From positions 1 through 32,000 of the forward strand of contig JBCCAA010000026.1 of assembly GCA_039815055.1 (NCBI GenBank): DNA of 32,000 bases, written 5' to 3'. Positions 1-32,000 of this stretch are shown here, piece by piece. The notes under the pieces are model-generated. The model saw only the letters and a list, made by a program, of their open reading frames with translations, was not told where the DNA came from and searched no databases. Both the position numbers and the translations under genes were made by a program. The DNA is from Pseudomonadota bacterium (GTDB lineage: Bacteria > Pseudomonadota > Alphaproteobacteria > Caulobacterales > Hyphomonadaceae). Within the stretch, counting starts at the first letter, position 1; every line of letters starts with the position of its first letter.

Positions 1-1
1 G

Positions 2-691
<690 letters not shown>

Positions 692-716
692 TTGTACTAT
701 TGGCATTCAAAGTGAT

Positions 717-740
717 GTAGGGCGGTCAAGACCGCCCTAC
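717..740. terminator. Perfect 10-bp GC-rich hairpin between convergent thiC and the small HTH gene
   Basis: GTAGGGCGGT-caag-ACCGCCCTAC, read directly. Neither strand has a U-tract, so it may be a stabiliser or bidirectional attenuator rather than a canonical intrinsic terminator. Confidence 0.5.
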
Positions 741-753
741 TCAATTCGGTTGG

Positions 754-945
754 TTAAGCGGCTTCCGTTGCAGCAGGCGGCACGTCGGGGTACCGTTTGC
801 CGTTAACAACTTCACAAACTCTGCCTTGGTTCACGCCAACCAAGGCGGCAATGGCATGTTGTGGAAGGTCGGTGTCTCGCCACAGCTGCTTAATCCTAGC
901 TGCAATTTCCGCAGTCAAAAATTTACTAGTGCGTTTTCTACTCAT
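754..945 (-). CDS. Small (63 aa) helix-turn-helix DNA-binding protein, Ner/Nlp-like in size and layout
   Basis: ORF MSRKRTSKFLTAEIAARIKQLW...LPQHAIAALVGVNQGRVCEVVNGKRYPDV. The segment 'HAIAALVGVNQGRVCEVVNG' reads as a helix-turn-helix. The gene lies in the AT-rich islet. Confidence 0.6.
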   Translation of the reverse strand: MSRKRTSKFLTAEIAARIKQLWRDTDLPQHAIAALVGVNQGRVCEVVNGKRYPDVPPAATEAA

Positions 946-1037
946 TTTTGAGGCTCTCTATGCTTGTTGCCTTGCTAAGTTCGACGCCTCTGGCTACCGG
1001 TTAGGTGCTACGCTTAAGGTGCATCGGCATCTTGAGT

Positions 1038-1064
1038 TTCAAACCCGGCAACTTTGGGTTTGAA
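1038..1064. repeat. 9-bp inverted repeat hairpin spanning the stop codon of the 1039-1527 gene
   Basis: TTCAAACCC-ggcaacttt-GGGTTTGAA, read directly. Confidence 0.5.
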
Positions 1065-1527
1065 GGAGTGGGCGGGCGTTTTGCCCGCTCATTTTTTTGA
1101 CGGCATTTGGCCGCCACGTTCGCTTTTTCTCGTCGAAATAGATCAGCCCATCGGATTTCAGACGGGTCAGATGACTTCGAATGGTGCTGGATGACAGGTT
1201 AGATTCGGCAGCTTCGATGTACCGAACAATTTGGCCAGTTGTCGGATCATTACAGCCAGCAGCGCTGTGGGCTACGACATGCAAAAGAGTTTGTAGTCGC
1301 TTGGCTGATCGACCTTTTTTGGCAAGACGATCAACGTCTAGACCGAGCTGAAGCACTGCATATTCGAGTGTCTTCAACTTGAGCGGCAGCTGATTTTCAG
1401 GCTTTTCTGGGCGCTTGCTAAACTGCATGCGCTTGATGGCCAGCAATACAATTTTCCGCTCGCGCAAAACAGCAAGCTGTTTGTCGATTTTCGCAATCTC
1501 AGCGTCTATTTCATGCTCATAGTTCAT
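1039..1527 (-). CDS. Winged-helix (MarR/ArsR-like fold) DNA-binding protein with an N-terminal coiled-coil-like segment
   Basis: The C-terminal segment TGQIVRYIEAAESNLSSSTIRSHLTRLKSDGLIYFDEKKRTWRP reads as HTH plus wing. I start the gene at ATG 1527 (MNYEHEIDAEI...) because the upstream 44 codons of the listed ORF run through very AT-rich palindromic DNA. No clear SD is present, so the start is uncertain. Confidence 0.55.
   Translation of the reverse strand: MNYEHEIDAEIAKIDKQLAVLRERKIVLLAIKRMQFSKRPEKPENQLPLKLKTLEYAVLQLGLDVDRLAKKGRSAKRLQTLLHVVAHSAAGCNDPTTGQIVRYIEAAESNLSSSTIRSHLTRLKSDGLIYFDEKKRTWRPNAVKKMSGQNARPLLQTQSCRV
1070..1098 (+). terminator. Rho-independent terminator on the plus strand with no annotated plus-strand gene to terminate
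   Basis: An 8-bp stem (G70-C77 pairs with G83-C90, one G-U), loop GTTTT, then a T7 run at 1092-1098. It lies inside the last ~20 codons of the minus-strand ORF. Confidence 0.55.
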
Positions 1528-1618
1528 AGATTCTGTATCAGATTTGCTGCAGCAATCGTCAAATCGGTGCAAAAAAATCAAAAAGTACATATTATTCAGT
1601 GTATTGACATGCTCCATA

Positions 1619-1651
1619 AATTGCGATAAGTCTTGTAGACTTATCGCAATT
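1619..1651. promoter_or_regulatory. Perfect 15-3-15 inverted repeat, candidate operator in the islet control region
   Basis: AATTGCGATAAGTCT-tgt-AGACTTATCGCAATT has no mismatch. It is flanked by the further palindromes TTGCTGCAGCAA (1544-1555) and AACAATTGTT (1663-1672), and by a plus-strand TTGACA at 1604-1609. Confidence 0.5.
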
Positions 1652-1705
1652 CGCAACAATCAAACAATTGTTCAATTGATGCCGCAGTTTGCACGGAACT
1701 GAAAT

Positions 1706-1996
1706 ATGCCCCTCACCAAAACCCTCACCACCACCCTCGCCCTACTCACCCTCGCCGCGTGCGGGGAGACCACCCCAATTTCCGGTGGGCCGTGCGCCTA
1801 TTAGACCAGCGTTGAGGCCGCCATAGGGGTGGCTGTGGACGGGGATGGCGCGCTGTTTGAGACCGCGGGCGGCGAGGTGTTTGTGAGCGCGGGCGACCTG
1901 CCCGCCCTGCCAGAGGTCGGCGAGACCCTGACCCTACAGATCGAGCGCATCCTTGAGGGCGCCTGCACGCCTGAGATTGTGACGGTGGTGGACTAG
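1706..1996 (+). pseudogene. Small lipoprotein gene interrupted by one in-frame amber codon (TAG 1802-1804)
   Basis: ATG 1706 encodes MPLTKTLTTTLALLTLAACGETTPISGGPCAY, a signal peptide with lipobox LAAC, followed by TAG. The same frame then continues for 63 codons (TSVEAAIGVAVDGDG...ILEGACTPEIVTVVD) with GC-rich third positions to TAG 1994-1996. It is absent from the ORF track because both halves are short. Confidence 0.55.
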
Positions 1997-2067
1997 GCGA
2001 GCCGCTTGGCGAACCCCAAGGCCCTGTTCTATAACCACAATCAGAGCAGACAGGGTGGGACCTTCAC

Positions 2068-2490
2068 ATGATCCGAAATTTGATAGCCGCCGCCGCGCTG
2101 GCCCTTTCACCCGCACTTACTGCCCCGGCCGCGGCCCAGTCGCTGCCGATCAATCCGGTGGGCCAGTGGCGCTGCATTTCCAATTCCCAGACCGTGTCCA
2201 TCGACATGATGTACAATGTCGGCCAGGGCGGGCAGCTCTCGGGCCAGGGGTCCATCGTCTATGCTGGCACATGGCGCAGCTTCAACGTGGCTGGCTATGG
2301 CCGCTGGCTCGCCGCGCCACCGGACCACACCTCAAACCAGTGGCTGCTGAGTTTCCAGATCCTGCCCCAGAACCATGCCTCATTTACAGTCTATGCGCGC
2401 CCGACCAATGATCCCAATGCGCTGTATAACAGCTTCTATAACCAGCAGACCGGCGGCACCACGGAGACCAGCTGCGCCCGCGTGCGCTGA
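2068..2490 (+). CDS. Secreted hypothetical protein (140 aa)
   Basis: Signal peptide MIRNLIAAAALALSPALTAPAAAQS. Codon usage looks coding. I recognise no family motif. Confidence 0.65.
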   Translation: MIRNLIAAAALALSPALTAPAAAQSLPINPVGQWRCISNSQTVSIDMMYNVGQGGQLSGQGSIVYAGTWRSFNVAGYGRWLAAPPDHTSNQWLLSFQILPQNHASFTVYARPTNDPNALYNSFYNQQTGGTTETSCARVR

Positions 2491-2997
2491 TCACGGCGCG
2501 GCGTGGGCCTTTCGCAACTCCTCGCACGTGCCTTCCGGCGCCTGGGAATCCATGGCGAAGATCACCCGCCAGTCGCCGTCCACTTTTGTGAGCGTCAGCG
2601 TGTTCACACCGCAGCCCGCAAGCTCCCCGCCCACGGAAATCACAAAGGGCGCCCAGACCGTGGCCAGATGGCCGAATTCTTCGGTGGTGACGTCGAACAG
2701 CTCCTCATGGGCGTGGCCGACCTCCAGCCCCGCCACCCAGTCGCGCCAGCGCTGGAACGCGTCGGGCCGCACCTCGCCATCTGCCGACACGCGGCGCAGC
2801 TCCGCCCCGGGTAGAAAGATCTGGTCCACCATCTCCCCGTCACCCTGGTACATGGCGCGTATCATGGAATAGACCGCCGCTTCCGGCGTGGAGAGGTCGA
2901 TCGGCGCGGTCATATCCAGGGGCTCGGCCACGCTGGCGCTGCCATAGGCGCAAGCGCCAAGGCACAGCGCCGCGATCATCGATGCGAGTCTCACCAC
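2491..2997 (-). CDS. Lipoprotein with an NTF2/SnoaL-like (DUF4440-like) fold
   Basis: Lipobox CLGAC. The pattern 'VYSMIRAMYQGD...ATVWAPFVISVGG...CGVNTLTLTKVDGDWRVIFAMDS' is typical of NTF2-like cone proteins. I chose GTG 2997, which sits 5 nt after a GGAGG (plus strand 3003-3007), over the listed ATG 3033. Confidence 0.6.
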   Translation of the reverse strand: MVRLASMIAALCLGACAYGSASVAEPLDMTAPIDLSTPEAAVYSMIRAMYQGDGEMVDQIFLPGAELRRVSADGEVRPDAFQRWRDWVAGLEVGHAHEELFDVTTEEFGHLATVWAPFVISVGGELAGCGVNTLTLTKVDGDWRVIFAMDSQAPEGTCEELRKAHAAP

Positions 2998-3089
2998 AGT
3001 TTCCTCCTTTGCTTCGCCAAACACCGCGACCATACTCTGAAGTCCATTCGGGGCGCTAACCAGCGAACGACCAGAGGGAGACTAAACCC

Positions 3090-3419
3090 ATGCGATCGCT
3101 TTTACTGGCTTTAACGCTGCTCGCCGCCTGCACGCCCGCCGAGCCGCCATCGGACCACGCAGAGCACCGCTTCGCCGACCGATATAGCGACTGGCCGGCC
3201 TATGAGGGGGTTGCGCTGTGGCAGCTCTATCGCACAGAGGTGGGCGGTGAGGGGGAAGTGCGCCTCGCCACCTTTGACAGCCTGGCCGGCAAACGCTTCA
3301 CACCGGGGTTCAACCAGAATGCCTGCGAGCGCGCCGCCGACGCCATGATGGCGTCAGATCCCTATGATCGTCGCCACTGGTGCGAGGTTTGGGAGCCCAG
3401 ACCGCGAAAAATTCCATGA
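3090..3419 (+). CDS. Small lipoprotein, hypothetical (109 aa)
   Basis: MRSLLLALTLLAACTP carries a lipobox. An upstream AGAGGGAG could serve as the RBS. Confidence 0.65.
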   Translation: MRSLLLALTLLAACTPAEPPSDHAEHRFADRYSDWPAYEGVALWQLYRTEVGGEGEVRLATFDSLAGKRFTPGFNQNACERAADAMMASDPYDRRHWCEVWEPRPRKIP

Positions 3420-3530
3420 AATTACAATGCTGATGTAAACCGTAACTCCATCTGTTTGTGCCAATCCGGGGCGTAGCGGATCGGGACATATCAGAGCCCG
3501 GCCGAAAACCACTATGAGGGTGATCCGGGC

Positions 3531-4985
3531 ATGGCAAAGACAGTTCTCGTCGTCGATGACGATCCGACACAACGCCGCCTCCTGCAGGCAGCTGTTGAGA
3601 AAGCAGGCTTTGCTTGCCGCACGGCGCCAGATGGCGAGAGCGGATTTGCCATGGCAAGCGACCCGAAAGACGGTGTCGATGTGGTGCTGCTCGATCTCGT
3701 GATGCCGGGTCTTTCGGGGATGGAAACGCTGGAGCGACTGTCTGAGCGACGGCCAGACTTGCCCGTGGTTGTACTCACCGCCACCGGCGGCATCGACACG
3801 GTGGTGCAGTCCATGCGCGGAGGCGCGATCGACTTTTTCGTCAAGCCCGCCAGCCCCGAGCGGATCATCGTGTCGATCCGCAATGCGCTGAAAATGACGT
3901 CTCTTTCTGGTGAAGTGAAGCGCCTGTCGCGCAAGGCCGAAGGTGGAATGGGCTTTGAGGACATGATCGCGGCCGCCCCAGCCATGCGCTCTGTCGTGAA
4001 AATGGGCCAGCGCGCCGCGGCCAGCGACATCCCGGTGTTGATCCTGGGTGAAAGCGGTGTTGGTAAAGAAGTGATTGCCCGGTGCATCCAGGGCGCCAGC
4101 GACCGCGCTGGCAAACCCTTCGTCACGGTGAACTGCGGCGCCATCCCGGCAAACCTGGTCGAGAGCATCCTGTTTGGCCACGAGAAGGGCGCGTTCACCG
4201 GCGCCGTGTCGAAATCGCTCGGCAAGTTCGTTGAGGCCGATGGCGGCACACTGTTCCTGGACGAGATCGGCGAGCTGCCGCTCGACATGCAGGTCAAGCT
4301 GCTGCGCGCTCTGCAAGAGGGCGAAGTGGACGCCGTGGGCTCGCGCCGCCCAACCAAAGTGGATGTGCGCATCATCTCAGCCACGAACCGGGATCTGGCC
4401 CAACAGGTCAAAGACGGCACCTTCCGCGAAGACCTGTTCTATCGCCTCAACGTGTTCCCGGTGGACGTGCCGAGCCTGCGCGAGCGCCGCGAAGATGTAC
4501 CGGCTCTGGTCGAGCATTTCATCACCCGCTTTAACGCCGCTGAAGGCACGAAGATTGTCGGCGCGCGCGACGAAACGCTGAAACTGCTGTGTGCCTTTGA
4601 TTGGCCGGGCAATGTCCGCCAGCTCGAAAACTCAGTGTTTCGCGCCGTTGTGCTGTGCGAGGGCGACTGGCTGCGACCGGAAGACTTTCCGCAGATTTCA
4701 GGCGTTATGCCCGATCTCGATCTATTGCCAGATACGCCAGACCTGCCGATCCCCGCCAATGATACGGGGTCTGGCCCATCTGTCGGTGGCCCGGTGTCTG
4801 TGTTCGATGCAGACGGCGAGATGCGGACCCTGGAAGAGGTGGAACGCGATCTGCTGGAATTGGCTATCGAGCATTATGACGGCCATATGAGCGAGATCAG
4901 CCGCCGCCTGGGCATCGGCCGCTCCACGCTCTATCGCAAGGTCCGCGAATATGACCTGGCCGTGCGCGAACGCGAGGTGGGTTAG
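3531..4985 (+). CDS. Sigma-54-dependent response regulator (REC + AAA+ + Fis-type HTH), TacA-like
   Basis: Receiver domain VLVVDDDPTQRRLL...VVLLDLVMPG. Walker A GESGVGKE. An intact GAFTGA loop (GHEKGAFTGA), which is the sigma-54 contact. C-terminal HTH ISRRLGIGRSTLYRKV. The N-terminal 'VDDDPTQRRL' and the length (484 aa) match my recollection of Caulobacter TacA, but orthology is not verified. Confidence 0.9.
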   Translation: MAKTVLVVDDDPTQRRLLQAAVEKAGFACRTAPDGESGFAMASDPKDGVDVVLLDLVMPGLSGMETLERLSERRPDLPVVVLTATGGIDTVVQSMRGGAIDFFVKPASPERIIVSIRNALKMTSLSGEVKRLSRKAEGGMGFEDMIAAAPAMRSVVKMGQRAAASDIPVLILGESGVGKEVIARCIQGASDRAGKPFVTVNCGAIPANLVESILFGHEKGAFTGAVSKSLGKFVEADGGTLFLDEIGELPLDMQVKLLRALQEGEVDAVGSRRPTKVDVRIISATNRDLAQQVKDGTFREDLFYRLNVFPVDVPSLRERREDVPALVEHFITRFNAAEGTKIVGARDETLKLLCAFDWPGNVRQLENSVFRAVVLCEGDWLRPEDFPQISGVMPDLDLLPDTPDLPIPANDTGSGPSVGGPVSVFDADGEMRTLEEVERDLLELAIEHYDGHMSEISRRLGIGRSTLYRKVREYDLAVREREVG

Positions 4986-5023
4986 GGGCTCGGGAGATAC
5001 ATGACCGTATCGATGGCAGGGCT

Positions 5024-5506
5024 TCAAAGCAGGCGTTGCCACCATCCGACGTCGCGCCATCCGCCCCGTTTCCAACCGACCTCCCGGTAGATCCCAACCG
5101 GCTGAAACCCCATGGCTTCATGGAAAGCCTCACTCGGTTCATTCGGACGTGCGATTCCAGCGAATGCGGCGTGAAAACCCTTAATTTTGGCTGTTTTCAG
5201 CAGGCGCTCATAGAGTTCGCGCCCCGCGCCCGTACGTGCGTTTGTTGGATCGACATAGACGGTAACGTCAACTGAGGAGGCATAAGCCGCGCGGATGCGA
5301 TGCGGGCTCGCATAGGCGAAACCGACAGTCCGATTTTCTGGATCTTCAGCCACCAACCAGACATGCGCATCTTGGATACGTTGTGCCATGTCTTTGGCGG
5401 TTGGTGGCTTCGTTTCGAAGCTGATCCACGTATCGAGAACGAACGGCGCATAGATTTCAGCGCATGTCTCCGCATCGCTTTCATCCGCATCTCTAATCGT
5501 CAGCAT
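5024..5506 (-). CDS. GNAT family N-acetyltransferase (phosphinothricin-acetyltransferase-like)
   Basis: MLTIRDADESDAETCAEIYAPFV...VDPTNARTGAGRELYERLL...EAMGFQPVG. I start at ATG 5506, because the listed 47-codon N-terminal extension would overlap metY. Confidence 0.8.
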   Translation of the reverse strand: MLTIRDADESDAETCAEIYAPFVLDTWISFETKPPTAKDMAQRIQDAHVWLVAEDPENRTVGFAYASPHRIRAAYASSVDVTVYVDPTNARTGAGRELYERLLKTAKIKGFHAAFAGIARPNEPSEAFHEAMGFQPVGIYREVGWKRGGWRDVGWWQRLL

Positions 5507-5534
5507 GCCAGTCTCGATATGTGGGCCGGTTGGG

Positions 5535-6842
5535 CTAGATGCCCGCCAGGGCCCGATCCAGGTCGGCGATGATGTCCTCAACATCTTCGATGCCGACGGA
5601 CAAGCGCACCACATCAGGTCCGGCGCCGGCAGCGACTTTTTGCTCATCGGAAAGCTGGCTGTGGGTGGTCGAGCTTGGGTGGATGATCAGGCTGCGTGTA
5701 TCGCCGATATTGGCCAGATGGCTGAACAGCTCTGCGCTGGCGACCACTTTTCGGCCCGCCGCATCACCGCCTTTCACGCCAAACGTGAACACCGCCCCGC
5801 CATGTCCGCCCATATAGGTCTGCGCGCGGCCATGGTGCGGGTCGCTGGTCAGGCCCGCATAGCGTACCCAATCGACCTTGCTGTGTCCTTGCAGGTGCTC
5901 GGCCACGGCCACGGCATTCTCGCAGTGTTTGGCCATACGCAGGGGCAAGGTTTCACACCCCGTCATGATCATGAAGGCGTTGAACGGCGACAGCGCCGGA
6001 CCGAGATCACGCAGGCTGAAGGCGCGCGCAGCAATGGCAAATGCGATGTCCACATTTGCGCCGTCTGGTCCCAGCGGCAGGGCACCGAACCCGTCGGCCA
6101 GCACCAGATCATTATAAAAGCTCAGCGGCTGGGTCATCGTCGGGAATTTGGCAGCTTGCGATTTCCAGTCGAACTTGCCGCCATCAATGATGATGCCGCC
6201 GATGGAGTTGCCATGCCCGCCGATGAACTTGGTCAGGCTTTCCACCACGATGTCGGCGCCATGTTCCAGCGGGCGACACAGGGCGGGCGAGGCCATGGTG
6301 TTGTCGACAATGAACGGAACGCCATGGCGTTTCGCGACGGCAGCAACGGCGGCCAGATCGGTGACCAGCCCGCCGGGATTGGCGAGGCTTTCGGCGAACA
6401 CCGCGCGCACATCCGGGCCCATGGCGCGCTCAAAGCTCTCGGGGTCGTCAATATCGGCCCATTCCACGCCCCAGCCGAACTTGGCAAAGCCATGGGCAAA
6501 CTGGTTCAGCGAGCCGCCATAGAGCTGTTTGGCCGCAACGATCTTGGTGCCCGGCTCCATCAGAACATGGAAGGCCAGCATCTGGGCGGCGTGTCCGGAT
6601 GCAACACCCACGCCCATGGTGCCGCCGTGAAGATTGGCGACGCGGGCCTCAAGGGCCGACACGGTTGGGTTGCCGATACGCGTATAAATGTCGCCAAATT
6701 CCTGTAGCGCGAAGAGTTTCGCGGCATGGTCGGCGTCCTTGAACACAAAGCTCGTCGTCTGGTGGATAGGCTGTGCGCGCGACCCTGTTACGGGATCGGG
6801 CGCGGCGCCGGCGTGGATAGCGCGAGTTGAAAAACCTGTCAT
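5535..6842 (-). CDS. metY: O-acetylhomoserine sulfhydrylase / aminocarboxypropyltransferase (PLP-dependent, Cys/Met metabolism family)
   Basis: TRAIHAG...YTRIGNPT...VDNTMASP...ESLTKFIGGHGNSIGG (PLP lysine context). A strong AGGAGG lies 7 nt upstream of ATG 6842. Confidence 0.9.
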   Translation of the reverse strand: MTGFSTRAIHAGAAPDPVTGSRAQPIHQTTSFVFKDADHAAKLFALQEFGDIYTRIGNPTVSALEARVANLHGGTMGVGVASGHAAQMLAFHVLMEPGTKIVAAKQLYGGSLNQFAHGFAKFGWGVEWADIDDPESFERAMGPDVRAVFAESLANPGGLVTDLAAVAAVAKRHGVPFIVDNTMASPALCRPLEHGADIVVESLTKFIGGHGNSIGGIIIDGGKFDWKSQAAKFPTMTQPLSFYNDLVLADGFGALPLGPDGANVDIAFAIAARAFSLRDLGPALSPFNAFMIMTGCETLPLRMAKHCENAVAVAEHLQGHSKVDWVRYAGLTSDPHHGRAQTYMGGHGGAVFTFGVKGGDAAGRKVVASAELFSHLANIGDTRSLIIHPSSTTHSQLSDEQKVAAGAGPDVVRLSVGIEDVEDIIADLDRALAGI

Positions 6843-6983
6843 CGTGAAGTCCTCCTTGATATCTGTCTGCAGTGCGTGCTGTTTTCGGGCTTTTTCAGCG
6901 CGTCTCTTGCACGTCGCGGCGTCTGTCTGAATAAGTGATACAGAACATATGGCGCAGCAAGCGCTAGTCGCGGGGAGTAGACC

Positions 6984-8552
6984 ATGATTGATCTGTCAAA
7001 CATCGGCTCGCTTGCCGATATCACCCGCGTCCAGGCGGGGTTGCGCGGCTCAGAAACTGCAATCTGGTTCGAGGGCCGAGAGACCAGCTATGCCGCGCTG
7101 AATGCCCGCGCGTCCCAGGTCGCCAATGGGTTGATCGCCGCTGGGGCCCAAACCCAGGACAGGATTGGCTATCTGGGTAAAAACACCGATTTCTTTTACG
7201 AGATCGCCTTTGGGTGCGCCAAGTCGCGTATGGCGATGACCGGTGTGAACTGGCGCCTGGCCGCGCCGGAACTGCAGTTCATCATTTCAGACGCAAGGAT
7301 ATCGGTGCTGTTTGTCGGCGCGGAGTTTTATGAAGTCGTCGCCCAGATCATGCATGAATGCCCGGATCTGAAGATGATTGTCGGCCTTGATCACAGTTGG
7401 GGCGCCTGGCCGGCTTATGGCGAGTGGCGCGATCAACAGAACGCTGCCGACCCGATGATCGCAATCGACCCAGAAGATGATGTAGTGCAGCTTTACACCT
7501 CCGGCACGACCGGACTGCCGAAAGGTGTGCAGCTCACACATCGCAACTATCTTGCGTTCTTTGCGGATGCCGGAAGTCTCGATTGGGCGAGTTATGGCGT
7601 GGGCGAAGCGGTCATGAACGCCATGCCATTGTTCCACGTGGCCGGTGTGAATACCGGATACCTCACCCTGGTTCAGGGCGCCAAAGCGGTACTCATTCGT
7701 GACATTGATCCCGGATTGATTTTGAGCCTGATTCCAGAACAGAAAATCGCCTACGCCTTCTGGGTCCCAGCCGTTATCCGACTGCTGCTGTCGATGCCCA
7801 ATGTGCGCGAGATCGACTATTCCAATCTCAAACAGGTTTTCTATGGCGCCTCGCCGATCGCCGAAGCGGTTCTTACCGCCGCGGTCGAAGTGATGGATGC
7901 CAAGTTCACCCAGCTCTATGGTCTAACGGAGACTGTCGGAGGAGGAACCTTCCTGCCACCCGATGCACACAACCCGGCCTGGGGCAAGCTGCGCTCGTGC
8001 GGTGTGCCTTGGCCGAGCGCCATTGTGAAAGTGGTCGATCAGGACGCGAATGAAGTCGCACAAGGCGATGTGGGTGAGATCGTTATCTCGGCAGACTTCG
8101 TTATGAAAGGGTATTGGAACCGTCCGGACGCAACAGCTGATGCGATCAAAAACGGTTTCTTCCACACCGGCGATGCAGGCTATTTTGACGAAGACGGTTT
8201 CTTGTTCATCCATGACCGGATCAAGGACATGATCGTGTCCGGCGGAGAGAATGTGTACCCGGCAGAAGTGGAAAACGCGATCTTCGGCCACCCGGATGTG
8301 GCGGATGTGGCGGTGATTGGCGTGCCGGACGAGCAATGGGGCGAGGCGGTGAAAGCCATCGTGGTGCCCAAGCCGGACACCCAACCCACGGCAGATGGCA
8401 TCATCGCCTGGTCGAAAGAGCGGATTGCCGGGTTTAAAACTCCGAAATCGGTTGATTTCACTGACGCCCTGCCGCGCAACCCGTCGGGAAAAGTGCTGCG
8501 CAAGGACCTGCGCGAGCCCTTTTGGGCCGGGCACGACCGCCGGGTGAGCTGA
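6984..8552 (+). CDS. AMP-dependent acyl-CoA synthetase/ligase (FadD-like)
   Basis: AMP-binding motif YTSGTTGLPKGV, plus YGLTET, GDAGYFDEDGFLFIHDRIKDMI and the C-terminal GKVLRKDLR. Confidence 0.9.
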   Translation: MIDLSNIGSLADITRVQAGLRGSETAIWFEGRETSYAALNARASQVANGLIAAGAQTQDRIGYLGKNTDFFYEIAFGCAKSRMAMTGVNWRLAAPELQFIISDARISVLFVGAEFYEVVAQIMHECPDLKMIVGLDHSWGAWPAYGEWRDQQNAADPMIAIDPEDDVVQLYTSGTTGLPKGVQLTHRNYLAFFADAGSLDWASYGVGEAVMNAMPLFHVAGVNTGYLTLVQGAKAVLIRDIDPGLILSLIPEQKIAYAFWVPAVIRLLLSMPNVREIDYSNLKQVFYGASPIAEAVLTAAVEVMDAKFTQLYGLTETVGGGTFLPPDAHNPAWGKLRSCGVPWPSAIVKVVDQDANEVAQGDVGEIVISADFVMKGYWNRPDATADAIKNGFFHTGDAGYFDEDGFLFIHDRIKDMIVSGGENVYPAEVENAIFGHPDVADVAVIGVPDEQWGEAVKAIVVPKPDTQPTADGIIAWSKERIAGFKTPKSVDFTDALPRNPSGKVLRKDLREPFWAGHDRRVS

Positions 8553-8627
8553 TTTCGGGTCGGCAGTAAGACTTCCTAAAAGCCGTTCATATAATCTGCC
8601 TTCAATTGACCCAATGGGAGGCGGGCC

Positions 8628-9494
8628 ATGTATGACGCGCGCAAGAGCGGACCACAGTTTAGCGGAAATGGCATTTTTGCGCTGGCCATTTTGGCTGTCG
8701 TGGCAATTGCGTTTGCGCTGGTCTGGGTTTTTGCCGCGCCCTCTCCCGGCAGTGGCGGCGCTCTGAAGCTGCACGCCAATGTCCCTGTCACGCTGGCTGA
8801 GAAGATGCCCAGCCGGGATGAAACCCGCTTTCTGAACGCCATGGCCAGGTTGCAACCCGCCGCGTTGGCGCCGCTCGATCACGCGCTAACCCGCGATGCA
8901 GCGGACCGCGAAGCCCAGATCAAGTCGATCAATGACGCGGCTGGCATCGCCGTGTTCGCCAACATCAGTTCGCTGGGTCACATCTCAACAGAAGACCTGA
9001 ACGGTATGCTCGACACGATGATCATGCAGGTCACTTCAGCCCAACGCCAAGGCTCGCCGCTTTGCAATGGGCGCAGCTGGCTGCAGTTCGAAAACAAGAG
9101 CGTTGAGCAGGTCGAGAGCTGGATGGCGACCAATGGCTACAGCTATGCGGCCATGTATGACGACTCCATGGTGGCCACGGCCGATTTCATGGAGGCGCTT
9201 GCCCGCGCAAAGTCCAATCCGACGCGCCATGGCAATTTCCGAAATTCCGACCAGAAGGCGCTGGAAGCGGCCATGATGGGCCTGATGACCAATCCTGACC
9301 TCATGCAATTGGCCGCGTCAGGCGGATCAGACCGCCAGCAATTGGCGCGCACCAATGTCTGCGCTGTCACAAAGACCCTGCTGCAAACCGCACGTGACCT
9401 GCCGGATGGAACCAAGGGTCGCGCCTGGGCGGCGGCGTTCGACCGTCCGGAATTCGGTCAGGCGCTAGATCAACTGCAGAAGTTCGGTTTTTAA
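8628..9494 (+). CDS. Membrane-anchored hypothetical protein (288 aa)
   Basis: GGGAGG RBS. One N-terminal TM helix (IFALAILAVVAIAFALVWVFA) followed by a soluble helical-looking domain. I recognise no motif. Confidence 0.6.
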   Translation: MYDARKSGPQFSGNGIFALAILAVVAIAFALVWVFAAPSPGSGGALKLHANVPVTLAEKMPSRDETRFLNAMARLQPAALAPLDHALTRDAADREAQIKSINDAAGIAVFANISSLGHISTEDLNGMLDTMIMQVTSAQRQGSPLCNGRSWLQFENKSVEQVESWMATNGYSYAAMYDDSMVATADFMEALARAKSNPTRHGNFRNSDQKALEAAMMGLMTNPDLMQLAASGGSDRQQLARTNVCAVTKTLLQTARDLPDGTKGRAWAAAFDRPEFGQALDQLQKFGF

Positions 9495-9563
9495 CCCCGC
9501 TTGCCGTTGAAACGCCGAAATCGTTTGGCAATGCGTGCCTGACACGTCACGTTCGGGGTCGTC

Positions 9564-10547
9564 ATGATAGAACAGTCCATCCGCGCCTTTCTCGACAACT
9601 GGAAACTGCCAGATGTCACGGTTCCTGATTTTTCAGGGCTGGATTGGTCAAAGTCGACAGAACGGCTGCGCCAGAGCTTTTTCCGCGCCACCCGCACCTT
9701 TGAGTCCGATGCACCGCAACTCGCCGATGTCTCCACGCTGCCAGTGGATGGCGCCGAGGGGCCGCTAAAGGCGCGGATGTATACGCCGCTCGCCGCAGGG
9801 ATTGATGACAGTCCGGCCATTCTGTTTTTCCATGGCGGTGGGTTCGTTCTGGGCGATCTCGATAGCTATGACATGATGTGCCGGCGCCTTGCCCACGGCG
9901 CCAGGTGCCGGGTCTTGTCCGTGGATTACCGCCTTGCGCCAGAAAACCGGTTTCCGGCCGCCCATGAAGACGCCGTAGCCGCCTGGACGTGGATACAGGA
10001 GCGGGCTGAATATCTGCGATTTGACGCCGATCGCATCGCCGTGGCGGGAGACAGCGCTGGTGGAAACCTAGCCGCTTCACTGTGTCAGGAGATGAACCGA
10101 ACGGGCGGGCCAATGCCGGCCTTCCAATTGCTGCTGTATCCCCTGGTTCAGTTCATCGACATTCGCGCGAAACGCCTGCCATTCCAGGAAGGTGGCTTCT
10201 TTATTTCGCCGAACCTGTTCGACTATTTCCGCGACGCCTATATCGAGCATGAAACTGACCGGCAGGACCCGCGGGTTTCACCACTATTTGCGCCCGAAGA
10301 TGATTTTCGCGGCCTGCCGCCCGCCCATTTTGTCCTGTGCGGTTGGGATCCGCTAAAGGATGAGGGCCGCGCCTATGCTGGCAAGCTGGCAAATTACGGC
10401 GTGCCCGTGACCATTCGAGAATATCCAGACCTGGTCCACGGCGTGATGAACCTGACAGCCGTTTCAACGAAAGCCCGCGAAGCCATCGCCGATTCTGCCG
10501 CGGTTGTTGGTCAGGCGCTGGGGGCGCTGAAGCCCCCTTCGGACTGA
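9564..10547 (+). CDS. Alpha/beta hydrolase, hormone-sensitive-lipase-type esterase
   Basis: Oxyanion-hole HGGG (FFHGGGFVLGD), nucleophile elbow GDSAGG, and C-terminal DPL...HGV for the Asp/His of the catalytic triad. Confidence 0.88.
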   Translation: MIEQSIRAFLDNWKLPDVTVPDFSGLDWSKSTERLRQSFFRATRTFESDAPQLADVSTLPVDGAEGPLKARMYTPLAAGIDDSPAILFFHGGGFVLGDLDSYDMMCRRLAHGARCRVLSVDYRLAPENRFPAAHEDAVAAWTWIQERAEYLRFDADRIAVAGDSAGGNLAASLCQEMNRTGGPMPAFQLLLYPLVQFIDIRAKRLPFQEGGFFISPNLFDYFRDAYIEHETDRQDPRVSPLFAPEDDFRGLPPAHFVLCGWDPLKDEGRAYAGKLANYGVPVTIREYPDLVHGVMNLTAVSTKAREAIADSAAVVGQALGALKPPSD

Positions 10548-10576
10548 ACCGAGCCTGATCGAGTTTTTTTGGCGAA

Positions 10577-10876
10577 TCAGCTGTCGTTGGGCGGCGCTTT
10601 CGCCTTCAAGCTGAGTGCATGCAAACCCGAATCGAATTCATCGGCGAGCACCATATGCACGGTGCGCTGGATCTGGACGCGATTTAATCCCTGAAAATTT
10701 TCCGACACGATTGTGACGTTGAAATGGGTCTCTCCCCCCGGCGCAGCGCCGGAATGGCCTGCATGGCGGGCACTATCGTCCTCAACATTCAATTCGACGG
10801 GGTCAAAGGACGTGGTCAACTTTTCACGAATCCTTTCCATTCTGTCTGTCAATTCTGGTCTCCTTGGTGAGCTCAC
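10577..10876 (-). CDS. bolA: BolA family protein
   Basis: ...VEDDSARHAGHSG...THFNVTIVSENFQGLNRVQIQRTVHMVL...LHALSLKAK is the BolA fold signature. The start is ambiguous among GTG 10876, TTG 10852 (7 nt after an AAGGAGA) and ATG 10840. Confidence 0.85.
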   Translation of the reverse strand: MSSPRRPELTDRMERIREKLTTSFDPVELNVEDDSARHAGHSGAAPGGETHFNVTIVSENFQGLNRVQIQRTVHMVLADEFDSGLHALSLKAKAPPNDS

Positions 10877-10892
10877 CCTAATATAGGCCCAG

Positions 10893-11507
10893 ATGGACGA
10901 GACGTTTCCCTACCGTGTGAAGTTTATGGATATCCGGGTTAAACCGCCGGCCGACGATGTATCGCGGGCCAAGGCGGCGAAAACCCGTATCTGTGATCAC
11001 AAGGGCTGCGACCTGGCCGGCGACCATAAGGCTCCCAAGCGTTCCGGCCGTGGATTCCACTGGTTCTGCCAGCGCCACGCGGGCGAATACAATCGCAGCT
11101 TCAACTTCTTCGACACGATGACGGAGGCCGAACTGAAAGCCTTTGAAGAATCTGCCCGGTATGGGCACAAAAAAACCTGGGCCTTCGGCACGGGCCCTGT
11201 GGGCGGAAAAAAAGCCGCCCACGTCCACGACCGGCGTCGCTGGCGCGGCAAGGAGATTTTCGAGGATGGCGTATCCGCTGCGCCTCGCGAAGCCGCCCGC
11301 CGTCGTACACGCTTGCAGATGCGTGCGCTGAACGAGCTGGATCTGGAAGCCAATGCCAGCCCGGAGGAAATTCGTGCACGCTATGCCGAATATGTCCGGC
11401 GGTTCCACCCCGACAGCAACCAGGGTGACCGCTCCTCTGAGCATAAGCTGGCGCGCGTGTTACGGGCCGGAAAAATGCTCAAGGAGACTGGGTTGATGAA
11501 GCGCTAG
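10893..11507 (+). CDS. J-domain protein with C-terminal DnaJ domain (HPD motif)
   Basis: C-terminal EIRARYAEYVRRFHPDSNQGD. The N-terminal region is Cys/His-rich (CDHKGCD...FHWFCQRH). It is divergent from bolA with a 16-bp gap. Confidence 0.8.
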   Translation: MDETFPYRVKFMDIRVKPPADDVSRAKAAKTRICDHKGCDLAGDHKAPKRSGRGFHWFCQRHAGEYNRSFNFFDTMTEAELKAFEESARYGHKKTWAFGTGPVGGKKAAHVHDRRRWRGKEIFEDGVSAAPREAARRRTRLQMRALNELDLEANASPEEIRARYAEYVRRFHPDSNQGDRSSEHKLARVLRAGKMLKETGLMKR

Positions 11508-11616
11508 GCCAATGTGACTTCCGCGATCAATCCTCAGTTGAGAAAAGGTGCTGTTAACGCTTTGCCCGCAGCTTTCGACAAGGAGTGTCCGCAGGGGACA
11601 TAAGTGAGCGCCGGGC

Positions 11617-13326
11617 ATGCAGATCGCAGTACGACAGTCGTGTCTGTTGGCCGCCCTGGCGGTGGTTGGGTTTGCCCCGATGGCCCACGCCAATCGCGTG
11701 ACCTCCACGCTGGAGTTCCATGTTCTGGAATCTGTGGGTTACCCGTGGCAGCCCATCACCTTCGACAACAATTACACCGCGCCCGTGGTGGTCTGTTCTT
11801 ATGTGTTGGCCGACGAGAATGATCCGCCTGCAACGGTGCGCCTGAACAATGTCGGCCCTACGAGTGCGGACGTCCGTATCCAGCAGTTTGAAGATAGCAG
11901 CGTTGTGACAGCTGGAACCGTGTTCTGCATCGTGTCTGAAACCGGGGCCTATACCTTGCCCGGCGGGATGCAGTTTGAGGCGCGAACCGTGGTGTCCGAC
12001 GAGACCAGCAGCGGCTCAGGCGGTCAGGGCTGGAATCAGTCACGTCTGGAAAACATAACAGGAGACCTCACCCAGACGTACTCAAATCCCGTTCTTGTGG
12101 GTCAAGTGATGAGCTTCAACGATACGCTTGCGAGCGTGTTTCATGCCACCGATTGCGAACAGCGGCAAAACCGACCCTTCCAGGGCGGGTTCTCTGACGG
12201 CGCCTGCGTGGGCAAGCATATCGGTCAGATCAATGGCACCCGGGCGAGCGAAACCCTCGGCTATATGGTGATCGAAAATGGGACCGGAAATGCCAATAAC
12301 ATCTTCTGGCAAGCCGGGCGCACGGGCAACAATGTGGCAGGCACGGGCAACAACCCGCCCTACTCCAATTCCGTCAGTCGCGACTTTGATGCCGGTGTTG
12401 GCGCCATGGCGGGCGAAAATGGCGGCAATGGCGGCTGGTGGGTGTTCTACGGCGCTGACCCGTTGCCATCAGGCCAGATTAGCGGTGCCATTGAGGAAGA
12501 AACTGTGGCGGGGGACAGGTCTCGCAGTCACATCAATGAAGAGGTTAACTACTGGCTGTTTGAAGACAACAACGCCCCGGTTCTCACCCTCGACAAAACG
12601 GCGCCGGAGACCGATTTCGGTGAACTTGGTGAGGTCATCACGTTTTCCTATGAGATCGAGAATACCGGGAACGTCTCCATCTCTTCGATCACGCTGGATG
12701 ATGACCAGATCGGGGCGATCACCTGCCCCGCCACCACATTGGCGGCGAGCGCCAGCTTCACCTGCACCGCAGACTATACCGTCACCGCCGCTGACATCAC
12801 CGCCGGCAGCGTCACAAACATTGCCACGACCGATGGTGACCCAGACTTCGGAAAACTGGATGAGGCCACAGACACCTGGACGCTGACTTACGCCCCTGGG
12901 CCGGCCAATTTCACCGTGGAGAAGACGGTGGAATACGAGACGCCAGGCAGCTATTCCCTGCCCGGCGAAGACGTTATCTATCAGTTGGTGATCACCAATG
13001 AGGGCGAGAAATCGCCCGATGACGGTACGCTGTTCCTGGTCGATCAGTTGCCGCCGGAAGTGGCAATCTTTGGCGGTAATTTTGAAGCGTCTGGCGGGCC
13101 CGTTTCTTTTGCAGAGAGCGGGACGGGGCTTTCGGTGATCGGGTCAGGAACGATTGGGTTCTCCAGAAACACGGCGCGACCCGTGTCTATGCTGGACTGC
13201 GGTGAGACGCCGAGCGCGCCCTATGATGCGACGATCACCTACGTTTGCCTTGCGCCGTCCGGCACGTTTGCAGGCGCAAATCCTGATCCGAGTTTTACGA
13301 TCCGGTTCCAGGCGCGCCTGCAATGA
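11617..13326 (+). CDS. Large secreted protein with C-terminal DUF11-type 'conserved repeat' Ig-like domains
   Basis: Signal peptide MQIAVRQSCLLAALAVVGFAPMAHA. Two repeat-like modules follow: 'LTLDKTAPETDFGELGEVITFSYEIENTGNVSISSITLDD...CTADYTVTAADI' and 'FTVEKTVEY...GEDVIYQLVITNEG'. I do not recognise the N-terminal ~300 aa. Confidence 0.7.
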   Translation: MQIAVRQSCLLAALAVVGFAPMAHANRVTSTLEFHVLESVGYPWQPITFDNNYTAPVVVCSYVLADENDPPATVRLNNVGPTSADVRIQQFEDSSVVTAGTVFCIVSETGAYTLPGGMQFEARTVVSDETSSGSGGQGWNQSRLENITGDLTQTYSNPVLVGQVMSFNDTLASVFHATDCEQRQNRPFQGGFSDGACVGKHIGQINGTRASETLGYMVIENGTGNANNIFWQAGRTGNNVAGTGNNPPYSNSVSRDFDAGVGAMAGENGGNGGWWVFYGADPLPSGQISGAIEEETVAGDRSRSHINEEVNYWLFEDNNAPVLTLDKTAPETDFGELGEVITFSYEIENTGNVSISSITLDDDQIGAITCPATTLAASASFTCTADYTVTAADITAGSVTNIATTDGDPDFGKLDEATDTWTLTYAPGPANFTVEKTVEYETPGSYSLPGEDVIYQLVITNEGEKSPDDGTLFLVDQLPPEVAIFGGNFEASGGPVSFAESGTGLSVIGSGTIGFSRNTARPVSMLDCGETPSAPYDATITYVCLAPSGTFAGANPDPSFTIRFQARLQ

Positions 13327-14313
13327 TCATTGGGCGATGGATATGGAGATCGCTCCAAAGCGCTGCGGGCCAGCCTGGGCCACAAACTGCTCTGTTCGGT
13401 GGACATAGGTAAACGCGACCTGGACGTTCCGATAGTGTAGCGCCGCACCGGCCTGAACATCGCCAACAAAGTCGCGGCGGTCAGAGACAGACCGGCTGTC
13501 GCGGAACGTGTTGCCATCGAGAAAGATGTCACGGGCCACCGCGCGCGCTTCCATCCCAACGAAAAGATAACCGCCCACGGTCTGACTCGGCTGGAACACG
13601 CCAGCGCCGGTCAGGGCGGGACGAATACGGGGGGGGCCAAAATCGGCATCCAAGTCGAACCCGATTCGAGCCATTCCACCGCCGGCAAGATATGTGCGCA
13701 CATTGCCCAGGGCCGCGCCGATATGAACCCCATAATCCGTTTCCAGACCAAAGGGCAGGTCCGGTCCGTCATAAAGCTCCAGCCGCTGGGCGATCAGTTC
13801 CACGCCCGGCTCATCGTGCAGTTGCTGGTCCCATCCTTGCGGATCAACGCCATTGATCAGTTCATGCCAATTGGTCTGGACAAATTCGGCAGACGCCGAC
13901 GGCCCAACGACCCCGAGATTGAGCTGTAAGACATCTTGCGTGTTTTCATCGCTCGCGACGACGGTGCCGGACACGTGCAACCAGCCAGCATAGGGACGGT
14001 CGGTTGGGTCTGGATCTACTGCCGAGATGTCTTCCGGCGTGTAAATCGCGTGGGCGATAGCGAAGCCCTGGCGCAGATCGATGCGTTCAAGGTCCAGACC
14101 GGGGACGAGTTCTGCAGCCTCACGCAATAGCGGAAACACGCGATCTGCCGGGCTGACGCGCTCAATTCGGAAGCCATTGGAATAATTTCGATCCGTTCCG
14201 CCGAAAAGGTCATTCTCTGACGTGATCGAAATCACCCCGACCGGCTCTTGCGCCGCTGCCGGCGACATCGCGCAAAGGCTTCCGGCCAAAACACATGAAA
14301 CGGTTCGCAGCAT
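13327..14313 (-). CDS. LpxR-family (DUF2219) outer-membrane lipid A deacylase-like protein
   Basis: SENDLFGGTDRNYSNGFRIE is the family's N-terminal signature. Signal peptide MLRTVSCVLAGSLCAMSPAAAQ from ATG 14313. The alternating pattern is beta-barrel-like and ends in ...ISISIAQ. Confidence 0.8.
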   Translation of the reverse strand: MLRTVSCVLAGSLCAMSPAAAQEPVGVISITSENDLFGGTDRNYSNGFRIERVSPADRVFPLLREAAELVPGLDLERIDLRQGFAIAHAIYTPEDISAVDPDPTDRPYAGWLHVSGTVVASDENTQDVLQLNLGVVGPSASAEFVQTNWHELINGVDPQGWDQQLHDEPGVELIAQRLELYDGPDLPFGLETDYGVHIGAALGNVRTYLAGGGMARIGFDLDADFGPPRIRPALTGAGVFQPSQTVGGYLFVGMEARAVARDIFLDGNTFRDSRSVSDRRDFVGDVQAGAALHYRNVQVAFTYVHRTEQFVAQAGPQRFGAISISIAQ

Positions 14314-14533
14314 GGACTTCTCTCCAGTGTCTATCAGCCAGGAAACGACCGAAACCCGGCAAAACGCGGGCAAACCCCGCCCCAAGGCCAAACAGTCTGC
14401 GAAGTCTTCCTTGGAATTTTACGCAAAACTGCAGCGCCGCTTTCAGCGTGGCCTTAAACTGAGGCGCGTAAATTCCGGTCTGTGTCCTGTCAGAACGGCG
14501 GGACTCAAACCTGGTAGAAGACTGGACAAAAAC

Positions 14534-14803
14534 ATGGACACTCAAAACGCCGCCCGGCCCCGCGTTGACGGCCCGAACGGGTCGCAACTGACCCTGGCTG
14601 ATTTACCGCCGGCAAACATTGGCCGCTGGGTCACGCGCCGAAAGGCTGAAGTGGTCGCCGCTGTGCAAGGTGGACTGATCAGCAAGGATGACGCCCTTTC
14701 ACGCTATGGCCTTTCCGATGAGGAATTTTCGGGCTGGCTGCGGCTTTATTCGGTGCATGGCTCGAAAGGCCTGCGCGCCACCCGGTTGCAGCAATACCGA
14801 TAG
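14534..14803 (+). CDS. sciP: SciP, CtrA-inhibitory transcription factor (DUF1153)
   Basis: MDTQNAARPRVDGPNGSQLTLADLPPANIGRWVTRRKAEVVAAVQGGLISKDDALSRYGLSDEEFSGWLRLYSVHGSKGLRATRLQQYR is near-colinear with Caulobacter SciP as I recall it (..GPDGSPLT.ADLPP..T.RWV.RRKAEVVAAV.GGL...LR.TR.QQYR). The listed 193-aa ORF is an upstream extension. Confidence 0.9.
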   Translation: MDTQNAARPRVDGPNGSQLTLADLPPANIGRWVTRRKAEVVAAVQGGLISKDDALSRYGLSDEEFSGWLRLYSVHGSKGLRATRLQQYR

Positions 14804-14905
14804 ACGATCAAGCCTCGGCAACAGTTATCGGTTAAGGCGCGATTTACCGCGTGCAGATACCACGGATGCAAGGCGCACTGATCGCGCCGCTCCGTGGAGT
14901 GCACC

Positions 14906-15562
14906 ATGTCGCCGCACGCATCGCGCCTGCGCCTTGAAGCTGAACTGTTGCGCCGCCTGTTGCTGGTGGCCAGTCTCTTTGTCCTGGCTGGCCTCGGCGC
15001 GTGGCGGGCGCAACAAAGCGTGTCGCCACCGCCTGCGCTGAGCAGTGAAACCGCCTCATTTGAAGAAAACCGGCTGACCCAACTACTTTCCACTGTGGCG
15101 GGTCCGGGCCAAAGTGAAGTTCGTTTGTCCCTGCGCGCTGATGACACCTGGTCGGTGCTGGTTCTAGTGAATTCTGAAAGCCCCGCGACGGAGCTTTCCG
15201 CCGACACGATCGAAACCCTGATCGGCTCAGCCTTCCCCCTTGACCCGATCTCGGGCGATGAGATCACGATACAGCGCGTCCCGTTTGCCCAGCCCGCGCC
15301 CGGCCAGTTTTCGCGCAAGGCCACGATAGAGCTGGCCGTCATCTGCCTTTGCGCCGGCCTGGTGGCCCTGGCTCTGATGATGCCCACCCGCCGACCGACA
15401 CCTGCCCACAGCGCCCCCGTTTCACCGCCTTCACCGACGATGCACGCGGCGATGTCTGCAGATGCGCCGCGCAATTTCGCTGCCCGCAGCGTGGAAGATG
15501 ACCCAGCCCGCGCCGCCCACATTGTGCGCCAATGGCTCAGACAGGGACCGGCTGACGCATGA
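14906..15562 (+). CDS. Miniature FliF-like protein: TM, single RBM3-like core, TM, FliG-binding-like tail (218 aa)
   Basis: GGAG lies 7 nt before ATG 14906. TM1 is LLRRLLLVASLFVLAGLGAW. The periplasmic ~100 aa read ENRLTQLLSTVAGPGQSEVRLSL..WSVLVLVN..LSADTIETLIGSAFPLDPISGDEITIQRVPF, an alpha-beta-beta-alpha-beta ring-building pattern like the two halves of FliF RBM3. TM2 is IELAVICLCAGLVALALMM. The C-terminus DDPARAAHIVRQWLRQ resembles the enterobacterial FliF tail (..DPRVVALVIRQWM..). Its stop overlaps the fliG start (ATGA). Confidence 0.6.
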   Translation: MSPHASRLRLEAELLRRLLLVASLFVLAGLGAWRAQQSVSPPPALSSETASFEENRLTQLLSTVAGPGQSEVRLSLRADDTWSVLVLVNSESPATELSADTIETLIGSAFPLDPISGDEITIQRVPFAQPAPGQFSRKATIELAVICLCAGLVALALMMPTRRPTPAHSAPVSPPSPTMHAAMSADAPRNFAARSVEDDPARAAHIVRQWLRQGPADA

Positions 15563-16530
15563 AGCAAGTTCGCGAACACGCCAATACTGGCCTGAGGGGC
15601 CGGTTTGGGCCCGACACCGCCGCCCATCTGATGCGGGCCTTGGGTGATGGCGCCGCACCCATCTGGTCTGAGTTGACAGCCGATGAGGCGCGCGCCATCA
15701 GCGATCACATGGACCGTCTGCCGACAGATAATCCGCATGCGGATCGCGATGCGTTGGAGTCCTTCCTGCGCGCGTCCATTGGTGCACGTCAACCCGGCAA
15801 GGTCGAGGCGGGCACTGATCTGGCTTCAAACACATCGGTGTGGACACGCCTCGGCGATGATCATGCTCCGATTCTTGCGGCCTTGCTGGGCCGTGAAAGC
15901 CCGCAAGTGGCCGCCTGGATGGTCAGCCAGATGGATCCAAAGCTGTCTGCAACCGTCCTGCGTATGCTGGAAGAAGATACCTCTTTGACCGTGCTGGAGC
16001 GCCTCCTGGAACTCAAGCCTCCTGCACCGCCCGTGGCCGAGATGATCGAAACCACGCTGGCAGATACACTCGATCGGGTTGCGACGGGCGCCGATGGCGC
16101 AGGTCACCAGCGTGTGGCGCGCATCTTCGACCAGATCGGAAGCCGCCATGAGCAATCCCTGCTCGCCGGTTTGGACGCCAAGGCACCGGGCTCCGGCGAA
16201 AAAGTCCGCGCACAGATGTTCACGTTCAATGATCTGGCGGGCCTCGGCGCGGCGGGCATGCAGACCCTACTTGCCGCCACCGACCGGGGCGTGCTGACGG
16301 TCGCCCTGAAAGGCGCCCGCGCGGACGTGGCCAACGTGTTTTTCTCAAACCTGACGCGCCGCGCCGGGCTGCTTATCCGTGAAGAACTTTCCGGTCTTGG
16401 TGCGCTTCGCCGCTCTGAAGTGGAAGAAGCGCGCGCTGAAATCGTTGAACTGGCCCGCCAGCTTATCCGCGGCGGTCAAATTCGGCTGGTGGGCGCCACC
16501 GCTGAAGATGATGATGAGCTGGTCGAATGA
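15559..16530 (+). CDS. fliG: Flagellar motor switch protein FliG
   Basis: All three FliG regions are recognisable. N: GPDTAAHLMRALGDGAAPIWSELTADEARAISDHM. Middle: ESPQVAAWMVSQMDPKLSATVLRML (the EHPQ-type motif). C: MFTFNDLAGL...LTVALKGA...FFSNLTRRAGLLIREEL...EVEEARAEIVELARQLIRGGQI. Confidence 0.88.
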   Translation: MKQVREHANTGLRGRFGPDTAAHLMRALGDGAAPIWSELTADEARAISDHMDRLPTDNPHADRDALESFLRASIGARQPGKVEAGTDLASNTSVWTRLGDDHAPILAALLGRESPQVAAWMVSQMDPKLSATVLRMLEEDTSLTVLERLLELKPPAPPVAEMIETTLADTLDRVATGADGAGHQRVARIFDQIGSRHEQSLLAGLDAKAPGSGEKVRAQMFTFNDLAGLGAAGMQTLLAATDRGVLTVALKGARADVANVFFSNLTRRAGLLIREELSGLGALRRSEVEEARAEIVELARQLIRGGQIRLVGATAEDDDELVE

Positions 16531-16925
16531 CAAAGCGGCGCATTTCAGACACCCGACCGTTTACGTTCCAGGCCGATTTTTCTTCGCCCGCTGGAGAAGA
16601 TCCGCGTGACAACAAACGCGCCGAGGACACGGCCTCTGAACTTGCCGCGCTTGGCGCAAAACTCCAGGCCGATGCGATTTCGAAGGTTCGAGACCCATTG
16701 GACGGGCTTGCTGCCGAGCGCCTCGACCACGCGATTGCCCGACTGGGCGACGCCTTGGACGCCTTTTCAACCCTGGCGGACCGGCTGGACGATTTGGCAC
16801 GGCAACAATATGTGCCCGGCAACCTTGCAGCGCCCGCTCGAAGTGCGGCGAAAGCCATCAGTGATGGCCAGGGCGATTTGTTTGCCCTCTGTCAATCATT
16901 GCGTGCGCAATCTTCTGGGGCCTGA
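16527..16925 (+). CDS. Hypothetical 132-aa protein occupying the flbE/fliH slot of a fliF-type operon
   Basis: ATGA overlap with the fliG stop. The sequence is Ala/Asp/Leu-rich and predicted helical (..ASELAALGAKLQADAISKV...LDAFSTLADRLDDLARQQ..). Assignment is by position only. I could not identify a FliH C-terminal (FliI-binding) domain. Confidence 0.45.
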   Translation: MTKRRISDTRPFTFQADFSSPAGEDPRDNKRAEDTASELAALGAKLQADAISKVRDPLDGLAAERLDHAIARLGDALDAFSTLADRLDDLARQQYVPGNLAAPARSAAKAISDGQGDLFALCQSLRAQSSGA

Positions 16926-16941
16926 CTGAAGCCCAAATCGA

Positions 16942-17214
16942 GTGACCATGACCCAAGCTGCCAATCCCGCCCTCGAACGCTCCCTGTTTGACGTGCCCGT
17001 GCGCGTGGACGTTGTCCTTGGAACGGTGCGCATGCCGATGGAAGAGCTTTTGTCGATGTCAGCCGGTGACGTCGTCGCGCTGGACGAGACCACGGGCCGG
17101 GATGTCGAGATCTATGTCTCAGACCGGCTTATGGCGCGCGGCCGCCTGGTGATTGCCGACGGAGAACTTGGTGTCACCCTGTCGGAAATCGTTGACGAAC
17201 GCCGCGCGGCCTAA
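16942..17214 (+). CDS. fliN: Flagellar motor switch protein FliN (SpoA domain only)
   Basis: [70 protein letters not shown] is a complete SpoA/FliN C-terminal domain. The start is GTG 16942 or ATG 16948. Confidence 0.85.
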
Positions 17215-17690
17215 CCAGCGTTCGGCGCGGACTGCAGCTGCGTATACTGCTCGATACCAATGCGCCCAATAAGGTCGAACTGGGTTTCCAGATAGTCGAC
17301 ATGTTCTTCCTCATTGGAGAGGATTTTCGCAAATAGATCGCGGGAAACATAATCGCGCTTCTTTTCGCTAAGTTCCACGGCATCGCGCAGCAGTGGCACG
17401 GCGTCATGTTCTAGCGCTAGATCACATTCCAGGATTTCTTTCACGCTCTCGCCAATGCGCAGTTTTCCGAGATCCTGCAGGTTGGGCAGGCCCTCGAGGA
17501 ACAAAATCCGCTCGATCAACCAATCGGCATGCTCCATTTCCTCGATCGATTCCTTGTACTCATACTCAGCCAGAATCGAGACGCCCCAGTCTTTCAGCAT
17601 TCGAGAATGCAGGAAATACTGGTTGATCGCGGTCAGCTCGTTTTTCAGCGCCGCATTGAGAAAGTTCAGGACTTCACTGTCGCCCTTCAT
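17211..17690 (-). CDS. bfr: Bacterioferritin
   Basis: [36 protein letters not shown]...[18 protein letters not shown]...[11 protein letters not shown] carries the ferroxidase-centre E/H residues and the heme Met context. The 3' end overlaps the fliN stop by 4 nt. Confidence 0.95.
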
Positions 17691-17812
17691 GGCCGGTACC
17701 CCGTGTTGGATTGTGATGGTAATGCACCTAGGACGGCCTGCACCTTAAGGCAAGAAAATTCAAATTAAACAGGGCGTTGTGAGATTGCAGAGCAGTCGCA
17801 ATTGCAAACGAA

Positions 17813-18013
17813 CTATTCCGCGGCCACCAGCACAGCGCCTTGGGTCAATTGGTGTTTTTCGCACTCAACGACGTCTTCCATTGCGCTTTTGCACTTGCCG
17901 CAGTTGAACTGGCAGCCAAAGTGGGCCTGCACCGCCTCGCCGCATCCCGCGCCGGCTCTTACGGCCTCGCGGACGGCGTCTTCATTTAAACGGCGGCAAA
18001 CGCAAATGATCAT
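17813..18013 (-). CDS. bfd: Bacterioferritin-associated ferredoxin (Bfd, [2Fe-2S])
   Basis: MIICVCRRLNEDAVREAV...GCQFNCGKCKSAMEDVV has the C-x-C...C-x2-C pattern. I start at ATG 18013 because the listed 111-aa ORF is an extension into the promoter. Confidence 0.88.
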   Translation of the reverse strand: MIICVCRRLNEDAVREAVRAGAGCGEAVQAHFGCQFNCGKCKSAMEDVVECEKHQLTQGAVLVAAE

Positions 18014-18021
18014 CGTTCTTA

Positions 18022-18051
18022 ATAACAAACTCAAATGAGAATGAATGTCAA
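18022..18051 (-). promoter_or_regulatory. Candidate bfd promoter with an embedded iron-box-like operator
   Basis: On the minus strand: TTGACA (18051-18046), an 18-nt spacer, then TGTTAT (18027-22), which ends 8 nt before ATG 18013. The spacer contains TGA-N9-TCA (plus strand 18036-18050, TGAGAATGAATGTCA). My hand alignment of it to the 19-bp E. coli Fur consensus scores 11/19. Confidence 0.35.
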
Positions 18052-18077
18052 CTGCGATGACACACTTTCTGCGAGCA

Positions 18078-18317
18078 CTACAGGGCGCCGACACTCGCAT
18101 TGTCATCGTCCCAGCCGAAGACATCCTCAAGCCCGACGCCAAATACACGGGAAATCCGGAAGGCGCTTTCCAGGCTGGGGGAATATTTCCCCTGCTCGAT
18201 AGCGATCACGGTCTGGCGCGTGACGCCAATGGCCTGGGCCAGGGCTGCCTGGCTCATCATGCCATGGGCTTCTCGCAACTCACGCACGCGATTGGTGATA
18301 GGTGGGCGTTTCGCCAT
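18078..18317 (-). CDS. Small XRE/Cro-C1-type HTH transcriptional regulator (79 aa)
   Basis: NRVRELREAHGMMSQAALAQAIGVTRQTVIAIEQGKYSPSLESAFRISRVFGVGLEDVF is a canonical HTH_3/HTH_26 pattern. The start overlaps the stop of the upstream membrane gene (ATGA). Confidence 0.88.
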   Translation of the reverse strand: MAKRPPITNRVRELREAHGMMSQAALAQAIGVTRQTVIAIEQGKYSPSLESAFRISRVFGVGLEDVFGWDDDNASVGAL

Positions 18318-18763
18318 CAGGCTTGCCCGCGGCGGTAAAACAAGATCGTCAATATGTAGTCCGCAAGCTGGCTCACCACGAGGCCGAACACGACCAGGTG
18401 GAACAGCAGATCGCCATACTCCAGCACGGCATAGGCCGAAATCGCAGCAATGGTGATGACGCCGAACAAAAGCCCCGCCAAATTGCCGGCCCGCCAGGCA
18501 ATTACTCGATCGCGCTCGTCTTGAGGTGAGTTTGCATCGGTTGGATTGCCCAACGCCGCAAAAGCGTGCCCGAAGATTGCCAACGCAACGAGCGGGATTG
18601 TGACCACAACAGCCAGCCCGATATTGGGTGGCGGCGGATGGCCCAGCAGCATGGTCTGTTGAGTGACGACATATCCGTAAAACCCGCCGGTCAACGTCAA
18701 TGCCACCGCCATGATCCAGGCGCTCTTCTCGCGAAATCCCATAATCGACTCCATGTAAAACAT
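18317..18763 (-). CDS. Four-TM membrane protein co-transcribed with the XRE regulator (DUF2178-like arrangement)
   Basis: There are four hydrophobic segments: AWIMAVALTLTGGFYGYVV, IGLAVVVTIPLVALAIFGHAF, LAGLLFGVITIAAISAYAV and LLFHLVVFGLVVSQLADYILTILF. The start is ATG 18763 or ATG 18742. Confidence 0.7.
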   Translation of the reverse strand: MFYMESIMGFREKSAWIMAVALTLTGGFYGYVVTQQTMLLGHPPPPNIGLAVVVTIPLVALAIFGHAFAALGNPTDANSPQDERDRVIAWRAGNLAGLLFGVITIAAISAYAVLEYGDLLFHLVVFGLVVSQLADYILTILFYRRGQA

Positions 18764-18788
18764 CTTTTACAGAATGTAGTCGAACATT

Positions 18789-18802
18789 TTTGACATGTCA
18801 AA
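18789..18802. promoter_or_regulatory. Perfect 14-bp palindrome in the divergent promoter region, candidate XRE operator
   Basis: TTTGACATGTCAAA, read directly. Related ACATGT/AATGT/ACATT half-site-like words recur at about 18771-18787 and 18815-18822. Confidence 0.45.
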
Positions 18803-18876
18803 TTTATTGGACATCCACATGTTGGCGCGCGCAGCGGTATGTGATCATTTCTTCTGGCAACCAAAAGGAGGGCTCC

Positions 18877-19107
18877 ATGAGTGCAGGTGCAGACACAGGT
18901 GTGGTGATCGTCGCGCTGATTATCTACATCGCGATCATCGCGTTGTTTATCGTCGGATATTGGAAAATCTGGAGCAAAGCGGGCTTCAACGGGGCATGGT
19001 CGCTGCTCATGCTTGTACCGCTGGTGAATATTGGCGCGTTCTTGTATCTCGCCTTTGCCGATTGGCCGGTCCACAAGCGGCTTGGCGGCCCGGACACTTT
19101 CAACTAG
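18877..19107 (+). CDS. Small two-TM membrane protein (76 aa), DUF5684-like motif
   Basis: AAAAGGAGGG RBS lies 5 nt before ATG 18877. The sequence MSAGADTGVVIVALIIYIAIIALFIVGYWKIWSKAGFNGAWSLLMLVPLVNIGAFLYLAF resembles the 'KAG..GW..LIP..N' small-membrane-protein pattern. Confidence 0.7.
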   Translation: MSAGADTGVVIVALIIYIAIIALFIVGYWKIWSKAGFNGAWSLLMLVPLVNIGAFLYLAFADWPVHKRLGGPDTFN

Positions 19108-19125
19108 GTCACTTCTCAGCCGTCA

Positions 19126-19160
19126 GGGCCAGCGATGGTGACACCGTCGCTGGCCCTTTC
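19126..19160 (+). terminator. Intrinsic terminator after the small membrane protein gene
   Basis: GGGCCAGCGA-tggtgacaccg-TCGCTGGCCC is a 10-bp perfect stem, followed by TTTCATATT. Confidence 0.6.
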
Positions 19161-19192
19161 ATATTCGAACCGCACGATTGCTGAGACAGACC

Positions 19193-20788
19193 ATGACCGA
19201 CCTTCCCGCTCTCGCCGAAACCGCCAAGGCCTGGCCGTTTGAATTGGCGCGAAAGCTCAAGGCGCGGGTGCAGCAGATGGAAAAGGCCGGCCAGCGCGAG
19301 CCGGGCGCGCCGGTGATCTTCGAGACCGGCTATGGCCCTTCAGGTCTGCCGCACATCGGCACGTTCGGGGAGGTTGTGCGCACCACCATGGTTCGTACCG
19401 CCTTTGAGGCACTGACGGGCGGCGATATGGCGACCAAACTGATCTGCGTGTCCGATGACATGGATGGCATGCGCAAGGTGCCGCCCACGGTGCCGGACCC
19501 GGCCTCGCTCGCCGCTTATCTTCAACAGCCGCTGACCCGCGTGCCAGATCCGTTTGGCACCCATGACAGCTATGGCGCGCATATGAATGCCCGCTTGCAG
19601 GCCTTCCTCGACCAATTCGGATTTGAATATGAATTCCTGTCGGCAACCGACTGTTACAAGTCCGGCCGTTTCGATGAAATGCTGCTGCGCGCGGCGGAGA
19701 CTTATCAAGACATCATGGATGTCATGCTGCCGACCCTGGGCGAGGAACGGCGCGCCACTTATTCCCCGTTTCTTCCGATCCACCCCGAGACGGGCCAGGT
19801 CCTCTATGTGCCGATGAAGCATGTGGATTCGGCCAGAGGCGAGGTGACGTTCGAGGACGAGGGCGGCCAATCCTTCACCCTGCCAGTCACCGGCGGCCAT
19901 GTTAAAATGCAGTGGAAACCCGACTTTGGCATGCGCTGGGCGGCGCTGGGCGTCGATTTCGAGATGTTTGGCAAGGACCATCAGGCCAATGCGCCGATTT
20001 ATTCCAGGATAACCCGCATTCTCGGCAAGCGCCCGCCGGAGCAGTATGTCTATGAGCTGTTCCTCGACGAGCAGGGCGAGAAAATCTCCAAGACCAAGGG
20101 CAATGGCATCTCGGTTGAGGAGTGGCTGGCCTATGCGCCTGAGGAAAGCTTGTCGCTGTTCCAGTTTCAAAAGCCGCGCACGGCCAAGAAGCTCTACTTC
20201 GATGTCATTCCAAAAGCCGTAGACGAATATCTGACGTTCCGGTCAAAGTTCCACGGTGAAGACCAGAACCGTCAGCTTGAGAACCCGGCCTGGCATATCC
20301 ATGGCGGCAACGTGCCTGGCGAAGACAGTCCGATCTCATTTGCATTGCTGCTCAATCTCGTGAGCGCGGCCAATTCTGAAGATGCCGAGACGCTTTGGGG
20401 CTTCATCGGCCGCTATGCACCGGGCGCGACGGCCGAAACCCATCCATTGCTCGACCGGCTGGTGGGCCATGCGCTTCGGTACTACAAGGACTTCGTCATG
20501 CCGGCGAAGACCTATCGCGCGCCTACGGATCAGGAACGCGCGGCCATGAAAGACTTGGCAACGCGCCTGTCTGAGGCGCCAATCGAAAGCGATGGCGAAG
20601 CGCTCCAGACGCTGACCTTTTCCGTCGGCAAGGATCACGGGTTCGAGAATTTACGCGAGTGGTTCAAGGCGCTCTACGAGGTGCTGCTTGGCCAAAGCCA
20701 GGGCCCACGCTTTGGAAGTTTCGCCGCGCTTTATGGCCCGAAGGAAACCGCCACCTTGATCGGCAACAGACTTGCCAGCGACGCATGA
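19193..20788 (+). CDS. lysK: Lysine--tRNA ligase, class I
   Basis: Class-I signatures are present: HIGH variant ([13 protein letters not shown]) and KMSKS variant ([10 protein letters not shown]). The length and layout are typical of alphaproteobacterial class-I LysRS. I prefer ATG 19193 ([10 protein letters not shown]...) to the listed TTG 19178. Confidence 0.9.
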
Positions 20789-20814
20789 AAAGAGGGGCAC
20801 ACGCGGCGCCCCTC
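20788..20814. terminator. GC-rich hairpin between convergent lysK and mlaC, with the U-tract on the minus-strand side
   Basis: GAGGGGC-acacgcggc-GCCCCTC at 20792-20814. The plus-strand AAAA at 20788-20791 gives UUUU after the hairpin for the mlaC transcript. Confidence 0.5.
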
Positions 20815-20841
20815 ATAGTCATCCAAATGGTGTGACGCGCG

Positions 20842-21534
20842 CTATTCGTCGCCAGACACTGTTCTGGCTTCTTCCGTATCAGCAATCTGATCGAAGGCCG
20901 TCTCAATGCGCTTGTTTGCGTAAAGCTCTGCTGTCATTTCCTCGATCTTGGCGATCAGGGCGTCAGACGAGCCGCGTGTGCGGTCCAGCAGTGCGATGAA
21001 CTGGGCGCGCTGTTCGATGGCGAGCCAGAGCAAATTGCCCTCAATGTTCAAGGCCACATCGACAACCTGGTACTCGCCATTGCGGTTCAAAACCCGCCAA
21101 CGTACGTCCATGGCCTGGCCATCGGCGCGTGGGATGCGAGTGTTGACGATGGAATCGCGCGCCGAACGGTCAACCGAGCCGAGCACTTCAACACGCTCTC
21201 CGCGATAGCTGTCCAGCTGGGCCTCATAAACGGCTAGCGCATAGGTGCGGAAAGCGTCCTGATAAGCCGCCGACTCAGCTTCGGTGAATTCACGGGCGTA
21301 GCGACCAATCACGAAGCGGGATACCGCACCCAGGTCGGTGAATTGGTCCATATATTCTTCGAACGCAGCTGTTCGCGCCGCGCTGTCCAGCGCAGGATCG
21401 TTCAGCGTGTTCAAAACGATGTTAGCATTCTCCTCGACATATGCCTCAGTGGCGACATCTGCGAGGGCGGGCGCGGCGGCCATGCTCATGGCCAGGCCGG
21501 AGAAAAGAAGTGCTTTCAGAGAAAAGCGGGTCAT
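20842..21534 (-). CDS. mlaC: MlaC/Ttg2D-family periplasmic phospholipid-binding protein
   Basis: Signal peptide ...AMSMAAAPALA. The pattern 'FEEYMDQFTDLGAVSRFVIGRYAREFT..E...YQDAFRTYALAVY...DVRWRVLNRNGEYQVVDVALNIEGNLLWLAIEQRAQF' is the Ttg2D pattern. Confidence 0.8.
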   Translation of the reverse strand: MTRFSLKALLFSGLAMSMAAAPALADVATEAYVEENANIVLNTLNDPALDSAARTAAFEEYMDQFTDLGAVSRFVIGRYAREFTEAESAAYQDAFRTYALAVYEAQLDSYRGERVEVLGSVDRSARDSIVNTRIPRADGQAMDVRWRVLNRNGEYQVVDVALNIEGNLLWLAIEQRAQFIALLDRTRGSSDALIAKIEEMTAELYANKRIETAFDQIADTEEARTVSGDE

Positions 21535-21563
21535 GGGTCTAAGTCCGGTTAAGTGTCGGTTGG

Positions 21564-22316
21564 TTACTCAAAATCATCAAAATCAGGCAAATTTTGGTAC
21601 GCATCTGGGTCTTCTTGCCCATTTCTGATCGCTGCATCGCGCTGGGCCGTGTACGTCCGGCGATATGCAATATAGGGCTCAGGCTGCTCGCGCAGCGCAA
21701 TCAGGGCATCATCAAGTGCAACCCTTGCATTCAGCGCGCCAAGAACGCCGCGGCCGATTGCGATGTTGTCATCCAGGTCTTCGTCACTCGCAAACTCTGT
21801 CCAGGTCAGTGGATCGAAGGCCGTGTCGACGCCGGACCCGACGGAGTCGCGAAGGTTCGAAGGTCCAAGAATCGGCAGCACGAGAAACGGTCCATCGGGC
21901 ACACCCCACACACCCAGCGTCTGACCAAAGTCCTCGCTGCGGTGCGGAAAGCCGTCGCCTTCCGCCAGATCAAACAGTCCCAGTCCTCCAAAAACTGTAT
22001 TCACTGTAAAGCGGTAGGCGGTGTTTCCAGCACCGTCGGCATCGCCCTGCAGAACATTATTCACAAAGATCACTGGATTGGACAGGTTGCGGAGAAAGTT
22101 GGATACGCCCTTGCGCGCAACGGCCGGGGTCGCGGCTTCGTATGCGCCTGCGACAGGACCGATAACCGCCTTGTCAGCGGCTTCGTTGAACGCAAACACA
22201 CCTCGGTTTACGGGTTCAAACGGATCGTAAACACCCTCATCGGTTGTGCCCTGTGTGCTGGCGCAAGCGCCGACAAACAAGGCTGCCGACAAACAAAGTG
22301 CAATATTGAAACGCAT
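21564..22316 (-). CDS. mlaA: MlaA/VacJ-family outer-membrane lipoprotein
   Basis: Lipobox FVGAC. DPFEPVNRGVFAFNE...NFLRNLSNPVIFVNNVLQG...RFTVNTVFGGLGLFD...EDFGQTLGVWGVPDGPFLVLPILGPSNLRD is the VacJ signature. Confidence 0.9.
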   Translation of the reverse strand: MRFNIALCLSAALFVGACASTQGTTDEGVYDPFEPVNRGVFAFNEAADKAVIGPVAGAYEAATPAVARKGVSNFLRNLSNPVIFVNNVLQGDADGAGNTAYRFTVNTVFGGLGLFDLAEGDGFPHRSEDFGQTLGVWGVPDGPFLVLPILGPSNLRDSVGSGVDTAFDPLTWTEFASDEDLDDNIAIGRGVLGALNARVALDDALIALREQPEPYIAYRRTYTAQRDAAIRNGQEDPDAYQNLPDFDDFE

Positions 22317-22363
22317 CGAGGGTACCCTATTGGCTCTTTGGCGATATCGGACTGTCCCGCCTG

Positions 22364-22418
22364 AACTGCAAGTGACTGGTTTGTGAAGAGTTTACGCAAC
22401 TGCAAGCGGAGTGGTTTC
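22364..22418. repeat. Imperfect ~20-bp direct repeat (two copies, 34-bp period) in the mlaA / arsR-MTase divergent region
   Basis: The copies are AACTGCAAGtGAcTGGTTTg (22364-22383) and AACTGCAAGcGGAgTGGTTTc (22398-22418). Confidence 0.4.
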
Positions 22419-22439
22419 GATGCCACAGACTTGCACATC

Positions 22440-22459
22440 ATATAAAAATATCTTTATAT
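22440..22459. promoter_or_regulatory. 20-bp AT-rich imperfect palindrome abutting the operon's first start codon, candidate ArsR-type operator
   Basis: In ATATAAAAAT|ATCTTTATAT the half-sites match 9/10 as an inverted repeat. It ends 6 nt before ATG 22466. Confidence 0.4.
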
Positions 22460-22465
22460 CTAGAA

Positions 22466-23449
22466 ATGAGTGAGGCGCTTACCCCAACCGTTAACAGACT
22501 GCGTGCCGCGGGCGAGCCGACACGCCTGCGAATTCTCGCGCTTTTGAGGTGCGGTGATCTCGCGGTTGGGGAGCTGGTCGACATTCTTGGCCTCAGCCAA
22601 CCGCGCCTGTCACACCAGCTGAAAGTGCTCACAAATGCCGGTTTGGTGACCCGTTTGCCGGAAGGGGCATGGGTGTTCTATCGGGCCAAAACCAAGGGAC
22701 CGTGCGCTGACCTTATCAACCTGGCTCTATCGCAAGCTGATCTCGAAAACAGCGTGTTTTTGAAGGATCGTCGGCAATTACAGGTGGTTTTAGATGACCG
22801 GGCCTCATCGGCCGCCTCCTATTTTGACTCCATCGCAGCCCATTGGGATGCCGAGCGCGCGCTGCATTATCCTGAAAGTGCCATCGAAGCCGCCATTCTC
22901 GAGATTGTGGGCGATGGACCGTTTGATCAGATTGTTGACCTCGGCACGGGCACTGGCCGGATACTGTCCCTGCTCGCGCCCCGGGCGAGGCAAGCCGAAG
23001 GGTTGGATCTGAGCCATCAGATGCTGACAGTGGCCCGAAGCAACCTTCTCAAAGCGGGGGTGACCAACGCCAATGTTCGTCATGGAGATGCGTGCATGGT
23101 GCCTTTCGAGGCATCCAGTGTTGATCTCGTGATCATTCATCAGGTGCTTCACTTTATCGTGAGACCAGCCCTGGCCATCGAAGAAGCTGCGCGGATCCTG
23201 CGCCCGGGCGGCCGTTTGGTGATCGTGGATTTTGCCCCGCACATGCTGGAGTTTCTGCGCAGCGACCACGGCCACCGCAGATTGGGCGTGGCTGATGAAG
23301 CGCTCGGAGAGTGGGCGCGCGGAACGGGGCTAACCTTCCGGCCCGTCAGACACTTCGAATCTCCCACAGAAACGGCAGGACTCGCCGTGAAAATCTGGAC
23401 GGCCCAACAGCCGACCGCCAACTTTCCGCAAAAAGAGGCTGCCGCATGA
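22466..23449 (+). CDS. ArsR/SmtB-type HTH fused to a class-I SAM-dependent methyltransferase domain
   Basis: N-terminal: EPTRLRILALLRCGDLAVGELVDILGLSQPRLSHQLKVLTNAGLV (ArsR HTH). C-terminal: VDLGTGTGRIL (SAM motif I) ...LRPGGRLVIVDF. Confidence 0.85.
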   Translation: MSEALTPTVNRLRAAGEPTRLRILALLRCGDLAVGELVDILGLSQPRLSHQLKVLTNAGLVTRLPEGAWVFYRAKTKGPCADLINLALSQADLENSVFLKDRRQLQVVLDDRASSAASYFDSIAAHWDAERALHYPESAIEAAILEIVGDGPFDQIVDLGTGTGRILSLLAPRARQAEGLDLSHQMLTVARSNLLKAGVTNANVRHGDACMVPFEASSVDLVIIHQVLHFIVRPALAIEEAARILRPGGRLVIVDFAPHMLEFLRSDHGHRRLGVADEALGEWARGTGLTFRPVRHFESPTETAGLAVKIWTAQQPTANFPQKEAAA

Positions 23450-24366
23450 GCAGATTGTCCGTCGCGCAGGCCCAGACGGCCAAGGCCCCAGACGTGTCCT
23501 TCGAGTTCTTCCCGCCGAAAACCGAAACCATGTCGGCAAGGCTCTGGGAGTGTGTGCGCCGCCTTGAGCCCATGTCGCCGCGCTTTGTGTCGGTGACGTA
23601 TGGCGCAGGCGGGTCCACGCGCGAACGCACCCATGACACAGTTCGCCGGCTTGCCGGTGAAACCACGCTCACGCCGGCGGCCCACCTCACCTGCGTCGGC
23701 GCAACCAAGGCAGACGTCCACGAGGTTGCAGAGGAATACTGGCAGGCCGGCGTCAAACACATCGTGGCCTTGCGCGGCGACAGCCAGGACGGCATGGGCG
23801 AGCCTTTCAAACCTCATCCCGGCGGCTATTCCGGCTCCGTTGAACTGGTTGCAGGTCTTCGCGCGCACCGCCCCGACCTCGGCAAAGTGTTTGAGGTGTC
23901 AGTTGCGTGCTACCCGGAGCAACACCCCGACAGCCGGGGCTGGGGCGGCGACATGGATGTTCTCAAGGCCAAACAGGATGCCGGGGCGGACCGGGCCATC
24001 ACGCAGTTTTTCTTTGAGCCGGACACATATTTCCGCTTTCTCGACCGTGTCCATGCCGCCGGGATCACCCTGCCGATCGTGCCGGGCATCATGCTACAAT
24101 CCAATTTCAAAGGGCTGCAGAAGATATCGAAACTCTGCAACGCGAACCTGCCAGACTGGCTGTGCACACTTTATGACGGGCTGGATGAAGACGACACGAT
24201 GCGCGACCTCATCACCGCCAATGTGGCTGCAGAACTCTGCCACCGTCTGGCGGAACAGGGCGTCGATGCGTTCCATTTCTACACGCTGAACCGGGCCAAT
24301 CTGGCACTTTCGACGTGCCACCTTCTGGGTCTCAAACCCGCACCAGTGCGCGAGGAGGCGGCGTGA
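23446..24366 (+). CDS. metF: 5,10-methylenetetrahydrofolate reductase
   Basis: VSFEFFPPKT...FVSVTYGAGGSTRERT...AHLTCVG...ALRGD...AITQFFF. ATG 23446 overlaps the upstream stop (ATGA). Confidence 0.92.
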   Translation: MSRLSVAQAQTAKAPDVSFEFFPPKTETMSARLWECVRRLEPMSPRFVSVTYGAGGSTRERTHDTVRRLAGETTLTPAAHLTCVGATKADVHEVAEEYWQAGVKHIVALRGDSQDGMGEPFKPHPGGYSGSVELVAGLRAHRPDLGKVFEVSVACYPEQHPDSRGWGGDMDVLKAKQDAGADRAITQFFFEPDTYFRFLDRVHAAGITLPIVPGIMLQSNFKGLQKISKLCNANLPDWLCTLYDGLDEDDTMRDLITANVAAELCHRLAEQGVDAFHFYTLNRANLALSTCHLLGLKPAPVREEAA

Positions 24367-25394
24367 TGGCGTCAATTCTGGAGCAACTTTCAGCGGAAGC
24401 CGAACGCCGTGTCCTGATCCTCGATGGTGCCATGGGCACACAGATTCAGGGCTTTGATTTTGATGAGGCCGCCTTTCGTGGCGAACGGTTTGCCGATTGG
24501 GGAAGGCCGCTCAAAGGCAATAATGATCTCCTGAACCTCACCCAGCCCGGCGCCATTCGCGCGATCCATGAGCGCTATATCGAGGCTGGCGCCGACCTGA
24601 TCGAAACCAATACGTTCAGCGCCACAACCATCGCCATGGCCGATTATGGCATGGAAGCTGAGGCCGATGACATAGCCGCCGAAGGGGCCCGGCTGGCGCG
24701 TGAAGCGGCTGATGCTTCGGGCCGCGCGGTTGCTGTGCTTGGCGCCATCGGGCCCACCAACAAGACCCTGTCCCTGAGCCCCGATGTGAACGACCCCGGC
24801 TTTCGAGAAGTGACGTTTGAAGATGTCCGCACGGCCTATGAAGCCCAGGTTCGGGCCATGGCACCGTTTGTTGATGCCTTGCTGATCGAAACGGTGTTCG
24901 ACACGCTGAATGCGAAAGCGGCGATAAAAGCGATTATTGACGCTGATTTGGGTTTGCCGATGATCATTTCCGGCACGATCACCGATGCGTCGGGTCGCAC
25001 GCTGTCCGGCCAGACAGCCGAAGCCTTCTGGTATTCGGTGCGCCACGCGCGGCCTTGGGCTGTGGGGTTGAACTGCGCGCTCGGCGCCGAGGCCATGCGC
25101 CCGCACATCGCGGCCATCTCCAAGATCGCCAATACGCGCATCATCGCTTACCCCAATGCGGGACTGCCGAACGCGTTTGGGGAGTATGATGAAACCCCGG
25201 ATGAGACATCGGCCATGCTGGGCGAGTGGGCAGCCGCTGGCCTGGTCAACATCCTCGGCGGCTGTTGTGGCACCACGCCAGACCATATCGAGGCGATCAC
25301 CAAAGCGGCCGCGGGCAAAGCGCCGCGGACGATTCCAAACCCCGCCGCGGCCATGCGTCTGTCCGGCCTCGAACCGTTTGAACTCGCCAGTTAG
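24366..25394 (+). CDS. metH: Methionine synthase, homocysteine-binding (Hcy S-methyltransferase) domain as a separate polypeptide
   Basis: [13 protein letters not shown]...LNLTQP...IETNTF. Both zinc-ligand contexts are present: GLNCALGA and [12 protein letters not shown]. The protein ends at the Hcy/pterin linker. ATG 24366 overlaps the metF stop (TGATG). Confidence 0.9.
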
Positions 25395-25404
25395 GAGCCG
25401 CGCC

Positions 25405-25959
25405 ATGGGCAAGACCTACGACCACCTCACCGACAAACTGGTTGAGTTTATCTCCGCCCAGAAAATGTTCTTCGTGGCGACCGCCCCGCTGTCGGGCGAC
25501 GGCCATGTGAATGTCAGCCCCAAGGGCTATGACGCATTCAAGATCATTGATCCGCTGACCGTTGCTTATCTCGACACGGGCGGCAGCGGCATCGAAACCC
25601 AGGCCCACGCCATCGAGAATGGCCGGGTCACGCTGATGTTTTGCGCCTTTGAAGGCGCGCCGCTGATCGTCCGGCTTTATGGCACCGCCACGGTGACCCA
25701 ATGGGATGAGCCAGGCTTTGCTGATTTGCTGGCGCTGTTTCCCGATTTCGAGAAAGCGCGCGGCGTGTTCACGATCAAGCTGCATCGCATCACCGATAGC
25801 TGCGGTTGGGGCGTGCCGTTCTATGATTTCCACGGCGAGCGCGACCAGCTCAAACGGTTCGCCACAAATCCGAATAAATCCCCCGAAGACTGGGCCGAGA
25901 AATGGCGCACCGGAAACGCGGTCAGTATCGATGGCCTGCCCGGCATCCGACAGCACTAG
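25405..25959 (+). CDS. Pyridoxamine-5'-phosphate-oxidase-like (FMN-binding split-barrel) family protein
   Basis: MGKTYDHLTDKLVEFISAQKMFFVATAPLSGDGHVNVSPKG...GRVTLMFCAF is typical of the PNPOx-like split-barrel family. An AGGAG RBS overlaps the metH-N stop. Confidence 0.75.
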   Translation: MGKTYDHLTDKLVEFISAQKMFFVATAPLSGDGHVNVSPKGYDAFKIIDPLTVAYLDTGGSGIETQAHAIENGRVTLMFCAFEGAPLIVRLYGTATVTQWDEPGFADLLALFPDFEKARGVFTIKLHRITDSCGWGVPFYDFHGERDQLKRFATNPNKSPEDWAEKWRTGNAVSIDGLPGIRQH

Positions 25960-25965
25960 GCCGCC

Positions 25966-26409
25966 ATGTCGCTTCCCTCCGTCTCAAAGGGCGATGCCTT
26001 CATCTTCTACGGCCTGTTGAAACAGGGCGCTGCGGGTATGCCAGGTCATATCGACTTGGAAACCGCCGGAACGTTTGAACACCCGTGCCGGTTTCGCGCA
26101 AAGATGTACGATTTGGGCGGCTTTCCGGGCGTGGTGGCCGGAGATACGCTCTGCCACGGCGTTATCTGGCGGATTAAGGATGTGTCCGTGTTGGCCGAAC
26201 TGGACGATTTTGAAGACGTCGTGCCCGGCAATCGCGAAAGATCGGTCTACTGGCGCGATACATGGCCAGTCCGTGACGATATGGGCACTGCAACCGGCGA
26301 AACTGCGCAGATTTACGTGTACCGTGCATCCCTCGAGGACTGGCCCCGGGTCGCAGATGGCAATTGGCCGCTCGGCAAAGGGCGCAGCCGGAAAATGGGA
26401 GATGTGTGA
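25966..26409 (+). CDS. Gamma-glutamylcyclotransferase / AIG2-like (GGACT) family protein
   Basis: FIFYGLLKQG...MYDLGGFPGVV...HGVIWRI...LAELDDFEDV is the YGxL...G.YP...E pattern of the GGCT-like fold. Confidence 0.7.
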   Translation: MSLPSVSKGDAFIFYGLLKQGAAGMPGHIDLETAGTFEHPCRFRAKMYDLGGFPGVVAGDTLCHGVIWRIKDVSVLAELDDFEDVVPGNRERSVYWRDTWPVRDDMGTATGETAQIYVYRASLEDWPRVADGNWPLGKGRSRKMGDV

Positions 26410-26759
26410 TGACTTATGTTGATGGATTTGTGCTGGCTGTGCCGACAGCCAACAAGCAGGCTTATCTCGACCATGCCAGGGATTGCGTGCCGATCTTCAA
26501 GAAATACGGCGCGCTGCGTTGCGTTGAAAACTGGGGCGTTGATGTGCCCGATGGTGAGACAACATCGTTTCCCATGGCGGTGAAGGCCGAGCCCGGCGAG
26601 ACTGTCATGTTCTCGTGGATCGTCTGGCCCTCAAAAGAAGCACGTGACACCGGCATGGAAGCGCTGATGAAAGACCCCTTCTTTGCCCAGGACATGGACA
26701 TGCCGTTTGACGGCAAACGCATGATTTTCGGCAGTTTCGAGACGATTTTGGACGCCTAA
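26409..26759 (+). CDS. DUF1428-family small protein
   Basis: [43 protein letters not shown]...[13 protein letters not shown]...[13 protein letters not shown] matches my recollection of DUF1428. The start overlaps the upstream stop (TGATG). Confidence 0.7.
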
Positions 26760-29389
26760 TGACCACAACCACCGCCACCTTCGTCAATATTGGCGAACGC
26801 ACCAACGTGACCGGTTCGGCACGCTTCAAGAAGCTCATCCTCAACGGGGATTACCCCGCAGCCGTCGAGGTGGCCCGCCAGCAGGTGGAAAACGGCGCCC
26901 AGATCATTGATGTGAACATGGATGAGGGGATGCTGGACGGCGCCGTGGCCATGACCACATTCCTGAATCTCATCGCCGCCGAGCCCGACATCGCCCGTGT
27001 GCCGGTGATGGTCGACAGCTCCAAATGGGAGGTGATCGAGGCCGGCCTGAAATGCGTGCAAGGCAAGGCGGTGGTGAACTCGATCTCCCTGAAAGAAGGC
27101 GAGGAGAGTTTCATCAAACAGGCGCGCACCTGCATGGCCTATGGCGCAGCGGTAGTGGTGATGGCGTTTGACGAGGATGGCCAGGCCGACACGGCGCCGC
27201 GCAAGATCGAAATCTGTCAGCGCGCCTATGAAATTTTGACGAAAACGGTTGGAATCGAGCCTGAAGACGTCATTTTCGACCCGAATATCTTCGCCGTCGC
27301 GACCGGCATCGAAGAGCACAACACCTACGCCCTCGACTTTATAGAGGCCGCGCGGGAGATCCGCCGAACCTGCCCTGGCGCCCACATTTCCGGTGGCTTG
27401 TCGAACATCAGCTTCAGCTTTCGCGGCAATGAGCCTGTGCGCCGGGCCATGCATTCGGTGTTTCTGTATCACGCCATTCCGGCGGGCATGGATATGGGCA
27501 TCGTCAATGCTGGCCAGCTGGACATCTATGACGAGATCGAGCCAGACCTGCGCGAGCGGGTTGAGGATGTAATCCTGAACCGCTCAGACAATGCCACAGA
27601 CCGCCTGATCGAGATTGCCGAGAAATTTCGAGGCCAAAAGGGCAAAACGGCGGAGAAAGACACGAAATGGCGCGAATTGGCGGTCGAAGCCCGGCTTCAA
27701 CACGCCCTCGTCAACGGCATTCTCGACCATATCGTGGAGGATACCGAAGAGGCCCGCCAAACCCGCGAGCGTCCGCTGCATGTCATCGAAGGCCCGCTCA
27801 TGGACGGGATGAATGTGGTCGGCGACCTGTTCGGGTCCGGCAAGATGTTCCTGCCCCAGGTGGTGAAATCGGCCCGCGTCATGAAGGCCGCTGTGGCCCA
27901 TCTTGAACCCTTCATGGAAGAGGAAAAACAGCGCATGGGGCTGGTTGATCAGTCCAATGGCAAGATTGTTCTCGCCACGGTGAAGGGCGATGTCCACGAC
28001 ATCGGCAAGAACATTGTTGGCGTCGTGCTGGCCTGTAACGGCTACGATATTCTCGATCTGGGTGTCATGGTGCCGGCCGAGAAAATCTTGCAGACAGCCC
28101 TGGAAGAGGGCGCGGACATGGTCGGCTTGTCCGGCCTGATCACGCCGTCGCTGGATGAAATGGTCTATGTCGCCGCCGAGATGGAACGGCGCGGCATGCA
28201 TATGCCCCTGCTGATCGGCGGGGCGACCACCAGCCCGGCCCATACGGCAGTAAAGATCGAACCGGTCTACGATCGCGGTCCGGTCATCCATGTCACGGAT
28301 GCGTCGCGCGCGGTGGGCACCGTTGGCGCGCTGATGAGTGATGAGGAGCGTCCGGCTTATTGGGAGGCCGCCAAGGCGCGCTATCAACGCATGCGTGACG
28401 ACCGAGCCGGCGCTAAGACGAAACCGCGCCTGCCACTCGAAAAGGCACGTGAAAACGCTTTTTCAGCGGGGGAATCGCCATCTGCGCCCCCACCGAGCTT
28501 CACAGGGGTGCGCACGTTTGACGATTTTGATCTGGCCGAACTCACCCAATACATCGACTGGACCCCCTATTTCGCAAGCTGGGATCTGGCGGGCCGCTTC
28601 CCACAAATTCTGGACGATGAGGTGGTCGGCGTCGCAGCAACAGACTTGTGGGCGGAGACCCAGGCCATGCTGCAGCGGATCATCGGCGAGCAGTGGTTCA
28701 AACCCAAGGCCGTGATCGGCTTCTGGGGCGCACGGCCCGATGGCGACGACATCCAGCTGGAAACAGGCGGTCGCCTCCACACCTTGCGCCAGCAGATCGT
28801 GAAAACCAATGAAAAGCCGAACTTCGCCCTTTCCGACTTTCTTTCCGCCGACGACGATCACATCGGTGCGTTTTGCGTCACGTCGGGGCCCGAAGCCGAT
28901 GTGTTGGCCAAGGAATTTGAGGCCGCGGGCGATGACTACCAGGCCATTATGGTGAAGGCTCTGGCCGACCGGTTTGCCGAGGCCATGGCCGAGATGATGC
29001 ATGCGCGCGTGCGACGCGAACTGTGGGGTTATGCGGCAGATGAAGGTCTCGATAATGAGGCGCTGATCAAGGAAAAATACCGTGGCATCCGCCCCGCGCC
29101 CGGCTATCCGGCCCAGCCCGATCACACGGAAAAAGAATTGATATTCAAACTGCTAGAAGCTGAAGATCGCATTGGCGTGTCGCTGACCACCAGTTTCGCC
29201 ATGGACCCGGCGCCCAGCGTGTCAGGGCTCTATTTCGCTCACCCGGACAGCGTCTATTTCGCCGTCGGCCGGATCGAGCGCGACCAGATCGCCGACTATG
29301 CCGCCAGAAAGGGCTGGGACATGCGCACCACCGAACGCTGGCTCGCACCGATCCTGAACTATGACCCTTATGCGCGGGAGGCGGGGTAG
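26759..29389 (+). CDS. metH: Methionine synthase, pterin-binding + B12-binding + AdoMet-activation domains
   Basis: It starts at the pterin domain ([20 protein letters not shown]). The cobalamin motifs are [10 protein letters not shown] (DxHxxG), SGLITPS and LLIGGATTS. The activation domain shows [15 protein letters not shown] 26759 overlaps the upstream TAA (TAATG). Confidence 0.95.
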
Positions 29390-29472
29390 AGACCGAGAAA
29401 GATTTTCTGTCATCTTTACAGTTCGCTAGTCTCACTGCGCTACGGTGGAGGGCTGTTGAATTGTGAAGGTCC

Positions 29473-29982
29473 ATGCTGACACGCATTCAGACAAAGACGT
29501 CGGCGAAGCACTCAATCGGGCAAAAAGTGCTCGGACTTGCAGTGGCATCAATTGTTGCGATCCTCGGTTGCGCATTGGTGCCCGTATCTCATGACTCCAT
29601 CTCGTGATTCTTGACCGGCTTGGAAACTGGTGGATGGAATTACGATTATTGGACGGACCTTCTTGATTTTGTTGTCATGGTCATCCTAGTCGGATCACCT
29701 TTCACAGCGTTTGTCATTTTTCCGATTGGCTGGCTGATGTGGCGGCATCAAGAGATGCGGGGAACAGTATCCTATGGGACGGCCTGGCGAATCGGATCGC
29801 TCGGCGGTGTCCTGATCGGCACGGTCATACTTGGTTTCGGTCTTTATCTCGTGACGTTTGGTGATGTGACAGACAAGCTAGGCGTATTTCTCGCTTGTAC
29901 TCTTTGGGGTGCCATGATGGTGCCAGTAGGTTTTTTTGTTGGAATTTCAGCACTTTTCGCAGCCGGCCAGCCTAAAGTTTGA
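29473..29982 (+). pseudogene. Membrane protein gene interrupted by one in-frame TGA (29605-29607)
   Basis: ATG 29473 encodes MLTRIQTKTSAKHSIGQKVLGLAVASIVAILGCALVPVSHDSIS followed by TGA. The same frame continues F-L-TGLETGGWNYDYW... into the listed 123-aa multi-TM ORF (29611-29982), which otherwise has only a TTG start and no SD. Confidence 0.45.
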
Positions 29983-30042
29983 GTTACCAACATATTCATG
30001 AAATTCGCTTATGCCTTATGCCCTAGTTGAGCGGGTAAGAGG

Positions 30043-30864
30043 ATGTATTTGGCGTTCCGGATTGGGAGCATATTTGCGCTGTTTGCGCTGGCGATCCTAT
30101 GTGCGCTGGCCCTGGCCGCGTTGGTTGATGCCTCCGGTAGTCATGATCTGCGTTCTGTTCGCGTGGCCGCGGTGGCTGGATGGGGCGCTGACTTCGAGAT
30201 GCTCTTCCGGGACCTGTTCGCACCCGCTCTCGATGGCGCGGCGGGCGCGCTTTCTGAAGCGTTGGGTACAGAGTTTGAAACCAACCGCCGCAGCGGACTT
30301 TTCATCCTGCTTGGCCTGATCCTGTTCCTGCCCTGGCTGCGGGCGAATGCGTACAAAGGTGGGCTTCGCCCGTCACTCTTCACAGCGCTGTTCATGGGCG
30401 GGCTCGCTTCTGTCGCAGTCGTCATCGCGACGGCTCTGGACTGGCCGGGCGATGTGTTTAATCGTGGGCTGATCACGGGCGTGCTCATCGGCCTGCCTTT
30501 CATCGGGCTGGCGATCAGCAATGTGTTCTACCATCTGGCCCGCAAGGAAAAGACGGGCTTTTCCTTCAGTATGGGCTGGGAGCGGGGCATCGCCGCGGTG
30601 ATCTATTTCACGGTCGCACTTGGGGCCGCCTCCCTCATGGAACTCACCGCCAGCAGTTCCGCCTATGCCTGGGTGCTGACCCTTTCGCTCATGCTGCTCA
30701 TCATCGGCGCTGTGGAGGTCCACACCAGCCAGTATCGCGGCCAGCAGCAGGATGTGTTTCGCGGCGCTGGGCTGGTCCTCATCGCTATTCCCGTCACAAC
30801 CTGGCTTGTCTTTGTGGCCGATTGGATGATCCTGATCGGCATGCTTCCAGGGGAAACCATCTGA
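30043..30864 (+). CDS. Polytopic membrane protein, hypothetical (273 aa)
   Basis: TAAGAGG RBS. About seven hydrophobic segments. I recognise no motif. Confidence 0.65.
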   Translation: MYLAFRIGSIFALFALAILCALALAALVDASGSHDLRSVRVAAVAGWGADFEMLFRDLFAPALDGAAGALSEALGTEFETNRRSGLFILLGLILFLPWLRANAYKGGLRPSLFTALFMGGLASVAVVIATALDWPGDVFNRGLITGVLIGLPFIGLAISNVFYHLARKEKTGFSFSMGWERGIAAVIYFTVALGAASLMELTASSSAYAWVLTLSLMLLIIGAVEVHTSQYRGQQQDVFRGAGLVLIAIPVTTWLVFVADWMILIGMLPGETI

Positions 30865-31244
30865 TGATTGCGAACATCACACTCGTCATTCCAGATTATG
30901 ACGAGGCGATTGCTTACTTCACGGGCATGCTGGGCTTTGATGTGGTCGAGGACACGCAAATGTCTGAGACAAAGCGGTTTGTACGGGTGCGCCCACGCGG
31001 CGGGGACACGTGTTTACTGCTGGCCCAGCCCAAAAACGACACCGAGCGTGCCGCTATCGGTAATGCAGCCGGCGGGCGGGTCGCCTTCTTCCTTCACACA
31101 GATGATTTTCAACGTGAATACAGTGCCTTGGAGACCTCGGGCGCTGAGTTTACAGGTGCGATACGCCATGAGGCCTATGGCACGGTGGTGGTGTTCAAGG
31201 ACCCCTGGGGAAATCTCTGGGATCTGGTGCAGCCTGCCGAGTGA
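30864..31244 (+). CDS. VOC/glyoxalase-family protein
   Basis: MIANITLVIPDYDEAIAYFTGMLGF...VAFFLHTDDF...GTVVVFKDPWGNLWDLVQ. ATG 30864 overlaps the upstream stop (TGATG). Confidence 0.8.
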   Translation: MIANITLVIPDYDEAIAYFTGMLGFDVVEDTQMSETKRFVRVRPRGGDTCLLLAQPKNDTERAAIGNAAGGRVAFFLHTDDFQREYSALETSGAEFTGAIRHEAYGTVVVFKDPWGNLWDLVQPAE

Positions 31245-31319
31245 ATTCTCCGTTGCGCTGCAGCAACACGCAATGGACTTGCGCAGCCTGACCGGAAGCA
31301 CCGTGAAACAGCAAGATCT

Positions 31320-31346
31320 ATTCTGATTTTGATCGATTATCAGAAT
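31320..31346. promoter_or_regulatory. 8-bp inverted repeat in the AT-rich region upstream of bkdA1
   Basis: ATTCTGAT-tttgatcgatt-ATCAGAAT, followed by T-rich sequence. It is either a weak terminator for the VOC gene or an operator. Confidence 0.3.
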
Positions 31347-31449
31347 CGAATCTCTATTTTTCTTTATTCCTTGCAAAATATACGCGCCAAATGGCATATT
31401 ATTGGGAGAATAATTGTCGCCAAAGGCGCGTTTTGGAGGAATATCCGCC

Positions 31450-32000
31450 ATGGGACAGGCCAAGCCACAGATTTCCGTGCCTTCACCGGCCTTCCGCCCT
31501 GGCGATACGCCTGACTTCGACAAGCTCGGCCTGCCGCGCCCCGGTGATCATCCCCGCCCTGACATTCTGGCCGATGCCAGCGAGACCCTGCCACTGTCGT
31601 TTGGACTGGTCGGCGTGCTCGACGAGGCTGGCAAGGCTGTGGGCGACTGGAACCCCAATCTGGACCCCGAAACCCTGCGCCAGGGCTTGAAAACCATGGT
31701 TCTGACGCGCGCTTATGATGACCGCATGTTGAAAATGCAGCGCACCAAACGGCTCAGCTTCTACATGAAATGCCTCGGAGAAGAGGCCGTGGCAGTGGCT
31801 GCCGCCCAGGCGCTGGCCGATGAGGACATGATCTTCCCATCCTATCGCCAGCAGGGCGCGCTCTTGCAACGCGACGCTGATCTGGTGGACATGATGTGCC
31901 ACTGCATTTCGAATGAAAAAGACAATCTGCTCGGTCGCCAATTGCCCGTGCACTACACAAACAAGGACCTCAACTGGTTCTCGATTTCCGGAAATCTCGG
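31450..32000 (+). CDS. bkdA1: Branched-chain 2-oxoacid dehydrogenase E1 alpha subunit, N-terminal part (runs off the window)
   Basis: It is not in the ORF track because no stop is reached. GGAGG lies 10 nt before ATG 31450. The translation ...LDPETLRQGLKTMVLTRAYDDRMLKMQRTKRLSFYMKCLGEEAVAVAAAQAL..DMIFPSYRQQGALL...LGRQLPVHYT...FSISGNL is colinear with Pseudomonas putida BkdA1 as I recall it. Confidence 0.85.
   Translation, partial: MGQAKPQISVPSPAFRPGDTPDFDKLGLPRPGDHPRPDILADASETLPLSFGLVGVLDEAGKAVGDWNPNLDPETLRQGLKTMVLTRAYDDRMLKMQRTKRLSFYMKCLGEEAVAVAAAQALADEDMIFPSYRQQGALLQRDADLVDMMCHCISNEKDNLLGRQLPVHYTNKDLNWFSISGNL

Follow-up and report, generated by a model that had tools for sequence, protein, structure and literature searches.

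Comparison of sequences and gene order across alphaproteobacterial loci shows that a four-gene flagellar module beside sciP in this MAG descends by reduction from the ancestral class-II locus of alphaproteobacteria, sciP|fliF-fliG-fliH-fliN-flbD-flhA-flhF-flhG...ctrA. The same comparison shows that every export-linked part has been removed in Hyphomonas, in Henriciella and in the lineage of this MAG. Lost are RBM1, RBM2 and the beta-collar of FliF, the C-terminal (FliI-binding) domain of FliH, flbD and flhA. Kept are the two TM helices of FliF, its RBM3 core and its putative FliG-binding tail, a FliG with the core motif for FliM binding and the charges of the torque helix, the aromatic motif at the FliH N-terminus, and FliN. 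We infer, with a probability of roughly 45%, that the products form an export-less membrane/FliG/FliN scaffold that acts with FlhF and FlhG.

Five genes occupy positions 14534–17214 on the forward strand of the window, the 32-kb stretch of DNA that we analyzed: sciP, genes for a 218-aa FliF-derived membrane protein (mini-FliF, 14906–15562), FliG (15559–16530) and a 132-aa protein (16527–16925), and fliN, which ends at 17214. Direct reading bore out the gene coordinates of an initial annotation of this DNA, along with the ATGA overlaps at 15559–15562 and 16527–16530 and the CTAA stop overlap (17211–17214) between fliN and its convergent 3′ neighbor, bfr. The 89-aa SciP (14534–14803), a CtrA inhibitor of the DUF1153 type, scores 122 bits against the CtrAInhibSciP equivalog model (NCBIfam NF051866; cut-off, 100 bits) and matches Pfam DUF1153 at E=1e-34. 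Pfam scans of the 32 kb agree with the annotation that the window holds no other flagellar genes: further flagellar families numbered zero among its other presumed genes (about 12 ORFs have no Pfam match at all), and flhA, flhB, fliPQR, fliI, fliM and rod, hook and filament genes do not occur within these 32 kb of the MAG. A sigma-54 regulator at 3531–4985 is NtrC-like (417 bits, its best match) and not a relocated flbD, since it reaches 338 bits against FlbD, for which the cut-off is 750.

By profile searches, the 218-aa protein is a true relative of FliF. Its family profile matches Salmonella FliF (6scn) at E=8.8e-7 over residues 396–559, with a weak second match at 241–268, and hhalign pairs it with canonical alphaproteobacterial FliF at 97.9% probability (E=4.6e-13). 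The FliF assignment first proposed for this gene thus holds at the profile level, with the match to Pfam YscJ_FliF_C (20.5 bits, profile positions 100–147 only) below the 23.8-bit cut-off. A word-index search with the 218-aa query returned two relatives, and an exhaustive HMMER search was required to recover the family, whose members are almost all 205–235 aa long and make up 83 clusters at 50% identity (phmmer, 1.84e9 representatives). The protein runs from TM1 through an alpha-beta-beta-alpha-beta RBM3 core, TM2 and a proline-rich linker to C-terminal, putatively FliG-binding helices (DPxxAAxxxRxW). The RBM3 core is backed by profile matches and by the AF2 fold, which has a pLDDT of about 90 in the RBM domain and places the flanking TM helices at residues 3–38 and 137–157. 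FliG binding is predicted from the alignment of the C-terminal tail, DPARAAHIVRQWL, to Salmonella DPRVVALVIRQWM; R208 and W210 of mini-FliF are invariant in 62 sequences. The best Foldseek matches of the model, PrgK, EscJ and FliF RBM3, are weak (E ~1e-2). Mini-FliF shares its periplasmic fold with SctJ, PrgK and EscJ, membrane proteins of secretion and sporulation machines that have one ring-building motif, but its sequence homology is specific to FliF RBM3 and the C-tail, it has no lipobox, and it carries the putative FliG-binding tail.

Both mini-FliF and the 132-aa protein are truncated. At 218 aa, compared with 517–581 in canonical loci, mini-FliF is less than half the usual FliF length, as had been noted initially. 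Its alignments to FliF are limited to the C-terminal third of FliF, and its periplasmic part measures about 100 residues. The N-terminal YscJ_FliF region (RBM1 and RBM2) has no Pfam or NCBIfam match in mini-FliF, and a short hairpin between beta1 and beta2 takes the place of the beta-collar. In solved MS-ring structures, RBM1, RBM2 and the beta-collar of FliF surround the export gate and rod. The 132-aa protein, left as an unknown in the initial annotation, is by profile alignment the N-terminal half of FliH: hhalign matches its family to canonical FliH at 95.5% (E=1.5e-8; columns 7–113 against 7–117 of 231), and NCBIfam FliH PRK06032 matches it over positions 4–87 of 205 (E=0.002). This mini-FliH consists of an FxFxxDF motif and a coiled coil, its PFxFxSDF aligning with KFTFDTxF, the N-terminal aromatic, putative FliN-binding motif. 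The alignment ends at column 117 of 231 and the protein at 132 aa, so that the C-terminal globular FliI-binding domain is absent. A PDB profile search with this family returned designed helical bundles only. FliN is a SpoA domain alone, of 90 aa from a GTG at 16942 or 88 aa from an ATG at 16948, and scores 71.9 bits against Pfam FliMN_C and 78.9 bits against TIGR02480, just under the 84.05 cut-off.

FliG is a 323-aa paralogue with a shortened N domain, in which profile positions 4–60 of 104 are matched and residues 77–91 are disordered. All three Pfam domains exceed their cut-offs (FliG_N 32.4, FliG_M 48.4 and FliG_C 96.2 bits), and the AF2 model resembles full-length Salmonella and Aquifex FliG structures (Foldseek E=1e-11); the score against the NCBIfam equivalog TIGR00207, 108 bits, is below the cut-off of 227. 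E113, P115, Q116 and R148 of the EHPQR core and R268, E275, E276 and R284 of the torque helix are kept in 12–14 of 14 module FliGs, with S at the H position in the window FliG and Y in canonical alphaproteobacterial FliGs. Conservation of the charges in the torque helix suggests continued contact with stators, which would suit a functioning rotor more than a passive scaffold. The module has no fliM, and a FliG-FliN link would therefore require FliM encoded elsewhere.

At least 14 independent loci with differing flanks share the order of genes in the module, which is no chance arrangement. These loci came from a FliG-alignment search, and their taxonomic range is a lower bound. Most comprise sciP, a ~220-aa FliF, fliG, a FliH-N of ~120–150 aa and fliN (one contig starts inside fliG), and synteny holds at FliG identities as low as 65%. 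Genes resembling flhF and minD/flhG, together with ctrA, lie 3′ of the module in 9 of the 14; the response regulator of one locus, L007, scores 409 bits against the CtrA model. These three genes are not adjacent to the module in the window or in locus L002, and gene order in the window thus gives no sign of the proposed partnership with FlhF and FlhG.

Canonical loci reveal what the module has lost. About 45 other alphaproteobacterial loci read sciP-fliF (517–581 aa, typically ~540)-fliG-fliH (~200–250 aa, typically ~220)-fliN, matching the Caulobacter-like order that the initial annotation had recognized; the Caulobacter class-II operon next to sciP we take to be CC_0903–0909. Many continue into flbD-flhA-flhF-flhG, as in Parvibaculum, where flbD (813 bits), flhA (FHIPEP), flhF and flhG follow. 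The canonical class-II operon, fliF-fliG-fliH(flbE)-fliN-flbD, seen by sciP in Parvibaculum, Bradyrhizobium, Rhizomicrobium, Kordiimonas and Sneathiella loci, shares with the module the sciP neighbor, the gene order, a TTAA-N7-TTTA box and homologues at every position. It differs in the length of FliF (218 aa in the window versus 517–581) and FliH (132 versus ~200–250 aa), in having flbD and flhA, and in the slower evolution of its FliG and FliF. The annotation overlooked that the losses single out export-related parts, namely RBM1, RBM2 and the collar of FliF, the C-terminus of FliH, flbD and flhA. It likewise missed the flhF, flhG and ctrA genes 3′ of the module in relatives.

The putative promoter element is shared as well. 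A CtrA-box-like element, TTAA-N7-TTTA, lies on the forward strand at 14832–14846, in the sciP/mini-fliF spacer about 60 bp 5′ of the start codon, and from its sequence is likely a promoter element. It is the sole match to TTAA-N7-TTAA with at most one mismatch in the 32 kb. A box within this limit is found in all 12 of 12 module spacers, 11 of them with the TTAA-N7-TTTA form, and in 31 of 44 canonical sciP-fliF spacers, among which the TTTA second half is common. sciP itself stands upstream of fliF in all module loci and in most canonical alphaproteobacterial ones. ChIP-seq and depletion tables for H. neptunium do not place HNE_1391-1393 among direct CtrA targets and list them only in a weak DivJ regulon (log2 fold change 0.6–1.1, p 0.10–0.23; PMC7200025).

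The module is, by its gene content, a second set in a motile genus, Hyphomonas. Published tables for H. neptunium list HNE_1390-1393 as sciP, a hypothetical, a "putative FliG" and a hypothetical, and place a full-length fliF (HNE_0242) with fliN, fliP, fliG, motAB and fliI elsewhere in the genome (PMC7200025). The export, fliM, rod, hook and filament type of genes that are absent from the window belong to that other cluster in H. neptunium, so that the module there stands beside a complete canonical flagellar cluster. By order and by profile scores, HNE_1390-1393 and loci of Hyphomonas sp. L-53-1-40, H. oceanitis and Henriciella mobilis are the same module; the scores are 172–215 bits for mini-FliF and 340–403 bits for FliG, the latter 40–47% identical to the window FliG. 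In Hyphomonas and Henriciella, flhF-like and flhG-like genes and ctrA usually follow fliN, whereas the window has convergent bfr. A literature search covering Hyphomonadaceae, with a duplicate FliG, a shortened FliF or sciP-fliF as its subjects, turned up no account of these genes. Since these cultured, motile relatives combine the module with a normal flagellar gene set, it probably does work other than building the flagellum core.

It is improbable that the module is the organism's only MS-ring/C-ring operon and builds a working flagellum on a radically shortened FliF. Intact frames, translational coupling, a class-II-type promoter box and the extent of the synteny would all suit such an operon, and the gene content of the MAG is known for the 32-kb window alone. 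However, the deleted FliF domains are the parts around the export gate and rod, FliH is without its FliI-binding half, FliF and FliG change more rapidly than in canonical sets, and module-bearing relatives have a full-length FliF elsewhere. Of the options raised by the initial annotation, the real class-II operon therefore finds no support in relatives, HNE_0242 being the full-length fliF of H. neptunium, and its paralogous FliF/FliG/FliN scaffold is favored.

Sequence change in mini-FliF and FliG is more rapid than in the canonical proteins, but by the substitution pattern both remain under purifying selection and keep their contact motifs. At a FliN identity of about 0.83, module FliG and mini-FliF stand at 0.52 and 0.38, versus 0.81 and 0.61 for canonical FliG and FliF. 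For the least saturated pair, NG86 omega is 0.32 for mini-fliF, 0.20 for fliG, 0.29 for FliH-N, 0.03 for fliN, 0.06 for flhF and 0.02 for flhG, making fliN the most conserved of the four-gene set; dS is saturated in most pairs, so these values are rough, and comparisons of the window with its nearest relatives are saturated and give no usable dN/dS.

We consider it very doubtful that the module is a functionless, decaying remnant of a replaced flagellar system. The stepwise loss of parts from the ancestral locus, the relaxed constraint on mini-FliF, FliG and FliH-N, and the absence of the flhF-flhG-ctrA tail in the window's lineage are what such a remnant would display. Against this, reading frames are open in all 14 module loci, nearly all mini-FliF clusters are full length, omega is 0.2–0.3 for mini-fliF, fliG and FliH-N and not ~1, contact residues are invariant, start/stop coupling is maintained, and the module genes are transcribed in H. 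neptunium. The initial annotation likewise took intact frames and coupling to speak against simple decay. Its suggestion of a relic is right in that the module descends by reduction from the ancestral locus and wrong in that the genes are intact under purifying selection.

Another reading, possible though on balance unlikely, makes the products accessory parts of one true motor. The module FliG, FliN and FliH-N would become part of the canonical basal body or work on it, for example as a brake, as chaperones of its assembly or as alternative subunits of the rotor, with mini-FliF only tethering or delivering FliG and no separate ring. It accommodates the conserved EHPQR core and the four main torque-helix charges, the standing of FliG_C as the best-conserved domain of module FliG, and a module FliN that is conserved like canonical FliN. 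It also fits the co-encoding of flhF and flhG, which are needed for polar flagella elsewhere, and the absence of fliM, which would have FliM shared with the canonical set. Yet H. neptunium already has a fliF, a fliG and a fliN in its canonical cluster, and the other module FliG domains evolve far faster than canonical ones (identity 0.40 versus 0.76 for FliG_M and 0.39 versus 0.54 for FliG_N), which is unexpected for a locked-in rotor subunit. On this reading there would, moreover, be no need for a membrane anchor of the module's own that keeps a conserved ring-building domain.

In the scaffold that we favor, mini-FliF would sit in the inner membrane and oligomerize through its single ring-building domain, and its C-terminal helices would hold FliG beneath the membrane. 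FliN and mini-FliH would dock together, yielding a ring or patch without rod or export. Expressed from a putative CtrA-type class-II promoter by sciP, this structure would be the cognate partner of FlhF and FlhG and would influence the placement and number of flagella, or a polar cell-cycle event. Precedents come from other bacteria, where FlhF is what captures FliF/FliG at the cell pole and FlhG has C-ring proteins as binding partners (PMC12826062), and from C. jejuni, in which cell division is a target of the MS-ring and switch proteins together with FlhG, a role beyond motility (PMC3228812). Those systems form a polar platform from the same protein types (FliF, FliG, FliN, FlhF and FlhG; PMC12826062, PMC3228812) but use a complete basal body, whereas the module is a separate, cut-down set with a proposed FlhF/FlhG interaction. 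We also weighed a "hat-like" fT3SS-related structure (PMC9380563) and set it aside, since it depends on FlhA and occurs in many species not known to carry the module.

More tentatively, the products might form a pseudo-basal body without rod or export, in which stators and FliM are still contacted by a FliG ring mounted on an RBM3-only mini MS-ring. Repurposed, it could serve as a cell-cycle-timed polar device with FlhF/FlhG that acts on where flagella are placed, on budding or on the control of division, or else as an axle-less rotor. Where flhF, flhG and ctrA are non-adjacent, as in this MAG, it may act independently of any flagellum.

The module is a record of an intermediate stage in the turnover of alphaproteobacterial flagellar loci. 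Its losses are selective: type III export parts are gone, and the parts for ring-to-ring contact and polar positioning are kept. In effect, scaffolding and secretion, two roles of the flagellar base, have been pulled apart by evolution. Should the set form a structure of its own, it would be a minimal natural MS/C-ring, present in the genetically tractable Hyphomonas neptunium (HNE_1390-1393 and downstream genes). If true, this would make approachable what RBM3 needs for ring formation, how the FliF tail templates FliG, and what FlhF and FlhG recognize.

The window carries a five-gene, sciP-linked flagellar module at 14534-17214, with all genes in one shared direction. sciP (14534-14803, +; NCBIfam equivalog, 122 bits against a cut-off of 100) precedes a gene for a 218-aa protein, mini-FliF (14906-15562, +), with a sub-threshold match to Pfam YscJ_FliF_C (20.5 bits where 23.8 is required; residues 86-131 aligned to profile positions 100-147). 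fliG (15559-16530, +) exceeds the Pfam thresholds for FliG_N, FliG_M and FliG_C. Between it and fliN lies a gene (+) for a 132-aa protein matching no Pfam family and weakly matching NCBIfam FliH (E=0.002, N-terminal 87 of 205 positions). fliN (+), the fourth gene after sciP, encodes a SpoA domain alone. Two ATGA start/stop overlaps can be read straight from the sequence, as can the CTAA overlap of the stop codons of fliN and the convergent bfr. bfr, bfd (Fer2_BFD), a small HTH_3 regulator gene and a DUF2178 membrane protein gene form a compact minus-strand block (17211-18763) abutting fliN. This layout, with its ATGA overlaps and 4-nt bfr overlap, was claimed in the initial annotation and agrees with the ORF list, the Pfam and NCBIfam matches and direct reading.

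The rest of the window appears non-flagellar, as had also been claimed. Pfam scans found no flagellar families in the other presumed-gene ORFs, about a dozen of which had no Pfam match. Pfam identified neighbours as thiC, an NtrC-like regulator, a Cys/Met PLP enzyme, an acyl-CoA ligase, an esterase, DnaJ, LpxR, bfr/bfd, class-I LysRS, MlaA/C, MTHFR and a split methionine synthase. A 484-aa sigma-54-dependent response regulator (3531-4985, +) was rejected as the missing FlbD, scoring best as NtrC (417 bits; NtrX 344; FlbD 338 against a cut-off of 750). Split and interleaved methionine-cycle genes (23311-29389, +) look like a two-part MetH: MTHFR (23311-24366, +) and a gene for the homocysteine S-methyltransferase domain alone (24315-25394, +) overlap, and are followed by PNPOx-like, GGACT and DUF1428 genes and then an 876-aa protein with pterin-binding, B12-binding and activation domains. 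Between DnaJ and LpxR lies a gene (11617-13326, +) for a protein of 569 aa, whose N-terminal segment is predicted to be signal-like and which has a DUF7507/CLIPPER_2 repeat; it is missing from L087, a related locus that is otherwise syntenic, indicating a lineage-specific insertion.

Mini-FliF clearly derives from FliF. An exhaustive HMMER search over 1.84 billion representatives recovered 83 clusters (50% identity) that almost without exception measure 205-235 aa and align end to end; a single match has 554 aa. Across a 62-sequence alignment, an N-terminal membrane helix (TM) leads into a periplasmic stretch of about 100 residues, marked by the conserved pattern LLExVxGxGxVRV ... LVLxD ... 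GDxLT...FA. After it come a second TM helix, a linker rich in Pro and a C-terminal DPxxAAxxxRxW motif that is invariant. The family profile matched Salmonella FliF at E=8.8e-7 (positions 86-222 on FliF 396-559, comprising the end of ring-building domain RBM3, TM2 and the DPRVVALVIRQWM tail), with a weak second match of positions 48-75 to FliF 241-268, the first RBM3 helix and strand. hhalign against 24 canonical alphaproteobacterial FliFs gave 97.9% (E=4.6e-13); the first gene thus passed the profile check as FliF-like, and it falls outside FliF proper in a membership test. In an AF2 model (pLDDT 75 on average and about 90 for the periplasmic domain), TM1 and TM2 flank an alpha-beta-beta-alpha-beta domain, and a disordered linker leads from TM2 to two C-terminal helices; the model's top Foldseek matches, weak at E about 1e-2, were PrgK domain 2, EscJ and the FliF RBM3/collar region. 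Profile matches and fold together identify mini-FliF as FliF lacking RBM1, RBM2 and the beta-collar. A JGI protein of intermediate length annotated 'FliF' (P0069/P0100; 297 aa, 61.9-kb contig) matches mini-FliF residues 85-212 over residues 169-294, and may represent an intermediate truncation stage or a different domain fusion.

The 132-aa protein is, by profile comparison, the N-terminal half of FliH, with the C-terminal domain absent. The initial annotation had called it a helical unknown: the helical body stands, the unknown status does not. Ten module homologues share this body and an invariant N-terminal PFxFxSDF; canonical FliH begins KFTFDTxF. Against 22 canonical FliH proteins, encoded between fliG and fliN in other alphaproteobacteria, hhalign gave 95.5% (E=1.5e-8; columns 7-113 on columns 7-117 of 231). 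The C-terminal domain of FliH is the part that binds FliI. The window's FliG has a shortened N domain (residues 73-95 concerned), with only three confident helices (residues 18-75) before a disordered linker (77-91), and Pfam FliG_N coverage of profile positions 4-60 of 104 only. Lengths among module FliGs are 304-325 aa.

Comparison across genomes revealed the module to be a canonical locus minus its export-related parts, as indicated by shared gene order. We searched GTDB species genomes with a module-FliG alignment and mapped ORFs six-frame with HMM and phmmer. Among the matches listed, the closest (40-47% identity) were Hyphomonas sp. L-53-1-40, H. oceanitis, Henriciella mobilis and several Hyphomonas, Henriciella and Hyphomonadaceae MAGs; most of these loci carry sciP, a FliF of about 220 aa, fliG, the truncated fliH and fliN, followed downstream by an SRP54-type FlhF-like GTPase, a MinD/FlhG-like ATPase and CtrA (the L007 response regulator scores 409 bits, with a cut-off of 350). 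Metagenome contigs carry the module core with different flanks, and L087, with a FliG identity of 65%, has LpxR, sciP, the module and bfr arranged as in the window. The remaining matches listed, at least about 70 loci, are canonical, most with sciP. Their full-length FliFs (517-581 aa) match the mini-FliF HMM at 22-50 bits and precede fliG, fliH (about 200-250 aa), fliN, a gap of about 3.5 kb, flhF, flhG and sometimes ctrA; in Parvibaculum sedimenti the gap holds flbD (813 bits) and flhA (FHIPEP, 888 bits). Reduction is not universal in genomes labelled Hyphomonadaceae, since MAG-151 (L027:7803-17026) has a canonical sciP, 542-aa FliF, fliG, 213-aa FliH and fliN, with a flhG-like gene further on; its locus could be of use in dating the deletions. 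In a 3.2-Mb MAG chromosome (L005:12164-15072) and a related contig (L006:12160-15070), two additional genes separate mini-fliH from fliN, encoding a BON+OmpA-domain protein of 399-403 aa, whose C-terminus is peptidoglycan-binding and like those of MotB, MotY and Pal, and a coiled-coil protein of about 560 aa. These may be module-specific periplasmic or structural partners.

In motile Hyphomonas neptunium, the module is a second set beside a canonical one. Supplements of Leicht et al. 2020 (PMC7200025) tabulate a canonical cluster of HNE_0241 fliL, HNE_0242 fliF, 0243 (hypothetical), 0244 fliN, 0245 fliP and 0246 (putative fliG), together with motB, motA, fliI, flgB, flgC, fliE and fliQ. HNE_0242 spans about 1.6 kb (about 160 ten-bp bins) and is the best match of Caulobacter CC_0905 (32% identity, 70% coverage). 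Apart from this cluster lie HNE_1390 sciP, HNE_1391 (hypothetical), HNE_1392 ('putative FliG') and HNE_1393 (hypothetical), agreeing with the module in congeneric genomes. That the module is the only real operon of the window's organism, one of the readings first offered, is improbable beside this pair of gene sets in a relative. HNE_1391-1393 are transcribed, and rise slightly upon divJ deletion (log2 0.6-1.1, p 0.10-0.23) (PMC7200025). We found no literature on the module genes beyond such table entries.

The module retains what looks like an ancestral CtrA-type class-II promoter. The 102-bp sciP/mini-fliF spacer holds the sole TTAA-N7-TTAA match (at most one mismatch) in 32 kb, at 14832-14846. 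Such a box is present in this spacer in 12 of 12 module loci, 11 reading TTAA-N7-TTTA; 31 of 44 canonical sciP-fliF spacers also match, many sharing TTTA as the second half. Direct CtrA control is unconfirmed by the H. neptunium tables, where HNE_1391-1393 are missing from direct CtrA targets and from genes changed 2.5-fold on CckA/ChpT depletion (PMC7200025). Henriciella-type loci have a second CtrA-like box, TGAA-N7-TTAA, just upstream of sciP (L009:8822, L012:8825, L014:8761), absent from the window.

The pattern of selection on the module is unlike that of a main rotor and unlike that of neutral decay. In the pair with the least saturation (H. oceanitis and a Hyphomonas MAG; dS about 0.9-1.1), Nei-Gojobori omega was 0.32 for mini-FliF, 0.20 for FliG, 0.29 for FliH-N (the 132-aa protein) and 0.03 for FliN; neighbours gave 0.06 (FlhF), 0.02 (FlhG), 0.03 (CtrA) and 0.05 (SciP). 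In canonical loci FliG identity (0.81) tracks FliN (0.82), with FliF at 0.61; at a FliN identity of 0.83, module loci show 0.52 for FliG and 0.38 for mini-FliF. Between the window and L087, housekeeping neighbours are 80-94% identical, and FliG, FliH-N and mini-FliF 66%, 70% and 46%. Within FliG, constraint loss is strongest in the M and N domains and weakest in the C domain (mean pairwise identity, module versus canonical: 0.40 versus 0.76, 0.39 versus 0.54 and 0.61 versus 0.72), and EHPQR core residues and torque-helix charges are kept in 12-14 of 14 module FliGs. These comparisons indicate purifying yet relaxed or altered selection on three of the four genes after sciP; a relic without function, as initially considered, is very improbable.

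The module thus descends from the ancestral fliF locus by selective reduction, and is conserved and, in H. neptunium, transcribed. Judged from sequence, it keeps a contact chain that runs from an anchor in the membrane, bearing a single ring-building domain, through the FliF tail and FliG_N, the core motif of FliG_M and the torque helix of FliG_C to FliN and the FliH N-motif. All parts touching the export gate, rod or ATPase are gone, and linkage to flhF, flhG and ctrA persists in most relatives. Accessory subunits of the canonical motor are a rival account, which we consider unlikely but credible. We favor, at a probability of about 0.45, an export-less membrane/FliG/FliN scaffold that would act with FlhF and FlhG in placing the true flagellum at the pole or setting its number, or in some other cell-cycle function of the pole. 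This reading draws on two published precedents: polar capture of FliF/FliG by FlhF, with FlhG binding C-ring proteins (PMC12826062), and in C. jejuni MS-ring and switch proteins, with FlhG, affect division (PMC3228812). Every component family and the locus type were already known. What is new is a consistent, lineage-wide cut-down architecture coexisting with a full flagellar set, a coexistence known from H. neptunium, where the question of the module is open to direct testing.

Follow-up and report, generated by a model that had tools for sequence, protein, structure and literature searches.

The question raised by this locus is what kind of protein a FliF homolog of only 218 aa is, and whether it belongs to a flagellum at all. 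The gene, designated here fliF', occupies positions 14906..15562 (+ strand) of the whole 32,000-nucleotide stretch of DNA that was analysed (the window), from the ATG at 14906 to the TGA at 15562. This ATG, rather than the GTG at 14894, was accepted as the start because the N-termini of the homologs line up with it, and a Shine-Dalgarno GGAG could be read in the sequence at 14896..14899 (+), 6 nt 5' of it. The stop codon of fliF' shares 4 nt with the start codon of the following fliG' gene (ATGA at 15559-15562). As to its anatomy, the fliF' product is a minimal paralog of the MS-ring protein FliF; its function can only be inferred.

In the original prediction, made from sequence alone, the protein was laid out as a first transmembrane (TM) helix, one unit resembling a ring-building motif (RBM), a second TM helix and a tail. 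This layout held, and every listed element was matched by hydropathy analysis and by an AlphaFold2 model, which was built from an 82-sequence alignment for the monomer only (mean pLDDT 85.2). The helices of the model span residues 3-38, 52-65, 99-109, 137-158, 191-198 and 200-212, and its strands span residues 70-76, 82-89 and 119-125. In the predicted topology, the protein crosses the membrane twice and both its ends are cytoplasmic, the Arg-rich flanks of the TM helices being located on the cytoplasmic sides. TM1 (~aa 12-36 by hydropathy, within model helix 3-38; 14939..15013, +) is preceded by an Arg-rich cytoplasmic N-terminus and is followed, after only ~15 residues, by an uninterrupted RBM of the alpha-beta-beta-alpha-beta type (aa 52-127; 15059..15286, +), which was supported by AlphaFold2, Foldseek, hhalign and BLASTP and is tethered to the membrane by linkers of just ~10-15 residues each. 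TM2 (aa 137-158, or ~137-163 by hydropathy; 15314..15379, +) carries a conserved E142 at its periplasmic edge. The cytoplasmic part after TM2 comprises ~60 aa and includes the C-terminal two-helix tail (aa 191-213; 15476..15544, +) with the motif DPxxAAxxxRxW[LM], delineated by column entropy and by alignment with the FliF C-terminus.

The likeness of FliF' to FliF exceeds chance. The FliF' family profile matched Salmonella FliF (6scn) with an E-value of 5.4e-7, family positions 85-219 corresponding to FliF 396-559, and within this alignment the family segment DParaArviRsWm pairs with DPRVVALVIRQWM. In hhalign, family positions 82-129 matched E. coli FliF 378-432 with 96% probability (E 2.4e-9). 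BLASTP against a 509-aa canonical FliF (P0083) gave two matches, one between residues 54-79 of the window protein and 243-268 of P0083 (50% identity, E 3e-5), and the other between residues 40-214 and 323-509 (E 1e-9). In the latter, homology begins only at window residue 82 (P0083 354); in the first ~40 residues of the match, the already-matched alpha1-beta1 was paired with collar sequence. The ~85 residues of P0083 separating the two matches have no counterpart in FliF'. So, alpha1-beta1 of the FliF' motif corresponds to the half of FliF RBM3 that precedes the collar, and beta2-alpha2-beta3 corresponds to the half that follows it. In the AlphaFold2 model, beta1 (70-76) is connected to beta2 (82-89) by a turn of 5 residues, which means that the beta-collar is absent, and the motif is the counterpart of the FliF RBM3 core minus the beta-collar.

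FliF' contains nothing that corresponds in sequence to RBM1, RBM2 or the collar, and ~200 residues of canonical FliF face gaps in the multiple alignment. In Pfam, no match of FliF' to PF01514 (YscJ_FliF) was obtained even at E-values up to 1, and PF08345 reached 20.6 bits, under its gathering cut-off of 23.8; only 15 of the 82 family members reached PF08345 at E ≤ 0.01. The claim that the two halves of RBM3 are contiguous, and that RBM1, RBM2 and the collar are all missing, was thus upheld by the profile, hhalign, BLASTP, alignment and Pfam results. The tail could be aligned with the C-termini of Salmonella and Vibrio FliF, which bind FliG, and is a homolog of the FliG-N-binding end of FliF, so the resemblance that had been claimed for it also held at the sequence level; there are no data on the binding itself. 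A predicted structure with an RBM fold had been named as a check on this reading, and an RBM was indeed predicted: the best Foldseek matches of the AlphaFold2 model were domain 2 of PrgK (4oyc), FliF RBM3 and EscJ (1yj7). With so small a domain, the Foldseek E-values were only marginal (3e-3), and the list of matches also included generic alpha/beta folds. Pairwise BLASTP of FliF' against E. coli FliF was barely informative (E 0.01-0.04). A profile made from 2 sequences did not retrieve any FliF from the PDB, whereas the 82-sequence profile did. FliF' was not called by NCBIfam, whose fliF model gave no match.

FliF' is a member of a conserved family and not the product of a local or one-off deletion. 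An exhaustive profile search provided 90 representatives, ~82 of which were 195-245 aa in length with a full-length match; at the same time, a word-indexed search with the single FliF' sequence gave 2 matches only. The ~82 representatives, counted at 50% identity, have the TM-RBM-TM-tail layout in common and have diverged to 22-49% identity with the window protein, with intact open reading frames (ORFs) and with length and architecture kept; at 40% identity, the family representatives form 50 clusters. A 2071-aa repeat protein (P0022) that appeared in the profile search was treated as a spurious low-complexity match. The tail, TM helices and RBM are the best-conserved parts of FliF'. Of these, the tail varies least, with the lowest column entropy over 82 members: 81 of the 82 have P200, and the same holds for R208 and for W210. 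E142 at the edge of TM2 occurs in 76 of 82.

The possibility that an internal deletion had arisen as an artefact, which the original prediction left as a concern, was ruled out by an independent assembly and by the family itself. An identical FliF' with the same neighbouring genes is encoded in the Logan assembly of SRR22824269, which is independent of the window, and the NCBI protein MEO0466307.1 from a metagenome-assembled genome (MAG) shares a 90%-identity cluster with the window protein. The same architecture was found in isolates (Hyphomonas oceanitis GCA_000685295.1 and Henriciella pelagia), as well as on multi-megabase contigs. Named members of the family belong to Hyphomonadaceae (MAGs, Hyphomonas spp., H. 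oceanitis and Henriciella), including the flagellated genus Hyphomonas. One contig search pattern gave no relative; with another, the yield was limited to a MAG of Hyphomonadaceae and a single FliF-like locus from Gemmatimonadota. As far as these search patterns reach, the clade of the window seems to be missing from the GTDB species representatives. In the literature searched, no account of a short FliF or of a sciP-linked second FliG set was found, and neither is mentioned in PMC12199754 or PMC8116508.

The original prediction had concerned a single protein; beyond it, FliF' turned out to have FliG, FliH-like and FliN paralogs of its own beside sciP, in the conserved order sciP (DUF1153), fliF', fliG', fliH-like, fliN', and probably is not the flagellar MS-ring protein. 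The sciP-like gene (89 aa; 14534..14803, +; PF06627, E 9.7e-35) is located directly 5' of fliF', and every related locus has a DUF1153 gene in this position. The fliG' gene (323 aa; 15559..16530, +), which overlaps fliF' by 4 nt, encodes the FliG_N, FliG_M and FliG_C domains of Pfam, with a score of 107.9 against TIGR00207, under the cut-off of 226.7. Its N domain is shortened, yet the FliF-binding N-terminal helices are kept. FliG' ESPQ...R148 and MFTF correspond to EHPQ...R160 and MFLF of E. coli FliG, and the torque-helix residues R268, E275/E276 and R284 correspond to E. coli R281, D288/D289 and R297, with the charges kept. The fliH-like gene (132 aa; 16527..16925, +), overlapping fliG' by 4 nt, was named after a weak match to the N-terminal positions 4-87 of the FliH model NF004691, which has 205 positions (E 2e-3; 17.9 bits, with the cut-off at 179). 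Its product is too short to hold the FliH C-terminal domain, and its PFxFxxDF and DGQG(D/E)LF motifs are kept across the loci. The fliN' gene (88-90 aa, SpoA domain only; 16942..17214, +; FliMN_C of Pfam, E 4e-20; TIGR02480, E 2e-22) closes the cluster in the window. Many relatives carry flhF-like, flhG-like and ctrA genes downstream, their products being recognized as FlhF-like, MinD/FlhG-like and CtrA (413.8 bits, cut-off 350) proteins, and the window is without these three genes. The cluster contains no export-gate, rod, ATPase or fliM genes; the 32-kb window contains no full flagellar set and no export-gate, rod or hook genes; and rod, hook, export-gate and fliM genes are absent near all related loci examined (L001-L008 and L012-L014).

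The cluster evolves under purifying selection: dN/dS is far under 1 for all five genes, with values among relatives of 0.07-0.34 for FliF', 0.03-0.18 for FliG' and 0.014 for FliN'. FliF' is the least constrained of them, with 0.34 in the least saturated pair. The 4-nt gene overlaps are conserved as well.

Upstream of fliF', a CtrA-box-like GTTAA-N7-TTTAC element was read in the sequence at 14831..14847 (+), 59-75 nt 5' of the ATG. This box precedes fliF' in 9 of 9 non-redundant loci, and those 9 sites were the only occurrences of TTAA-N7-TTTA on both strands of 339 kb. The CtrA consensus is TTAA-N7-TTAA (PMC6180460); the exact consensus had 0 matches in the window, the fliF' box having TTTA as its second half-site. 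Together with the sciP/ctrA neighbourhood, the box suggests CtrA-driven, cell-cycle-timed transcription, which is an inference without binding data. This inference is weakened by Hyphomonas neptunium, where HNE_1391-1393 have no CtrA ChIP site and lie outside the direct CtrA regulon, the adjacent sciP being a direct CtrA target (PMC7200025 supplements). A consensus sigma-70 and terminator scan gave nothing meaningful in the operon, and neither an Rfam nor a tRNA scan of the window returned a match.

H. neptunium also provides evidence that the short FliF is additional to a full-length one. Its flagellar cluster includes HNE_0241 (fliL), HNE_0242 (fliF, the CC_0905 homolog), HNE_0244 (fliN), HNE_0245 (fliP) and HNE_0246 (fliG), and a separate set consists of HNE_1390 (sciP), HNE_1391 (hypothetical), HNE_1392 (putative FliG) and HNE_1393 (hypothetical) (PMC7200025 supplements). 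That HNE_1391 is a member of the family was inferred from gene order and from the presence of members in other Hyphomonas species, and the coexistence of a FliF' with a full-length canonical fliF in H. neptunium is likewise an inference from gene order. Because the full-length fliF cluster is separate there, we read the fliF' cluster as a second rotor set; it is likely that the short FliF is part of this paralogous rotor-like module and not the flagellar MS ring.

The reading that we prefer, at a probability of roughly 0.55 and with its function inferred, is a non-secretory second module, derived from a rotor and built on a FliF' ring. In this view, FliF' would assemble via its RBM, like other RBM proteins, into a flat ring apposed to the inner membrane on the periplasmic side, and its tail would recruit the N domain of the co-translated FliG'; the FliF' ring with FliG', FliN' and the FliH-like adaptor would then form a small cytoplasmic platform similar to a C-ring. 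Both ring formation and FliG' binding are inferred from homology alone, with a model of the monomer only and without binding data. In solved MS-ring structures, RBM1 and RBM2 surround the export gate and touch it, and the rod is held by the collar. The complex would be non-secretory and not a basal body because RBM1, RBM2 and the collar are absent and the cluster has no export-gate, rod or ATPase genes. The proposal of the original prediction, that such a protein could oligomerise and recruit FliG but could not house a rod or export gate, is therefore reasonable as an inference from anatomy, its function being untested. The module would be a specialised set, probably derived from the ancestral sciP-linked fliF operon; it would not replace the flagellum and would probably serve as a polar or cell-cycle scaffold or checkpoint.

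Among the rival explanations, a possible one is a module accessory to the real flagellum, in which FliF', FliG' and FliN', together with FlhF-like and FlhG-like proteins, would act as a polar seed, decoy or counter that sets the site, timing or number of canonical MS rings or signals the assembly status to CtrA/SciP. It is supported by the flhF-like and flhG-like genes located directly after fliN' in most related loci, by the occurrence of members in flagellated genera and by the EHPQR-type FliM-binding motif kept in FliG' in a cluster without fliM, so that canonical FliM could be engaged. FlhF is known to recruit FliF to the pole in polar flagellates, which also favours this explanation. However, there is no flhF or flhG in the cluster of the window, the H. 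neptunium FlhF homolog is encoded at a different locus (HNE_0942), and the module, equipped with a FliG and a FliN of its own, shows no obvious dependence on the canonical ones; functional data are absent. It is very unlikely that FliF' is the working MS-ring protein of the flagellum of this organism, in a lineage that does without RBM1, RBM2 and the collar or has another protein in their place. In favour of this explanation, fliF' occupies the fliF slot of the alphaproteobacterial operon sciP, fliF, fliG, fliH/flbE, fliN (in Caulobacter, CC_0903 is sciP and CC_0905 is fliF; PMC7200025 S8 Data), the torque-helix charges of FliG' are kept, and some members carry a FliF label (UniRef, JGI). Against it stand the full-length fliF (HNE_0242) in a complete H. 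neptunium flagellar cluster besides the sciP-linked set, the lack of rod, hook, export-gate and fliM genes near the related loci examined, and the contacts of RBM1/RBM2 and the collar with the gate and rod described above.

A decaying, functionless remnant of a lost second flagellar system could be suspected from the shortened FliF', the shortened FliG' N domain, the FliH-like protein that retains only the N-terminal half and the FliF' dN/dS, which is the highest in the cluster; additionally, Caulobacterales have often lost flagellar genes (PMC12700997). This explanation is unlikely in view of the intact ORFs of the same length over ~82 representatives at 22-49% identity, of dN/dS values well under 1 for all five genes, and of the conserved 4-nt overlaps and upstream box, with conservation being highest at the tail. 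An assembly or annotation artefact, such as an internal deletion or a chimeric join, has in its favour that the source sequence is a MAG, but it is all but excluded by the identical protein and gene order in an independent assembly of another run and by the same architecture in isolates and on multi-megabase contigs.

Comparison with known systems helps to place FliF'. Canonical FliF of Salmonella and E. coli (552-560 aa; 6SCN, 7D84) has, like FliF', two TM helices around a periplasmic region, and its RBM3 core and FliG-binding tail are homologous to FliF' in sequence; canonical fliF, like fliF', is located directly 5' of a fliG and overlaps it. Unlike FliF', it possesses RBM1 and RBM2 (the SctJ-homology region), a beta-collar of ~85-110 residues amid beta1 and beta2 of RBM3 and a far longer cytoplasmic linker. 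The short FliF of Chlamydiaceae (~330 aa, a FliF-FliG fusion; Bergeron 2016, PMC4768692) is also a naturally reduced protein, with two TM helices, a smaller periplasmic part and an insertion-free RBM-like unit, and is encoded outside a complete flagellar gene set, but it retains an RBM2-like domain and a C-terminally fused FliG-M-like domain, whereas FliF' has a single RBM, a normal FliG-binding tail and a separate fliG' in a different phylum and context. An engineered FliF construct, 228-443 with 274-378 deleted (PMC4768692), fused alpha1-beta1 of RBM3 to beta2-alpha2-beta3. The FliF' family amounts to a natural version of this design; the construct was a modelling exercise only, whereas FliF' is anchored in the membrane and has evolved under selection.

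SctJ proteins of injectisomes (PrgK, EscJ) have the RBM fold in common with FliF'; in contrast to it, they are lipoproteins that carry two RBMs, have no more than one TM helix, located at the C-terminus, and lack a FliG-binding tail. The N-terminus of FliF' is a TM helix without a lipobox, and no sequence match to SctJ was obtained in Pfam or in the PDB profile search. The RBM of SpoIIIAH without an insert and that of SpoIIIAG with an insert (PMC4768692) parallel FliF' and FliF, respectively. These proteins form rings but have only one TM helix, at the N-terminus, lack a cytoplasmic FliG-binding tail, occur in Firmicutes only and gave no sequence match to FliF'. The class II operon of Caulobacter has the order fliF-fliG-flbE-fliN; located beside sciP, it resembles the fliF' cluster in gene order and in the logic of its CtrA-type promoter. 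Its full-length FliF serves to build the flagellum, whereas the fliF' cluster carries reduced homologs of FliF, FliH and FliG-N and is an apparent second copy.

A bolder reading of the module is also possible, namely, that it is a self-contained, flagellum-independent machine in which a collar-less FliF' ring carries its own FliG'/FliN' rotor, either engaged or turned by stator units or acting as a polar checkpoint coupled to CtrA/SciP. The FliG' charges for stator contact are intact. If it were true, rotor proteins would have been repurposed for control of the cell cycle or polarity in stalked, budding alphaproteobacteria, and the FliF' ring would be the smallest natural MS-ring-like assembly known.

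The conserved association of FliF' with private FliG, FliN and FliH-like proteins near sciP, and often near ctrA, flhF and flhG, points to a role distinct from flagellar assembly, in lineages whose life cycle is centred on polar development. FliF' also offers a test of what suffices for MS-ring-type oligomerisation and FliG stoichiometry, questions that have so far been approached structurally via engineered truncations. Surveys that predict motility in Caulobacterales and Hyphomonadaceae from counts of fliF, fliG and fliN could be led astray by the second set; at present, most members of the FliF' family are annotated as hypothetical proteins, and a few carry the label FliF.

The fliF' gene, encoding a short FliF-like protein of 218 aa (FliF'), extends from the ATG at 14906 to the TGA at 15562 on the forward strand, exactly where the original prediction had placed such an ORF. 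GGAG lies 6 nt 5' of this ATG, which, rather than the GTG at 14894, is the start with which the N-termini of homologs align, while the 4-nt overlap of the stop with the start of fliG' suggests translational coupling of the two genes. Hydropathy analysis detected two strongly hydrophobic segments (aa 12-36 and 137-163), and the AlphaFold2 model based on the 82-sequence family alignment (mean pLDDT 85.2) contained helices at 3-38, 52-65, 99-109, 137-158, 191-198 and 200-212 and strands at 70-76, 82-89 and 119-125. These elements matched one-to-one those already proposed, namely a single ring-building motif (RBM) between two transmembrane (TM) segments, followed by a cytoplasmic tail.

The kinship of FliF' with FliF is scarcely detected by single-sequence tools: Pfam YscJ_FliF_C remained below threshold (20.6 bits vs the gathering score of 23.8; aa 82-127 aligned to positions 100-147 of the 147-position profile), no NCBIfam model matched FliF', and BLASTP against E. 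coli FliF was marginal. Profile comparison settled the question. The profile of the 82-member family aligned with Salmonella FliF (6scn) with E 5.4e-7 (family 85-219 to FliF 396-559), with a weak second stretch (46-74 to 240-268), and hhalign against E. coli FliF paired family 82-129 with 378-432 at 96% probability (E 2.4e-9). Additionally, BLASTP of FliF' against P0083, a canonical FliF of 509 aa recovered in the same search as the family, gave two collinear segments, residues 54-79 to 243-268 (50% identity) and 40-214 to 323-509 (E 1e-9), the latter being homologous only from residue 82 (P0083 354) onward; the approximately 85 P0083 residues between them had no match in FliF', as was also seen in alignment A3. 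The claim that the two halves of RBM3 (alpha1-beta1 and beta2-alpha2-beta3) are contiguous here, without the beta-collar that canonical FliF inserts between beta1 and beta2, thus held exactly in the profile, hhalign, BLASTP and A3 comparisons, and so did the absence of RBM1 and RBM2, for which FliF' has neither room nor match. Foldseek with the FliF' model listed PrgK domain 2, FliF RBM3 and EscJ at the head, with E-values of ~3e-3, which are marginal, as expected, because the domain has only ~75 residues. The C-terminal motif DPxxAAxxxRxW[LM] lined up with the terminal stretches by which Salmonella and Vibrio FliF bind FliG; no part of the family is more conserved, P200, R208 and W210 each being present in 81 of the 82 members.

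When 1.84 billion representatives were searched exhaustively with the profile, 90 proteins were recovered; about 82 of them were 195-245 aa long and aligned end to end, and they formed 50 clusters at 40% identity. FliF' of the window shares a 90%-identity cluster with NCBI MEO0466307.1, "MAG: hypothetical protein [Pseudomonadota bacterium]", and an independent Logan assembly encodes the very same protein amid the same neighbours. FliF' is therefore a member of a real family and neither a one-off deletion nor an artefact. The named carriers are Hyphomonadaceae MAGs, Hyphomonas sp., Hyphomonas oceanitis (isolate GCA_000685295.1), Henriciella pelagia and other Henriciella species. Most members are annotated as hypothetical proteins and a few bear a COG or UniRef FliF label; the curated libraries did not call the family, and no description of it, or of a sciP-linked second rotor set, was found in the full-text literature searched.

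Canonical FliF is the closest relative, and FliF' shares its TM topology, RBM3 core and tail but lacks RBM1/2 and the collar and fails the curated thresholds, so we regard it as a paralog or variant of FliF and not as an ortholog. SctJ and SpoIIIAH have only the RBM fold in common with it. The sole natural short FliF described earlier in the literature searched, that of Chlamydiaceae (~330 aa), was reduced by a different route, since it retains a domain like RBM2 and carries a fused FliG-M-like domain (PMC4768692). The FliF' family is in effect the natural counterpart of a modelled construct, FliF 228-443 with residues 274-378 deleted (PMC4768692). Two further proteins, P0065 and P0150 (297 aa, JGI metagenome, labelled FliF), carry TM1, RBM3 with the collar, TM2 and the tail without RBM1/RBM2, and are thus intermediate in architecture.

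In the window, the cluster starts with a DUF1153/SciP-like gene (14534-14803), followed by fliF', fliG' (15559-16530), a fliH-like ORF (16527-16925) and fliN' (16942-17214), and this order was repeated in every related locus recovered. Pfam finds the three FliG domains in FliG', with FliG_N spanning no more than positions 4-60 of 104; the N domain is reduced to the portion that binds FliF, the FliF-binding N-terminal helices being kept together with the EHPQR-type motif (E[HS]PQ...R148; FliM-binding), the MFxF motif and torque-helix charges aligning with E. coli R281, D288/D289 and R297. We note that these FliM-binding and torque features are retained in a cluster without a fliM or stator gene. 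The FliH-like protein (132 aa) has no covering Pfam family and is too short for the FliI-binding domain; of the alphaproteobacterial FliH model, just the N-terminal half aligns with it, and weakly. Its N-terminal RRxxxxPFxFxxDF and C-terminal DGQG(D/E)LF are conserved, PFxFxxDF and DGQG(D/E)LF strictly so across loci. FliN' is a bare, very strongly conserved SpoA domain. In one Hyphomonadaceae MAG clade, two inserted genes separate fliH-like from fliN', one for an OmpA-domain protein of ~400 aa and one for a coiled-coil protein of 560-620 aa (related loci L002 12164-15072, L004 12160-15070 and L005 12168-15257); OmpA domains bind peptidoglycan and are of the kind seen at the MotB C-terminus. 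Genes for FliM, FliI and the export gate were absent from every cluster examined, and no other flagellar genes were found in the 32-kb window, where the flanks are housekeeping (LpxR, bacterioferritin with Bfd, class I LysRS, MlaA, MlaC, MTHFR and MetH). In most relatives (L002, L004-L008, L012-L014), an SRP54-type FlhF-like GTPase (~332-338 aa), a MinD/FlhG-like ATPase and CtrA (413.8 bits on NF045991 vs a cut-off of 350) are encoded directly after fliN'.

A GTTAA-N7-TTTAC box is located 59-75 nt 5' of every fliF' start, at 14831-14847 in the window and equivalently in L001, L002, L004, L005, L006, L008, L012 and L013; these nine sites were the only matches on both strands of 339 kb of non-redundant locus sequence, and the box is kept although the proteins of these loci share just 25-30% identity. 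It is one base off the CtrA consensus TTAA-N7-TTAA (PMC6180460), which does not occur exactly in the window. The inference of CtrA control from this box is weakened by the H. neptunium CtrA study, in which HNE_1391-1393 rose ~1.5- to 2.1-fold in the divJ deletion and were flagged without a CtrA ChIP site, sciP being a direct target (PMC7200025).

The supplementary tables of that study list a canonical flagellar cluster (HNE_0241 fliL, HNE_0242 fliF, closest to Caulobacter CC_0905, HNE_0244 fliN, HNE_0245 fliP and HNE_0246 fliG, with motB, fliI, flgB and flgC) and, apart from it, HNE_1390 sciP, HNE_1391 hypothetical, HNE_1392 "putative FliG" and HNE_1393 hypothetical (PMC7200025). From gene order, not from the HNE_1391 sequence, HNE_1391-1393 are inferred to be the fliF', fliG' and fliH-like genes. 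Given these separate sets, the short FliF probably belongs to a second, paralogous set coexisting with a working flagellum, a reading that rests on these tables and gene order.

Whereas the architecture, FliF homology, family-wide conservation, gene order and upstream box are shown, the mechanism is inferred. By way of its single RBM, FliF' would oligomerise into a flat ring kept near the periplasmic surface of the inner membrane by linkers of ~10-15 residues; the tail would recruit FliG', for which there are no binding data, and FliG', FliN' and the FliH-like adaptor would make a small cytoplasmic platform. Such a complex would not be a secretion-competent basal body, since RBM1, RBM2, the collar and the gate, rod and ATPase genes are missing. 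Because of the links to sciP, ctrA, flhF and flhG, we favour (at a probability of about 0.55 for the picture as a whole, the function being untested) a polar scaffold or checkpoint under cell-cycle control that arose from the ancestral sciP-linked fliF operon.

An accessory role of the module in flagellar placement or counting would have the same FlhF-like and FlhG-like neighbours at hand and is regarded as unlikely; in the window, no flhF-like, flhG-like or ctrA gene follows fliN', the bacterioferritin gene coming next on the opposite strand. There is still less to recommend a vestigial remnant: dN/dS between related loci was 0.07-0.34 for FliF', 0.03-0.18 for FliG', 0.04-0.20 for the FliH-like protein, 0.014 for FliN' and ~0.03 for SciP, with dS saturated in several pairs and L006 vs L008 being the least saturated and most reliable. 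Slightly less probable again is that FliF' serves a reduced flagellum as its actual MS ring, the domains and genes named above being absent, and an artefactual short gene is all but excluded by the family and the Logan copy. The anatomy of FliF' would surprise flagellar specialists, and the family offers an accessible way into the study of minimal MS-ring assembly and of roles for rotor proteins outside motility; at the same time, with its function entirely untested, it may prove a lineage-specific accessory.

Elsewhere in the window, no tRNA genes or Rfam families at the gathering threshold were detected (1-32000); thiC and metH, which often carry riboswitches, are both present without an Rfam match there. 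Directly upstream of the sciP-fliF' cluster lie, side by side, the minus-strand gene of the lipid A deacylase LpxR (13327-14391) and an ORF (11617-13326) whose 569-aa product is secreted and has DUF7507/CLIPPER_2 repeats. Methionine synthase is apparently split (22466-29389 region): the homocysteine S-methyltransferase domain (24315-25394) is separate from the MetH pterin, B12 and activation domains (26759-29389), with an ArsR-fused SAM methyltransferase and MTHFR encoded ahead of these two ORFs. Into the gap between the two runs a PNPOx-like ORF (25156-25959), which also overlaps the S-methyltransferase ORF at its 3' end, and a small ORF comes after it.

Follow-up and report, generated by a model that had tools for sequence, protein, structure and literature searches.

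A probable SahR-controlled sahR–metF–metH operon of a Hyphomonadaceae genome with a proposed permissive slot for guest genes between the halves of split metH

The window, i.e., the whole stretch of 32,000 nucleotides analyzed here (contig JBCCAA010000026.1 of assembly GCA_039815055.1, from a marine member of the Hyphomonadaceae), harbors seven tightly packed genes on the + strand in the order sahR-like, metF, metH_N, PNPOx-like, GGACT-like, DUF1428/YbaA, and metH_C, each of them present as a single copy in the genome. They are preceded by a SahR-type operator, the 20-bp palindrome ATATAAAAATATCTTTATAT (22440..22459), ending 6 nt 5' of the sahR start. The sahR-like regulator gene (22466..23449, +) encodes a protein with Pfam matches to HTH_5 (residues 18-62) and Methyltransf_11 (residues 157-253), along with Methyltransf_25/31 and the NCBIfam model HTH_metalloreg. 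This architecture, an ArsR winged helix fused to a SAM-methyltransferase-like domain, fits that of SahR as described in PMC4239095. The next gene, metF (23446..24366, +), codes for methylenetetrahydrofolate reductase (PF02219, 1e-87; TIGR00676, 311.7 bits, above the cut-off). Its longest open reading frame begins with a GTG at 23311, its likely start is the ATG at 23446, and the alignments with its relatives begin only at query residue ~20-62.

Methionine synthase is encoded in two parts. The homocysteine-binding (Zn) half, metH_N (24366..25394, +; 342 aa), matches PF02574 (S-methyl_trans, 1e-93) and positions 8-354 of NF007024, and its Zn ligands are Cys237 (in LNCALG) and Cys300/Cys301 (in GGCCGT). 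The other half, metH_C (26759..29389, +; 876 aa), comprises the pterin-binding, B12 cap, B12-binding, and AdoMet activation domains (Pterin_bind, PF00809; B12-binding_2, PF02607; B12-binding, PF02310; Met_synt_B12, PF02965), with the motifs DVHDIG at residue 411 (His413) and RPAPGY at residue 778, and matches NF007024 over positions 356-1233 (1467.7 bits). Jointly, the two products span the full-length model with no part missing. Between the halves reside the genes of a PNPOx-like split-barrel protein (25405..25959, +; 184 aa; PF01243, 40 bits), a GGACT/AIG2-like (YtfP-like) protein (25966..26409, +; 147 aa; PF06094, 48.9 bits, 1.2e-12), and a DUF1428 protein, a YbaA homolog (26409..26759, +; 116 aa; PF07237, 145 bits, 7e-43).

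The junctions of the operon, read directly from the sequence, are in order ATGA, TGATG, 10 nt, 6 nt, TGATG, and TAATG. The sahR/metF overlap (ATGA, 23446-23449), absent from the initial annotation, is followed by the metF/metH_N overlap (TGATG, 24364-24368). At the metH_N/PNPOx junction, an AGGAG shares nucleotides with the TAG stop, and 10 nt separate this stop from the ATG; a 6-nt gap separates the PNPOx-like and GGACT-like genes, and the overlaps GGACT/DUF1428 (TGATG) and DUF1428/metH_C (TAATG) complete the series. Hence, the anatomy initially annotated, a metH split by three inserts, is borne out by the reading frames and their junctions. No promoter-like or terminator-like sites exceeding the shuffle expectation were found within the operon. 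This layout suggests a single SAH-responsive mRNA for all seven genes, with presumably translationally coupled products at the overlapping junctions.

Among 72 related loci, ~60 carry the operator box (consensus ATATAAAGATATCTTTATAT) 5' of their regulator gene. With a matrix built from the related boxes, the operator at 22440-22459 scored as the best site genome-wide (38.7 bits), followed by a site at the unlinked ahcY (22.5 bits). The operon is of the SahR-controlled sahR–metF–metH type typical of GTDB Caulobacterales (Hyphomonadaceae, Maricaulaceae, Caulobacteraceae, and relatives).

The split of metH is, by itself, nothing special. MetH was matched in all 201 sampled Caulobacterales genomes, and a strong separate match to the homocysteine half was recorded in 195 of them (342-691 aa among those listed). 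Each of the 26 matches that looked full-length is interrupted by an in-frame stop, and the two examined represent two open reading frames. Overall, each genome sampled has metH cut between the Hcy and pterin domains. The initial annotation regarded split metH as known in alphaproteobacteria, and this agrees both with our sample and with the published description of metH/metH2 within SahR regulons (Leyn et al. 2014, PMC4239095). Since the split is universal in the 201 genomes, the two polypeptides likely assemble non-covalently into an active enzyme with all five modules.

The survey of the N/C junction as a recurrent guest site is the new element here. Around 40% of the operons retaining both halves together harbor at least one guest gene at the junction: when read by hand from the coordinates of the reading frames (for about one third of the genomes, the coordinate of one half only was at hand), ~54 operons were abutting, 9 had small gaps, ~31 had one guest, and ~11 had two or more. 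According to Pfam, the guest families include PNPOx, GGACT, DUF1428, DUF4259, SAM methyltransferases, RidA, PIN, LysE, GNAT, KptA, and DUF6882. In genomes without the PNPOx gene, the halves are either abutting or separated by GGACT. The GGACT guest, encountered in Hyphomonadaceae only, resides on either side of the PNPOx gene or occupies the junction by itself. The DUF1428 guest is found in 19 linked loci, in each of them 3' of the PNPOx gene and directly 5' of metH_C. Both are variable and restricted to one family, and the exact order of the three inserts seen in the window is shared with one other locus only; the three do not co-occur as a unit. The N/C junction is a permissive slot repeatedly capturing small genes of a dozen unrelated families. 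As the PIN toxin, KptA, and LysE also land in this slot, position alone is weak evidence of function. At the same time, the SAM methyltransferases, RidA, GNAT, and LysE could plausibly serve the methyl cycle, so the slot may gather useful genes rather than capture them at random.

Among the guests, the PNPOx-like gene persists best: 31 of the 55 loci with an ortholog (five GTDB families) have it directly 5' of metH_C, so the inserts are not a one-off. When linked, it is always just 5' of metH_C or parted from it only by GGACT/DUF1428 (five families). It directly precedes metH_C in ~40 of 80 named loci, including those of the cultured Henriciella aquimarina, H. marina, H. barbarensis, and Hyphomonas sp. 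FCG-A18, and in one family (f6) it stays with metH_C although metH_N has moved away. Such persistence, by far the highest among the guests, and such a specific position count against the guest-slot explanation favored below. The remaining 24 of the 55 orthologs are unlinked, with heterogeneous neighbors (purB, folE with ribH, panB, rsmD). No SahR box was found in 635 kb covering 58 unlinked loci, where scores over the 1.5 kb 5' of the gene peaked at 5.3 bits, against 22.5 bits at ahcY of this genome with the same matrix. Outside the order, met genes were absent from the surroundings of the homologs in all 28 loci from other alphaproteobacteria and all 13 loci belonging to other phyla. Some 70% of genomes in the order combine an identically split MetH with the absence of a PNPOx-like ortholog, two genomes possess a PNPOx-like homolog and no MetH match, and the domains fused to members of the family vary in kind. 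The protein is a member of a widespread stand-alone family.

The PF01243 match covers residues 8-108 of the PNPOx-like protein, which has no further Pfam domain and thus no match to a C-terminal PNPOx dimerisation region. Its identity as PdxH was rejected: TIGR00558 matches a different gene, on contig C27 (242.9 bits), which places the canonical pdxH at another locus. Sequence search detected no PDB relatives; a Foldseek search with the AF2 model (pLDDT 91.9) returned 78 PDB matches at E<=0.001, and the best 50 of these 78 are all split-barrel proteins. The best matches listed include the Desulfovibrio vulgaris FMN-binding protein (1axj, 1wlk), the COG3576 protein 2htd, and Streptococcus HupZ (5esc, 7kpz), which share with the query the core fold (probability 1.00, TM 0.78-0.85 relative to the target) and a predicted cofactor pocket at the dimer interface. 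However, the identity to these proteins is only 18-23%, the query adds a C-terminal extension of ~55 residues without a counterpart, and its invariant motifs NxSPKG, GSGxETxAH, and DSCGxGVP are not described for them. Columns invariant across the family supply the residues around the predicted FMN pocket. Judging from these models, the protein is probably a flavin-binding dimer with a split-barrel rather than a flavodoxin fold.

The GGACT-like protein carries the motifs YGLL (residues 15-18) and LDDFED (residues 79-84), in line with the N-terminal YGxL and the LDxxE-type acidic motif that we take to be diagnostic of the GGACT/AIG2-like gamma-glutamyl cyclotransferase family. Its match to PDB 1xhs (YtfP) is weak, at the family level. 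The DUF1428 match covers profile positions 1-102 of 102, and the protein is a clear homolog of E. coli YbaA (PDB 2okq, E 6e-39). No established function and no tie to methionine synthesis is known for either YbaA or YtfP of E. coli, and YbaA is still termed uncharacterised in a 2025 preprint.

Taken together, the locus is best explained, with a probability of roughly 55%, as a SahR-controlled split-metH operon with a permissive guest slot, whose PNPOx-like, GGACT, and DUF1428 products are co-expressed with MetH without being obligatory components of it. The PNPOx-like flavoprotein would then be a conserved but unproven helper. Most likely, it would fulfill a general flavin-dependent redox function merely co-regulated at metH, and it may facultatively help to keep the MetH cobalamin reduced.

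A rather doubtful alternative assumes that the guests are methyl-cycle accessory enzymes recruited under SahR, which do not act on MetH itself and clear by-products or side reactions upon SAH build-up, e.g., oxidised folates or pterins (PNPOx-like) and gamma-glutamyl compounds (GGACT). Guests tied to SAM/methionine chemistry indeed recur in other genomes (the SAM methyltransferases, RidA, GNAT, and LysE-type exporters), the occurrence of GGACT at two positions and alone between the halves suggests repeated recruitment, and the folE–ribH and panB neighbors of some unlinked PNPOx orthologs are folate- or flavin-related. Still, most genes next to the unlinked orthologs are unrelated and unconserved, these orthologs lack the SahR box, the PIN toxins and KptA in the slot indicate that unrelated genes land there too, and all three families of the window are without a known substrate.

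Another explanation, judged unlikely, is that the PNPOx-like flavoprotein acts in place of flavodoxin as the physiological electron donor for the reactivation of MetH, reducing cob(II)alamin directly or via released reduced flavin, with AdoMet methylation providing the pull. The initial annotation named this role as plausible and proposed a check for flavodoxin; the latter has now been made, and the genome shows no match to PF00258 or to TIGR01752 (long-chain flavodoxin). No RACo/DUF4445-type activase was found in the genome either, and since matches to both are lacking, the MetH reductant is unaccounted for. The conserved location of the gene directly 5' of the half bearing the B12 and activation domains, the proximity of the fold to small FMN-binding split-barrel redox proteins, and the invariant residues of the predicted flavin pocket fit this explanation as well. 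Other methionine regulons also list genes of flavin-reductase-like type (PF01613, PF03358). Moreover, Co(II) corrinoids are substrates of split-barrel flavin reductases such as Brucella CobR.

The proposed role has gained no direct support. The PNPOx-like gene is not everywhere co-regulated or co-distributed with MetH (24 of 55 orthologs unlinked, and those without SahR control; 0 of 41 linked outside the order), and most genomes of the order manage split MetH without it. No clean complementarity between the PNPOx-like gene and flavodoxin-domain matches was seen. In two genera (g15 and g27, 21 genomes) lacking a flavodoxin-domain match, the gene is present in 1 of 21. The flavin cofactor is also unproven, the prediction scoring FMN at 0.72 vs. 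0.63 for the dATP control, with no verdict from the tool. The predicted complex of the PNPOx-like protein with MetH_C residues 390-876 had an ipSAE of 0.00 in three runs, which is weak evidence, as transient electron-transfer pairs often fail in such predictions, and which the tool does not count against binding. Extended to this uncharacterised family of split-barrel flavoproteins, encoded directly 5' of the B12/activation half, as the physiological reductant restoring cob(II)alamin-MetH to the cycle in flavodoxin-lacking Hyphomonadaceae and related Caulobacterales, the proposal appears quite unlikely; if true, MetH reactivation partners would be of three kinds, this one joining the flavodoxin/MTRR-type and RamA/RACo-type ones.

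Since the genome is a metagenome assembly of 182 contigs and the stretch occurs in one DNA metagenome run only, one might suspect that the arrangement arose in assembly or binning, or by a recent chance insertion confined to this genome, but this is scarcely credible because related loci, including those of complete genomes and cultured strains, show the same or a very similar gene order, and the G+C content is even over the inserted genes and the junctions are overlapping and streamlined.

Returning to the SahR-controlled operon with a guest slot, its enzyme resembles E. coli MetH in possessing all five modules, the Zn-binding Cys residues, and the DxHxxG and RxxxGY motifs, the halves matching the full-length model continuously; E. 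coli MetH is a single polypeptide of 1227 aa, whereas two genes are involved here. The reactivation system of E. coli MetH consists of flavodoxin and ferredoxin(flavodoxin)-NADP reductase, in contrast to the genome studied here, where flavodoxin was not detected. The SahR-regulated operons described in PMC4239095 likewise start with an ArsR-type regulator carrying a SAM-methyltransferase-like domain, have a palindromic operator upstream, and include metF and a two-gene MetH, with a box at a separate ahcY. By contrast, PNPOx-like, GGACT, or DUF1428 members do not appear in the text or supplementary tables of that work, and guests between the metH genes are undescribed there. Other cases of split MetH include Thermotoga TM0268/TM0269, Bacteroides BT0180/BT0249, and the three-part MetH of Phaeobacter with a RamA-like activase and DUF1638 (PMC5764234). 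As here, the modules are distributed over separate genes, and the accessories for B12 reactivation have been proposed in those organisms from gene context or fitness data. Unlike Phaeobacter, the present genome lacks a RamA/RACo homolog. The splits in the three organisms free the activation domain or the B12 module, whereas the cut described here falls between the Hcy and pterin modules and the activation domain remains fused.

The locus is best explained as an operon of a known type, SahR–metF–split metH, in which the junction between the two metH halves holds captured guest genes. Seven plus-strand genes, read as ORFs from the window, follow one another with almost no intergenic DNA: a regulator gene encoding an ArsR helix and a SAM-methyltransferase-like domain (22466–23449); metF (23446–24366); metH_N, encoding the homocysteine (Hcy) half (24366–25394, 342 aa); a PNPOx-like gene (25405–25959, 184 aa); a GGACT/AIG2-like gene (25966–26409, 147 aa); a DUF1428 gene (26409–26759, 116 aa); and metH_C, encoding the pterin/B12/activation half (26759–29389, 876 aa). 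All these assignments were upheld by Pfam and NCBIfam, and the junctions described in the initial annotation (a ribosome-binding site overlapping a stop, a 6-nt gap, TGATG and TAATG) were confirmed by reading the sequence. The longest metF ORF, opening with GTG at 23311, shares 139 nt with the regulator gene; the true start is likely ATG 23446, preceded by AAAAAGAGG and forming an ATGA overlap with the regulator stop. The operon is headed by a 20-bp palindrome (22440–22459), the putative SahR box, recurring 5' of the regulator gene in ca. 60 of 72 related loci with the consensus ATATAAAGATATCTTTATAT.

The two MetH pieces cover positions 8–354 and 356–1233 of the full-length model, so no part of the enzyme is missing, and its zinc-binding cysteines, the histidine loop DxHxxG and the AdoMet motif RxxxGY can all be found. 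Every gene of the operon is present in the genome as one copy, and the inserts show an even G+C content. A consensus scan found no excess of promoter-like or terminator-like sites within the operon over shuffled sequence, and no riboswitch or other Rfam element was found in 21500–30500. The packing of the genes suggests that they are co-transcribed and translationally coupled.

The split itself extends far beyond the window. MetH was found in all 201 sampled genomes of Caulobacterales (as defined by GTDB, each at least 90% complete), the Hcy half giving a strong match of its own in 195 of them. Each of the 26 seemingly full-length matches contained an in-frame stop, the open frames of the N half spanning only 355–473 aa, and the two matches inspected turned out to be pairs of abutting ORFs in the same frame. 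By this sample, the Hcy/pterin split is universal in the order. In one family (f6), the halves lie far apart or on different contigs in 27 genomes (G147, G152, G171, G029, G072 and others), hence the two polypeptides need no co-translation. The operon order seen in this family is sahR–metF–(guest)–metH_C, with metH_N located elsewhere (loci L021, L025, L049, L054, L102, L106).

Within Hyphomonadaceae (loci L013–L067), the identity of metH_C to that of the window is fairly even (69–88%); that of metH_N falls into groups (ca. 56–61%, 67–74% and 80–86%) which do not track the identities of the PNPOx-like protein. Pairwise identities of metH_N, the PNPOx-like gene and metH_C correlate only moderately (0.45–0.65), so the operon is a mosaic, and few independent events may lie behind the linkage. 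The two MetH halves seem, on this comparison, to have been exchanged independently of each other. The universal split and the separate histories of the halves may be of interest for those studying how MetH modules are assembled and moved.

The spacing of the halves was read from printed coordinates, one of the two being missing for about one-third of the genomes. They are at most 60 nt apart in ca. 54 operons and 100–350 nt apart in ca. 9, leaving room for one gene in ca. 31 and for two or more in ca. 11; thus, at least one guest gene is present in ca. 40% of the operons with the halves together. The guests recognized by Pfam include the PNPOx-like, GGACT and DUF1428 genes, RidA, PIN toxins, a LysE-type exporter, GNAT acetyltransferases, KptA/Tpt1 and DUF6882 as well as DUF4259 and SAM methyltransferases of ca. 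230 aa, the latter two in several lineages; some guest ORFs lack any Pfam match. SAM-dependent methyltransferases of ca. 230–300 aa are repeated guests in at least two families (L016:9450–10145, L026:8305–9219, L192:76–768, L193:517–1209), as is DUF4259 (L099, L191). PIN-domain toxin genes occupy the slot, inside an essential biosynthetic gene pair, in two unrelated genomes (L056:7261–7656, L192:770–1219), each with a small ORF upstream, which may encode an antitoxin.

The initial annotation treated the three inserts of the window as a possible co-occurring set. Individually they do recur; the exact order N–PNPOx–GGACT–DUF1428–C was encountered in only one other locus, from the same genus. The commonest arrangements are N–PNPOx–C (23 loci), N–PNPOx–DUF1428–C (13), N–PNPOx–GGACT–C (9) and N–GGACT–PNPOx–C (7); genomes without a PNPOx ortholog have the halves abutting or separated by GGACT. 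As guests, GGACT and DUF1428 are confined to a single family (f1, Hyphomonadaceae by record titles) and are regarded as lineage-specific passengers with unassigned function. The DUF1428 guest is a clear homolog of YbaA, still uncharacterised in the literature. Wherever DUF1428 occurs in these operons, it is directly 3' of the PNPOx-like gene (19 of 19 loci). In a Phycisphaerales metagenome-assembled genome (L179:4001–5056), a 53%-identical PNPOx-like gene adjoins a convergent DUF1428 gene, and this pairing in a distant phylum may be due to chance or hint at a functional pair.

The PNPOx-like gene is the most persistent guest. Its orthologs (at least 54% identity) were detected in 60 of the 201 genomes, and a weaker paralog (41–47%) in 18 more. 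Among 55 fetched loci, the ortholog is situated just 5' of metH_C in 31, representing five families, and elsewhere in 24. A profile search of genome contigs, built on 10 close sequences, agreed for named loci, among them those of three cultured Henriciella species, of Hyphomonas sp. FCG-A18 and of metagenome-assembled Caulobacter genomes. Ponticaulis keeps the gene with metH_N, and the surrounding 4 kb contain no metH_C. The orthologs of the order form a single clade in the protein tree (SH-aLRT 92), where linked and unlinked ones are intermingled and the families do not form monophyletic groups. The family at large is extensive (2592 clusters at E ≤ 0.001) and annotated solely as "pyridoxamine 5'-phosphate oxidase family protein". 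The gene is not pdxH, the canonical copy of which resides elsewhere in the genome. Fusions within the family (tandem duplication, CBS with PB1, radical SAM, glyoxalase, GNAT) gave no clue to MetH, and no conserved neighbours of the homologs outside the order were found.

Neither the protein alone nor a profile of 38 sequences gave a significant match in sequence searches of the PDB. The confident AF2 model (pLDDT 91.9) is a split barrel nearest to HupZ, 2htd and the Desulfovibrio FMN-binding protein; unlike these, the window's protein bears an unmatched C-terminal extension of ca. 55 residues. The invariant columns (N36, S38, G60, E64, I88, C133, G134, V137), lying in the motifs NxSPKG, GSGxETxAH and DSCGxGVP, coincide with the FMN-contacting residues in the predicted dimer–ligand model; the tool, which scored FMN at 0.72 and the dATP control at 0.63, returned no verdict as to the ligand bound. 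The DSCGxGVP cysteine (C133 in the window's protein) is invariant, and that of MFCAF (C80) nearly so; Cys133 is within the predicted cofactor pocket, which is unusual among split-barrel flavoproteins.

The initial annotation proposed that this protein reduces cob(II)alamin-MetH in place of flavodoxin. Its fold is common to small flavin redox proteins, its position beside the metH half carrying the B12 and activation domains is specific and recurring, and the 98%-complete genome lacks flavodoxin (PF00258, TIGR01752) and also any match to the RACo/DUF4445 activase. Still, a role as the dedicated MetH reductant is unlikely: ca. 70% of the genomes of the order use the same split MetH without an ortholog, and genus tallies reveal no complementarity with flavodoxin-domain matches (some genera possess neither gene, others both), most PF00258 matches in the order being either parts of large reductases or weak and WrbA-like. 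The neighbours of unlinked orthologs vary (purB, folE with ribH, panB, rsmD, an MBL-fold gene). The SahR box is missing from all 58 unlinked loci scanned over 635 kb (45 orthologs from the order, 13 homologs from outside), the top score within 1.5 kb upstream of the 45 orthologs, 5.3 bits, being at the random-window level; unlinked ahcY, by contrast, retains its box. Homologs with 39–55% identity have no met genes nearby in any of 28 other alphaproteobacterial and 13 other-phyla loci, and two alphaproteobacterial genomes (G263 and G410, 1.4 Mb, 96–97% complete) encode a 42–43%-identical homolog with no MetH match. Modelling the PNPOx dimer in complex with MetH_C residues 390–876 gave a score of 0.00, which, per the tool, is not evidence against binding. 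Literature searches found no link of split-barrel/PNPOx proteins to MetH reactivation.

The PNPOx-like protein is a legitimate though unproven candidate for a redox role connected with MetH. The matter bears on how B12-dependent methionine synthase stays reduced in the many bacteria devoid of flavodoxin, and a conserved flavoprotein gene inside a MetH operon, present in cultured Henriciella and Hyphomonas strains, offers a cheap, testable candidate. At the same time, the survey calls for caution. Unrelated genes are captured where the two parts of an essential gene meet, and tight packing and translational coupling at such a junction are insufficient alone as proof of common function. No description of the guest slot or of the PNPOx linkage to metH was found in the open full texts of the literature.

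The first gene of the operon shares its architecture with SahR, which represses the methyl cycle and responds to SAH (PMC4239095). With a matrix derived from the boxes of the related loci, only two sites in the whole genome exceed 22 bits: that at 22440–22459 and a second, on another contig, where ahcY, the S-adenosylhomocysteine hydrolase gene, begins. The second-best box, ATATCAAAGTTCCTTTATAT, is located on contig C76 of the window's genome, G000, at 32461–32480 (2962–2981 of the fetched locus L190). Two-gene MetH (metH + metH2) is a core member of the SahR regulon in Caulobacterales, Sphingomonadales and Rhodobacterales (PMC4239095); ahcY is another known core member (PMC4239095), and the box at ahcY agrees with this published core regulon.
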